Assembly: GCA_951406725.2 (NCBI GenBank)
Contig: OX597826.1
Location: forward strand, 11,718,001 to 11,782,000
Direction of reading: 5' to 3'
DNA length: 64,000 bases
DNA from: Octopus vulgaris
Lineage: Eukaryota
This document shows positions 1-64,000 of the stretch, one piece after another (positions within the stretch are counted from its first letter, which is position 1; every line of letters begins with the position of its first letter). The notes beneath the pieces are model-generated. The model saw nothing but the letters and a program-made list of their open reading frames with translations, had not been told where the DNA came from and ran no database searches. The translations under genes and the position numbers were made by a program.

Positions 1-126
1 ACAGAAAAAAGGGATCGAAACGTTAAAGACTTGTTTTATTTATATTTCCTGAGCGCCATACTAATACAATTGTTTGTTTGTTTTCCACCTGCCTTCGTCT
101 TTTGTCTATTTTCATAAAGCTTCCCG

Positions 127-128
<2 letters not shown>
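1..128 (+). mobile_element. Penelope-like terminal-repeat family A, partial copy abutting (TA)n
   Basis: Same sequence as 40560-40721 (CGAAACGT-AAAGAC...CTGAGCGCCATACTAATAC...CACCTGCCTTCGTCTTTTG). It ends at a (TA)n tract and faces an inverted copy at 181-330. Confidence 0.55.
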
Positions 129-180
<52 letters not shown>

Positions 181-184
<4 letters not shown>

Positions 185-330
185 GTAATTTACGAAATAA
201 ACAACAAAAGACGAAGACAGGTGGTGTACAAAAAAGATGTATTAGTATAACGCTCAGGAAAAGAAAAAGTCTTTTACGTTTCGAGTCTATGCTCTTCTAC
301 AGAAAGGGACACAGAAAAAAGGAGAGAAAC
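181..330 (-). mobile_element. Penelope-like family A copy with hammerhead-like motif (271-306)
   Basis: Minus strand reads CTTT-CTGTAGA-A-GAG-cataga-CTC-GAAAC-GTA-AAAG; flanked by (TA)n on both sides. Confidence 0.55.
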
Positions 331-331
331 A

Positions 332-402
<71 letters not shown>

Positions 403-1150
403 GGACAAAAACGCAACAGAGGACAATAAAACATGCGGACAGATAGACAATACAAGAGCGGACAGGAAAAACAACAATTAGAGGAACAGGAAAAATGGAC
501 GGGTCATTCGTGGCTTTCTTTCCTCAGTCAAGTTATCAGATATCCCTACAGTTTCAGGTAGTTACAGTTGAGTCTGTTAGAGCATTAGATTTTTTTTATA
601 AGAAAGCAAGCGAATGTGTACGAGAACAAAGACAAAAAAACAGAGAACATGGTACACAATTACAAATACAAACAACAAGAATATAACAAAAGGTGACTTT
701 CAACTGAGGACGAATCAGATTGAGCTGGCGTGTATAAAGGGAAAGCCTTAAGGCAGGAAAACAGGAGATAGACATAAGAGGTGTTGGCGGTCGGCAGTCA
801 AACCAAGAAAGAAAGACCATGGCTGACGGAACACCGATCACGTGGAAGGAGGAAAGAGGAGTAGGGGCAACGCGATTGAAGGATTAGAAAGAATTAAAGA
901 GACAAAGGGAACGGTACAGGGGAGACAAATGAGGGGGAAAAGTAGGAGTTAAAGAAAGAGAGGGTCAGGAAATGTGAGAGAGAAGGAGCCAGAAATGTGA
1001 AAGAGGGGGAGCCAGAAAAGAGGAAGAAAGTAGGAGGGGAAATAAAAGACAGTAAAAGAACCGTACGAAATTTAGATACATGCATACTATAAGGTGAGCA
1101 AAAGTGTATGTGCACCGTTATATGAATATATAAACATTAAAATGATGAAA

Positions 1151-1310
1151 ATAGGGGAGAATTCACAAAAAAACACAAAAGACGAAGACAGCTGGTGTAG
1201 ACAACAAAGAAATGTATTAGTTTAACGCTCGGGAAGTGGAAAAAGTCTTTAACGATTCGAGCCTACGCCCTTCCACAGCAAGGAATACAAAAATAAACAA
1301 GGACCGAAAA
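1151..1310 (-). mobile_element. Diverged Penelope-like family A copy
   Basis: GACGAAGACAGCTGGTGTAGACAAC...TGTATTAG...CGCTC...GTCTTTAACGATTCGAGCCTACGCCCTTCCACAG matches the other copies. Confidence 0.5.
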
Positions 1311-1404
1311 TAAAGAATGTGTAGTGGCTAGCGATCTATCATGGCGAATGCCGGACAGAGGGCTCACACAGGAGAGCTACGAAGAAGGGAGATAATAAAG
1401 TATT

Positions 1405-1436
1405 GTATATATACATACATACATATATATACATAT

Positions 1437-1467
<31 letters not shown>

Positions 1468-1477
1468 TACATATATG

Positions 1478-1512
<35 letters not shown>

Positions 1513-1765
1513 ATATATAGATAGATAGATAAATAGATAGATTGATAGATAGATAGAATGATAGATATATATATAGATAGATAGATAAATAGATAGATAG
1601 ATAGATAGATAAGATAGATAGATTGATAGATAGATAGATAGATATGTAGACACACACATGCACACATTTACATGCATGCGCACGTACGTACACACACATA
1701 CACAAATATGTCTGTATTTAGTAGTGGTGGTGGTGATGGTGATGGTGATGGTGATGGTGATGGTC
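1405..1765. repeat. Compound microsatellite (TA)n/(TG)n/(GATA)n/(GGTGAT)n
   Basis: Directly visible simple repeats. Confidence 0.95.
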
Positions 1766-2241
1766 ATTTATTCATCCGTTTGTACAATTACAAGCATGCA
1801 GCGCCATGCAAATATGCTCTTATAAATACATATGCATGAGCGTGTGTGAATACATATACATATGTATGGAAGCTTATACGTCACAACAAGAAAAAAACAG
1901 ACAAAAAATAAAATGCGAAAAACGGCGTTATAATAACGGTATAATGGCTTTACGCAAAGAATTTCGTGATCAGATCTGATAGATGCTAGACAACAAAAGG
2001 ATAAGAAAAACTGCAAAAGCAATAATGGCAACTGCAATAAAAACGTCATCATCATGAGTAACATATATCACTACGTAGTTGAAAATAATATCTAAATTCC
2101 AGTGATGGGGCATTTTTCCTGGATCGTATGTTTATACGTCTGAGGCACTTCCCAGAAGCTCTTTGTATCTGGAAAGCACTTTTCGCTTGTGATCGTTATA
2201 AATGTCTATTTGTTGGGACCCGCACGGACACACAAACATAT

Positions 2242-2297
<56 letters not shown>

Positions 2298-2964
2298 CGA
2301 AGGGCTTCTTTTAGTTTCCGTCTACTAAATCCACTCACAAGGCTTTATCTATTTGTAGGGACCCACAAGAACAGAATTTTCGGTGAAGTGGGGTAAGTCT
2401 ATTACATCTACTAGTATTTATTTTATCAACTCCGAAAGGAAAGGTGAAGTCGTCCTCGGCGAAATTTGAACTCAGACGGACGAAATGCTGCTAAGCATTT
2501 TGTCCGGCGTGCTAACGATTCTGCAAGCTCGCCGACTTCGTTGTTAGAAATATATCGAAACTCCAGGTTAAAAAGTAGCCTTTTACATGGATGCACAAAT
2601 TGCCAGACATAGCAAACAAAACGCCACCAAATAACATACTATTGATTAAAGAGAAAGGACAAAACATGATGGTAATTTAGTGCTGGAATCCTTATGCTTC
2701 GAAACGACCCACAAAGGAAGCCTATATATGATTACTCGACTTCCTGGAAATAACAGCTATTTCTTTGCATCTTCAATAAACACTCCACAATTTTTGTAAC
2801 AGAGATATTAACTTCGTTTTAAGTATTTGTTTAAGGATCGCAACACGGATTGATCACTGATACGGCGTTGATGAAACGATGTAATCTGACTTAAGTTAAT
2901 CCTTTGTACATTCGCTTTGCTAAGTGTTTGATTGGTTGCCTCCGTTGTTGTATGTATACTCATC

Positions 2965-3180
2965 TCTTTTTCTTTTACTCTTTTACTTGTTTCAGTCATT
3001 TGACTGCGGCCATGCTAGAGCACCACCTTTAGTCGAGAAAATCAACCCCAGAGTTTATTCATTGTAAGCCTAGTACTTATTCTATCGGTCTCTTTTGCCA
3101 AACCGCTAAGTCACGGGGACGTAAACACACCAGCATCGGTCGCCAAGCGATGTTGGGGGTGAAAAACACAGACACACAAA
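2965..3180 (-). mobile_element. 3' half of abundant tRNA-derived SINE family B
   Basis: Reverse complement matches the 3' half of the complete copy at 38551-38926 (GACCGATAGAATAAGTACTAGGCTTAC...CAGCATGGCCGCAGTCAAATGACTGAAACAAGTAAAAGA). Confidence 0.85.
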
Positions 3181-3213
3181 CATATCCACACACATGCATA
3201 CATACATACATAA

Positions 3214-3279
<66 letters not shown>

Positions 3280-3350
3280 CGGGAAGGTTTACGAAAATAA
3301 ACAAAAAGACGAAGGCAGGTGGTGTACAAACAAACATTTGTATTAGTATG

Positions 3351-4350
3351 GCGCTCATTGCGGCCCTTTCAGATATGCCCTCAGCTGCTCGGATAGCCAC
3401 CCTTGCTAGCTGCGCAGACGATACAAAAGTCTCGCAGACAATACAGCAGGAGTTGGACTCAATTTACAGATGGGCTGAGGATAATAATATTCAGTTTAAT
3501 TCCAAGCCCTGCGCTACCAGCGTCCAAAACTGAATATGAAACTTACAGGGTACACTGGTCCGCAGAGAACTACAATCCCAGAGCCTAAATCAGTGATGGA
3601 CCTCGGTATCGACATGAGTGATGATACCTCTTTCCAAGTGCACATCACCAGGATGGCGACAAAGTGCAGTCGACTGGCTGGCTGGATCCTGAGAACATTC
3701 AGAACCAGTGATAAGGAAACCAGGATGGTCCTCTGGAGGACATTCGTTCACAGCCGCCTGGATCACTGCCCCCAGCTATGGTCACCCAACAGTGTAAAAT
3801 TAACAGCGAATCTTGAAGCAATCCAGCGAAGATTCACGAAGAAGATCGTCTCTTTGCAACAGCTCAGCTACTGGGAAAGGCTGAAACAGTTAAGACTCTA
3901 CTCCCAGGAGCGAAGGCGGGAGAGGTATGCAGTAATATACATCTGGAAGATCCTGGAAGGAATTGTGCCAAATTTTGGCATTGAAAGCTACACCATTGCC
4001 AGAACAGGTCGACACTGCACAGTGCCAAAGATCCCAGCAATGCCATCGTGCTTTAGGACCAGTTACTGCAACAGCCTGGGTTTCAGGGGCCCACAGCTTT
4101 TTAATATTCTCCCAAAGAGTCTGAGGACTCTACACAAAGTAGATGTAGGCGTTTTTAAATCAAGGCTGGACCTCTTCTTGTCAAGAGGTCCAGATGAACC
4201 TACCTCACGGCAAGAGGTGCAAATGAGGGTAGCTACATCAAACTCCATTCTATACCAAGTGTCACATATTAGAGGAGGATCTCAGTAATAGCAGTGCAGC
4301 AAAACAGCGGTGCTCCAGCATGGCCACAGCTATGAGCTGAAACTACAACA
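3351..4350 (+). mobile_element. 5'-truncated CR1-group LINE (RT C-terminal part plus 3' UTR), frameshifted
   Basis: CADDTK (degenerate YADD), then ORF 3536-4288 with CR1-type motifs: DLGI, SRLDHCPQLWSP, LEAIQRRFTK, LSYWERLKQLRLYSQERRRER, LFNILP, FKSRLD. Confidence 0.85.
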
Positions 4351-4445
4351 TTTTTTTTTTAAATATACGACGTGCTTCTTCCAGTTTCCGTCTACCAAAT
4401 CCGCTCACAAGGCTTTGGTCGGCCCAAGGCTATAGTAGAAGACAC

Positions 4446-4707
4446 TTGCTCAGAACGTAACAGCAGACGAAATACCTATTTCTTTACTACACACAAGGGG
4501 CCAAACATAGAAGGGACAAACAAGGACAGACAAGCGGATTAAGTCGATTACATCGACCCCAGTACGTAACTGGTACTTATTTAATCGACCCCGAAAGGAT
4601 GAAAGGCAATGTCGACCTCAGCGGAATTTGAACTCAGAACGTAACAGCACACGAAATACTGCTAAGCATTTCGCTCGGCGTGCTAACGTTTCTGCCAGCT
4701 CGCCGTC
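4446..4707 (-). mobile_element. tRNA-derived SINE family C (Nin-like central domain, Tx1-like tail)
   Basis: Head GGCGAGCTGGCAGAAACGTTAGCAC...GAGTTCAAATTCC (A/B boxes), body GTCGAC...GCCTTTCATCCTTTCGGGGTCGAT...AAGTACCAG, tail GCCCCTTGTG-GTAGTAAAGAAATAG. Confidence 0.85.
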
Positions 4708-4821
4708 TTTCCCATATTTAGTTTATTCTCTATACATGATGACTGATATCCAACCAAACTTAACTTTGTCTTTTCTCCAATGTAGATATAATTGGCATTA
4801 ATAACATATTCAGGCAAATTC

Positions 4822-4879
<58 letters not shown>

Positions 4880-5165
4880 ACAGAGCTAAGCATTGTTGAG
4901 GATTCATTTGTTCCTCATAGCTGCTTAACGCCATTCCTGTAAATATTCTGATCAGGCGGTCCACAAACGCAACTCGGTCACTAATATCATTGGCTGTTCT
5001 AAGATAAAGCTACAATGTCCAGGAGTCCACTAGAGGGGAAACACTGAGCAGGTAAAGTTCTTTTACTTCTTCTACCAAAAGTGAAAACTTCTTCTCCACG
5101 GCAAAATGCAGTGAATTTGCCCTTAGAGGTTAAAATATGTCACAACCATATTTTAGCTAACCTAC

Positions 5166-5206
<41 letters not shown>

Positions 5207-5983
5207 CACTTTGAAAATTCGGCATGGTGCTTAAAGAACATGGTAATATCTCTCTGTGCTGTTAGACAGTGTTAAACATGAAGTGTACTTTGTCTCCTAC
5301 GACTCCTTGTCTTCGACCACGCCGCCCACTTCGTCTAAACAACCACGGCTGTTTATTCCGAACAAAATCGATTTCATCTCATGAATTCTAGTTAAATAAA
5401 GTATTCTGCATCTCATACTTAGAATTCCAACATTCCTATTGTTGTCGCTAAACCTAGCAGTATGGTCGTGATTCTATATCAAGATTTTCACATTTAGAAA
5501 GAGGAAAAAGAAGAAAGAAAAAAATGTTAATAAAAAGTGTGGAAGTAAGAGGAAAAGCGAAAAGGAAAGAATGAGAGATAAATGCCAGGAGGGGGGGCGA
5601 TGTGGCGGGGGGGGGGGAGCAACGCAACAAATGAATGTTGCAGGTAATTGTTTGGGTGATAATGATGAGCGACTTAGTGTTGAAGTTAGCAAAGATTACC
5701 ATTAATATTACAGGAGAACCGGATAAAGAGATATAAATTGATGTCGCTTGTGATATCAACAACTAACGTTGTGTATTTACTGTGACAAAATAACCATGAA
5801 CAATTGGATGGCCCGCAATCGGCGAAAAGAATTGTTGCGGTCATCAGTGACGTCATCAGCGGAAATAAAGCTCATATAGTTTGTCTGTTAAAAGACAGGA
5901 TTCGAGGTCACGAGTATCGAATGATTAATTACAGTGTCAGAATATAGGTCGTAATGCAAAGTGAGCAGGCCGATGAATAGAAG

Positions 5984-6027
<44 letters not shown>

Positions 6028-7009
6028 AGAGAGGGAGAGAGAGACAGGGAGAGAGACAGAGAGAGAGTGCGGCCTGGATGTGCATATATAACATAATGGT
6101 AAGCAACTTGATTTTCGCGATTTCCCGTTCTTTTGCATTTATGACCGGAAGTAATATATTCTTATAACCTTCAATGGCGAAAGTTGTCCCGTGCGGAACG
6201 GAGAAACATTTTATTGTAAAAGGCGTATGATAAATAGCATCATAAACGATAGTTTGGAATAAAAGGAAAGATGAGTTGTCTATTTCGAAAAGAGACAAGT
6301 TTGCTCTTTTATTTTTGTAACAAACGAGAAATATTCGATATGCCTCTATAATGAGCGGATGTTGCTAACATTGAACAAAACTGAATAGACTTCACCACTA
6401 ACTTGGAAATTCTCTACGGAACTAAGCTCTAAAAGTTCCCGGAAATAAGCAAAGAAATGAGAATTTTCGTAGCAGCTATCCCTGTCTTCAATCTTGTTTA
6501 ATCGCTTCCATTTATTTTTTAAACTTTAATCAATGCTTCTGCTGCAGGATCCACACACTTTGACGATCTCTTTACCGATGTGGAGCCAACGAGGAATAAA
6601 AATAAAAATAAAGATGGAGAATGCGCACAAATTAATATTACTCTTACTTCCGGTCTCACACAAAAGATTTTTCCGAAAAGAAATGTTTCCGAAATAGCCA
6701 TTTCTTTCTAATTTATTCTGAATTGACACAACTATACTTTGCCAATTTTCTACGGTTAAAGTGTATGTGTGTGTGAATGTGTATGTGAGGGTGTGAATGT
6801 CTGTGTGTGTGTGTGTGTGCTGGCGCGTGTGCGTTTGCGTGTTTTCGTGGCTGTGTCTCGGCTTGTGTGCGATCGCGGCGTAAGTCTTTTATGCTTGTCA
6901 GTAGGCGCACGAACAATTATGTAAGTGTTTAAGTATATATTATATACATGTATGTTCGTGTGTTACCAAAGCTTTTATAGAAGTTTATGTGCATGAAATA
7001 TGTTCACTA

Positions 7010-7021
7010 CATATATATACA

Positions 7022-7101
<80 letters not shown>

Positions 7102-7159
7102 CATACGCACACATGATATGCATACATAAATACACAAACGTATATATATATATACATAC

Positions 7160-7256
<97 letters not shown>

Positions 7257-7352
7257 TATATACACATATACATACATGCATGCATACATACATATATTCA
7301 TATATATATATATATATATATATACGCACACACACACACATATATATATATG

Positions 7353-7390
<38 letters not shown>
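7010..7390. repeat. Compound microsatellite (TA)n/(GATA)n/(CA)n
   Basis: Directly visible. Confidence 0.95.
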
Positions 7391-7391
<1 letters not shown>

Positions 7392-7987
7392 ATCTGTGTT
7401 GGTTGAGGTAAAGGTGGGGATATGAATGTGTGTGAGTGTGTCTGGGGGAGGGGTTGTGTGTGTGTGCGCGCGCATTCATGTGTATCTATTAATGTATTTG
7501 TTTATTGTTTATAAGATATTGTCATCTAAATATACACAAGCATACTCATGCATATAAACACATACACGCTACCTACCTACCTACCTATCTATCTATCTAT
7601 CTATCTATCTATGTACTTATCTAGCTATTTACCTACATACACACATACTTACATTCACACACATACACGCGCGCACACACAGAGACATATTTGCATACGT
7701 ACGCAAATACACACAACACGCGCATACATACATTATATATAATCATTTTCGCTCATGTGGTACAAAAGCATAAAAGCGATTCATGGTGTGTAGTGCATTA
7801 TATATGTTTATATATGTTAATTTATGTGAGGTAGGAAAGGATTACGATGTCATTTTATTACTTACAAGCTTGCTCGCATCTACAGTCGACTGACCGAACA
7901 AAACTGCAAGTCACAAGACAAACCAGAGCCATTAAACACCAACTGGAGTATAGAATATACACACAGAATGTATGTATGTATGTATGT

Positions 7988-8150
7988 AACGGAAGGTTTA
8001 CGAAAATAAACAAAAGACGAAGGCAGGTGGAGTACAAACAAACAATTGTATTAGTATGGCGCTCAGGAATAGAAATAAAGCAAGTCTTTTACGTTTCGAG
8101 CCTACGCTCTTCGACAGAAAGATACACAGAAAAGAAACAAGGAGAGAAAA
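7988..8150 (-). mobile_element. Penelope-like family A copy with hammerhead-like motif (8085-8122)
   Basis: Minus strand TCTTT-CTGTCGA-A-GAG-cgtagg-CTC-GAAAC-GTA-AAAGA. Confidence 0.6.
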
Positions 8151-8189
8151 AAATTGCGTGTAGGGCTAAAGATCCAACATGGTGTTCTG

Positions 8190-8221
<32 letters not shown>

Positions 8222-8675
8222 TGTATGTATGTATGTATGTATGTATGTATGTATGTATGTATGTATGTATGTATATATGTATTTTTGTATGTATGTATGG
8301 ATGTATGTATGCATGAATATATGTATGTATGTATGTGTGTTTGTATGTATGTATGTATGTATGTATGCATGAATGTATGTATGTATGTATGTATGCATGA
8401 ATATATGTATGTATGTATGTATGCATGAATATATGTATGTATGTATGTATGCATGAATATATGTATGTATGTATGTATGCATGAATATATGTATGTATGT
8501 ATGTATGCATGAATATATGTATGTATGTATGTATGCATGAATGTATGTATGTATGTATGCATGAATATATGTATGTATATATGTATGCATGAATGTATGT
8601 ATGTATGTATGCATGAATATATGTATGTATGTATGCATGAATGTATGTATGTATGTATGCATGAATATATGTATG

Positions 8676-8709
<34 letters not shown>

Positions 8710-8790
8710 TATATGTATGTATGCATGAATGTATGTCTGTATGCATGTATGCATGTATGCATGTATGTATGTATGTATGTATGTATCTAT
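8190..8790. repeat. (TATG)n satellite with a higher-order unit marked by GCATGAAT every ~24-32 bp
   Basis: Recurrent gtatgcatgaat(a/g)tatgtatg units from 8305 to 8730. Confidence 0.9.
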
Positions 8791-9197
8791 GTGCATGTGT
8801 GTATGCATATACGTGTATTTATGTGTACAAATATGAATGTGGTTGAGTATCTCTGACAATTGTGAAATTATTTCTTTCCTCTTAGACAGACTCATAATCG
8901 CGCGCGTACACACTCGCATTATGTCTCCTAATGAAGTGATGCATAATGATGAAACAAAGATTTATTACACGTGGAAGTATATGGCAGATGCTTCCACATA
9001 TTTCTATATCTATGTCTCTAGTACGCAAACACGCGGGCGCGCACACACACGCACATACATACACACGCCTGCACATACGCATGTACACACACACCCACAC
9101 ACAACACACACACACACGGGTACACGCATGCACACACACATGTAGGCACACGCACACGCACACGCACACACACATGTAGGCACACACACACGCACAT

Positions 9198-9237
<40 letters not shown>

Positions 9238-9548
9238 CCTCTCTCTCCCCTCCCAGCGCTCTCTCCTTCTCTTTCTCTCCCTTTCTTTCTCTCTCTCTCT
9301 TTCTCTCTCTCTTCATCTCTCTCCCTCCCTCCCCCCTCTCTCTCTGTTTATGAATTTAGATGTTGATATTAAAGCCATGTGACATCTAAACATGCAAGCC
9401 TGTATAATAAAAGAGTTCCAGCCACAATTTTCTTGTCTTGTCAGACCATGTGTATCGTCTTGAAGGTATTGTATCTTCCTTCTGACTGTAAAATGCGATT
9501 TGCCAGAGATATCCAACTACGAAGTCTAGCTGGTCGAGCTACTACATT

Positions 9549-10030
9549 CTATTTCTTTACTACCGACAAGGAGCTAAGCACGGAGAGGACAAACAAAGAC
9601 AGACAAATGGATTAAGTCGATTATATCGACCCCAGTGCGTAACTGGTACTTAATTTATCGACCCCGAAAGGATGAAAGGCAAAGTCGACCTCGGCGGAAT
9701 TTGAACTCAGAACGTTGCGGCAGACGAAATACCGCTAAGCATTTCGCCCGGCGTGCTAACGTTTCTGCCAGCTCGCCGCCTTTGAACGGAAAGACAGACG
9801 AAATACATATTTCTTTACTACCCACAAGGGGCTAAACACAGAGGGGACAAACAAGGACAGAAAAACTGATTAAGTCGATTGTAAAGACCACAGTGCGTAA
9901 CTGGTACTTATTTAATCGACCCCGAAAGGATGAAAGGCAAAGTCGACCTCGGCGGAATTTGAACTCAGAACGTAACGGCAGACGAAATGCCGCTAAGCAT
10001 TTACTCCGGTGTGTTCTGCCAGTTCGCCAC
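9549..10030 (-). mobile_element. Two head-to-tail copies of SINE family C (9549-9780, 9808-10030)
   Basis: Both match 36016-36243 in reverse complement. Confidence 0.9.
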
Positions 10031-10419
10031 TTTATTCATGACCTTTAATAATAACTGTTTCTTGTATTACCCCAAGTTCACAGATTTTGATGAGGAAAAA
10101 GCCTGCCTCGTCGATAAAATTGATCCAGTATACTGGTAGTTCTTACCGTTAATATTATTCTCCTGCGGTCAACTTATGAATCACTCTAACTATGGAATGA
10201 AATAGGAGACATAATCTATTATACATACAACGTTAATATTATTCATAAGTTAATTGATTGATAGACTATGGAACGAAACCGAAGACATAATTTATTATAG
10301 CTACAACATTTATATTATATATATGTGTGTGTATGTGTGTGTATGTGCGTGTGCGCGCGCGCATTTGTGTGTGTAAGGGAGACTGAGAGAGAGAGAGAGA
10401 GAAAGAAAGAGAGAGAGGT

Positions 10420-10710
10420 GGGGGAGACGCGTGGTCGAGTGATTAGGTTGCTGCTCTCGCGATTACAAGATCGTGGTTTCAATTCCCAGACTGACGGTAG
10501 CGTTGTATTCTTGAGCAAAACACTTCATTTGAGGTTGCGTCAGTCCATCCAGTTGCAAATGAGTGACCCTGCAACGGACTGGCATTCCGTTCATGGATAT
10601 TGTTCACTTGCCCGCCTAGCCATCGGGGTGATATCATTCGAAAGCTAAAACAATGCGAAGAACCGCGCTGTCATCAGTGGTGTATAACAACATTCCGATA
10701 GTCTGGTCGA
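10420..10710 (+). mobile_element. Diverged tRNA-derived SINE
   Basis: GGAGACGCGTGGTCGAGTG...GGTTTCAATTCCCAGAC head and TTCTTGAGCAAAACACTT core; tail resembles the reverse complement of 59810-59900. Confidence 0.7.
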
Positions 10711-11149
10711 TACAGCGAAAGACACACACACACACACACACACAGTGTGAGTGTTGTATAGATGTTTGTATTCCACTAATCGCATTTATTATCTCCACTT
10801 CTATATTCCAATAAAATAATCAATCTTTTATAACACGATTTCAATTTACACGGCGATTCGCGGAACCATGGTAAATTATCCGAACCCCAAAGAATACCTT
10901 TCAGCACTCGGCTGTGATGTTCCCACACTACTTCTGCTCGTGATCAAAGATGCACATATCGTCAGCCACTAAGGGACATTCTCAGTTGGTTACGGTCAAA
11001 CAACTGATAAGCAAATCTGTGTTACTGAGCAGAATATTTGCTGTAGCCCATCTTTTATACCAAGACAAAACAATGTACATGATAACACTTCCAATCAGTT
11101 AAGATCAAAAGCCACGAGAGCCACTGCCTAGTACTGGATGAAAGCATTT

Positions 11150-11171
11150 ATCATCATCATCATCATCATCA

Positions 11172-11250
<79 letters not shown>

Positions 11251-11780
11251 CATTATTATTATCATTATTATTATTTTCTGTTTGACTTTTGCTTTAAATT
11301 TGTACAAGTTGGCTCCAAGTCTCACTCAGAGACCTCAAGAGACAACAAGTTGGAAGTTCATGTTGGTGTTATTCCTAGGGTGCCATATATTTGGTTTTGT
11401 ACATAGTATTGTTCTAGAGAATGTTTAAGAAGCCATAAAAAATTGTTTGTTTTAATACTTGGGGTTGATAAATTAAGTACCAGTTAAGCACTGGGGTCAA
11501 TTTAATCGACTGCTCAGTACAAAGAATTCTTCTTCTTCTTCTTCTTCTTCTTCTTCTTCTTCTTCTTCTTCTTCTTCTTCTTCTTCTTCTTCTTCTTCTT
11601 CTTCTTCTTCTTCTTCTCATTATTATTATTATTATTATTTTCCTTCTTTCTTCAAATTTTCTTCCGCTTCTCGCCGAGTGTTTTCCGTACAGTTGGGGCA
11701 GAGAATCTCATTGTATGCATTCCCAGATTACACACGCAAATTCACAGGTATCATTATTATTATAATTATTATTATTATTA

Positions 11781-11850
<70 letters not shown>

Positions 11851-11870
11851 CATTATTATTATTATTGTTG

Positions 11871-11936
<66 letters not shown>

Positions 11937-12126
11937 TATTATTATTATTATTATTGAGTGAGAGAGCAGTTCATGCCATCAAAGTGACACTGGGGTAAAA
12001 TATACGAAGCCCAATATACCCATCATGACTACCCGTCTGATAAAGGTACACCAGGCACTATTATATTATTATTATTATTATCATTATTATTATTATTGTT
12101 ATTATTATTATTATTATCATCAATCA

Positions 12127-12181
<55 letters not shown>

Positions 12182-12232
12182 CATCATTATTATCATTATT
12201 ATTATCATTATTATTGTTATTATTATTATTAT
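11150..12232. repeat. (ATT)n/(ATC)n/(CTT)n trinucleotide cluster interrupted by short non-repetitive inserts
   Basis: Directly visible; inserts at about 11275-11450, 11640-11750 and 11955-12058. Confidence 0.9.
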
Positions 12233-12752
12233 TCAGAATTCGGCAAGACTTTTCGTCTTAAAGAGAAGCCACTTTATGCCCCTGGAAATAGATGCATTAC
12301 GCCATGGTTAATGAGGTGTATCAGGCAAGATTTTATTTATTTATTTATTCATTCATTCATTTATTTATTTTAAGCCTCAGCCACGACCCCACCCCCACCC
12401 CATTTCACCCTCAAACCCTTCATCCTCCACCCCACCACCACCACGGAAATTGGTGGGAAGCGAAGTTCATTATTTTTGTTGAGAACGATCAGTGCTTAGC
12501 GACCACAAACCATTCAAATTATATATAAGCAGCGAGGAGAGAGAGAGAGAGAGAGAGATGGCCAACGTAAAACATGTAATGACAACAGGAAACAATGGCC
12601 TGCATTGTGTGTGGTTGTCCGCTAACTTGCTAAATCGGAATTTGTCTTGATGCATGACCGAAACCTTCCAACTACTCAGATTGGGGCAGTATGCCAAACG
12701 CTGTCGCTTCTGAACGAGAATCTCAAATACAAATATTCGGACGCGCGCGCGC

Positions 12753-12784
<32 letters not shown>

Positions 12785-12789
<5 letters not shown>

Positions 12790-12916
12790 CGCGTACATAT
12801 CTTTGGCTTCGCTATATAACTGTCTCTTTCTTTCTTTCTTGCTCTCTTTCTTTCTTACTCTCCTTCTTTCTTTCTTTCTTTCTTTCTTTCTTTCCTTCTT
12901 TCTTTCCTTCTTTCTG

Positions 12917-12947
<31 letters not shown>

Positions 12948-13605
12948 CTCTCTCTCTCTCTCTTTCTCACACACACACACAGACACACACACAAACACAC
13001 ACACACACACACACAGCAACATGCGCATACATATCTTTGGCTTCACTATATAACTGTCTCTTTCTTTCTTTCTTCCTTTCTTTCTTGCTTGCTTTCTTTC
13101 TTTCTCTCTCTCTTTCTCTCTCTCCCCCCTCTCTCTCTCTCTCACACACACACCTTGACGCACACAAACACACACGCACACACACACGCATACACACACA
13201 AACACACACACACACGCATACACACACCGCAACATGCGCATACATATCTTTGGCTTTACTATATAACTGTCTCTTTTTTCTTTCTTTCTTTCTTTCTTTC
13301 TCTCTCTCTCTCTCTCTCTCTCATACACACACACCTTGACACATACGCATACACACACACAGCTATATGCTCATACATATCTTTGTTTCACTATATATCT
13401 GTCTCTGTCAGTCTCTCTCTCTCTCTCTCTTCCCTCCTCTCTCTTTTCCCTCTCTCTTAAACGCAAACACACACATACACACATACGCGCGCACTCACAC
13501 ACACATATACATAGGAACCCAGCTACATGTGCTACATAACTTTGTCTTACTATATATCTGTCTCTCTCTCCTATTCTCTCTCTATTTCTATCTCCCTCTC
13601 GCTTC

Positions 13606-13639
<34 letters not shown>

Positions 13640-13715
13640 GATACATGAGCATACACACACAACTACATGCGCGTACACATCGTTGTCTCACTATATATAT
13701 CTGTCTCTCTCGTTC
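12785..13715. repeat. Six-unit composite tandem repeat: ~45-bp anchor plus variable microsatellites
   Basis: Anchor ACATGCGCATACATATCTTTGGCTTCACTATATAACTGTCTCT at about 12785, 13019, 13232, 13364, 13525 and 13665. Confidence 0.85.
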
Positions 13716-13824
13716 TCTCCCGCTTTCCCTCTCATACGCACATACATTTCGCAAACGCAATACATACACATAACAGCGGGTAAGCATGTGTCTGTATGCG
13801 GGTTATTAGTTGGGTGTGTGTCTC

Positions 13825-13871
<47 letters not shown>

Positions 13872-14010
13872 ATTTGCGTGTTACCAAAGGAAAGGAATAG
13901 TGAGTCAACTATAGGCTCACTCTGTCTCATTTTCTGTCTCATTTTCTGTCTGTCTCTGTGTTCCTCTCTGTGACACACGCATGCACATTCAAACATGCGC
14001 GCGCACACAC

Positions 14011-14081
<71 letters not shown>

Positions 14082-14274
14082 CGACGGACTTTTTTCAGTT
14101 TCCGTCTACCAAATCCACTCACAAGGCTTTGGTCGGCCCAAGGCTATAGTAGAAGACACTTGCCTAATGTGCTACGCAGGGGGACTGAACTCGGAACCAT
14201 GTGGCTGGTAGCATCAAGAAATTTGCGATTAACTGGCGGAAATTGGTATGATAGCATTGAAGCACGCGCACCTA

Positions 14275-14388
<114 letters not shown>

Positions 14389-14479
14389 AACACACACACA
14401 TAAACGTGCGCGCGCGATTCACTATGCTGATAAATGCATCAAGACTTATTCTCCATGCTGCGATATGCGGTTAATTGAA

Positions 14480-15420
14480 CGTTATATTTTAATTCCATCA
14501 CGTGGAAAGGAACTTCACATACTTAGAAAACCTAAGTTCGGATTTCGGGCTGTTTTAGCATCCAGAAATTCAAGATCAACCGGCAGGTATTGGAAATTGG
14601 TATGATGACAACGATATTATTGTCTCACACATTTTCCTGTTAACTCAGAAGTTCATATCAAGAAGTATAAGAAGTGGTTCTTAAGAAATGGACATTGATA
14701 GACACTTCGAACCACTGCTACTGCGAGATGTTATGGATGCTATCTCCGGCTGAGTGGAATCAAGAACAGAAGAGAAACTTCCCTAACCCCATTGGACCAG
14801 CTATTCTGGTAATCTTGAACACGAACAGAAATCAAGAAAAGTTAGTCTATCCATAATACGAGACATGTTAAGAATTCTGTTTCGAAATTGGAAAAGATGA
14901 AATCCCAAAGATCAAGGATCATGCAGTGACCTTAAGCGATACCAGAAGGATTGAGATCCGGGATAAGACACAAACTGCTATCTACATTAAGGATTCGACA
15001 CTATACCCATAGCTTATTACCGAGACATTTTAATGTATAAAACATTGTTCATAAGAATGGAAGGACCAGAAAACTGTGCGGGCAAATTCCTACGAAGGGT
15101 TTTAAAGTAACAAATGCTCTCTGCAACATTATTACTCATCAGAATTCTCTGAACTTTGTTGTTGTTCATGCGATCCATCGGGAAAGAAAAGTAGTGTGAG
15201 AGATCCTGTTGTGGTTAGTAGCGGAGTCCGACCTGGAAATGAAATAGCTGATATGAACTCTGCAGAATATTTGAATATAATAGATATCGCACCAGAACAG
15301 TAAAAGTACAGGCAAGATATATGGACCAGAGGAATTGAACAGACTGTATTACAAAAGCAGTGGAGAAAGGAAGCCAGAGCATGGACAGCCTGGAAAACAG
15401 TTGAAGGAAGGAGTGGAAGC
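14480..15420 (+). pseudogene. Possible heavily decayed non-LTR retrotransposon RT region
   Basis: Short peptide patches (QVLEIGMMT, FEIGKDEIPKIKD) recall RT domains of RLE-type elements; many stops; weak. Confidence 0.25.
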
Positions 15421-16112
15421 AACCTGGTGGGTTAATGGAAGCAGCTAGGTTAAGATTCCTCTTGAAATGTGCTTTTATCCCCGGTCAATCTTAAACGGTG
15501 GGGCTAGAGTGACTACCGACTTTCTTCGATGCCAAGCCTATTCATCACTGGCAGCATGTCCTAGTAGTATATAAGACACCGCTTACAGAATATTTCTAGC
15601 GGCATGATCAAAACCAAATTTTGAATATCTTTGCTCGCGCATTAAAGCAAGATTACAGCTTTATGAATGTGAAGAAAACTGACACCGAGGTGGATTCCTG
15701 CCGTTTTCTACAAAATAAACGAGCTAGAATGTAGAAGCGTAAAAAAAGGATATAAGCGCAAATTTTTGAATGATGCTAATGATTGGTAGGTTGAAGAATA
15801 TTCCGAGAAGCTATTCGTGTTCGCAAGACTTATTGCAATAAAGAAGTAATTCCCCCAACATTATGATATGGCTAGGCTTTAGAAAAATGTCCAGATGAGT
15901 AGGCAATATAGCGAAAATACGTAAAAAGGAGCTGCGACGTATGAGAGAATTAGGGAGTCATGTACAGGCGTTCGTGCAAATGAATGTTTTGGTGGAGATA
16001 GAGACATACAGATAGACAGGTAGGTAGGTAGGTAGGTAGGTAGGTAGGTAGGTAGGTAGGTAGGTAGATAGATAAATAGATAGATAGATAGACAGACAGA
16101 CAGATAGATACG

Positions 16113-16190
<78 letters not shown>

Positions 16191-16191
<1 letters not shown>

Positions 16192-16400
16192 CTTTCTTTA
16201 TTGGCCACACAGGGCTGGACACAGAGGGGACAATTACAATGTAGAGTTTTTCATTTCGAAGATGGAAAAGGAAAAAGAAGAAAAAAAGGAAACAAATGTA
16301 AAATTTCAATCAAAAGGGATCGGAAGATGGAGTGAGACAATGTAGTCAAGAATGGAAATAGAAAATAATGGATACATTGATAAAGAAAAAAAGGAATTGG
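16191..16400 (-). mobile_element. 3'-terminal fragment of the Tx1 family, joined to (GATA)n
   Basis: ACTTTCTTTATTGGCCACACAGGGCTGGACACAGAGGGGACAA...TCAAAAGGGATCG aligns with 22303-22425; same GATA|ACTTTC junction. Confidence 0.8.
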
Positions 16401-16502
16401 AAAGAAAAAGCTAAGAGAAAGAAAGAGAGAGAAGTGGAGACCAGAGGATAGATTGAAGAATTAAGAGAGAGAGGGAATCGTGAAAGAGACAGAGAGAGAA
16501 AG

Positions 16503-16575
<73 letters not shown>

Positions 16576-16590
16576 TGAGAGAGTGTGTGC

Positions 16591-16626
<36 letters not shown>

Positions 16627-17239
16627 AACAGACAGACGAAGACAGATATGTATATTTTCAACATGGAAGTGAAGGGGAATCAATGTAGACGTCCAGTAAA
16701 AGCCAGCGAAACCAACGAAATGTAAATCTGGGTGAGAATTCATAAAGATATCACCTTTTAGAAAGCATAACTATGAAATACTTTTGAATATTTCTTCATT
16801 TATCTTTGCAAATATTCACGGAAACGTGTGAGTTATGACTGGATTAAATTAAGGCAGGCTTAAACGAAAACTTTTCCAAACCAGTTAACGCTTCTCTCGT
16901 GTCGGCGGCATATTACCTGCCTATCATGTATCTATGGAAGCACTGAGGCATCTCCTACGTATCTCTTTTAGCTATATTTTAACCCACCTCTTTTAGGATT
17001 GCATTTATTTCCAAAGAGGTTCTATTCTCATTTTAGTTCTCTGCGAGTATATATGGCACATTAATCTTGCACCAGTGGACAATTGATGTCTAAATGTCTT
17101 CACACCTTAACCCACTCCAACCTTACTGTTTTCAATTCATTCTCAACGTGCCTATAAACGCATTACCATTATATTATGTCTGTATGTCTCTCCAACTCTC
17201 TCTCTTCCTTTCCCCCCACTCTCTTTTTCACTCTCCACA

Positions 17240-17255
17240 TATTTATGTATATATT

Positions 17256-17295
<40 letters not shown>

Positions 17296-17649
17296 CGTAT
17301 ATATATATACGTATGTATATATATATATATGTCCACACAATATATATATTACGTATATATATATGTCCTTTTACTACATACTACGTGCAGACACTTACAT
17401 ATGTATGTACATATATACACATACATTATATATGCATATATACAAATTATTCAAAGTTAACTTTTATTTATATGTGGGTGTATGTGTGCTTGCGCACGTG
17501 GTGGGGATGTATATTTGCGTGTGTATGTTTGTGCGCGCGCGTGTGTGCGTGCATATATATATATATATATACATACATAATACACACATACATACATACA
17601 TACATACATATGTACATACATACATACATACATACGTACATACGTACAT

Positions 17650-17684
<35 letters not shown>

Positions 17685-17801
17685 CATATATACATATGTA
17701 TATAACGTACATATGAATATGTGTATTTCTATCTATATATATATATATATATACCTATATGTCTATGTATGTATGTTTTTATGTATGTATATGCATATAT
17801 T

Positions 17802-17862
<61 letters not shown>

Positions 17863-18292
17863 ATATTTATATATATACATATACATATGTTCATACATAC
17901 ATACATACATACATACATACATACATACATACATACATACACACATAACATTATGTGCATCTGTATGTTTGTATATATGTTATTATGTATGAATAATTCT
18001 TCTAAGCAAGTCTTTATAATAATTCCAGAACGTAAATCAAACAACGTTTCGCTGCTCGTATCAGTTCGCTTCATATAAATACACCGTCTGTACAATATTG
18101 GAACATGGTGTTATTTCGAAACGTACTCGTTCCATAAACATGCAAAATGCATATACATGCTGGAAAAATAGATTGGAACACGAATATTAAAATCAGCTAT
18201 AAACGGAGCATCGCATATGTAGGTATGAATACGTGTGTAATGTATACTTATGTGTGTAATAGCGTGTTTTGAGAGTCATGCACGTGCGCTTG

Positions 18293-18348
<56 letters not shown>

Positions 18349-18864
18349 TGTGTCTGTGTCTGTGAGTGTGTTTGTGTATAAATATATATATGTGTATATG
18401 TATATATATATATATATATATATACATATACATACACACACACATATAGATACACACACGCATACGTACATATAGGTAAATATAGATAAATCAAATATAC
18501 ATATATATTCACACACGTATATACTTATACAGACATATGTTTGTGTATGCAAGTTATATGTATAGGTATGTTTACCTTCGTGTACATATGCTTGCATGCA
18601 TACACACACACACACACATATATGTCTGTGCGTGTGAATATATATATATATATATATATACACACATTTATATATGTATATATATATATACACATTTATA
18701 TATGTATATATATGTATATATATACATATATACATATATATATATATATACATATGTATATATGTATATATATATATACATATATACATATATACATATA
18801 TACATATATATATATGTATATATATATATAGATATATACATATAAACACGCATACATTTCCATA

Positions 18865-18915
<51 letters not shown>

Positions 18916-18966
18916 GTATATGTACGTATATATGTATGTATATATACATAAGAGAAAGAGAGAGCA

Positions 18967-19010
<44 letters not shown>
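17240..19010. repeat. Extended compound microsatellite field (TA, TACA, TG, GA)
   Basis: Directly visible. Confidence 0.95.
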
Positions 19011-19011
<1 letters not shown>

Positions 19012-19842
19012 GGTTTTACTTTCTTGGAGCGAAAGCAAAAATCAATTATATACATACCAACAATATCATTCTCCTCTCAGAATATTGGCATTTGCAGCTC
19101 TCCCTGTCTTCAACCTCACTCTGAATACTAATCCCAGCTCATAAATATAGGTGTCAGATACAGGTTTATTCTAACAATTAGCTATTTGGTCAATGGTGTC
19201 CATAGCATTAGTTAATAGTTTCACTGAATTGTAAGCTTTATACGCTGTTACAAAATCTCTTTGCTAGTAAACAATAATATAGGTGACTAATTTTTATATA
19301 TAGAATTACTCATGCGATGAAAGCACATAAATCTCTTGGTAAGCATTTAGGAGAGTAAGGGGAAAGAAGGAGAGACACAGAGGCAGAGAAGATGGTAGAA
19401 AAGGAAGAAAAAAATAGAGAAGGGAAAGGGATTTAAATGATAATACAATGCATAATAATATATATATAAAAAAAAAAGATAAGATGGGAGAAAAAATAAG
19501 GGTGTTTCTTCTTTATTTGTGTGACTAGCTTACATCGGAAGATAAGATGTATATTATCTCCGTTTGTCTTTTGTTGTGATATGTTCTTTAATTTTATATA
19601 AAGGTTTGAAATTTAATTCTCATATGCTAGAAATAGTTGGAACTAACTATAAGAAAGTTAGAATAAGAGTCTACGTGTATTAGATATTATCAGGAAATTT
19701 ACCGGTGAATTGATAAGTTGCCAACGGAAACACCGACAGTTCGTCTCCTGATGTCGTCGCTGCCCTATGGTCAAATGGCAAGACATTTTACCTTGAAAAT
19801 GCTCAGTCTATTAGCCTTCATGCAGATACTTTATAGTGGAAT

Positions 19843-20227
19843 AGTGGAGGCGCAATGGGCCAGTGGTTAGGGCAGCGGACTCGCGGTCGTAGGATCGCGG
19901 TTTCGATTCTCAGACCGGGCGTTGTGAGTGTTTATTGAGCGAAAACACCTAAAGCTCCACGAGGCTCCGGCAGGGGATGGTGGTGATCCCTGCTGTACTC
20001 TTTCACCACAACTTTCTCTCACTTTTACTTCCTGTTTCTGTTGTACCTGTATTTCAAAGGGCCGGCCTTGTCACTCTCTGTGTCACGCTGAATATCCCCG
20101 AGAACTACGTTAAGGGTACACGTGTCTGTGGAGTGCTCAGCCACTTACACGTTAATTTCACGAGCAGGCTGTTCTGTTGATCGGATCAACCGGAACCCTC
20201 ATCGTCGTAATCGACGGAGTGCTTCCA
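19843..20227 (+). mobile_element. tRNA-derived SINE family D with 12-bp TSD
   Basis: Head GGAGGCGCAATGGGCCAGTGGTTAGGGCAGCGGACTC...GGTTTCGATTC; TTATAGTGGAAT at 19831-19842 and 20228-20239; related heads at 59930-60080 and 63170-63350 (- strand). Confidence 0.85.
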
Positions 20228-20548
20228 TTATAGTGGAATGGTTCACTTAATGGTTTGTTTAATGGTTTACTTCTGTACCAGTGTTTTAGCATCTGCACCA
20301 GATACTAAAACCAAGAATCAGTTCTTTAACTTGTTCAGCTCATTCTAGAAGTTATGGGACTCACTCCAGTTCTGTAATACATACATACAGACAAAAATAC
20401 CCCGTTGTTGATGTTGGAATTCCTATGAAGGAGTCTTGGATCTAGGTTAGAAACCGGTTTTTTCTCTATTGGCAAGAAATCTTGAAATAAACTGAATAAT
20501 TATATACATATACATACATACATACATACATACATACATACATACACA

Positions 20549-20621
<73 letters not shown>

Positions 20622-20684
20622 TTATATAATCACGAATTACAGAAATAGTTTGGTGAAATTTTATTTAACAATAAAAAATTCTAA

Positions 20685-20842
20685 TTTCACGACAAATTGT
20701 TTCGTAGCTTAAAAACATTTAATTAGTTTATATTATTATATTTAATAATAAATAAGTTACTTACACACCTGCATTAATGCAAAATGCAAAAAAAAACCTC
20801 CTTCAAAATAATGCAAAATTTAATCTACATCCTCAGGTGAAA
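20685..20842 (-). ncRNA. Type-I hammerhead ribozyme motif with long loop II, inside an inverted repeat (20630-20940)
   Basis: TTTCAC-CTGAGGA-T-GTAG-[117 nt]-CTAC-GAAA-C-AATTT-GTC-GTGAAA: 6-bp helix I, 4-bp helix II, GUC cleavage triplet. Confidence 0.65.
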
Positions 20843-20982
20843 GAAAGTCTTTGTTAAATAGAAGATTCTCGACGTAGCGATATTAGAATGTTCTTATTGT
20901 TAAATAAAATTTCATCAAAGTATTTCTCTGTCAGTTATGACTTTATACACACCTTATCCTTTTATCTTGTATCGTACTATAT

Positions 20983-21325
20983 TGAGACCCCCTTCGGTCA
21001 TGACTGACCGTGGGATTGCACCTAGAAAGTTACCCTACCAGGCACAAGTCCGGGCAAGGTTGTTTTATGGAAGACCAGCAGTCGCCCATGCATACCGGCC
21101 TCCCCTCTTCACGCCACCGGTGTTATCCAAGGGAAAGGCAAAGGGGCCGATACAGCTTGGTACCTGTGACGTCGCAACTCATTTCTACAGCTGAGTTTTA
21201 ACTGGGGCAATGTGAAATGAAGTGTCTTGCTCAAGAACACAACACGTAGCCCGGTCCGGGATTCAAACTCACAACCTCACGATCGTAAGCTCGACGCTCT
21301 AACCACCGAGCCATGTGCCTTCACA
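20983..21325 (-). mobile_element. tRNA-derived SINE with 12-bp TSD
   Basis: Minus-strand head GAAGGCACATGGCTCGGTGGTTAGAGCG...GAGTTTGAATCCC; ATCGTACTATAT at 20971-20982 and 21326-21337. Confidence 0.85.
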
Positions 21326-21450
21326 ATCGTACTATATATTCTATATGTTTTGTAGAATGATACATCAAGGAGCATTTTCTTAATGAGTACTGCCGGCTTA
21401 CTAGAATCCATATATTGCGTCTCAAACTGATATATATATATATATATATA

Positions 21451-22110
21451 TACAAAAGGGGATCCAAAAGAAATCGGAATTTTGCTATATTATTTTATTC
21501 ACTTAGTTTTCCATTTTTACACTTTTATTGCCTTCAAATTATTCTTCATTTGAAGCAATGCATCAATCCAGACGCGTTTTCCACTATTCGAATTAGTGCT
21601 AGAACTCTTGCAATGTGATGCCTTATAACATTTCTGTCATTTCTTTTTTTTTTTTTTTTTTTTGATTCACCTCTTCCACATTTGCAGGTTCCGTAACACC
21701 AACTTTCGTCACGAGTGATGACCTTCGAAAATAGGTCCTGATCAACTTCTAACTGTTCTTTCAGTTCACGATACGCATTTTTGTTGCGATTGCTTTTGAT
21801 GTTCCTGGAGCGAGCGAGGCACAAATTTTGTTGCAATTCTTTTTGTTCGCAGCTTCTCTCTCAAAATTCGTTGGAAGGAGCTTCAGGACACACAAGTCAT
21901 ATCAATAAGTTCGCCACTTGTTCGGTGACAGTTCTCCAAGACCAGTTCATGAATATCCATGATGTTTTCATTCGTTCGGGTGGTCGCCAGTCGTCCTAAA
22001 CGAGGTTGGTCTTCACGCGACAAGTGACCATTCCCAAGAGGTGAAAATCACTTTGTAAGCTGTTTGAAGCATGACAGCTGTTTCGGTCGCCGTTTGCCTC
22101 AACAGAAAAG
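21451..22110 (-). mobile_element. Decayed mariner transposon remnant
   Basis: ORF 21546-21836 contains LFSKVITRDESWCYG (first catalytic D motif, cf. ITGDETW); TIR-like TACAAAAGGGGATCCAAAAGAAATCGGAAT after (TA)n. Confidence 0.7.
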
Positions 22111-22142
22111 AGAATCTCTCTCTCTTTCACTCTTTCTCTCAC

Positions 22143-22178
<36 letters not shown>

Positions 22179-22245
22179 GCTCTCTCTCTATATATATAGT
22201 GAGGAAGAGAGAGAGAAAGAGATACAGACAGACAGACAAACAGAC

Positions 22246-22296
<51 letters not shown>

Positions 22297-22610
22297 CAGA
22301 TAACTTTCTTTCTTTTATTAGCCACACAGGGCTGAATACAGAGGGGACAAATACAAATGCAGAGCTTTTCTTTTCGAGGGTGGAAAAAATAAAAAATGTA
22401 AGATTGCGATCAAAAGGGATCGAGAGGAGGAAAAAAAAAAAAAAAAAAAAGAAAATCGTGTATCACAGAAATAATGGTGTAAACATTGATATAACAAGAT
22501 TGGGTTCATCCGTGGGAAGAAAAGCCTACAGAAATGACCACGGGAACCCCAGTCAGGGAGGAAATAAACACATGAGGTCAAAAATGCTCTCTTTCTTTCT
22601 TTTTTACGAT

Positions 22611-25600
22611 CTACAGGATCATGCTCAAAATGGTTTCGTTACTAGCACGCACCATCTTTGCAACATTCACCCATCTTTTTTTGAATCTTTCGCGAGACAA
22701 AACTTCCCTCTCCATTCTCACCTTCCTTTTCAAGTGGTACTTGAAAAAGTTGATGAGCGATTGGCCAGAGAGGTAAGTGTTTGTCTCTAATCCTTTCGCT
22801 CGAGTCCACCACACACATTCTTTCACCATGGCCACCAGTACGATGAAAACTGCCTTGCCTTCCCGGTTGAGGGAAGGGGGCGGAGCAATTCTGACGATAG
22901 ACTCGGCCGATAGGCGGATTCGTCCCACACGTGACAGCAGCCGTTCGGCATAAGCCCACAGGTCGGAAATGGTTGGACATTGCACGAGTGCGTGCAGAAC
23001 GGTTTCGTCGCTCTGACCGCATCTCGGGCAAGTCGGTCCAGTGTGTCTGGAACCGTGTCTGTAGAGCTTATCCCGAACAGGTAATGCTTCTCGATAGCAC
23101 TGCCAGGCCAGGGATCTTTGGTGATTGTTCATAGGTCCCGGCCCGAAAGTTGTCCTGAACAGGCGGGTCAGGTGTTCCTCGTCGACGCCCAGACTCTGCC
23201 CGAGTTCGTCGTCGCACCTCCCCTCCACTAATCCTCTATAGAATGCCTTTGTTGTGATGGAGTCGCACAAGTTCGATCCCGGACGGCAGAGTTGCTTGAG
23301 AGCAACGCGACACTCGCGGTGCCATTCGCCTAGCCTCGGTCTCTGCTTGATCCATGACTGTAGTTCGTCCAAGGAGACGAGCTGCGGGAAAGCGCGCCGC
23401 ACAAAAGGCGACCACCCCTGTTCACCGTTGTCTATGAAGCGCCGGAGATGTCGCAGTCTCAGCGCATGTCTGCGCATCATCAACCACGGCATGCCCAGCC
23501 CTCCATTTAGCGGGTGTTGGCAGCAAATGGATCGCCTAACCATCGGAACGTTTCCCTTCCACAAGAAGCGGAAGAGTATGCGTTTCAGTTTGGTGATGGT
23601 AGGGTCGGGACAAGGCACGACGGTCAGACGATACTCGATGACGGATGCGATGTACGCGTTCGCCACCTCCGCCCGACCTTTTAGGGATAGCTTTCTCTCA
23701 GTCCATTTCTGGGTGAGAGTAGCCACCCTAGTCGTTATCTCGCCCCAGTTCTTCTCCATTTGGAGGTCCGGACCGAACCAGACCCCGAGCAATTTAACCG
23801 GTCCGTCCGTCCAGCGTCCCACGATGGAGACGCTGTTGGACGGCATGGGCTTGCTTCTCCAGTTGCCGAGCCGCAAGCCCACTGACTTTTCCCGGTTAAT
23901 TTTTGCTCCCGTTACCGCTTCGTATTCTTTCAGTGTCTCGCCGACCAGCTCGATGTGCTCGTAGCTCGACACTATGACGGTGACGTCATCCGCGTATGCA
24001 GACACGCTCCTCCCGCATCCCAGCTCTCGTGGGATGCCCCTCAGCGTCGCCAGTTTCCGCAGTAGTGGCTCAAGAGTCAGTACATACAGCAGCGATGAGA
24101 GGGGGCATCCCTGACGAACCGAACGCATGATGTTAAAAGGTCTGGATAGATGACCATTTACGCGAACTACTGAGCGGATGCCGCTGTATAAGGCAGCGAT
24201 CCAACCGCGGAAAACTGGACCGAAACCAGCCGCTTTGAGGACAGCCTCCAAGTAGTGATGGTCTACCCTATCGAAGGCTTTTGATTGATCCAAATTGATC
24301 AGCGCCCCACCCATGCCAGGATTTTTAACTACCCTGTCTATGATGTAGCGCATCAGGTGGAGGTTGTCATGAATACTTCTACCCGGCACGGCGCATGTTT
24401 GCGCCTTGTCGATTAGTTTCTTGATGACAAGCGCCAACCTCTCGGCTAACACCTTGGCCAAAATTTTCAAATCTGCGTTGAGCAGAGTGATGGGCCTGAA
24501 ATTATCTATGACGTCCCCCTTGTTTGGGTCTTTCTTGATCAGTGCCACTGCTCCTCGCTTTACAAAAGCAGGAATACTCCCGTTCTGCTGCCAGTTGCAG
24601 TAGACAGCTGCCAAGACGCCTCCAAACAAGTCTGGCATATGAAAATAAAATTCGTAGGGCAGACCATCCAGGCCTGGTGACTTATCTCTCGCGCAGCCTA
24701 CCATCGCATCCTGTACATCCGCAGCTGTGATAGGCTTTTCACAAGACTCCACCTCCCTTGCTGAGAGTCGTGGCAAGGCATGCAGGTAGGCACTAAAGTC
24801 CACTCTGCTTTCTGACTCACCACTTGTCCCAAACAGTTGGGTGAAGTGTTGTTGAAAAACCCCACACATCCTTTTAGGCTCGAGCAATTCGCGCCCCTGT
24901 TCATCTATAAGAGACTTGATGGTGGCTCTGTTGCCTCGTTGCGTCTCCACCACTCGGGCCTCTTGGGCGGCTCCAACTCCTTCGTTCCTCAGAGCACGCA
25001 TCCTAGCTCTGACAACGCATCCCTCGTGTTTGGCGTTGAGGTGTTGGTCGAGGGCCAATCTCGCCGCCAGTACGTTGGACGCGATGCCAGTTCTAAGTGC
25101 CTCTTCTAAAACCTTAACTAATTCTCCCTCTATTCTATTTCGGTCTAATGCTAGGGCTCTACTGTATCTGACTGATTCTGCTTTAATCGCTTTTTTTAGG
25201 GCATACCACCATCTGTTGTTGATGATGGTACCCGTCAAAGCTCTCTTAACTAATGTGCTGATCCGGTCCCTGTAAACCTGTCGTGCTGTAAAAGACGCGT
25301 TCAGTTTCCAGTAACCAGGACCCTGCCTATGTGTCTTATCTAAGTCAAGTGTACAAGTCACAAACTTGTGATCTGTGTAACTGACTATATGAAATTGTGG
25401 ACAACCTACACTATTTTTATCTATTGTCCTACAGAATACTCTATCTAAGTATGATCTGGACGACCCGATGCGGTTACTCCATGTCCACATTGGCACATTC
25501 GGGTGGTCCAGTCGGTACCTGTCAGACAGTTGGAAACGTCTGAGCAGGTCTTTGAGGCATTTGCATCCCCTTCTATTGCTATCTCTGCCCACGTAGTCTA

Positions 25601-26048
25601 GATGCGTGTCCAGGGTGGCATTCCAATCCCCCACTAAAAGTAAAGGACGAGACGTTCCCATGAAAGACTCTAGACGTCGAAAGAAATCTGGTCGGCCTGT
25701 TAAGGACGGAGCATAAACTGCTATCAGTCGAAAAGCACACCCATTGCTGCCATCGACATCCAAAACGACCAGCCTACCCTCCGGGTCTAGGAAATTTGCT
25801 CTTACTTTGAGATCCAGACTCTTCCGGATAAGCACCGCGGTGCCACCTCCGCCCATTCTCGGTAGACACGGAGAAAAATAAATGTTGAAATGTGTACCGA
25901 AAATGTGCTGGAGTGCCCGCAAGCTGTGGAGTCTGGTCTCACTGATGGCTATGATATTTAGATTTAGTGACTTGATGTCATTTAACAGGTAGCCTTGTTT
26001 CCAAGGCGACCCCAAGCCACGTACATTTATACTACCTATTCTGAGCAT
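22611..26048 (-). CDS. Tx1 ORF2: APE endonuclease, reverse transcriptase and C-terminal zinc motif (1145 aa from the first ATG)
   Basis: EN motifs INVRGL, ISET, VGDWN, SYLDRVF, TDH; RT motifs KSPGLDG, NFRPITLLNADLKILAK, LDQSKAFDRV, VRQGCPLS, YADD; CPRC-X8-H-X4-C. Confidence 0.95.
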   Translation of the reverse strand: MLRIGSINVRGLGSPWKQGYLLNDIKSLNLNIIAISETRLHSLRALQHIFGTHFNIYFSPCLPRMGGGGTAVLIRKSLDLKVRANFLDPEGRLVVLDVDGSNGCAFRLIAVYAPSLTGRPDFFRRLESFMGTSRPLLLVGDWNATLDTHLDYVGRDSNRRGCKCLKDLLRRFQLSDRYRLDHPNVPMWTWSNRIGSSRSYLDRVFCRTIDKNSVGCPQFHIVSYTDHKFVTCTLDLDKTHRQGPGYWKLNASFTARQVYRDRISTLVKRALTGTIINNRWWYALKKAIKAESVRYSRALALDRNRIEGELVKVLEEALRTGIASNVLAARLALDQHLNAKHEGCVVRARMRALRNEGVGAAQEARVVETQRGNRATIKSLIDEQGRELLEPKRMCGVFQQHFTQLFGTSGESESRVDFSAYLHALPRLSAREVESCEKPITAADVQDAMVGCARDKSPGLDGLPYEFYFHMPDLFGGVLAAVYCNWQQNGSIPAFVKRGAVALIKKDPNKGDVIDNFRPITLLNADLKILAKVLAERLALVIKKLIDKAQTCAVPGRSIHDNLHLMRYIIDRVVKNPGMGGALINLDQSKAFDRVDHHYLEAVLKAAGFGPVFRGWIAALYSGIRSVVRVNGHLSRPFNIMRSVRQGCPLSSLLYVLTLEPLLRKLATLRGIPRELGCGRSVSAYADDVTVIVSSYEHIELVGETLKEYEAVTGAKINREKSVGLRLGNWRSKPMPSNSVSIVGRWTDGPVKLLGVWFGPDLQMEKNWGEITTRVATLTQKWTERKLSLKGRAEVANAYIASVIEYRLTVVPCPDPTITKLKRILFRFLWKGNVPMVRRSICCQHPLNGGLGMPWLMMRRHALRLRHLRRFIDNGEQGWSPFVRRAFPQLVSLDELQSWIKQRPRLGEWHRECRVALKQLCRPGSNLCDSITTKAFYRGLVEGRCDDELGQSLGVDEEHLTRLFRTTFGPGPMNNHQRSLAWQCYREALPVRDKLYRHGSRHTGPTCPRCGQSDETVLHALVQCPTISDLWAYAERLLSRVGRIRLSAESIVRIAPPPSLNREGKAVFIVLVAMVKECVWWTRAKGLETNTYLSGQSLINFFKYHLKRKVRMEREVLSRERFKKRWVNVAKMVRASNETILSMIL

Positions 26049-26090
26049 GTTCCGATAAAAGTGCAAAAAAGGAAAAGGAGAGAGAAAAGG

Positions 26091-28256
26091 TTACTTGTTT
26101 TCCGAAAGTTCTTTGTCTTTCACCTCACGGTCTTCTTCTATGAGGCTTTTATACAGTTTTTTCGATGAGTACTTTTGAAATCTCCCTACTGCATCAGGGT
26201 AAAGAGATTTCAGGGTGCTGTATGTGTTCTGTGTCACGTGTATTATTTTAATGTGTTGTGGTGGTGTTGTGTGTGGGTGGTTACTTGTTTTTATGTCGTT
26301 TTCAGTAATGTTAGTGTTTGACCTAATGTGTTCCATTAGGTCGTGGTTGTTTGTGTTTATGGCTGTCAACATTTTTGGGGGGTTTGATGATGGTGTGTTT
26401 GTGTTGATGTGTGTTTTTTCTGTGGATGTTTTTGTTTCGGGAGTGGTATATCTTCCCGCTTTGTTTGTTATTTTTTCTTTTCTTTTTTTTCCCCTTTTTC
26501 TTCTCCCCCCTGTGGCTATTTGCCAATCTTCCGTGTCTTCTTCGTCTAATGACAGATCAGACGAATCGGAGTCTGGAAGAGGGAAAGTATTGGGGTCTAT
26601 TGTCGACTGTGTTGGTTTTGTTGTTGGTGTTGGTTGGTGAGCGTTTGGTTGTGGTGTGTGCGGTTTTGGATGTGGGGTTTGGGTATTTTGTGTTTGAGTG
26701 ATTGTGGGTATTGTTGTGTTGTTTAGGGTCTCAATTTTGTGGGGATTTGGAGTTGTAATTGTTTCTTCATTTTTGCTGGGTGTCTTTTTGGCAGATGTCC
26801 TTGGTTTGGGAGTTGGTATATTCTTGGTTGTTGTTGTTGGTGATGCTGCTTCTGTTCTTGGTGCTGCAGTTGGTGTGGTTGTTTGTTTGGTGAGGTTTGT
26901 TCCTGCAAAAAGTGGTGTGGGTAGTAAACCTTGTTTATTTGTTTTTGTTTCCGGCTGCTGTTGTTGTTGCTGTTGTTTTCTTGCGGCAGATTTGCAGTCT
27001 TTTTTGAGGTGTTGCTCACTGCCGCATATGTAGCAACGTGGTCTTCTGCCATCGACGACCACATATAACTTGTGGTCGTCTGATACACATATCTGGGTGG
27101 GTATTTTTTTTATATCTTCATGATGTATATGTAGAAGAAATTCTATTTTTCTTCCCACCCAGTTTTTATGCTCTGTGACTGTGGTTTCCAAAATAGTATA
27201 ATTCGCCATTTTTATGCATAAGGCCTTTACAAGCCATAGACTATTGGCTATTTTGGGGACATTGTTTAGAGTGATCTTAGTCACTTTCTGTCCCCGATAG
27301 CTTGGTGTAAGTTGGAGTTCATCTGAGTGAAGAGTTAGCGTTGAGAAATGTCTAGCTAACTCTTCGGTGTAGAAAACGACTTGTATGTGGGCAAATTTGT
27401 TCCACCAGGTTACATATTCTTTATGATCCCAGATGGGTTTCAAGCACTTCTCTATTTTGCTTGTGTTGGCCTTCTCTGGGATTTTTGTTTTTTTGTTAAC
27501 TATTTTATAAATGATTGTTCGTCTTTTTTCATTTTCCAAAATATCTTCTGGTATGTTTATTTTTACTATACCTTCTGATTCTGTTATTTTGATGTTCGTG
27601 TCCTGTATTTGTTGAGCCGTAAAGTATATTGTTGTTTTTTTTTCTTTAATCGCCTCAGCGAAATTTGTTGTTGTTTTGTTATTGTTGTTGCTTGTGGTGA
27701 TGTTGTTGTTGGCTGCAGTTTGTAAAATTGGTGTGTTTGGTTCGATCGTGCAAGTAGGAAGGGGTGGAAAATTGCCTGCGTACTTTAGTCCTGCACTAGG
27801 GCAAAATTCGACATTTCGTTTGCTTGTCGTCGTTATTTTTTCACTTGTTGGTGATGGAGTGAGCAGTGGTTGAAGGGAATTGTTGTTGTCGTCGTTGTTG
27901 TTGTTGTTGTTGTTGTTGTTATTGTCGTTCTTGGTGACGGCGGTGGTGTTGGTAGTATTAGTAGCATTGACGGCACGGTCTTTGGTGGCGGTGATGGTGA
28001 TGTTGGTGTTGTTATTGGTGGCGATATCTTTAGTAGGGATAGCAGTTTTAGTAGCAGATTCTGCCATGGTGTTGGTGGTGGTGGTGGACTCACTGATGGT
28101 GTTGACGGTGCTTGGCCTTGCGACCTTTGTTTTGTATTTGTTGCTGTTGGTGGTGGTGGAGTTGTCAGGTTCGGCGTATGCTAACAGAGCATACTGTTTT
28201 TCTGTTTCTGCGTCACGCTTCACTTGCAACTCAGCCTCGTGGTGGCCAGTGGCCAT
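26091..28256 (-). CDS. Tx1 ORF1 (gag-like, zinc knuckle; 721 aa from the first ATG)
   Basis: Open frame; zinc knuckle CYICGSEQHLKKDC; Thr/Asn/Pro-rich low-complexity ends; basic patch WQIATGGRRKRGKKRK; lies directly upstream of ORF2. Confidence 0.9.
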   Translation of the reverse strand: MATGHHEAELQVKRDAETEKQYALLAYAEPDNSTTTNSNKYKTKVARPSTVNTISESTTTTNTMAESATKTAIPTKDIATNNNTNITITATKDRAVNATNTTNTTAVTKNDNNNNNNNNNNDDNNNSLQPLLTPSPTSEKITTTSKRNVEFCPSAGLKYAGNFPPLPTCTIEPNTPILQTAANNNITTSNNNNKTTTNFAEAIKEKKTTIYFTAQQIQDTNIKITESEGIVKINIPEDILENEKRRTIIYKIVNKKTKIPEKANTSKIEKCLKPIWDHKEYVTWWNKFAHIQVVFYTEELARHFSTLTLHSDELQLTPSYRGQKVTKITLNNVPKIANSLWLVKALCIKMANYTILETTVTEHKNWVGRKIEFLLHIHHEDIKKIPTQICVSDDHKLYVVVDGRRPRCYICGSEQHLKKDCKSAARKQQQQQQQPETKTNKQGLLPTPLFAGTNLTKQTTTPTAAPRTEAASPTTTTKNIPTPKPRTSAKKTPSKNEETITTPNPHKIETLNNTTIPTITQTQNTQTPHPKPHTPQPNAHQPTPTTKPTQSTIDPNTFPLPDSDSSDLSLDEEDTEDWQIATGGRRKRGKKRKEKITNKAGRYTTPETKTSTEKTHINTNTPSSNPPKMLTAINTNNHDLMEHIRSNTNITENDIKTSNHPHTTPPQHIKIIHVTQNTYSTLKSLYPDAVGRFQKYSSKKLYKSLIEEDREVKDKELSENK

Positions 28257-28475
28257 TTTGGAAATAAAATGGCTAAATGAAACCACGAAGGCTATGAGAA
28301 TTTTTTCTTTAAAATTTTGCCCACAAGGGGCAAAATTTTGTGTCGATATTTATCAAAGGTTTACAGTGGATGTTGTTGCACAACTTTTAAGCACAAAATG
28401 TTTGTCAATATACACTTTTAAATAGTCAAAATAAATGATTACCTTCGGAGCTGAAACGACATCACATCCGTCAAT

Positions 28476-28537
28476 AGAGAGAGAGAGAGAGAGAGACAGA
28501 TAGACAGACAGACAGATAGATAGATAGATAGATAGAG

Positions 28538-28607
<70 letters not shown>

Positions 28608-28631
28608 GTAGGTAGGTAGGTAGGTAGGTGG

Positions 28632-28708
<77 letters not shown>

Positions 28709-28725
28709 TGATAGATAGATAGATA
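28476..28725. repeat. (GA)n/(GACA)n/(GATA)n microsatellite, 5' flank of the Tx1 element
   Basis: Directly visible. Confidence 0.95.
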
Positions 28726-29689
28726 AGTGCATTATTCGTTCCGTGGGAAGAACCTGAATAAATCCGAGTCTTTTCTTCTTGCCAATCATTGACTGTCATC
28801 AGTTGAAATACTTGGAGTCTTTCTTAAAAATTTAACAAGCTAATCATATTTTTATTTTTGAGAAAAACCACGACGTAAATTCACAGAATAACCACTCTCT
28901 CCGCTAACCATTCTCTCCGACGCTCTCTTCAAGGAGTGTTGCGTGTCAGTAAAGAAATATATATATATAGTAGGGATTCTACCAATTTCTTCTTGAACAT
29001 CTCGTTTTCTATTGGCACGACCTAGCAACAAGCTCTAACTTGTGGATCCAGCTCTTGGGTGATGGCACTGGTAGGCTTGCTAAACCTGGCTGAATACTCG
29101 TTAGAATGTGTTTTTCATGTTTATCATCCTACATAAAGACTGAATTTCGACAAAATGTCGAAACTTAAATATCAGTGATTATTTTCGATAGGACGAAGTA
29201 CCTTATCCACCAATGTTGCAAAAGGTTACTTGCCTCACAGCACAGTGTGAAACATTTTGTCTTGGTATTTTAACTCATTCCTGATACATTTTCCAGTCGT
29301 CTCGGCTGTCTTCCTACAGGCCAAGGAAGTCAAGGGTGAGAGATTAAAGCTGATCGTCTGGTTCAGCCTTTTGCTTTATTATAATTCAAGAGCAGTGCTT
29401 GTCAAAACTAGAACTTCTTGGGGCCATAAACAAAGGAGAACTTTCATACCAATAAGGGCTAGTGCCCCTTTCTCACTCATGAGAGCACACGGAAGGATTT
29501 AGAATGAGTAGAAACAGTTATATTTTGTACGAACACCTGCGCGGATACTTTTTTGATTTCTGACAATCATAAAAATATACCATGGGCTTCTAAGAGTTGC
29601 TGCCTTAGTTATCTTCTAAAATTAGAAAGAAAAGGACCAGTGTATGTACATGCGTGTATACAAATGTCTGTAGATATACATATGTGTAG

Positions 29690-32360
29690 GTTCCCCAATG
29701 GAGAAGTTCTTAAGCAGATCAGGCCGAAAATGTCGCTAGAAGCTAGGATCACCAAGCATAGATTGGCATATTTCGGTCATATTATGCGAAGAAAATCCCT
29801 GGAGAAGGACATCATGCTCGGAATGGTCAGTGGCAAGAGAGGAAGAGGCTGACCAAGAACCGGCTGGCTTGACACCATCAAAAGTGATGTTAGTTAGTTA
29901 GTTAGTTAATTTTTTGGCTCAAAAAGCAAAAAGCAAGGCCATGTAGGGGGACATGGAGTTATGTACAGGGTGGTGTTCATGTAAAGAGTTCAGGCCACTT
30001 GTGGTCAAGGGAGACTTTGAACCGAGCGGTCGTCGGCATCTTCACCATCTCGTCTGGCAGCTTATTCCACGGATCCGCAACCCGGACGGAGAAAGCCCTC
30101 TCCTTCAATTGAGATGAAATCGTCGCAGAGAGAGCTTTTCGGAATGACCCCGCAGCCGACGCTCTGGAGCAGGAGTGAAGAACAGCTCTTTCGAGAGGTT
30201 ACACTTTCCGCTTATGATGTGAGCAAGAATGAGATCTCTACGGCGTCGTCGTTTTTCTAGAGAATAAAGGTCGAGCGTCTTCAGCCTTTCTTCATAAGAC
30301 AAATTCTTGAGACCAAGAACCATGCGGGTAACCAGCTTCTGGACTCTTTCGAGATGCTGTATGTCTTTGAGGAGATAAGGAGAAGAGGCTTGAATCCCGT
30401 ACTCCAATATGGGTCTCACCAGCGTGACATAAAGCGGTAGGAATATGGCTGCTGTGAGCATTCCGAATGACCGTCGAATCAAGAACAGAATTCCGCGTGC
30501 TTTGTTGGCAGCATGGACGCACTGGGACGAAGGCGAAAAGGAGGAATCCACCAAGATACCCAGGTCCTTTACCTGATCGGTCCTCTCCAGCAGCAGACGA
30601 CCCGGCTCGAAATCAAGTTGAGTTGCAGGAGGAGAGCCAACAGGCAGATGACAGCACTTTGACACGTTCAGACACAGGTCCCATTCGTTAGACCATCTCC
30701 AAATTTGGTGGAGGCGGAAGATCCTCTATATCACCGCGAGGAGCGACCAGTTTGACATCGTCGGCAAATAGAAGGGTGTGTTGCGTGAGGTCGTCGGGCA
30801 AGTCATTTATGAAGACTAAGAACAATAAGGGCCAAAGCACTGAACCTTGAGGCACGCCACTGATCGCACTGGAGACGTCGGACCGCGAACCATTAACTTG
30901 AACTTGGAAGGAGCGATCTGAGAGGAAGGCACCAACCCATCGTACAATATCCGGATGGAAACTATATGCTTGAAGCTTGACAAGTAATAGGCGGTGGTTT
31001 ACCGAGTCAAAAGCTTTAGCAAAGTCCAATAAAACGATGTCAACAGCATCACTATCATCGAGGATGCGCGTCACCAATTCTTCCATTACCAGTAAGTTGG
31101 TCAAGCATGATCTCTTCGGCACGAAGCCGTGTTGAGAATCAGAGATAGAGGCTGTGTTTTGGAGGTGGAGAATCATACTTTTCTTAAGGATGGTTTCGAA
31201 CATCTTGCTGATTATTGATGTAAGGGAAACCGGTCAGTAGTTAAGCGGGTCTTCGCGGCTCCCTTTCTTGAAAATTGGGCAGATTATCGCTGTTCTCCAG
31301 TCCGCAGGTATAACACCCGTCGTCAATGACATATTGAATAGACGTGTTAAGGGCTCGCAGATGACCGGAGCCAACGCTTTGATAACCTGTGGGTGTATGC
31401 CGTCAGGGCCGTGACCCTTGTTGACAACGAGGCCTTGAATAACGCGTTCGACTTCGTCCCGCGTGATGACCAATCGAAGCATTGGAGGTACCGATCTATC
31501 AAATGGAGGGGGTTCGCGACCATCATCTTGTTTGAAAATAGTTGAAAATGCCTCGGCAAATAATTGACTCTGTTGATAAGGGTCCTCAATCGATACGCCT
31601 GTTGAGTCTACCAACGTTGCAATTTGGTTGTTCAAACGGAAATTCCGTTGGACATGGGCAAAGAAAGTTTTTGGATTGCTACTGGCGTTTGCCGCGATTT
31701 TGTATTCATATCTGAAGCGTTCTTCTTTTTCCATTTTCACGGCTCGGTCTCGTTGAGTTTTGTACACCTCAAAAGCTGCAGTCTAATCCAGATTTTTGAA
31801 TTCAGCCCAAGCAATATCTCTGAGCCGAAGCTCTCGTTTAACCTTCTTCGTCACCCAGGGCTTGTGTTTCTTCTTCTTGGGAAGCCCAACGGGAACTGCC
31901 TGGTCAGTCAACCAGATTACATATGCTTTAAGGGATGACCATAGTTCGTCAACTGAGGACAACGTCATCAGGGAACGCCAGTCCAGAAGCGCGGAAGCCT
32001 CGGTTAGAATTTCAAGATTAATTGCAGAGAAGACTCTACGTGGCAGCGAAGTAGTCGTGAGCGTAGAAAAAGTTGTGTGCATGACGAACTTCAGGACCGC
32101 ATGATCACTCTTGGCAAGAGGGGCGCACACAGATACGTCTGACACTGATCTTGGATAGCGGGAGAATACAAGATCCAGCATAGATGGCTGCTGCCCAGAC
32201 CGATGCCTTGTCGGATATTCAACATGTTGCGATAGAAAACAATCTTCAGCCGGAATGGACATAGCCAATCTGAAAGAAGTGGCCCAAGATAGAACTGACT
32301 GGAGGACACTGATCCAACGAGTAACCGAGAGTCGACTTCGACTGAGCGGATAGGTAGATA
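29690..32360 (+). mobile_element. RTE-type 3' fragment split by the CR1 insertion (parts 29690-29888 and 32249-32360)
   Basis: RLAYFGHIMRRKSLEKDIMLGMVSGKRGRG...WLDTIKSD continues in frame after the insert as AGMDIANLKEVAQDRTDWRTLIQRVTESRLRLSG*. Confidence 0.8.
29889..32248 (-). mobile_element. 5'-truncated CR1-clade LINE (end of EN plus RT), frameshifted, (TAAC)n tail
   Basis: SDHAVL, KGHGPDGIHP, PLNY, QHGFVPKRSCLTNLL, LDFAKAFDSV, GVPQGSVL, LFADD, LVRPILEY, LERVQK, spread over ORFs 30105-32379. Confidence 0.9.
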
Positions 32361-32449
32361 GATTTATGCACACACTCACACATAAACAGACGCAAACACA
32401 CAGACATATACATATTCATCCATCTTTTCTACCCAATATTCTTAGCATT

Positions 32450-33220
32450 TTTGAGAGTGTAGTGGCTGTAGCATCCTCTTCTGCACCTTCTCAGTTGGGT
32501 TCTATCAGGAGCAAGTGTCATTAGTCGTTTCAGTTGGATTTCCAAGCGCGATCAACTGAGGCTATTGACATTATTCAACCATCGCGTTCTTGATTTACCC
32601 GATTCTTTCCTATGACATTCTAACCATCTGTTCATAGTTCTGAGTTTGTGATTTCTCAATGCTGACAACAAGTGGCTCGGCTTGAGGTGACTCCCTGATC
32701 TCCGTGCAATGCACCTTGGCATGTAATGTTACTTCAGAGGCCCTTAGTAGGGATCCCATTTCGGCTGCTTGTATTTGTAATTGTACTCTTTCGATCATTA
32801 TCCAACATTCATGATCATAAGGGAGACTAGGCATGAAGACCAAAATGAATATAGCGAATTTAATATTTTTTACCACTTTTTTCCTTTCTGAGGACCGAAA
32901 GATGGAGTGGGCAAATTACTGTGCCAGTACCTAAAATTCTAGCATCCAATTCAGCCCTGTCTTCCATTATTCGTGAATAGGCCTCGAAATAGTCGAACTT
33001 TTCCATTTGTCTCAACGATGTTCCATTAACATGCAGAATGCACACAAGTACGAGTTTCTTGAGCGGACCGATGTCTCGGTTTTCGCAACACTATTTCTCA
33101 TCCTTGCCTTCCTGCACTCGGCAGCGAGCCCATTCAGTGCAAGCTGGTTGAGATCACTTGATGTGCTAAATAACAGCATGTCATCTGCAAATATCAGCCG
33201 ACCGATACTACACTCACCGA
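32450..33220 (-). mobile_element. Decayed RTE-clade LINE RT fragment
   Basis: LIFADDMLL...ECRKARMRNSVAKTE; LPYDHECWIMIERVQLQIQAAEM. Confidence 0.7.
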
Positions 33221-33283
33221 CTAAACATATATATATATATATATATATATTGATCAAAATAAAAACATGATGCGAAGGATTCA

Positions 33284-33361
33284 GCGGTACATATGTTTCG
33301 GGCCTTTATTAGACAGATTTATAACAATGCATAATGTATGTCTGTGGCCTTCTTCAGCCGC
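33284..33361 (-). ncRNA. Minimal type-I hammerhead ribozyme motif
   Basis: GCGG-CTGAAGA-A-GGCC...GGCC-C-GAAA-CATATG-TA-CCGC: 4-bp helix I, palindromic helix III ACATATGT, GUA triplet. Confidence 0.7.
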
Positions 33362-34255
33362 GCACAACAGCTTCCACAAGGACATGTGTTACATCAAAAA
33401 TTCTTGGTTGGGGATGCAAATCCTCCCATTCGCGTACGACATAATGCGGCAGCAGCATAGAATTGAAGCGTCCATCTCTTTCTTCTCTCAATGTAGGATG
33501 AGGAAAAATGGATGTTGAAGTAATGTAAATAAATAAATACATGTATATACGTGAAGATGGAGGGGCGAGAATTCAGGACGAGGGATAAAAAAAGTATAAA
33601 AAGTGTAAGTATAGAAAAATATAAAAATGTAGAGCATAAAGATATAAAGAGATATAAAGAGATATAAGGAGATGTAAAGGGGGTATAAAGAATATAAAGA
33701 AATATAAAGAAATATAAATAAATGTAAAGGCATAAGGTTATAAAGTAAAAATAGAAATAGAAATAAAAATAAAAGTAAAAAAACATGATAAAAATGTAAC
33801 AAAATATAAAAAAATATAAAGATAATTATCAAGTACTCACCCCGAATTTCTATATATATATATATATAACTTAGGGTATCTACGAGATACCACCATGCTG
33901 AAAATAGCAACCAGGATCTGACTCTAAAACCACCTTAAGAGAAGACAAAAAGACAAAATAAAACAAGTAAAAAATTACTGGATAATTCCAGATCCAGGAT
34001 TTCTGGTTTTGCATTTAGAAGTGCTTTGCCTCATCAGTGAATATACGCAGAGAAAAACATAAATACATATATATATATATATAAATACAATAAACGATTA
34101 CTTACATATACGAACGTATACATACATATATATGCACGTATATATATATATACATACATATGCAAAGTCACTTTGATCCGCGAAAGAGAGGTGCAGCCAA
34201 TGGTAAGTATCCAAGAGGCAAAGAAAATCCAAGGTAGAGGTAAGTGTTGATAGTG

Positions 34256-34286
<31 letters not shown>

Positions 34287-34288
34287 CA

Positions 34289-34322
<34 letters not shown>

Positions 34323-35204
34323 CATACATACATGCATATATACATACATATACATATATATGCCTTTTAGATCTCTAACATGAAAGAACAGACTATGCAA
34401 GCCTTACCACCTTGTAGCTGAGATACCAACTTTATACGGTAATAATCATCGTTTCCCAGGTTATTGAAAATAATAAAATTTAAGTATGCCTTTTAATTCT
34501 CTAAGTAAAATGAAAATGGATTATGCAGTTCTCAACAGTAATTAGTTGAGGTACAAACTATTAAAATCAATAACATGTTTCATCCGATGTTCCCACTATT
34601 AAAATTATTAAAAAAAAACAGGTAGTTTTCTCTGTTTTTGCAATCACCTTCAATTGTCGGTACTTATTTGAAACACGTTGAACCTGGAAATGCATAAATT
34701 TGAGAAAAACCGAGTCAACTAAATGCACAGATCTGCTTTATCAAAGGACACTTAGATACATATCCTGCAGAAGCATGAGTCGGAATGGAATATGAAGAAA
34801 ATACTTTGATAAATAAATTTCTAAGATGTATAGTTCTCTATTCTTCATTATGATATCTTGATTATACTCTGTATGCAACATGAAATACAATCAAGCAAAC
34901 TTTAATTGTTTATCTATGATTTATATATGCTCCCTATTATTTGATGTGGTTAGCCTGATAAGGATTGTATCAGAGTGCTCATAAGGCACCTGCGCAGATT
35001 TTAAATAAGACAGGACTTATATTAATTTTCCCTCCGAAATGACGCACTAGGGCTTATTTTCAGGGGAGTTAAATATTTTTTTCATGTACCGAAAAACGAC
35101 ATTACGAAATAGAAAATTACGAAAATACTAAATAAACAGAAATTACGAAAAACGATCTACGTTTTACATATTTTTTTTTTACTCAGAAACTCTTTGACAA
35201 CAAT

Positions 35205-36803
35205 TTATTGAAAAACAGTCATATCATCGTCCTCTTGAATGTCATTGTGCTGCAAATCACTGGATTCCAAAATTCCTGCGAAGTTTTCGTGTGACTCCAT
35301 TTCCTGCAGAACATTTGTCCGCAATCTTTCATGTCGAGCAATAGCGGTCTCATTGAATGGGAAGTTCTTGTCTAGGTAGCCTGCTCGTAGTGCATTGGCA
35401 ACACAGCTGTCTGTGATTTTGTTCCATGAATTCGTCTCCCAAGTCACGATCTCTTGCAGGCCGGGTTTCACAAAATTTCCACGCTGATTTCTCACCATTT
35501 TGTTTTCAATGTAGTCATCGATTTCCATGTGTAAAGGGTCCTTAAATGATTTATTTATTGCATTTTCAATAGTTTGGAGATAGGCAGTCATTCCTGCAGG
35601 AATAAAGATTTGATCTATTCTTCTTTTTGCATAGAAGTTCTTCATGTCTTTTGCGCGGTGCATGCAGGCTGGACTATCAGACCTCTTTGGCCTCCTCACA
35701 AAATAAGCGGCAGCAGGAAATCGATCCACTTCCTTAAAACTGCCTGTATGCACCAAACCTTTTCAGTTTCCAGAACACTGATGCTTGAAACGCGTTCAAT
35801 TATATCCTTCCTTTAAAGATGATTGGAGATGGAGCTTTACTTCCGCCGAGACAAATTGCCAAAATATATCTAACTCGTGCGCTTTCGTAACCCCTGGAGG
35901 GAATGTAGATTGACAACGCACCCCTTTGATCTATAGTCAGTTGAGATCCTTGGCATGTGAAAACTGCAATTTCATCAATTGCAATCATGTTGGAGAGACG
36001 GTATTTAGTAAAGTCGGCGAGCTGGCAGAAACGTTAGCACGCCGGGCGAAATGCTTAGCGGTATTTCGTCTGCAGTTACATTCTGAGTTCAAATTCCGCC
36101 GAGGTCGACTTTGCCTTTCATCCTTTCGGGGTCGATTAAATAAGTACCAGTTACGCACTGGGGTCGATATAATCGACTTAATCTGTTTGTCTGTCCTTGT
36201 TTGTCCTCTCTGTATTTAGCCCCTTGTGGGTAGTAAAGAAATAGGTATTTAGTAAAGTCTTTGCCATCAACAAAGGACTTAAATGCAAGTACATGTTTAA
36301 TAATCTCGGTATCTTCCGGTTTGAAAAGTGTTGTCAGCCCTCTCATAGAAAGTTCATGTCACTGAAGGAAATCATCCAGCCAGTGTTATGATGCTCTGAA
36401 TTCTTCTGAAAATATACCAATACCAAACTGTGGTGCATTTGCGAGGGCAAATGCTTGAATATCCGTCCTGCTAACAACCAAAGCCATTACTCTCCTGTGA
36501 GCAACCCATTCACAAATGAAGCCTTCCAGCTCAGAAAATAGTGGTTGCCGACCTGATCCACACTTGCGTTTCTTTGCAGTTCCCACGTCCACTTGTTGAC
36601 TGAGTTTATCGTAGTCTACTCGCCAATTTCGAACCATTCGCGTGATCCAAATTCTTTTCTTTGCAGTAAACAGTAAGATTCTTGCCCAGTGATTGCTGCA
36701 CGATTCCTTTCATGTACTCAATGGAATAACGCTTTCTTTTTGCACTCATCTTGTCTAGGGGTAGAAGTGACTTGACAAATGATTTCCCATTCAATTTCAT
36801 CAT
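35205..36803 (-). pseudogene. pogo-family transposase pseudogene (HTH, CENP-B HTH and DDE domains)
   Basis: KRKRYSIEY; GSGRQPLFSELEGFICEWV...IQAFA...FRAS; IAIDEIAV; FIPAGMTAYLQTIENAINKSFKD; split by frameshifts and a SINE. Confidence 0.85.
36016..36243 (+). mobile_element. Complete SINE family C copy with 16-bp TSD
   Basis: GGTATTTAGTAAAGTC at 36000-36015 and 36244-36259. Confidence 0.92.
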
Positions 36804-36991
36804 GTTACTTTATGAGTACTTAATGTTTTTTGCATCTACTGACTAGTACTGACCACTGATGAAAATGTTACACGACACACTTGAAAGCTCCGATCATGGG
36901 CTGTCGATTGATGTACAACTTGATAATATTTGAGTTACGAAAGAGACACCAGGATAGATTTTGTGAGTGTCGTTATTTTATTTTTTAGCCG

Positions 36992-37859
36992 CCTCGGTCC
37001 AGACCTCCAGATAGAGAAGAATTGGAGTGAGGTTACAAGCAGGTGGAACTTCTTAACCAGACCTGGTCTGGGCGCAGGCTATCCCCGAAAGGGAGGGTGG
37101 AGGTTGCAAATGTGTTTATCGCATGTGCAATCACCTACCACCTAACCGTCATGCCTTGCCCAGATTAGTGGCTAAGCAAGTTGGAGGCTGAGGCATCTTT
37201 GGCTCTACTTAGATGGTTGTGTTGCCGAGGAACCTTACCAGTTCGAGAAAACTCGCCAGGCACAGCTCTTCATGCCCTAGATGCACACAGAGCAGTGAAA
37301 CTGTTCTGAATGCAATTGTGCAGTGTCCGAAACCATCGGAATTGTGGGTTTATGTTGAACAACTGCCGTCACGTTTGGAAAGAGTGCAACTGTCCTCTGA
37401 GTCTATAATAAGGATTGATTCTCCGCCCTCTCTGAACAGGGAAGGGAGGGTTTGTTTTTCTATCTGTGGTGGCTGTAGAAAAAGAGGTTGTGTGGAGGAC
37501 ACGCATGTAAGGTTTAGTTGACAGGCATCTTTCTTCATCTCCAGCCTCGGTTTAGTAAACTTTTTTTATTTTCCATCTTAAAAGGAAAATAAACTCAGTA
37601 CATATGAGAAAAGATGGAAGAAAGTGGCAACCGTGTTGAGAGTGAATGTGCCTGCTTAAGGGAGACATAAAATTCTCTTAAAAGGTTCAGTGGAGGAATG
37701 TGGTTTGTGGGGTCGCATCCGTCCTTCACTCCATCATCATCATCATCATCCAATTTTATATATCATCATAAATTTTTAATCTTGTCATCCCATTCGATCC
37801 CCCGACCCCTTCGTCTATCCTCTCGTTGTCTACCTTTATGGTAAATAAAAAAAAATCAG
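36992..37859 (+). mobile_element. Diverged 5'-truncated Tx1-family copy with ~13-bp TSD
   Basis: LGPDLQIEKNWSEVTSR and CPRCTQSSETVLNAIVQCP...PPSLNREG match the ORF2 C-terminus; TTATTT(T)TTAGCCG at 36978-36991 and 37860-37872. Confidence 0.85.
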
Positions 37860-38154
37860 TTATTTTTAGCCGTCAGAATGATATTTTGAACGGTGTATCC
37901 ACCGCAACAAAACGGTTTGAATCAGTATGAAGAGGCCACTTGTTTCATTCGTCTGTCTGCCGCTCTCAACTTGGGCTTATTTTAAGAGAAGAGCTTAGAT
38001 TAATATCCTCCTGAAAAATCATGCTAGGTCTTATTTTCAGGGAGACACGGTATGCATCTTCTATCTTTTTACCTGTTTCAGTCATTAGACTGCAGCCATG
38101 CTGGGGCACCACCTTGAATTTGTAGTCGAATGAATCGACCCACTTCAGTACCTG

Positions 38155-38288
<134 letters not shown>

Positions 38289-38550
38289 TGTATGTATGTA
38301 TGCATGCATATATGTATGTATGTGTATATGTGAGTGTGTATGTGTGTTTGTTTACGCTTGACAACTGGTATTGGTGTATTTACGTTCCCATATATTAGCG
38401 GTTCGGCAAAAGTGACCGATAGAATAAATAACAGGCTTTAAAGAAAGTACTGGGGGTCGATTTATTCCACTAAATTTTTTGAGGCAGTGCCGCAGTATGG
38501 CCGCAGTCCAATGATCGAAACAAGTAGAAGATAAAATACAAAAGATCCCT

Positions 38551-38926
38551 AGGCGCAGGAGTGGCTGTGTGGTAAGTAGCTTGCTTACCAACCACATGGT
38601 TCCGGATTCAGTCCCACTGCGTGGCATCTTGGGCAAATGTCTTCTGCTATGGCCCCGGGCCAACCAATGCCTTGTGAATGGATTTGGTAGACGGAAACTG
38701 AAAGAAGCCCGTTGTATATATGTGTTTGTGTGTCTGTGTTTGTCCCCCTAGCATTGCTTGACAACCGATGCTGGTGTGTTTATGTCCCCCGTTACTTAGC
38801 GGTTCGGCAAAACAGACCGATAAAATAAGTACTGGGCTTACAAAAGAATAAGTCCCGGGGTCGAGTTGCTCGATTAAAGGCGGTGCTCCAGCATGGCCGC
38901 AGTCAAATGACTGAAACAAGTAAAAG
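38551..38926 (+). mobile_element. Complete SINE family B copy
   Basis: tRNA-like head GGCGCAGGAGTGGCTGTGTGGTAAG...GGTTCCGGATTCAGTCCC and tail GGCGGTGCTCCAGCATGGCCGCAGTCAAATGACTGAAAC; many other copies in the window. Confidence 0.9.
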
Positions 38927-39186
38927 CCGTCGAGATTTTGTATTACTCTTTTAGTCGAGCATACAAACTGAATTCGAGCCACACGCCAATATACCGCAGC
39001 TGCACACTGTTCGCTCTCTGTCCTTTTCTGCTGCTACTGAACCGGCCTTTATATATCCTATATCATATATCATATATTAGCGCTTTCGCCCATTCTAGTG
39101 GAGTTTTCAAATGATGGACTATGGACTCCGTGTGGGCAGTCATCTAAAAGTTTTGTTCGTCATGATTCTAACATAAGTTCCTTGTC

Positions 39187-39267
39187 TTTCCTGATGAGAA
39201 GGCGGCATAATGCACCCTTTATTCCTTCGGAATTAAGAATATGCAGTCTTCGAAACATATGTCGAGA
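39187..39267 (+). ncRNA. Canonical type-I hammerhead ribozyme motif
   Basis: TTTC-CTGATGA-GAAGGC.GCATA...TATGC.GTCTTC-GAAA-CATATG-TC-GAGA, followed by AATAAA. Confidence 0.8.
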
Positions 39268-39472
39268 ATAAAGGAATTTTGTTAAATCGTCGTTCGACTC
39301 CATTCTTTCATTTATCTATAGTAAAAAAACACACAAATTTCCACACGAAAGCACGTGATTTCTGCCCTTGGCATGTAGCTTCAACCGTGCTTTCTGACGT
39401 AAATTTGCTACCCGGGTATCGATTAACCGAATTATCCATACTAGGATAATTCATTCAACTACTTAAACATTC

Positions 39473-39621
<149 letters not shown>

Positions 39622-40013
39622 CTATTATTTCTAAATCTCTGAAGGAGAAATATACATCAACAGTAGTACTTTAGAGTAAAATTTATTTGCCAACGTAATT
39701 GGCAGGCCTGATTAGGACGAATGTTACTACTATTTAAAAAACAGGAAAACAGCTTCTCCAGTTGGCTATCGACGCATTACCTGCGTCCTTTCATTTAGAA
39801 CAAGGGACCTAGTGTCCCCACTCAGCTCAAAGCGATGCGATATCTGTGTACCAATGAGTTCTGGGTTATTTCCCTTATATATATATATCTTATATTTCAT
39901 CTTTCACAATCTTTTTATCAATATCCGAACGAGTTAAGCGACACGGATTCAGTACAATCTCCTGTAACAATATAATTATTCTGTTACAACTTTTCTGATG
40001 TATCCTTCATTAT

Positions 40014-40122
40014 TGCACTGACGAAAATGGTAATATATAATTAAATTAATTTTAATTATTATTAATTCAATCTCTTCCATGTTTCTTACATGCCGTGTTA
40101 CCATTTGAAACGATCGTATGCA
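40014..40122 (+). ncRNA. Type-I hammerhead ribozyme motif
   Basis: TGCA-CTGACGA-AAATGGTAATA...TGTTACCATTT-GAAA-CGATCG-TA-TGCA: 11-bp helix II, palindromic helix III ACGATCGT. Confidence 0.75.
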
Positions 40123-40229
40123 TAGATTAAAATTCTATGAAAGTTTTAACATCGCTTCTCCATCTTTAATTGTTTGTTGAGCTTATATAGGACTGTGTTC
40201 TATAAATGCTCACACCTTATACTTATACT

Positions 40230-40284
<55 letters not shown>

Positions 40285-40559
40285 GTGTGTGTGTATGTAT
40301 ATGTTTGTGTGTCTATGTTTGTCCCCCCAACATCGCTTGACAACCGATGGTCATGTGTTTACGTCCCCGTAACTTAGCGGTTCGGCCTAAGAGACGAATA
40401 GAATAAGTATTAAGCTTCCAAAGAACAAGTCCTGTGGTTGATTTGCTAAAGGCGGTGCTCCAGCATGGCCGCACTCAAATGACTGAAACAAGTAAAAAAG
40501 TAAAAGAGTAAAAGAGAGAGAGAGAGAGAGTAAAGGAGAGTATATATATATATATATGT

Positions 40560-40721
40560 TTCTCTCCGTGTTTCTTTTCTGTGTATCTTTCTGTTCGAAG
40601 AGCATAGGCTCGAAACGTAAAAGACTTGTTTTATTTATATTCCTGAGCGCCATACTAATACATTGTTTGTTTGTACTCCACCTGCCTTCGTCTTTTGTTT
40701 ATTTTCGTAAACCTTCCCGTT
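40560..40721 (+). mobile_element. Penelope-like family A copy between (TA)n tracts (hammerhead-like motif 40586-40624)
   Basis: TCTTT-CTGTTCGA-A-GAG-catagg-CTC-GAAAC-GTA-AAAGA. Confidence 0.6.
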
Positions 40722-40814
40722 ATATATATATATATATATATATAAATGATGTGTCCGAGAAAAAGTTTTATCTCTCCATTTTCCATGTGCCTCATGGAGA
40801 TAGCTCATGTGCCT

Positions 40815-41178
40815 CATGGAGATGTCATATGAAATTGTCACCCATAATTATGACCCTAGTATCGATCTATTGCATTTCAATCTGTTTTAGGGTTAGGGTT
40901 AGGGTGGGGGAAGGGTATCTTTTTTCCTTCAGAAATGTAAACGAGGGACATATTCATACGGCACAGTATGTTTTCACCTCAATAGACGTCATTGATTGGT
41001 TGAAGTTGCAGAATTTGAAGAAAAAGAACAACAAATATCTTACAAACTATAGAATTTTCTCAATAAAGCCAAGAGAAAAAAATGTTTTATAAACACATTC
41101 TACCAGTATACGAAGTTTAAAAGTGTTTAGTTGCGTGGAAATTATTTTAAAAAACTGCCGTTCAAACCGAAAAGATCC
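40815..41178 (-). mobile_element. Merlin-like MITE copy (one end lost), inverted relative to 45454-45849
   Basis: Reverse complement of 45454-45840; ends in AAGATCC; contains TTAGGGTTAGGG. Confidence 0.7.
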
Positions 41179-42230
41179 TAAACCGTCACCCCAACCAGAT
41201 CCTCCGAAAAGAGAAAACGATAGAGAAGATGCACCTCTGAAAACCAGCCTAACAGCCCGAGCTGATGCTCCCGAATCATACAAGTAAAAGGGCGCATCTC
41301 AGTCTTTTAGTATAGTGGGTGGTTGGTGGTTGAATACGAAATCCGATCGATAGAGAACCCAATCAATTGCTTTCAAGATTACATTTAATCTGTCGCTTGC
41401 TTTTTCATAATCAGCTAACATCTGGGGTGCCTTCAGTAGAGTCCGCTCTGTTACAAGCCATCGGGTCACGGTTCAAGTTTGAGAAGATATTTTCTTCTCT
41501 CATTCGTATCCGAGGCATTGTAACGAGTCGTGGAATCTCTTTCCTCTCGACTAACAATACACAAAAGAAAATCAGAATGCCACATATCATGTCTGTTAGT
41601 TATCTAATCCGTGGCTGTCTTCTGTCAGGAAGAAACCTTCATTTTGTATATCGCATTTACGCATGCGGTTATGGCGATATATTTCATGAAAGTGTAAACA
41701 AGGAAATAGGAACAATAAAAAAAAAAAGAGCTGCTGGTATACAAATAAGAATCACTATTGGGGTAAAGGTTAGCGAAATGAGTAAATGCTACATAATCTC
41801 CTTCAAAATCACTAATAAACCTTAAATTCATCGCACAACTATCTTTTCAATATGTAATTAAGCGTAAGTACAATAACAGCTTGAAATTTATGAGTAAAGG
41901 GAAGTAACTCTTTAGTATTTGTATTTTATTATTTCCCATGATTAATGAAAAAAAAAACCTTCTCTCGACCGTGTATACGAGGAATATTATTATAGGAAAA
42001 TAGCTACAATTTCTGAGTGGAACATGTTGCTAAAGACATCAAAGAATTTTCCAGATACCAACAACAAAATGTATAAAACGTCTAAGCAATTTTTCAAAAG
42101 CGAAAACTTAATTTTTGCTAAATAGTTTGGTACGTGGTTCCTGAAACCATTCACGAATAATCTTAGTAATGTGATCGTGTGTGTGTGTGTTGTGTACTGT
42201 GATGTCCTGGTATTGTTATTATTATTGTTG

Positions 42231-42268
<38 letters not shown>

Positions 42269-42537
42269 GTTTTTTTTGGTATTATTTTTGTATTTATATT
42301 CGTGTAACGTCGTCCGTTTTCCGTCCTTGTTTCGTATACATTCGAAGCCTTCTTCCAAGTAATCTAATGCGCTTAGCTTAGTTTTTCCTTGGGGCTGGCC
42401 AGATTGGAGCAATCTCAAGATTAATCAGCCGAAGTTGCGAGGATGATCCGGTTCTTGACTGAAGATTAAAGGCTTCGAATGACCCGTCCGTGTTTTTTGT
42501 ATCGTCTATTTGGATGTTTTGCGTTCTTGTCCCATTT

Positions 42538-42615
<78 letters not shown>

Positions 42616-42617
42616 CA

Positions 42618-42848
42618 CAGTAATCCCTCGCCATATCGCAGCTCACCTATCGCGGTTCACCATATCGCGGTTTGTTATTTAAGCTTACGTCGATTCCTCC
42701 GTGATGCTGTTTTCCAGTGATAAAAAAATAAATATATAGAAATTATAAAAAAAAAAAACACACAACTGTACTGTTTCCATTTTGCGGATTTTCACCTATC
42801 GTAGGGTGGTTTTGGAACGTAACACCCGCGATAGTCGAGGGATTACTG
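42618..42848. mobile_element. Tigger/pogo-like MITE
   Basis: TIRs CAGTAATCCCTCG...CGAGGGATTACTG in a TA context. Confidence 0.85.
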
Positions 42849-43110
42849 TATATATATATATATATATATATATATGCATGGCACGAAGCTGTGTAATATC
42901 ATCTGAATGATAACTGATTTAGGGACCTGAATCTGTTTTCCGTCCGTTTATACACTTAATATACATTTTTCTGTACACATTTATTATACGCTTTTTAACT
43001 TGCAATTCTGTGTCAGTTTTTCGTTTGTGCAATTACTATACGTTTTTTTTAATATTTAAATATATATATATATACATACATACATACATTTATATATATG
43101 CATATATATG

Positions 43111-43143
<33 letters not shown>

Positions 43144-43422
43144 ATACATGCTTATATATATATATGCATATATATATATGCATATATATATAACGACCTC
43201 GAACACACAAGTGCAAACAAGAGAGACAGAGAAAGGCAGAAGCAAGGAAAATGCCACTTATATATGAACACTATACAAATATTCCTTTAAAAAAACTTTT
43301 CTTTTAATTTTTCTAAATTTAATTATTTAATCGTTACAGTTGAAAATGTCTCAAAATGACCGAAACCGGTACTGAAATGTTCTTTATAAAATTATTTTAG
43401 CATTTTCTATCTTGACTTGTTT

Positions 43423-43453
<31 letters not shown>

Positions 43454-43488
43454 CGACGGTTTCCGTTTGTTGTGTTTTTTTACTTTTC

Positions 43489-43532
<44 letters not shown>

Positions 43533-43566
43533 GTATGTATATATATATACATATAAATACATATAT

Positions 43567-43598
<32 letters not shown>

Positions 43599-43726
43599 AT
43601 ACACACACATATATATATACATTATATATACATATATATACATATATAGACATATATACATATATATACATATATACATATATATACATATATATATATG
43701 TATATGCATATATATACATATACATA

Positions 43727-44105
43727 TGGAGTGGTTGTGTGATAAGTAGCTTGCTTACCAATCACATGGTTCCGGGTTCAGTCCCACTGCGTGGCACCTT
43801 GGTCAAATATAGCCTCGTGCCAATCAAAGCCTTGTGAGTGGATTTGGTAGACGGAAATATATATGTATATATATATATATGTGTGTGTGTGTTTGTGTGT
43901 CTGTGTGTCTGTGTTTGTACCCCCAACATCGCTTGCCAACCGATGCTGGTCTGCTTACGTCCCCGTAACTTAGCGGTTCGACAAAAAGGCCGATAGAGTA
44001 AGTACTAGGCTTACAAAAAATAAGTCATTGGGTCGATTTGCTCGACTAAAGGTGGTGCTCCAGCATGGCCGCAGTCACATGACTGAAACAAATAAAAGAG
44101 TAAAG
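43727..44105 (+). mobile_element. SINE family B copy
   Basis: Matches 38551-38926. Confidence 0.85.
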
Positions 44106-44188
44106 TAAATGATCTTCCCTAAATACTCATAGCACTCTTTCAAAAGAATTGTCTTCGTTCTCTTTGAGCAAACAAAAGACAGATTTAG

Positions 44189-44896
44189 CCGGGGCAAAAT
44201 GAGTAAGAGACGATAAGGTAAATATGCGCCTTCAGTTCTCCAGAATTACATTTGAAAACAGACTCTCGTACACATCAATATCCATCCTTAGACATTAAAA
44301 TAATCAGAAATGCAGCAAAAATTGAAATTATCTCGGTCAAATAAAAGAGGACCTTGGAAAAATGGCACATCATATGAAATTACGAAACTCAACTAGATAA
44401 AAAAAACCTCAACATAAAATGTTCTCTATAACTTCTTCCCGATCCACTGGAGAAGCTTTCTTCCTGATATATTTACGGATCATGTAGTTAAAAAGGAGAA
44501 ATTGTTGAAATTTGACATTACTCATTTTACCCCACTTTAGACATCATTTTTGAAACTTGAAAATCCCACATTAGTGTGGGGGTGAAAATGACTAGAAATC
44601 CAACAGAGAAAAGATAATTGATTGTTAAACACCAAAAATTATCCAGATATTTGATTAGCTACTTCAATTACAATCGGGTTCAAAGTTGAAGAAAAATTTC
44701 CTGAAAAAATAGTACCAGTCACCTGGCTGTTTCGGACTCTCTTAAGTTCAATAAGAACAACTATGCTGACCAGTTTTTACCAGGTAAAGATGATATAATA
44801 TTACAAAATAATGATAAAATATTTGCAATGTAATGATTTCAAAAAGCTTGGGAGGAAAAAAAAACGAGAACTACGAAGTTACTCATTTTACCCCGG
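44189..44896. mobile_element. Probable non-autonomous DNA transposon remnant
   Basis: Inverted CCGGGGCAAAATGAGTAA / TTACTCATTTTACCCCGG, plus an internal repeat of the motif near 44520. Confidence 0.45.
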
Positions 44897-45453
44897 TTTC
44901 TAATTTTGCACCCCACCACCATATTATAATGTATAAAACCCGGCATTACTAAATGTTTTATTGTTTTTCAACTGGTGCCATGGTTGCAATATTTGAACAG
45001 ATTTCCTCCTGATTTGGTGCCGTAAGGATTAGAGTTCAACTTCGTATAAGACAATGTTCAGGAAACGTTCCTAGGTAATACTCGCTTACGATGTAAAGTG
45101 AATATTGGCTGCTGATTTAGACACAAGGCCTGCAGTTTTGAGGAGAGAGAGTTAGTAGATACCATACCGCAATACGATAAAATCTCATTATGGTGTATAC
45201 AGGAAAACTTCAGTTAACTGAAGTTATACACGAGAAGAGAAAGCAAGACAACAACGAAAGAACATGTTAAAAGTACCTAAATCAAGGAACAGCAAGGGAG
45301 ATAATTCTAACAAATCGATCTAAACCAGTGCATCTCAACCATTTTTACCCATGGACCCCTTTGACTCCCGTTTTACTCAGGTGGACCCTCATAGCCAGTC
45401 AATGTTTAAAAAATCCTATTATATTTTCGTAATTAGATATTATTAGGAATAGC

Positions 45454-45849
45454 GGATCTTTTCGGTTTGAACGGCAGTTTTTTAAAATAATTTCCACGTA
45501 ACTAAACACTTTCAAACTTCGTATACTGGTAGAATGTGTTTCTAAAACATCTTTTTCTCTTGGCTTTATTGAGAAAATTCTATAGTTTGTAAGATATTTG
45601 TTGTTTTTTTTCTTCAATTTCTGCAATTTCAACCAATCAATGACGTCTATTGAGGTAAAAAAAAAAAACCCCACATTCTGTGCCGTATGAATGTGTCCCT
45701 CATTTAAGAAACAGATTGGGTTTATTTACATTTTGTAAAAGAAAAGATACCCTTCCTCCCACCCCTAACCCTAACCCAGATTGAAATGCAATAGATCGAT
45801 ACTAGGGTTATAATTATGGGTGACCATTTCATATGACACCGCAAGATCC
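45454..45849 (+). mobile_element. Merlin-like MITE with 8-bp TSD
   Basis: Termini GGATCTT/AAGATCC; GGAATAGC at 45446-45453 and 45850-45857; internal CCCTAACCCTAACC. Confidence 0.75.
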
Positions 45850-45944
45850 GGAATAGCATTAAAAAATTGTTAAAATATTTTGAGTATTGCAGAAGTATGA
45901 GTCACTGTAAATTCTGTCGAATATTGATGAGTGTGTATATGTGC

Positions 45945-45986
<42 letters not shown>

Positions 45987-45989
45987 GAG

Positions 45990-46220
45990 GCTAGTCTTGA
46001 CTAGTTGATCCTTACTTTGTGTTTTTGTGTGTTATTTACTTTGTTTAAAAAATTATTTACCCAGTGTTTTTGTGTTTTATTTACTTTGTTTTTAAAAAAA
46101 TTATTTACTTTGTGTAAAAAAAAATTATTTAGTTTGTGTTTTATTTACGTTGCTATGTAGTCATTGTAGGATCGACTAGTCACGACTAGCTAGCGCGGAT
46201 GCGCGCACCGGGACTACTGA
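45990..46220 (-). mobile_element. Truncated, inverted copy of the MULE-like MITE, just upstream of exon 1
   Basis: CTAGTCTTGACTAGTTGATCCTTACTTTGTG... and ...TGTAGGATCGACTAGTCACGACTAGCTAGCGCGGATGCGCGCACCGGGAC are reverse complements of the two ends of 46669-47012. Confidence 0.8.
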
Positions 46221-46386
46221 TCGCTACAATATCTTCGTAATTGTCTCCTCTGTTATTGTTGTGTTTTCCTCGCTCGCCGCTAAGTGGCGCTACCTGCTTC
46301 CGTCCCGTGTTCTGCGGTCCTTCACAACAAGAAACTTCAGCGCCGAACCAAAGAGGACTTCAAAGGAGACAGAAACAAACCCAGCG
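46220..46386 (+). promoter_or_regulatory. Probable promoter/5' UTR of the HSD17B12-like gene
   Basis: CpG-rich stretch directly before the ATG; ETS-like CTTCCG and CTCF-like CCGCTAAGTGGCGC; TSS not determinable. Confidence 0.45.
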
Positions 46387-46582
46387 ATGCACGAGGAATT
46401 TACGAGCACCGTTCGGGGCTTCCTGGGCGTTACCAACGAGTACTTCTCTTGTTTCGGTTTCATTATCTACAGCGTTGTGGTGTGTCGCGTAATGACGTCC
46501 TTCCTCATGGCTGTGACCCAACCTTTGTTTTCCAAACACGCCGGATGGTTGCGTCGGTTGAGGTCCATGGGCGACTGGGCAG
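46387..46582 (+). CDS. HSD17B12: HSD17B12/KAR-like reductase, exon 1 (MHEEF...TM segment...MGDWA)
   Basis: Hydrophobic N-terminal anchor ending GDWA+G|gttcgt; the phase-1 junction joins exon 2 to give WAVVTGSTDGIG, the family's conserved motif. Confidence 0.75.
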
Positions 46583-46668
46583 GTTCGTTCATGACTTTTT
46601 CTTTGTGACCCCTCTTATTATTATTATTTTTATTATTATAGCTTTTTCGGTAAAATAAGGACAAGTTG

Positions 46669-47012
46669 GGTGCCACTTGAGAACAGTGGTCCCGGTGCGC
46701 GCACTCGCGTAGTCGCGCATCCGCGCTATAGCTAGTCGTGACTAGTCGATCCTACAAAATGAATAATTTTTTTAACACAAAATAGTTTTGGTACTACTAG
46801 CGAAGACTGGACCCGGTGCACACACACACACACATACATACACATATGCGCACATATACACACGCACACATACATATATACACACAGTAGTACCATAGTT
46901 TTTTTAAACAAAGTAAATAACACAAAGTAAGGATCGACTAGTCATGACTAGGTGGCGCGGATGCGCGAGTACGCTAGTGCGCGCACCGGGACCACTGTTC
47001 TCAAGTAGTACC
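46669..47012 (+). mobile_element. MULE-like MITE with long TIRs and 9-bp TSD, inserted in a SINE remnant
   Basis: ~85-bp TIRs GGT(G/A)C(C/T)ACTTGAGAACAGTGGTCCCGGTGCGCGCAC...; flanks GACAAGTTG (46660-46668) and AACAAGTTG (47013-47021). Confidence 0.85.
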
Positions 47013-47648
47013 AACAAGTTGAACACTGGGGTTGATATTATCGACTCGTTCCTCCCCCCCCCGAACTTGCTGGCCTTGTGCCAAAATTTGAAATCCTCCT
47101 CCTCCTCATTATTATTATTACTATTAATGAGGTATTGATGTAAACCTTCACTGTGTCCTGTCCTAGGAGCCTCCCCCGTTGCCTTTAAGCACCTGTGGCT
47201 AACAAAGATGTTGGCAGACTCGTTAGAGTGTCCGACGGAATGCTTAGCAGCATTTCTCCTGGCTTTTTACATTTCTGAGTTCAAATCCAACCGAAGTCAA
47301 CTTTGTCTTTCATCCTTTCGAGGTCGATAAAATAGAGTTGATGTCATCGACCAACCGCTTTCCTTCCTACAATTGCTTGCCCTGTGTCAAAATTTGAAAC
47401 AATTATTATTTTATGAAAGAAAGGCAGTGGATTGATAGAATTGCTGGGGCGTCGGGTCAAATGCTTTGCGGTATATACTTACTGCACTTTACGCATTAAG
47501 TTCAAATCTTGCCTATTACACCTCGGGACTCGATGTAATAAAGCATCAGCCAAATATTGGGCTCGATTTAATCGACTAATCTCTCACCTGTCGAAATTGC
47601 TAATCACCCTACTAAATTACAAATAGTATATATATATATATATATATA

Positions 47649-47779
47649 CAGGGTGTCCCAAAAAAATGTATACACATAGTGGTTCAGCAAAAAAGAACGA
47701 TAGAATAAGTACTAGGCTTACAAAGAATAACAAATTTACAATTATTTAAGGTGTGTATACGTTTTTTTGGGACACCCTG
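47649..47779. mobile_element. Tc1/mariner-like MITE
   Basis: TA|CAGGGTGTCCCAAAAAAA...TTTTTTTGGGACACCCTG|TA. Confidence 0.85.
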
Positions 47780-49159
47780 TATATATATAAATATATATAT
47801 ATATATATAAAAAGCTGTAGATAGTTATAATTATATGAACCATGCTGTTTTCGTTCTGAGTTCAAACTCCACTGAAATCTGTTTTGCATTTCACCTTTCT
47901 GTGGTTTATGAAATAAAGACCAAATCAGGTGTTCGATATAATTGCATGTTTCCCTTCCTATAGATTTGTGACTTTTAAAAAATGATTTTAATCATTCTTT
48001 TTCTGTCTTAATGTCAAATATCCTTTTTCTTTTTTTATTCTCCGGACTGCGATAGGAAAAGTACGTATCAATAAAACGCTACGGTTGTCTATTTAATTGT
48101 CTTCGGCTGCCCCCTCCACCATTTCTACTAAATATGCCAGCATTTCAAAGATAACGGTCCAAATCAGGGTTTTAAAAAATATTAATTGAAGGTCCGATTT
48201 AGTTTTCAGATATGCGCATGCGTGATTCATGTTCAAAATTCCGGCTACCCCTTGTTTGACTATGACTACCCATGTACCAAAATAAATCATGATTGCAGAT
48301 AGGGTGGATGACACATAAGATTGCCTTTTTTTCTTTCTATGCTAGCTTGGGTTTGTTGAAAGTATATTACAAGGCGTTATTTTACTGCTAGATACCCCTG
48401 CTATGGTTAACCCTTACCTGTTACCTACGTAATGGATTAAAAAACACTTCCATACGTCTTTGAAAGTGCAGAGCTATCGCTCAGTATTTTGACAAGGAAT
48501 TATCAACAAATTTCGAGTGTTTACATTCGATAAAGTGCAGAATGTAAACATACACACACACACATGCATTCACACATGAATGCATATACACACTTACGAA
48601 TGTATATATAACAGACGTTGTACAATTTCTGTCTGCTAAATTCACTCGTAAGGTATAATCTGTTCAGAGCTGCATAAAATACTTCCCTTCCCCTGTGGTT
48701 GAGAAGCAAGATGTCTTAACTATATTGTCTTACCTGCAATGTTCAGTTACCTGAGTTTATATCCTACCTATTTCAGTGTCTTGAACATTTTCTTTATCTA
48801 TTTAGAATACCAAATACATCTCATGATGCCTTACAAGACTATTCAATCGATGCCACTGCTTAACTGGTGTTTTATTTCAATGACCCCAGGAGAATGAAGG
48901 GCAAAATTGACATCAGTAAGATTTGAACATGGAAAATACTGTTGGACACTCTACCGATTCTGTCTGCATATTTTCTCTTTTATTTGTTTCAGTCAATTGG
49001 GGCACTACCTTGAAGGGTTTAGACAAACAAATCGATCCCCAGTGCTTATTTGTTAAGTCTGATACTTGTTCTATCAGTTGCTTTTACCGAACTGCTAAGT
49101 TGTGGGAATATACTTAAGATAACTAGTTGTTAAGCAGTGGTGATGGGGCAAACACATCA

Positions 49160-51010
49160 GGGAAAGCCCCTGAGCCATCAGGAATCACTGCTGAGATGAT
49201 TAAAATTTCTGGTGGTGTAGGATACAGCTTAGTCACCTTTAGAGTTAATCCGGTTAATCAGGAAGGCACCATCCCCAGTGGCTGGTGTAGTAGTATTATA
49301 GTCAGCTGCTACAAAGGTAAAGGTGATGGGGAGGCGCGTGGCTAAGTGGTTAGAGTGTTGAACTCATGATCGTATGGTTGTGGTTTCGATTCCTGGACCG
49401 GGTGATGCGTTGTGTTCTTGAGCAAAACACTCCATTTTCACGTTGCTCCAGTCCACTCAGCTGGCAAAAATGAGTAACACTGTGATGGACCAACGTCCCG
49501 TCCAGGTGGGAAATTTCTACGCCACTGAAACCAGGAAACCGGCCCTTATGAACCTGGCATGGCTCGAGGAAGAACATAAAAAAAAAAATAAAGGTGATGC
49601 CTTAAATAGAAACAACTACAGAGGTATTAAACTGCTAGACCAAGTCATGGAAGTTACTGAGATGGTTATAAGCTCAGTTGATTAGGAATAGAATTAAACT
49701 AGATGAGATGCAGTTTGGTTTTGTACCTGGGAAGAGTACCACAGATGTCATCTTGCTAGTGAGACAGCTGCAGGAAAAATACTTGGCCAGAAGTAAGCCA
49801 TTGTACTTAGCCTTTGTTAACCTGGAGAAAGCTTTTGACAGAGATCCCCCGCTCTGTTATATGGTGGTCTCTAAGGAAGTTAGGAGTCAAGAAGTGGCTT
49901 GTTAGAGCTGTACAAGCCATGTGTGTGGTGCTGTCAGTAAGATGAGAGTTGGCTGTGAATACAGTGATGAATTTAGTGTACAGGTAGGGATTCTCCATGG
50001 CTCAGTTCTCAGCCCACTCTTATTCATTATAGTCCTCCAGGTCATATCAGAGGAATTCAAAACTGGATGCCCATGGGAACTGCTGTATGCTGATGACCTT
50101 GCTCTTATTACAGAATCTTGAGCAGAATTGGAGAAAAAGTTTCAGGTATGGAATCAAAGGGCCTTAAAGTTAGCCAAAGTTGTTGTTAGTAAGAAAGACA
50201 AAAAAATTCCCCTTCCTTCAGGTAAATTGCTCTGCTCAATATGTAGGAAAAGAGTTGGAAGAAATTCCATTCGCTGCACCAAGTGTAAATTACGGACACC
50301 GTGGCACTTTGGGCAAGTGTCTTCTGCTATAGCCCCGGGCCGACCAAAGCCTTCTGACTGAATTTGGTAGGCTGAAGTTACTGCCATGTGTGTATATGTG
50401 CGTGTAGGTGCTTGTGCCTCTTTGAAAGAGAGAGAGAGAGGGATAAGAGGCGCAGTGGAACCACAGGTAAATTAACAGATAAAGTAGTTTGTGTATGTGG
50501 CAGGTGTGCACTAAGAGCACATGGGACTTAGATTCTCTCAAATGTCCAGGAGGCTCTCTTGAGGTTGTAGATAGTTTCTTTCACCTAGATGACCAAATTA
50601 GCAATGGTGGAGTATGCTCTGAAAGTATTGCTTCTAGAATAAGAATAGGGTGGAAGAAGTTCAGAGAGCTACTACCTCTGTCAGAAACAAAAGGACTCTC
50701 TCTCAGAGTGAAAGGTAGACTGTATGATGCTTGTGTGTGAATGGCTATACTCCATGGTAGTGAGACATGGGCTCTGAATGCAGAAGACATGCATAGACTG
50801 GAGAGAAATGAAGGTAGTATGCTCTGTTGGATGTGCAACATCAGTGCACATGTACAGCAAAGTGCAAAAGTATTGAGAGAAAAGTTGGGCATAAGAGGAA
50901 TCAAATGTAGCATGCAAGAGAGATGACGATGTGGGTTTGGACATGTGATGCGTATGAATGAGGACAGCTGCATAAATGAAGTGCCTATCACTGAATGCGG
51001 ATGGTAACCA
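49160..51010 (+). mobile_element. Decayed RTE-clade LINE RT region in intron 1
   Basis: KAPEPSGITAEMIK, NYRGIKLLDQVM, QFGFVPGKSTTD, LEKAFDR, HGSVLSPLLF, LLYADD, HGSETWAL, with frameshifts. Confidence 0.88.
49329..49588 (+). mobile_element. tRNA-derived SINE with poly(A) tail and 11-bp TSD, inside the RTE
   Basis: TAAAGGTGATG at 49318-49328 and 49589-49599. Confidence 0.85.
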
Positions 51011-51847
51011 TATATCTCCTTTGTGGCAGCACACCTGTTTTTTCATCATTCCTGATCTCTCTCTCTCTGGTCAGGTAACCTTGTACCTTCTCTACAACAA
51101 TACACCTGTTTCTGTCTCTGTTTCATCATCTGACACAAGATCACCTCCTCTCCCCTCAGAAGACTCTTTTTGTCTTGCAAGGTACTTGGTGACCCTGTGC
51201 CACTTAAAAAGCATCCAGTCCACATTGTAAAGGGGTCAGCATCCTGCTGAAGCAGCCATGTATCTTGTCTATTGCTAGACCCCTATTTCTGTTCCTCTAT
51301 TCATACTCTAACTGCCCATCACTTGGTATAAAGTCAACTCCCTCAGTACTGCTCCCACCTCAGTAGAGGGACCCTGTCTTGTAAGTTATTTGGTGATCTC
51401 ACTGCTGTTAGTGCCATGTAAAAAGTACCAATTACATTCTGTAAAATGATTGATGTTAAGAAGGGCATGCTAGTACAAGCTGTAGAGCTTGATGCAGTCC
51501 TCTGACTTGCTAGCTCCTGTCAAAACATCCAATCCGTACCAGCATGGAAGGAGCATGTGAAATGATTTTGATGAATATGATGGTCTTCTTTCACTTTCTA
51601 TCAAATCCACTGACAACATTTTGGTCTGCCTGAGCCTATAGCAGAAGACACTTGCTCAAGGTACTATGCAGTAGCACTTCTTAAGCCAAGACTTCACCAC
51701 ACAGCTATGCTAGCACCTATACTAATTGATGGAGTAAGTTACAGTATCAATAATGTAGTTTATTTTCATAAAATAAATTCACGAAATGAAGTTTTGTTTA
51801 GATGAAGGAAAGTAAAATGGTAAGAGATGCACAGGTTGATGATATAC

Positions 51848-52330
51848 ATCATCATCATCATCGTTTAATGTTGACTTTCCATGCTAGCATGGGTTGGATG
51901 ATTTGACTGAGGTCTGGCGAACCAGATGGCTGCCCCAGACTCCATTCTGATCTGGTGGAGTTTCTACAGCTGGATGCCCTTCCTAATGCCAACCACTCCA
52001 AGAATGTAGTAGGTGTTTTTACATGCCACCGGCACGAGGACTAGTCAGGCGGTACTGGCAACGGCCACACTCAAATGGTGCTTTTTATGTGCCACCTGCA
52101 CAGGAGCCAGTCCAGCGGCACTGGCAACGACCTCGCTTGAATGTTTTTTCATGTACCACCAGCACAAGTGCTAGTAAGGAAACGCAGGTAATGACCACGC
52201 TCGAATGGTGTTTTTAATGTGCCATCGGCACAGAGGCCGGCTTGTTGCTCTGGCAATGATCACGCTTGTATGGTACTCTTAGTGCTCCACTAGCACAGAT
52301 GCCAGTCATCAAATTTGATTTCGATTTCAC
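51848..52330 (-). mobile_element. Repeat with RTE-type (GAT)n 3' tail
   Basis: Reverse complement of 52780-53086 (CCAACCCATGCTAGCA-GGAAA...GATGATGAT). Confidence 0.7.
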
Positions 52331-52732
52331 TTGCCTCCACTGTAAATTTTTCATTGCCATGTGGTTTATTATATTAAGATTTTTCAATTTAGAATGAATT
52401 ATAGGACAAGTTATTGTTTTGTATGAGACTAGCAAGTTCAGATTCTATGCTGTACTAGGGAAACATAAAATTGGAGAGCTTCTTGCAAGATGTTGCATGA
52501 ACACAACTTATGACATCTGATCATGATCCTCTCAAATATACAACCTGAAAGTTGGTTAGAGGATTGGGCTCTGTAATGGTGGCACAGTTGGTAATATATT
52601 GAGCAGTAATTAATGTTGATTAACGACGGAGTTCAGTATCTATCAATCAGCTCTGACATTGCGTTTTATCCCGCTGTTGGCCTACTTTATGCAGTTCAAT
52701 AGACAACAGCTCCAGTGGCATCATCTGTGTAT

Positions 52733-53224
52733 GTATGAGAGAGTGCTGAAAAGTTTCTGACTTTGGGTGATTTTATCGAACGCTGTGCTGGCGGCACGTA
52801 TAAAGCACCATCCGAATGTGGCCGATGCCAGCGCCGCCTTGACTGGCTTCCGTGCCGGTGGCATGTAAAAAGCACCAACCGATTGTGGCCACTGCCAGCC
52901 TCCCCTGGCACATAAAAAGCACCCACTACACTCACGGAGTGGTTGGTGTTAGGAAGGGCATCCAGCTGTAGAAACTCTGCCAGATCAGACTGGAGCCTGG
53001 TGCAGCCCCTGGCTTCCCAGACCCCGGTTGAACCGTCCAACCCATGCTAGCACGGAAAACGGACGTTAAACGATGATGATGATGATTTCCCTTGCAGATT
53101 CACATATTTATTGCTGCAGTCTTTCAGTTTTTCTGAGCCCTGTAAAAGAACTTGGAAGGTCGGTCCTCCAACCAGGCCTTTCATGACACCCTTAAAACCA
53201 GGAACTTTTCAGTACCCCCTCGTA
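52733..53224. mobile_element. Mariner-type MITE interrupted by a (GAT)n-tailed repeat (about 52770-53086, + strand)
   Basis: TIR-like TATGAGAGAGTGCTGAAAAGTT and AACTTTTCAGTACCCCCTCGTA. Confidence 0.65.
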
Positions 53225-53897
53225 TAGTGGGACATATTTGAGCTTTGTACAACATCCTTTACATAACAAAATTAAATTATTTCTAGAAACATCCAGACTA
53301 GGAAAATGTGTCAGACTTTATTTTTCCCAATTAAAATAGTCACTAAGTAACAAACTAAGCTACTGTTGATACCTTAACACTAAAAAATACAGCAAAAAGA
53401 ATTTTAAATTCATATGCTTTAAGTTAATAACTTTGTTGAAATTGTATTTTACTTTAACAGTTTCAAAATTTTTTTTTATTAAAAAGTAAAGCGGAATTAA
53501 GTGTGACATAATTAAATGTGTTAAAAGCCATTTAGAGAGGCTTATCAGTATATAAACCTTAGTTTATTTGCAGTAAGCTTCTTAAGATATTAGTTTCCTA
53601 CCACATATATCAAACAATACAATAAATCCAATTTATTTTTTTCTAGTAGGCTGTTGCATTTATAATTTCAGTTAGGCTATGAGCAACAGAATAATGTATT
53701 TGTCAAATTTAGACTATTTATATAAGTTGTGTAAGAGAGTAGACTCTCTGACAAATTTCAAATTGATTTTTTTAGATCTAAGATCTTTATTTACCACTTT
53801 TGGAATCATATTTCTTATAAGACACCTATGTACTTCAATTAATTTTAAAAACAAAGGATTTGATTAGATTTAGTAAAATAACTAGATATTATCTAAG

Positions 53898-54295
53898 GGA
53901 GTCAGCTGGCAGAATCTTTAGCATGCCAGGCAAAATGATGCTAGGCATTTTGCCTATCTTTACGCTCTGAGTTGATAAAATAAGTACCAGTATAAGACTG
54001 GGGTCAATGTAATTGACTTATCCTCTCCCCCCAAATTGCTGGCTTTGTGCGAAAATTTGAAATCACTATTAAGTTACTGTAAGGTGGTGAGCTAGCAGAA
54101 TCATTTGCATGCTGAGCAAAAAGCTTTTCAGTATTGCGTTCGTCTCTTTGTTCTGAGTTCAAATTTTGCTGAGGTCCATTTTGCGTCTCATCCTTTTAGA
54201 AGCAATAAAATAAATACCAGTTGAGCACCGGGGTTAGATTGACTTATCCCCTGCCCTGAAATTGCTGGCCTTGTGCCAAAATTTGAAATCCGTAT
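53898..54295 (+). mobile_element. Two decayed SINE family C-like copies with the alternative tail
   Basis: GAGCTGGCAGAATC heads, AAGTACCAG body, tail AAATTGCTGGCCTTGTGCCAAAATTTGAAATC. Confidence 0.7.
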
Positions 54296-54416
54296 TAAGT
54301 TGCTGTCTTACTTAAAATTATATTGAAATATAATTAAAATAAAAAATCTAAATGAGAGGTTGTATAACAACCAGAAGCAGTCACAAAAGTGCTAAATATG
54401 TTATATATATATATAT

Positions 54417-54800
54417 GCGCAGGAGTGGCTGTGTGGTAAGTAGCTTGCTTACCAACCACATGGTTCCGGGTTCAATCCCACTGTGTGGCACCTTGGGCAA
54501 GTGTCTTCTACTATAGCCTCGGGCTGACCAAAGCCTTGTGAGTGGATTTGGTAGAAACTGAAAGAAGCCCACCGTATATGTATATGTGTGTGTATGTTTG
54601 TGTGTCTGTGTTTGTCCTCCAAACATCGCTTGACAACCGATGCTGGTGTGTTTACGTCGCCGTAACTTAGCGGTTCGGCAAAAGAGACCGATAGAATAAG
54701 TACTATGCTTCCAAAGAATAAGTCCTGGGGTCGATTTGGTTGACTAAAAGGCGGTGCTCCAGCATGGCCGCAGTCAAAATGACTGAAACAAGTGAAAAAT
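54417..54800 (+). mobile_element. SINE family B copy in intron 1
   Basis: Matches 38551-38926. Confidence 0.88.
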
Positions 54801-54928
54801 AAAAAAAAAAAAAGAGATATACTTCCTTTAGAATTTCTTTTGCTTGACTCTGGCAGCAACAAAATGCCTGCCTTAGATATGGACTTTGTCATTTCACTAC
54901 ATTGAAAAAATATGTAATATTTGAAGAA

Positions 54929-55462
54929 TCTCTCTATATATAAACGGCAAAATGTCTGTCAGTGTGTGTGCGTGTCCTTTATACAAATCCACAGTTTTTC
55001 AGTTAGAGGGCTCGCACTTTCTATGGTCATTCAAAACCGTCCAAGGGTGGTCGTGCACATCTTTACATTTCCCGTGATATTTTTGTGAATTTTCTATCCA
55101 AAACCCAATCAAAATGCCTGAAACTTAATACGCCAATTGAATGCCAGCTAGCTGTATGTGATTGGTTGGAGATTTGGACAGTACTCAAGTGTATGTGCGC
55201 ACGCACGCAGCTGTATATGCATGCACTAGCACTATGATCTGGCGTTGCCGAAGTGAAACCAAGTCTACTCAGTGAGGTACCTTTTGAAAGGTCACCTGAT
55301 GAGGCATCTGCACCAAAGAAGGCACCACAAAGATGTGCATGACCACCCTTGTACGGTTTTGAATGACCATAGAAAGTGCAAGGCCTCTAACTGAAAAATT
55401 GTGGATTTGTATAAAGGATACACACACACACGCAGACAGACATTTTGCCGTTTATATATATA
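54929..55462. mobile_element. Helitron copy (54929-55250) plus an inverted 5'-end copy (55329-55462), forming a foldback
   Basis: Same sequence as 56536-56893; ~130-bp inverted arms. Confidence 0.75.
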
Positions 55463-55725
55463 ATTTTATTTGCTTGTAGCTGGTTGCATACAGTGTTTCA
55501 TGGTTTGGAATGACTTGGAATGGAGCACAGTTTATTTTTTTTATATAGATAATGGACCTACTTATAGTTAATCATAAATAAAATGCATATATCAAAAAAA
55601 CATAAAAAAAAACATTAAGATAATTATTCAATGAGTAGGTAAGGACTTGAATGAATCAGGTATTTAAATGATAGGCACCAGGTTGGGGTGAACTTGTAAA
55701 TGACACCTTACAAGTAAAGTATTCC

Positions 55726-55956
55726 TGTTTCTTTATTACCCACAAGGGGCTAAACATAGAGGGGACAAACAAGGACAGACAAAGGGATTAAGTGGATTAA
55801 TTCGACCCCAGTGCGTAACTGGTACTTAATTTATCGACCTCGAAAGGATGAAAGGCAAAGTCGACCTCGGCGGAATTTGAACTCAGAACGTAACGGCAGA
55901 CGAAATACCGCTAAATATTTCGCCCGGCATGCTAACGATTCTGCCAGCTCGCCGCC
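55726..55956 (-). mobile_element. SINE family C copy with 17-bp TSD
   Basis: TACAAGTAAAGTATTCC at 55709-55725 and 55959-55975. Confidence 0.92.
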
Positions 55957-56535
55957 TATACAAGTAAAGTATTCCGTCTCTCCATCAGGAGTGATCACTT
56001 TTGCTCTGATGTTCTCATACAGCTTACTTATTGCTCTCAGAATTCTCGGTGGAATGCTTTAAGTATCTTCATCATCATTCCTCTATGTACCGAATCAAAA
56101 GTAAATGACACCTTTAGTTGAATAAGTATCACGTGTACCAAAGTACATCCAGTAAAAAATTTCAGCTTGTGTTTGCAGAGAATTTAACCCTTATGAATAT
56201 TTTAAGAGCCTACATTGTGTTTATTGTATTCCAGCAGACATTTTTGAATAGATTAATTAGAACATTACATTAGATTAATTAGTACATTACATGATAACTA
56301 AAAAAAGACAAAAAAAATTCTTCAGATGATACAAAACATTTCTAACAATATAAGAACAATATTTGACCACAGTGTTGTTCCTACAGTGTTTGGAATGTTA
56401 TTTATCATCTGCAGAAAATGGGTTTTTTTTTTTAGTTCTGCTGTAATATACTCATTAATCTATTTAAAATATCTGCTAGAAACAGCTATAATGAAGTGAC
56501 ACTTATCCTTCGTTTGTTATTTATTTGTGCATATA

Positions 56536-56893
56536 TCTCTCTATATATATATACGGCAAAATGTATGTTTGTGTGTGTGTGTCCTTTATACAAATCCACA
56601 ATTTTTCAGTTAGGGATCTCGCACTTTCTATGGTCATTCAAAACCGTCCAAGGGTGGTCATGCACATCTTTACATTTCCCCAGTCATCCCGCAAAGCCAT
56701 TAAAAAATCAATAGAAGTGAATTTTGTGAATTTTCTATCAAAATGCCCAAAACTTGATACGCCAATTGAATGCCAGCTAGCTGTATGTGATTGGTCGGAG
56801 ATTTGGACAGTACTTGCGTGTATGTGCGCACGCACGCAGCTGTATATGCATGCACTAGCACTATGACCTGGCGTTGCCGGGTCATAGTGCTAG
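56536..56893 (+). mobile_element. Complete non-autonomous Helitron
   Basis: A|TC 5' end, CTAG|T 3' end, GC-rich terminal hairpin, no TSD. Confidence 0.82.
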
Positions 56894-57207
56894 TCATATA
56901 TTATGTATGGGTCATATATTATGTATGGAAGCCTGTTAATATATATAACAGGCTTCCATACAATTTCTGCCTAGCAGTTTTACTTATAAGGCATTTGCCA
57001 GCCCGTGGCTCTGTAGAAGACAGCCAAGGTGCTGTACAGTGGGCCTGAACCTGAAGCCACATGGTTGGCCAGCAAACTTGTTATCCACAAAACTGTGTCT
57101 TTGGATTTGCCATTGTTTCTTATTCCTTCAGTAGGGATTGAACTACCAACAAAATGCTTTGTGTGTTTTTTAAAAACAATAACCTATTTATTTTCTGTTT
57201 GTTTTAG

Positions 57208-57254
57208 TTGTGACTGGATCTACAGATGGAATTGGTAAAGCCTATGCAGAAGAA
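57208..57254 (+). CDS. HSD17B12: HSD17B12-like exon 2 (VTGSTDGIGKAYAEE; Rossmann TGxxxGxG)
   Basis: tttgttttag| acceptor, |gtaagt donor, 47 nt. Confidence 0.9.
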
Positions 57255-57321
57255 GTAAGTGTATGCGTCTTGCTCTATGAACTAAATACCATTTTGTTTT
57301 CCTTCCACTCTTTTTCTCATT

Positions 57322-57583
57322 GTTAGTTAGTTAGTTAGTTTTTTGGCTCAAAAAGCAAAAAGCAAGGCCATGTAGGGGGACATGGAGTTATGTACAGGGT
57401 GGTGTTCATGTAAAAGTTCAGGCCACTTGAGGTCAAGGGAGACTTTGAACAAAGCGGTCGTTGGCATCTTCACCATCTCGTCTGGCAGCTTGTTCCACGG
57501 ATCCGCAACCCGGACGGAGAAAGCCCCTCTCCTTCGATTGAGATGAAATCGTCGCAGATAGAGCTTTTCGGAATGACCCCGCA
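57322..57583 (-). mobile_element. Short 3' copy of the CR1 family at 29889-32248, (TAAC)n tail
   Basis: Nearly identical by eye to 29889-30153. Confidence 0.9.
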
Positions 57584-58714
57584 TTGTGTTATGATGCATG
57601 CTGTTTTTGTTTTCATTAATGTTGGTATGTTGAGTTTCTTTTAGATTAAATACATATGGTGTTACCTTACATATATATATATATATAATCATCATCATCA
57701 TTTAACGTCCGCTTTCCATGCTAGCATGGGTTGGACGATTTGATTCCAAACACACAAGCCAGAACAAAATATGTAAGACATTCAGTCCAGTGTTTCTGCC
57801 ATTCCACTAATCCTCCATCTGAGATCGGTAGTTGCTTTAATCAACCTTTAACCCTTTAATCAACCTCTAACCCTAGCCATACCTGGCCCCCAAATATTCT
57901 TGTTCTATGTCCAAACCAGTCAGATATGGCCTTTCACAACCACCTAAAAATGTCATTCTGAAAATAAGCAATCATGTCATTGAAATCTCAAAGCTATGAG
58001 ATAACGAATGATTAATTGAAAATGTCATTAAATAAGCATTATATATGACAAAGTAATCGAAATGCTTAACGAGTTAAAGGATAAAAAGCAAAATGGACTC
58101 CAGAAAGACTTGAACTCAGAGCACAGTATCAAAGGAGTACCACAAGGCATCCTATCTGACACTCTAACAACTTCACCAAACGGCTGTGTATGTATGTATA
58201 TGTATGTATGTGTATATACATATACACAAACATACACAAATGTTCCTTTACTTTTTAGATTAACTTTTCCATTAATTATACAGTGAAGTATCTATAGATA
58301 AACTAAACATATCGTGTTCCACCGTTGTATACACTCAGTCTGAAATGTAGAGTCATGAAATATTTCAACTGCCGAGGAAAGTGGAGGGAAAATAAAACCA
58401 TTATCTTATGATTTATCTTAACAACCGAACAATGTTGTTTGCTTTAGAATACAAGTCTATCAGTCAGATAACATTGCTATCATATTACTTGGAGTTATTG
58501 ATCATTTCCTTCGTTACTTGGCCAAACACGAACTACCAAATCTTTTTTCTTTTTTTTTTTTTGTTACAGCAGGTTAGGGGAAGTAAAGGCTTACTCAACT
58601 AATAAATCCAATTTTATACAGACTCTTTCAGGTACCTGTGATGAGTGAATTATAAACTTCGTATTTTGTGCAAAAAATGAAGATCTTAGCCTATTTCTTC
58701 AGAAACACATTCTT

Positions 58715-59080
58715 TTACTTGTTTCAGGCATTTGACTGTGGCCATGCTGCAGCACCACCTTAAAGGGCTTTTAGTCAAATTGACCCCAGGACTTTTTTGC
58801 AAGCCTAGTATTTACTCTATCAGTCTCTTTTGCCAAACTGCTAAGTTACAAGGACATAAACAAACCAACATCAGTTGTCAAGTGATGGCGGGAGTGGGAC
58901 AAACATAAAGGCACACACATAAATCTATACATATATATATATATACAACGGGCTTCTTTCAGTTTCCATCTACCAAATCCACTCACAAGGTTTTGGTCAG
59001 CCTGAGGCTATAGAAGACACTTAGCAAAGGCACCACACAGTAGGACTGAACCCAGACCCACATGGCTGTAAAGCAAGCTT
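58715..59080 (-). mobile_element. CpG-decayed SINE family B copy in intron 2
   Basis: Matches the family B consensus with many CG>TG/CA changes. Confidence 0.8.
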
Positions 59081-59400
59081 ATAATAATAATAATGAAATT
59101 ATTGTATACAGTGCTCAGGTGCACCACAACCTGTCAAAAGTGCATATAAAGCATATGCATTAATGTACAAATGTCTGGGAAGTGAACAATGTATGAGCCA
59201 GATACATGCTTGTGTGTGTATGGAGGGGAGAAAATCAGGTGTAGTGTTGGCGAATCTCAGGAAGCATGGAAGTTTTGAAGGATGCAGTGCTCCGGCAACT
59301 AACAACTGATGCTGGCAGTTTGTTCCATGCTTCAGCAACTCTTGGCATGAAAAAATGTTTCCGAAAGTCATGGGAGCTGTGCTGTTTTCTGACTTTGTGT
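59081..59400 (-). mobile_element. CR1-like 3' fragment with (TAA)n tail
   Basis: RKHFFMPRVAEAWNKLPASVVSCRSTASFK; inverted partner at 60180-60390. Confidence 0.8.
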
Positions 59401-60179
59401 CTGGCTATTTGTATGTATATGTGTGTGTATATACTTGAATGTATGATTGTAAATATGATAATGAGTTTAATTTCCATTGGTTTTACCAGTGAAGACTTTA
59501 CCTTCATATAATGTATTTTAATTATTTTGCAACTGCTACTTACATTGATTTTTCAAAAGGTGAGGTGTTCTGGGTATTTTTACATACGCGCTATTACCTT
59601 TTTTTTTCCTGATAATTTGCTCAAATTTAATTAGGAATCGAACTAAGAAAACTTATGCAATTCATGTTTGTATGAAAAAAAAAAGAAAAAGAAAACACTT
59701 ATTCATGGGACATAACTCTGCCTTCAGTTAATTTCTCTTACCTGCCGTATTTAAATATCTGCATATGTCAGTGCCCTAAATTGTCTGTTTTATGAATATT
59801 TTTCTTACCAGACCATCAGATGTTTTTACACATCGCTGGTCACAATGCGTTCGCATTGTTTTAGCCTTTGAATGAATCCACCCCGCTTGCTAAGCGAGAA
59901 GGCCAACAGAAGAAAGAGTGGTGAAAGAGTACAGCAGGGATCACCACCCCCTGCCAGAGCCTCGTGGAGCTTTTAGGTGTTTTCGCTCAATAAACACACA
60001 CAACGCCCGGTTTGGGAATCGAAACCGCGATCCTCCGACAACGAGTCCGCTGCCCTAACCGCTGGGCCATTGCGCCTCCGTTTTATTAATATAATAATTT
60101 GAAACACCTAATGTACATTCAAGTCCTACTTTACTGGGATGAGTAGTTATGTCTTATTTATTTCTGTAGTAAATATTTG

Positions 60180-60390
60180 GACTGCTGCGTCCTTCAAAAC
60201 TTCCATGCTTCCTGAGATTCGCCAACACTACACCTGATTTTCTCCCCTTCATACACACACAAGCATGTATCTGGCTCATACATTGTTCACTTCCTAGATA
60301 TTTGTACATTACTGCATATGCTTTATATGCACTTTTGACAAGTTGTGGTGCACCTGAGCACTGTATACAATTTCATTATTATTATTATTA
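60180..60390 (+). mobile_element. Second CR1-like 3' fragment, inverted to 59081-59290
   Basis: CCTTCAAAACTTCCATGCTTCCTGAGATTCGCCAACACTACACCTG...CACCTGAGCACTGTATACAAT(TAT)n. Confidence 0.8.
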
Positions 60391-60412
60391 AGAACCTGAT
60401 AGTTGTTTAAAT

Positions 60413-60726
60413 TAGTGCTACTCAAAGTGGTGGTCCATGGACTGGTGCCGGTCCATGAGCCATCACCTGCTGGTACATGGCGAATTTCCAAAAATGAAAA
60501 AATATAAAATGCATATGTAATATTGTATTATATGTTTACAAAATGAATATAAGATAAAAAGAAAATTGTCAACTTTTATTATATTCATTATATATATATA
60601 TATATATTGTTTCCGGTATAAATTGATATTACTAAGAAATATTACTGCTCCCTGGTACATTTGAAAAAAAAGAAAAAAAAAAAAAAACTGCCGCTATGCT
60701 ACATCAGTTAGTTTGAGAAACAACTG
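60413..60726. mobile_element. hAT-like MITE, decayed
   Basis: Termini TAGTGCTACTCAAAGTG / AGTTTGAGAAACAACTG. Confidence 0.5.
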
Positions 60727-61199
60727 TTTAAAATAACTGAATGGTACTGAGAGCACTTTTAAAATATAAATTTAGCTCTCAAACCAAACTTTATTCTAAT
60801 ATTTTCTTACTGGTTTCAATCAATGATTCCACTAACTCAAACAGAATCAAATGAAATACTCATGAATATTTTATCTTCCAAAATGTGGTTAATTCTCTAA
60901 AAAGTATAATCTTATTAATAATAGTTCATCTCATTTAAAGTTTGGAATAACAATTTGCTTTAAAATACACCTTAACTTATGTTGTTTTAACAGCTATGTC
61001 TAATTGATTTTTAGTAGGTTTAAATTATTTATATCTAAGTTAATAAAATAATTAATTATTTTGGATGAGATTTTTTTTGTTGTTAAGTTTTGATTCGTTT
61101 TATTTAAAAAGGTTTATATTTTTAAAATTCTGTTTGTAGTCAGTCATAGCTATGGCTATCCTGGCACACAATCTTCAAAATCAATTATATGAATACTTT

Positions 61200-61563
61200 T
61201 TCACTTGTTTCAGTCATTTGACTGGGCCATGCTGAAGCACCGCCTTTAATCGAGCAAATCGACTCCAGGACTTATTCTATTGGTCACTTACAGGGATGTA
61301 AACACACCAACATCGGTTGTCAAGCAATGTTGGGGGTCAGACGCAGACACACAAACATATACACACATGCATACATATATATATACACACACACTTACAT
61401 ATATACAACGAGGTTCGTTTCAGTTTCCGTCTACCAAATCCACTCACAAGGCTTTGGTCGGCCCGAGGCTATAGTAGAAGACACTTGCCTGAGGTGCCCC
61501 ACCGTGGGACTGAACCCGGAACCATGTAGTTTGTAAGCAAGCTACTTACCACACAGCCATTCC
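61200..61563 (-). mobile_element. SINE family B copy in intron 2
   Basis: Reverse complement of the family B consensus. Confidence 0.85.
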
Positions 61564-62196
61564 TGATGATTATTTTCATTTCTATCAAACTATCAAACTG
61601 CTAAGTTACTAGACAAAGATATAAGCACACACAACATATACTAAACACATACACACACGCTTATGTACAGAGTTTCTACTTACTAAATTCCGCTCACTAC
61701 ACCTTGGGTTACCTGAGACCACAGTAGAAAAGACTAGCCCAAAGTACCTTGCTGTTGGATTGAACCTGGTACCTGACCTCCTTAACCAAACTACTGAGGC
61801 TGCATGTAGTACAGTGATGCTAATTTTTTTTTTTTATATAGTTCAATGTGTTGAAATTTTAATTTTTTTAATAATTCTGTTATTGAAGTATCACATGTAC
61901 ACATACAACTATTTATAGGGTATTCTTGCATAAGGATTTCATTAAAAATTTTTTCGTGTATCGCCTAAAAACCTGTAGGTGTGTTACAGGTGTGCTATCA
62001 TTGGTCTGGAATGGCATTGGTTTGTTATAATTTTAGTTTCTGTTAATCTTAGTAATTATGCTGCCATTGGTTCTTACAATATTTTACCTTAATTGCACTC
62101 ATCACATTGGCATGTAATCACATTGATAATTATTCATCATGTAATTAATGAATGAATTTTGTAAGTTTTTATATTTTATTATTTCTTCCCAAACAG

Positions 62197-62272
62197 TTGG
62201 CATCAATGGGTTTGAACATAGTTTTAATAAGTAGAACTCCAGAAAAACTAGCTGCTGTTGCCAAAGAAATTG
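62197..62272 (+). CDS. HSD17B12: HSD17B12-like exon 3 (LASMGLNIVLISRTPEKLAAVAKEI)
   Basis: cccaaacag| acceptor, G|gtaaat donor, 76 nt; phases fit exons 2 and 4. Confidence 0.9.
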
Positions 62273-63650
62273 GTAAATATATCTTTTTAAATGTTATTTA
62301 AAGAGCATTTTGTAAGTAATATACAAAATTAATGTTGCTATCTGAACTAAGTAAAAACTAATATCTTTATGTTCCTTCTGTTTTTAATCTTGGTTATCAT
62401 TATTATTAACTATGTCAACAGTATTTGTTGTAGCTTTTGCAAATTGATCGAGGAAGATAAAATAGTAATTAGTAAACTTAGTTGGTCCAAAGCCTACCAA
62501 GAAATTGGTTTCTATGGTCGGATGCCCTTCCTAACACCAACCACTTCACAATGTGTGCTGGGTGCTTTTAACGTGAAACCAGCACGAGCACTTCTACACG
62601 GCACTGGCACAACTGCTTTTTATGTGACACCAGTGCAGGGGTCTTGCAGGCCAATCCTTTTCGTCAGGGGAAGTGGCCCTAACACTTCTGTAATTTGTGT
62701 AAAATTTTCCTACAAGTGGCTACGAAGTATCAGTCTTACTAGCTGTTTTGGTGCATGTCATTCTGGTCATTCTTGTGTTACAATATGTTTTGTGACATCT
62801 ACCACCATGTCTCAAAAATAAATTCTTTAAATGTTGCCGGTCATATGAATTACCATGCTGTTATCTTCTTCTTCCAATCAGAACTCACACCATTAGCCAC
62901 AAAAAATAATCTCTCATTCGAGCCTACTCTAAGCTACTAAGAATACATATGGCAACTTGAAGATCCACCCACCACAAGCAATAGACTGGTGGTTGCACGG
63001 GCGCGAAAGCTACGTTGTTATCCTCATTCTGTAAACATGGGCTTTTTAACGGGTGGAGAGCTGAACCATCCTGGGGTACAGAGGATTCGCAATCTAGACT
63101 AGGGTCTGAAAGTTTACCACGTCATAGTGGGTTACACCATGGTTCCTCTGCTTTGTGGCAGAAGTAGGATGTAAGAGTGAGAGAAAGTTGTGGTGAAAGA
63201 GTACAGCGAGGTCCCCACCCCCCGCCGGAGCCTCGAGGAGCTTAGGTGTTTTTGCTCAGTAAACACTCACAATGCCCTGTCTGGGAATCGAAACCACGTT
63301 CTTACGACCACGAGTTCACTGTCCTAACCACTGGGCCATTGCACTTCCACTCCATGCTGTTGTTGTGTAACCTCTGGCCAAGCATGGTTGAACAACCTGT
63401 GCGTAAATGTGATCCAGCCATGACCATCTCACCAGTTTAAGGATGTCTAAGCACTTCATTATCTTTTGTATCTTTTTCCTATTTATGACATGATTTCTGA
63501 TAGATCTGGCTGCTATTTCTAGTTATTCAAGTGACCACTTAGAAACCCGTTGCATTGACTGTGGATTGCTATTATATTGTATTAAACAAATTTTTCCGTA
63601 TTTCTTTTATTTCTATACTTCATTGTATTTTCATTTTTTATATATTTCAG

Positions 63651-63761
63651 AGACGACTTATAAAGTTGAAACCAAAACAATTACTATGGATTTTTCTGAT
63701 AGAAAATTAAATTATGGTGAAATAAAATCAGTATTAAAGGATATGAAAATCTCTACTTTGG
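63651..63761 (+). CDS. HSD17B12: HSD17B12-like exon 4 (ETTYKVETKTITMDFS...IKSVLKDMKISTL)
   Basis: atttcag| acceptor, G|gtaata donor; KVETKTI.MDF motif; ends just before the expected VNNVG. Confidence 0.85.
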
Positions 63762-63824
63762 GTAATATTATCACTTTTTTTATCTTTCATTACTCTCACT
63801 AGAACAGTCTTTTGACTCTTTACT

Positions 63825-64000
63825 CTCTTTTACTCTTTTACTTGTTTCAGTCATTTGACTGTGGCCATGCTGGAGCACCGCCTTTAGTCGACCAAATTGA
63901 TTTATTCTTTATATAAGGCTAGTACTTATTCTATCAGTCCCTTTTGCCTAACCACTAAGTTATGGGGACGTAAACACACCAGCATCGGTTGTCAAGCGAT
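63825..64000 (-). mobile_element. SINE family B 3' half, running off the window
   Basis: Matches the family B tail. Confidence 0.8.

Follow-up and report, generated by a model that had tools for sequence, protein, structure and literature searches.

A SINE located within the 64-kb window analysed here (a single stretch of 64,000 nucleotides of Octopus vulgaris DNA) ends in nearly the same bases as an intact L1/Tx1-type retrotransposon lying in the same window, which raises the question of which LINE family copies this SINE and where the copies are placed. The SINE tail at 36200-36241 on the plus strand and the retrotransposon 3' end at 22351-22309 on the minus strand agree in 36 of 43 bases (within-window E 2.6e-6), with a z of about 8-9 against dinucleotide shuffles and none of 500 shuffles equalling the match. 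The alignment between SINE tail and Tx1 3' terminus proposed in the first-pass annotation is therefore upheld, and the homology covers the last ~45 bases of the two elements. Related tails occur in two more LINE 3' ends that the first-pass annotation had missed (16192-16322 and 36993-37857), and no match was found between the SINE tail and the remaining LINE fragments. As had been proposed, the tail recurs in four more SINE copies of the window, all on the minus strand (Table 1), and target site duplications (TSDs) of 16-17 bp flank two copies, with 16 bp at the plus-strand copy and 17 bp at one of the minus-strand copies. The SINE was also described as very abundant, and a genome-wide count of an exact 25-base tail pattern gave 101,264 matches. 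Derivation of the tail from L1/Tx1-type elements stands as well, as the tail is common to a radiation of L1/Tx1-type families. In short, the first interpretation was based on a real observation and named the right clade, and the family is wrong. Three further features were annotated at 35205-35762 (-), 30105-32415 (-) and 3500-4288 (+), namely a DDE_1 transposase fragment adjoining the SINE and two broken reverse transcriptase-bearing LINE fragments of another type respectively.

Table 1. Annotated features of the SINE copies, the family A retrotransposon and related elements in the window.
Feature	Positions	Strand	Remarks
SINE copy under study	36016..36243	+	~50-nt head start, then 184-nt body-plus-tail unit 36060-36243
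LINE-derived SINE 3' tail, without poly(A)	36196..36243	+	small predicted hairpin with CTTGT loop, 36219-36231
16-bp TSD, 5' copy	36000..36015	+	GGTATTT at its start
16-bp TSD, 3' copy	36244..36259	+	downstream of SINE 36016..36243
SINE copy, AATAAA tail variant	55726..55958	-	17-bp TSD 55975-55959 / 55725-55709
SINE copy, first of stack	9808..10034	-	next to it 24 nt similar to the SINE target site, and another full copy after these
SINE copy, second of stack	9550..9783	-	stacked insertion
SINE copy with self-target junction	4477..4710	-	tail leads into SINE body for 28 nt (4476-4449)
3' end, 5'-truncated, of a related family in the A group	16192..16322	-	related tail, then (TATC)n
Old, broken piece of a further family in the radiation	36993..37857	+	ORF2 C-terminus, diverged tail
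Family A, full-length L1/Tx1-type retrotransposon inside (TATC)n array	22303..28472	-	
Family A ORF1	26091..28256	-	720 aa from ATG, open; weak zinc-knuckle match
Family A ORF2	22611..26048	-	1145 aa, open; AP endonuclease, RT, zf-RVT
Family A 3' tail	22303..22355	-	A/B-type hairpin, CTGTGT loop
12-bp hairpin in family A 5' UTR	28311..28339	-	folding against shuffles z -3.7
(TATC)n array 5' of family A	28473..28729	-	
Degenerate TATC/TC microsatellite 3' of family A	22115..22302	-	

The SINE is a short, non-coding and very repetitive element with a 231-bp monomer and a LINE-derived tail. TSDs of 12-24 bp, most commonly 16 bp, were found in 43 of the 69 units whose junction is not with a SINE and whose head lies as far away as expected. 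The head contains A and B box-like motifs and a 5-bp terminal stem and folds as one long hairpin; searches of it with ARAGORN and Rfam returned no tRNA and no RNA family. When the body was set by eye, unaligned, against the Nin domain sequences that the supplement of PMC4758252 shows, a short 5' resemblance to these printed sequences was observed and their conserved core was not seen, so that the Nin-like label of the first-pass annotation could not be upheld as confirmed. The median divergence of the SINE is 6.2% from consensus (n=184, one pooled consensus). An older form sharing the head and body and carrying another tail with an AT-rich repeat end was observed at 53897-54300 (+), 47212-47400 (+) and 2410-2538 (-), as well as at loci L058 and L035-L037, and a short stem capped by a CTTGT loop is present in its tail too.

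The retrotransposon of the window belongs to family A (the letters A to E are labels of the present analysis). A CCHC zinc knuckle is a feature of Tx1-clade ORF1 proteins, and the zf-CCHC match in the ORF1 of family A (E 0.0026, 18.2 bits) lies below the Pfam cut-off of 20.8. Three Pfam domains exceed their cut-offs in ORF2 (PF03372, PF00078 and PF13966), and the best match of this protein in the PDB is human L1 ORF2p (E 1e-60), with R2 at E 3e-20. The only named homologue comes from Argonauta hians and is 65% identical, and none of the homologue names carries a clade label. Among the best 30 genome copies, which were fetched out of 40 scored and 1803 candidates, TATC repeats occur at the end of all 29 copies other than that of the window, and the closest copies are 0.6% from consensus, a value biased towards young copies by selection on similarity. 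This family is young and specific to (TATC)n. The claim that an intact partner LINE is present in the window holds for its first half, as both ORFs are open, whereas the partner role does not agree with the target, the hairpin type or the age of the element. The stem top and CTTGT loop of the perfect hairpin in the 5' UTR of family A (28311-28339) equal those of the 3' hairpin of the SINE and of families C and D rather than those of family A's own 3' hairpin.

A genome search found a common tail without poly(A) in families A, B, C and D, in a set of ORF1-only elements and in older fragments. Family B, with an ORF2 72% identical to that of A, always occurs in (ATT)n (30 of 30 copies, by eye), while the ORF2 of family C is 56-57% identical to that of A and this family has intact copies, 5.3-kb trains and varied targets, with GGTATTT after the end in none of 30 copies inspected by eye. 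Together with TATC for family A and a site within the SINE for family D (27 of 29 copies), these make up the target preferences observed, a preference for particular target sequences being a trait of the Tx1 clade. Family B (L145-L176) was also seen to be young and intact, to form 5.87-kb tandem trains and to be often inserted in ATT runs adjoining SINEs, and its 5' hairpin resembles that of family A with a different loop. The ORF1-only elements are 1.67 kb long and encode 442 aa that are 28% identical to family A ORF1; a zinc knuckle, a C/D-type tail and head-to-tail trains were observed in them (L178-L190, L202-L204), and a 3.6-kb tandem unit bearing their tail occurs at L192-L197. HAL1 elements are ORF1-only derivatives of L1, and the octopus elements can be likened to them, by description and not by sequence, in having ORF1 alone; they carry the tail hairpin of the SINE and of families C and D, and differ in being arranged in head-to-tail trains.

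Tail similarity alone does not identify the partner among these families. The local scores against the SINE consensus are 68 for A, 67 for D, 66 for C, 75 and 72 for two C variants and 47 for B, with z values of 8-10 for the homology of A, C and D. Since the tails of A, C and D score nearly equally, raw similarity picks no partner and the tail sequence by itself does not single out D. The scores do not single out A either, as both C variants exceed it. A clearer division was found in the hairpin, where the third pair is C-G and the loop CTTGT in the SINE, C, D and the ORF1-only elements (CTAGT in one C copy), and the third pair is G-C in the A and B groups (13 tails compared). The 3-4-bp stem is present in all 13 tails, with one compensatory C-G/G-C swap which falls between the clades. 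This division coincides with the split in a quick ORF2 tree (20 rows, midpoint root) where C and D group with an SH-aLRT of 100 and A, B, P0001 and P0002 with 89, and five copies of family D are 59-67% identical to C and 47-53% to A. The stability of the SINE tail hairpin was not greater than that of shuffles (z -0.8 and -0.5). RNAalifold on an automatic tail alignment recovered two pairs, none of them compensatory, as the two types of hairpin do not share a register.

A LINE joined to the SINE's own site was found through junction patterns. All 30 loci fetched with a first pattern, out of 744, were SINEs, and a second pattern gave one LINE (L300) among 30 fetched of 196. A DNA search with the 3' part of L300, the junction being excluded, then defined family D (30 fetched and 40 scored, of 715). 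Out of the 30 fetched copies, 28 end at the SINE GGTATT(T) (26 assigned automatically and two by eye; 27 of 29 without the seed) and two are without the tail. GGTATTT lies at SINE head position 51, and the same base is joined by family D and by the SINE. In two full-length copies (L367 and L376) the SINE head lies upstream and the TSD is 14 bp long. The hosts of family D comprise 18 older-tail SINEs, seven SINEs with the Tx1-type tail and two that are unclear. The median divergence of family D is 4.9% from consensus (n=28) and overlaps that of the SINE (6.2%, n=184), although these ages are rough since the family sets were chosen by similarity to one copy. The SINE and family D share the insertion target and the hairpin type and overlap in age. 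None of 20 extended loci holds an intact family D copy. At one locus (L354), the 3' UTR of a family D element passes straight into the end of a SINE-type tail, which may reflect template switching or recombination between LINE and SINE.

Genome-wide, two bases and then GGYATTT come after 35,902 of the 101,264 SINE tails, so that about two thirds of the tails lie outside this site whereas family D sits there almost always. The junctions were classified in 184 units of the fetched loci, from which the central units of junction-selected loci were dropped; stacked neighbours were kept, which inflates the first class. SINE body position 51 accounts for 83 of these junctions and SINE head position 19 for 11, while 20 are at other GGTAT and 17 at other GG sequences, 24 at AGA/GA, six at TA, 23 elsewhere and none at TATC. 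Among the 43 TSDs, a pyrimidine precedes the TSD at -1 in 34, and +2 is a purine in 41, +3 is A or T in all 43 and +4 is A in 34. The upstream TSD copy carries the Y/RRWAT motif in loose form, and the motif is thus pre-existing target sequence. The SINE head forms a long inverted repeat (z -2.7) with position 51 at its tip, and full-length SINE copies with a TSD were found inside older SINEs split at this position (L033 and L041). Stacked 184-bp neighbours differ by a median of 8.2% (69 pairs) against 9.8% for random pairs, as expected for separate insertions, whereas 11 of the 69 neighbours are no more than 4% apart (7 of 400 random pairs), which indicates that some stacks are duplications. 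Judged from these sequence comparisons, the stacks are mostly separate insertions with some duplications. The junction class also tracks the tail subtype, with GTAG-type tails mostly at GGTAT and CAAT-type tails mostly at AGAA, head position 19 being among these sites. That position (AGAAACG) is often the junction of tails of the CAATAAA subtype (L060, L062, L117 and L122) and constitutes another self-target, for which no LINE partner was found among the families sampled. Insertions of the SINE were additionally observed in another abundant SINE family, where the TAGC/GGT site is similar (L039, near 2286 on the minus strand, and L081).

These observations favour a reading in which the SINE tail is homologous to a target-preferring L1/Tx1-type radiation and the SINE is probably copied by proteins of the C/D clade and not mainly by family A. 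Target-primed reverse transcription is an established mechanism. In the proposed scheme, the ORF2 of C/D-clade elements would bind the poly(A)-less tail hairpin of the SINE RNA, the endonuclease would nick pyrimidine/GGTAT-like sites and target-primed reverse transcription would then insert the SINE. About a third of the tails would lie in the SINE head because the best GGTAT-like site is found there, and D-like proteins are likely to place the SINE into its own head. A cDNA that reaches template bases 51-65 could pair with the identical TSD overhang, and frequent annealing of the 5' end in this manner would produce exact 184-bp stacks with a rebuilt intact head. Other families of the radiation, including the A group, likely pick up the SINE at lower rates, which would account for the minor junction classes; these classes suggest that several families share the SINE as a passenger. 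The exact donor of the tail may be an unsampled or extinct family.

The first-pass annotation had named the window's own Tx1 family as the element mobilising the SINE, and family A is indeed intact and recently active with a tail that scores on par with that of D against the SINE (68 and 67). The insertion targets disagree with this proposal, as TATC is present at the end of all 29 other A copies but at only ~130 of the 101,264 SINE tails, near the chance level of 116. The figure of ~130 is extrapolated from 70 distinct loci among the 100 listed of 186 matches to (TATC)3 within 8 bases of the SINE tail, and that of 116 is from a rough background of 1.48 Mb on both strands of the fetched loci. 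The hairpin of family A is of the other type, and a check of ages places its closest copies at 0.6% from consensus against 6.2% for the SINE. A pattern combining family-A-like upstream sequence with the SINE hairpin gave 24 genome matches, all of them SINEs. Even so, 63 of the 70 distinct SINE-in-TATC loci listed are in the register seen at A-group junctions, where 24 of 28 show it, and A-group proteins thus likely mobilised a few copies, though mobilisation of the SINE by this group is likely to be rare. As the main partner, family A or its TATC-targeting group is very unlikely and has been largely refuted already.

Two other explanations concern the site and the tail rather than the family. 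Site choice might be set mostly by RNA-DNA pairing, in which read-through RNA of a stacked copy (GGUAUUU...) pairs with the nicked target and any family of the radiation could serve. The association between junction class and tail subtype fits this explanation, and Kojima, citing others, notes in the portion of PMC4494074 used here that targeting can gain strength from co-transcription with target RNA. The pyrimidine 5' of the TSD (34 of 43) is part of the target motif and yet lies outside any pairing with read-through RNA, and the autonomous family D, which joins the same base, is the simplest source of a cutter for the GGTATTT site; we consider this explanation unlikely. It is still less plausible, to the point of being barely tenable, that the tail is a captured relic, that the 184-bp stacks are tandem duplications at the DNA level and that the SINE is moved by another LINE clade. 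Private variants are common to the units of some stacks (four units at C1:224.51 Mb) and the older SINE form carries a different tail on the same head and body, but SINE insertions stop exactly at the tail with TSDs of 12-24 bp, most neighbouring units are as different as random ones and full-length copies with a TSD occur inside older SINEs at position 51 (L033 and L041). We therefore retain copying by the C/D clade as the preferred reading. Its extension, that an animal Tx1 lineage recognises a poly(A)-free tail stringently and that the endonuclease evolved in one of its branches targets the head of the very SINE carried as a passenger, in a self-feeding LINE-SINE loop, has in our estimate about an even chance of being correct.

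In the literature searched, neither a SINE sharing its tail with an animal Tx1 element nor a LINE targeting its own SINE was found, although Repbase, Dfam and SINEBase may already hold these families. The pairing had been called unusual, and this agrees with the available portions of two surveys (Ohshima 2012, PMC3472496; 2013, PMC3747384), where three SINEs with L1-clade tails are given among 58 SINE-LINE pairs (PMC3472496), none of them animal. As described there, ZmSINE2/3 with LINE1-1_ZM in maize and sorghum and SINEX-3_CR with L1-1_CR in Chlamydomonas resemble the octopus pair in sharing an L1-group tail of ~45-50 nt with a putative hairpin, which is kept across diverged LINE families. 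They differ in being plant or algal and in having no target specificity or self-targeting described in those portions, whereas the octopus pair is animal.

The crocodilian SINEU is linked to Tx1-Mar through the target alone, and a shared 3' end was not found (Kojima 2015, PMC4494074, consulted in part for this and the following comparisons). Mobilisation by Tx1 was there inferred, as in the octopus, from the same insertion sites in another repeat, with tandem insertions at the target. SINEU however ends in poly(A) and targets Mariner, while the octopus SINE shares the LINE tail, has no poly(A) and targets itself. Families A in (TATC)n and B in (ATT)n are comparable to Kibi, Koshi and the crocodilian microsatellite Tx1 families, although the repeat units differ. 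Family D, found at one site in another transposable element, resembles Xenopus Tx1L in Tx1D, a likeness by target and not by tree placement, but here the host is a SINE that bears the tail of the LINE itself. Stringent L2/CR1/RTE pairs, including bivalve SINEs, likewise have in common a short 3' tail whose stem-loop ORF2 is believed to bind, as far as the excerpts used of PMC4824008 and PMC4176376 go; the octopus pair differs in its LINE clade, its long TSDs and the absence of a 3' tandem repeat of its own. The "TX1" of PMC4176376 was rejected as a reference to the clade, as the name denotes mutants in the excerpt used. For octopus, the consulted part of one repeat annotation lists L1-Tx1 and leaves the SINEs mostly unclassified, without a tail analysis (PMC13282606), and tRNA-Core and tRNA-Deu figure as the main SINEs in that of another study (PMC8967140).

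The wider significance lies in how L1-group proteins choose their substrates. Elements of this group are thought mostly to recognise poly(A), and a Tx1 radiation that lacks poly(A), shares one tail, uses several targets and includes intact members offers a direct test of the choice of RNA and DNA by L1-group ORF2. The same radiation bears on whether stringent recognition is the ancestral state. If the proposed loop is true, each SINE copy would be both cargo and a new landing pad, and this would lie behind the 100,000-copy expansion. A LINE whose target is its own SINE would also be able to insert without hitting genes, and such feedback would be one way to the large SINE load seen in octopus genomes.
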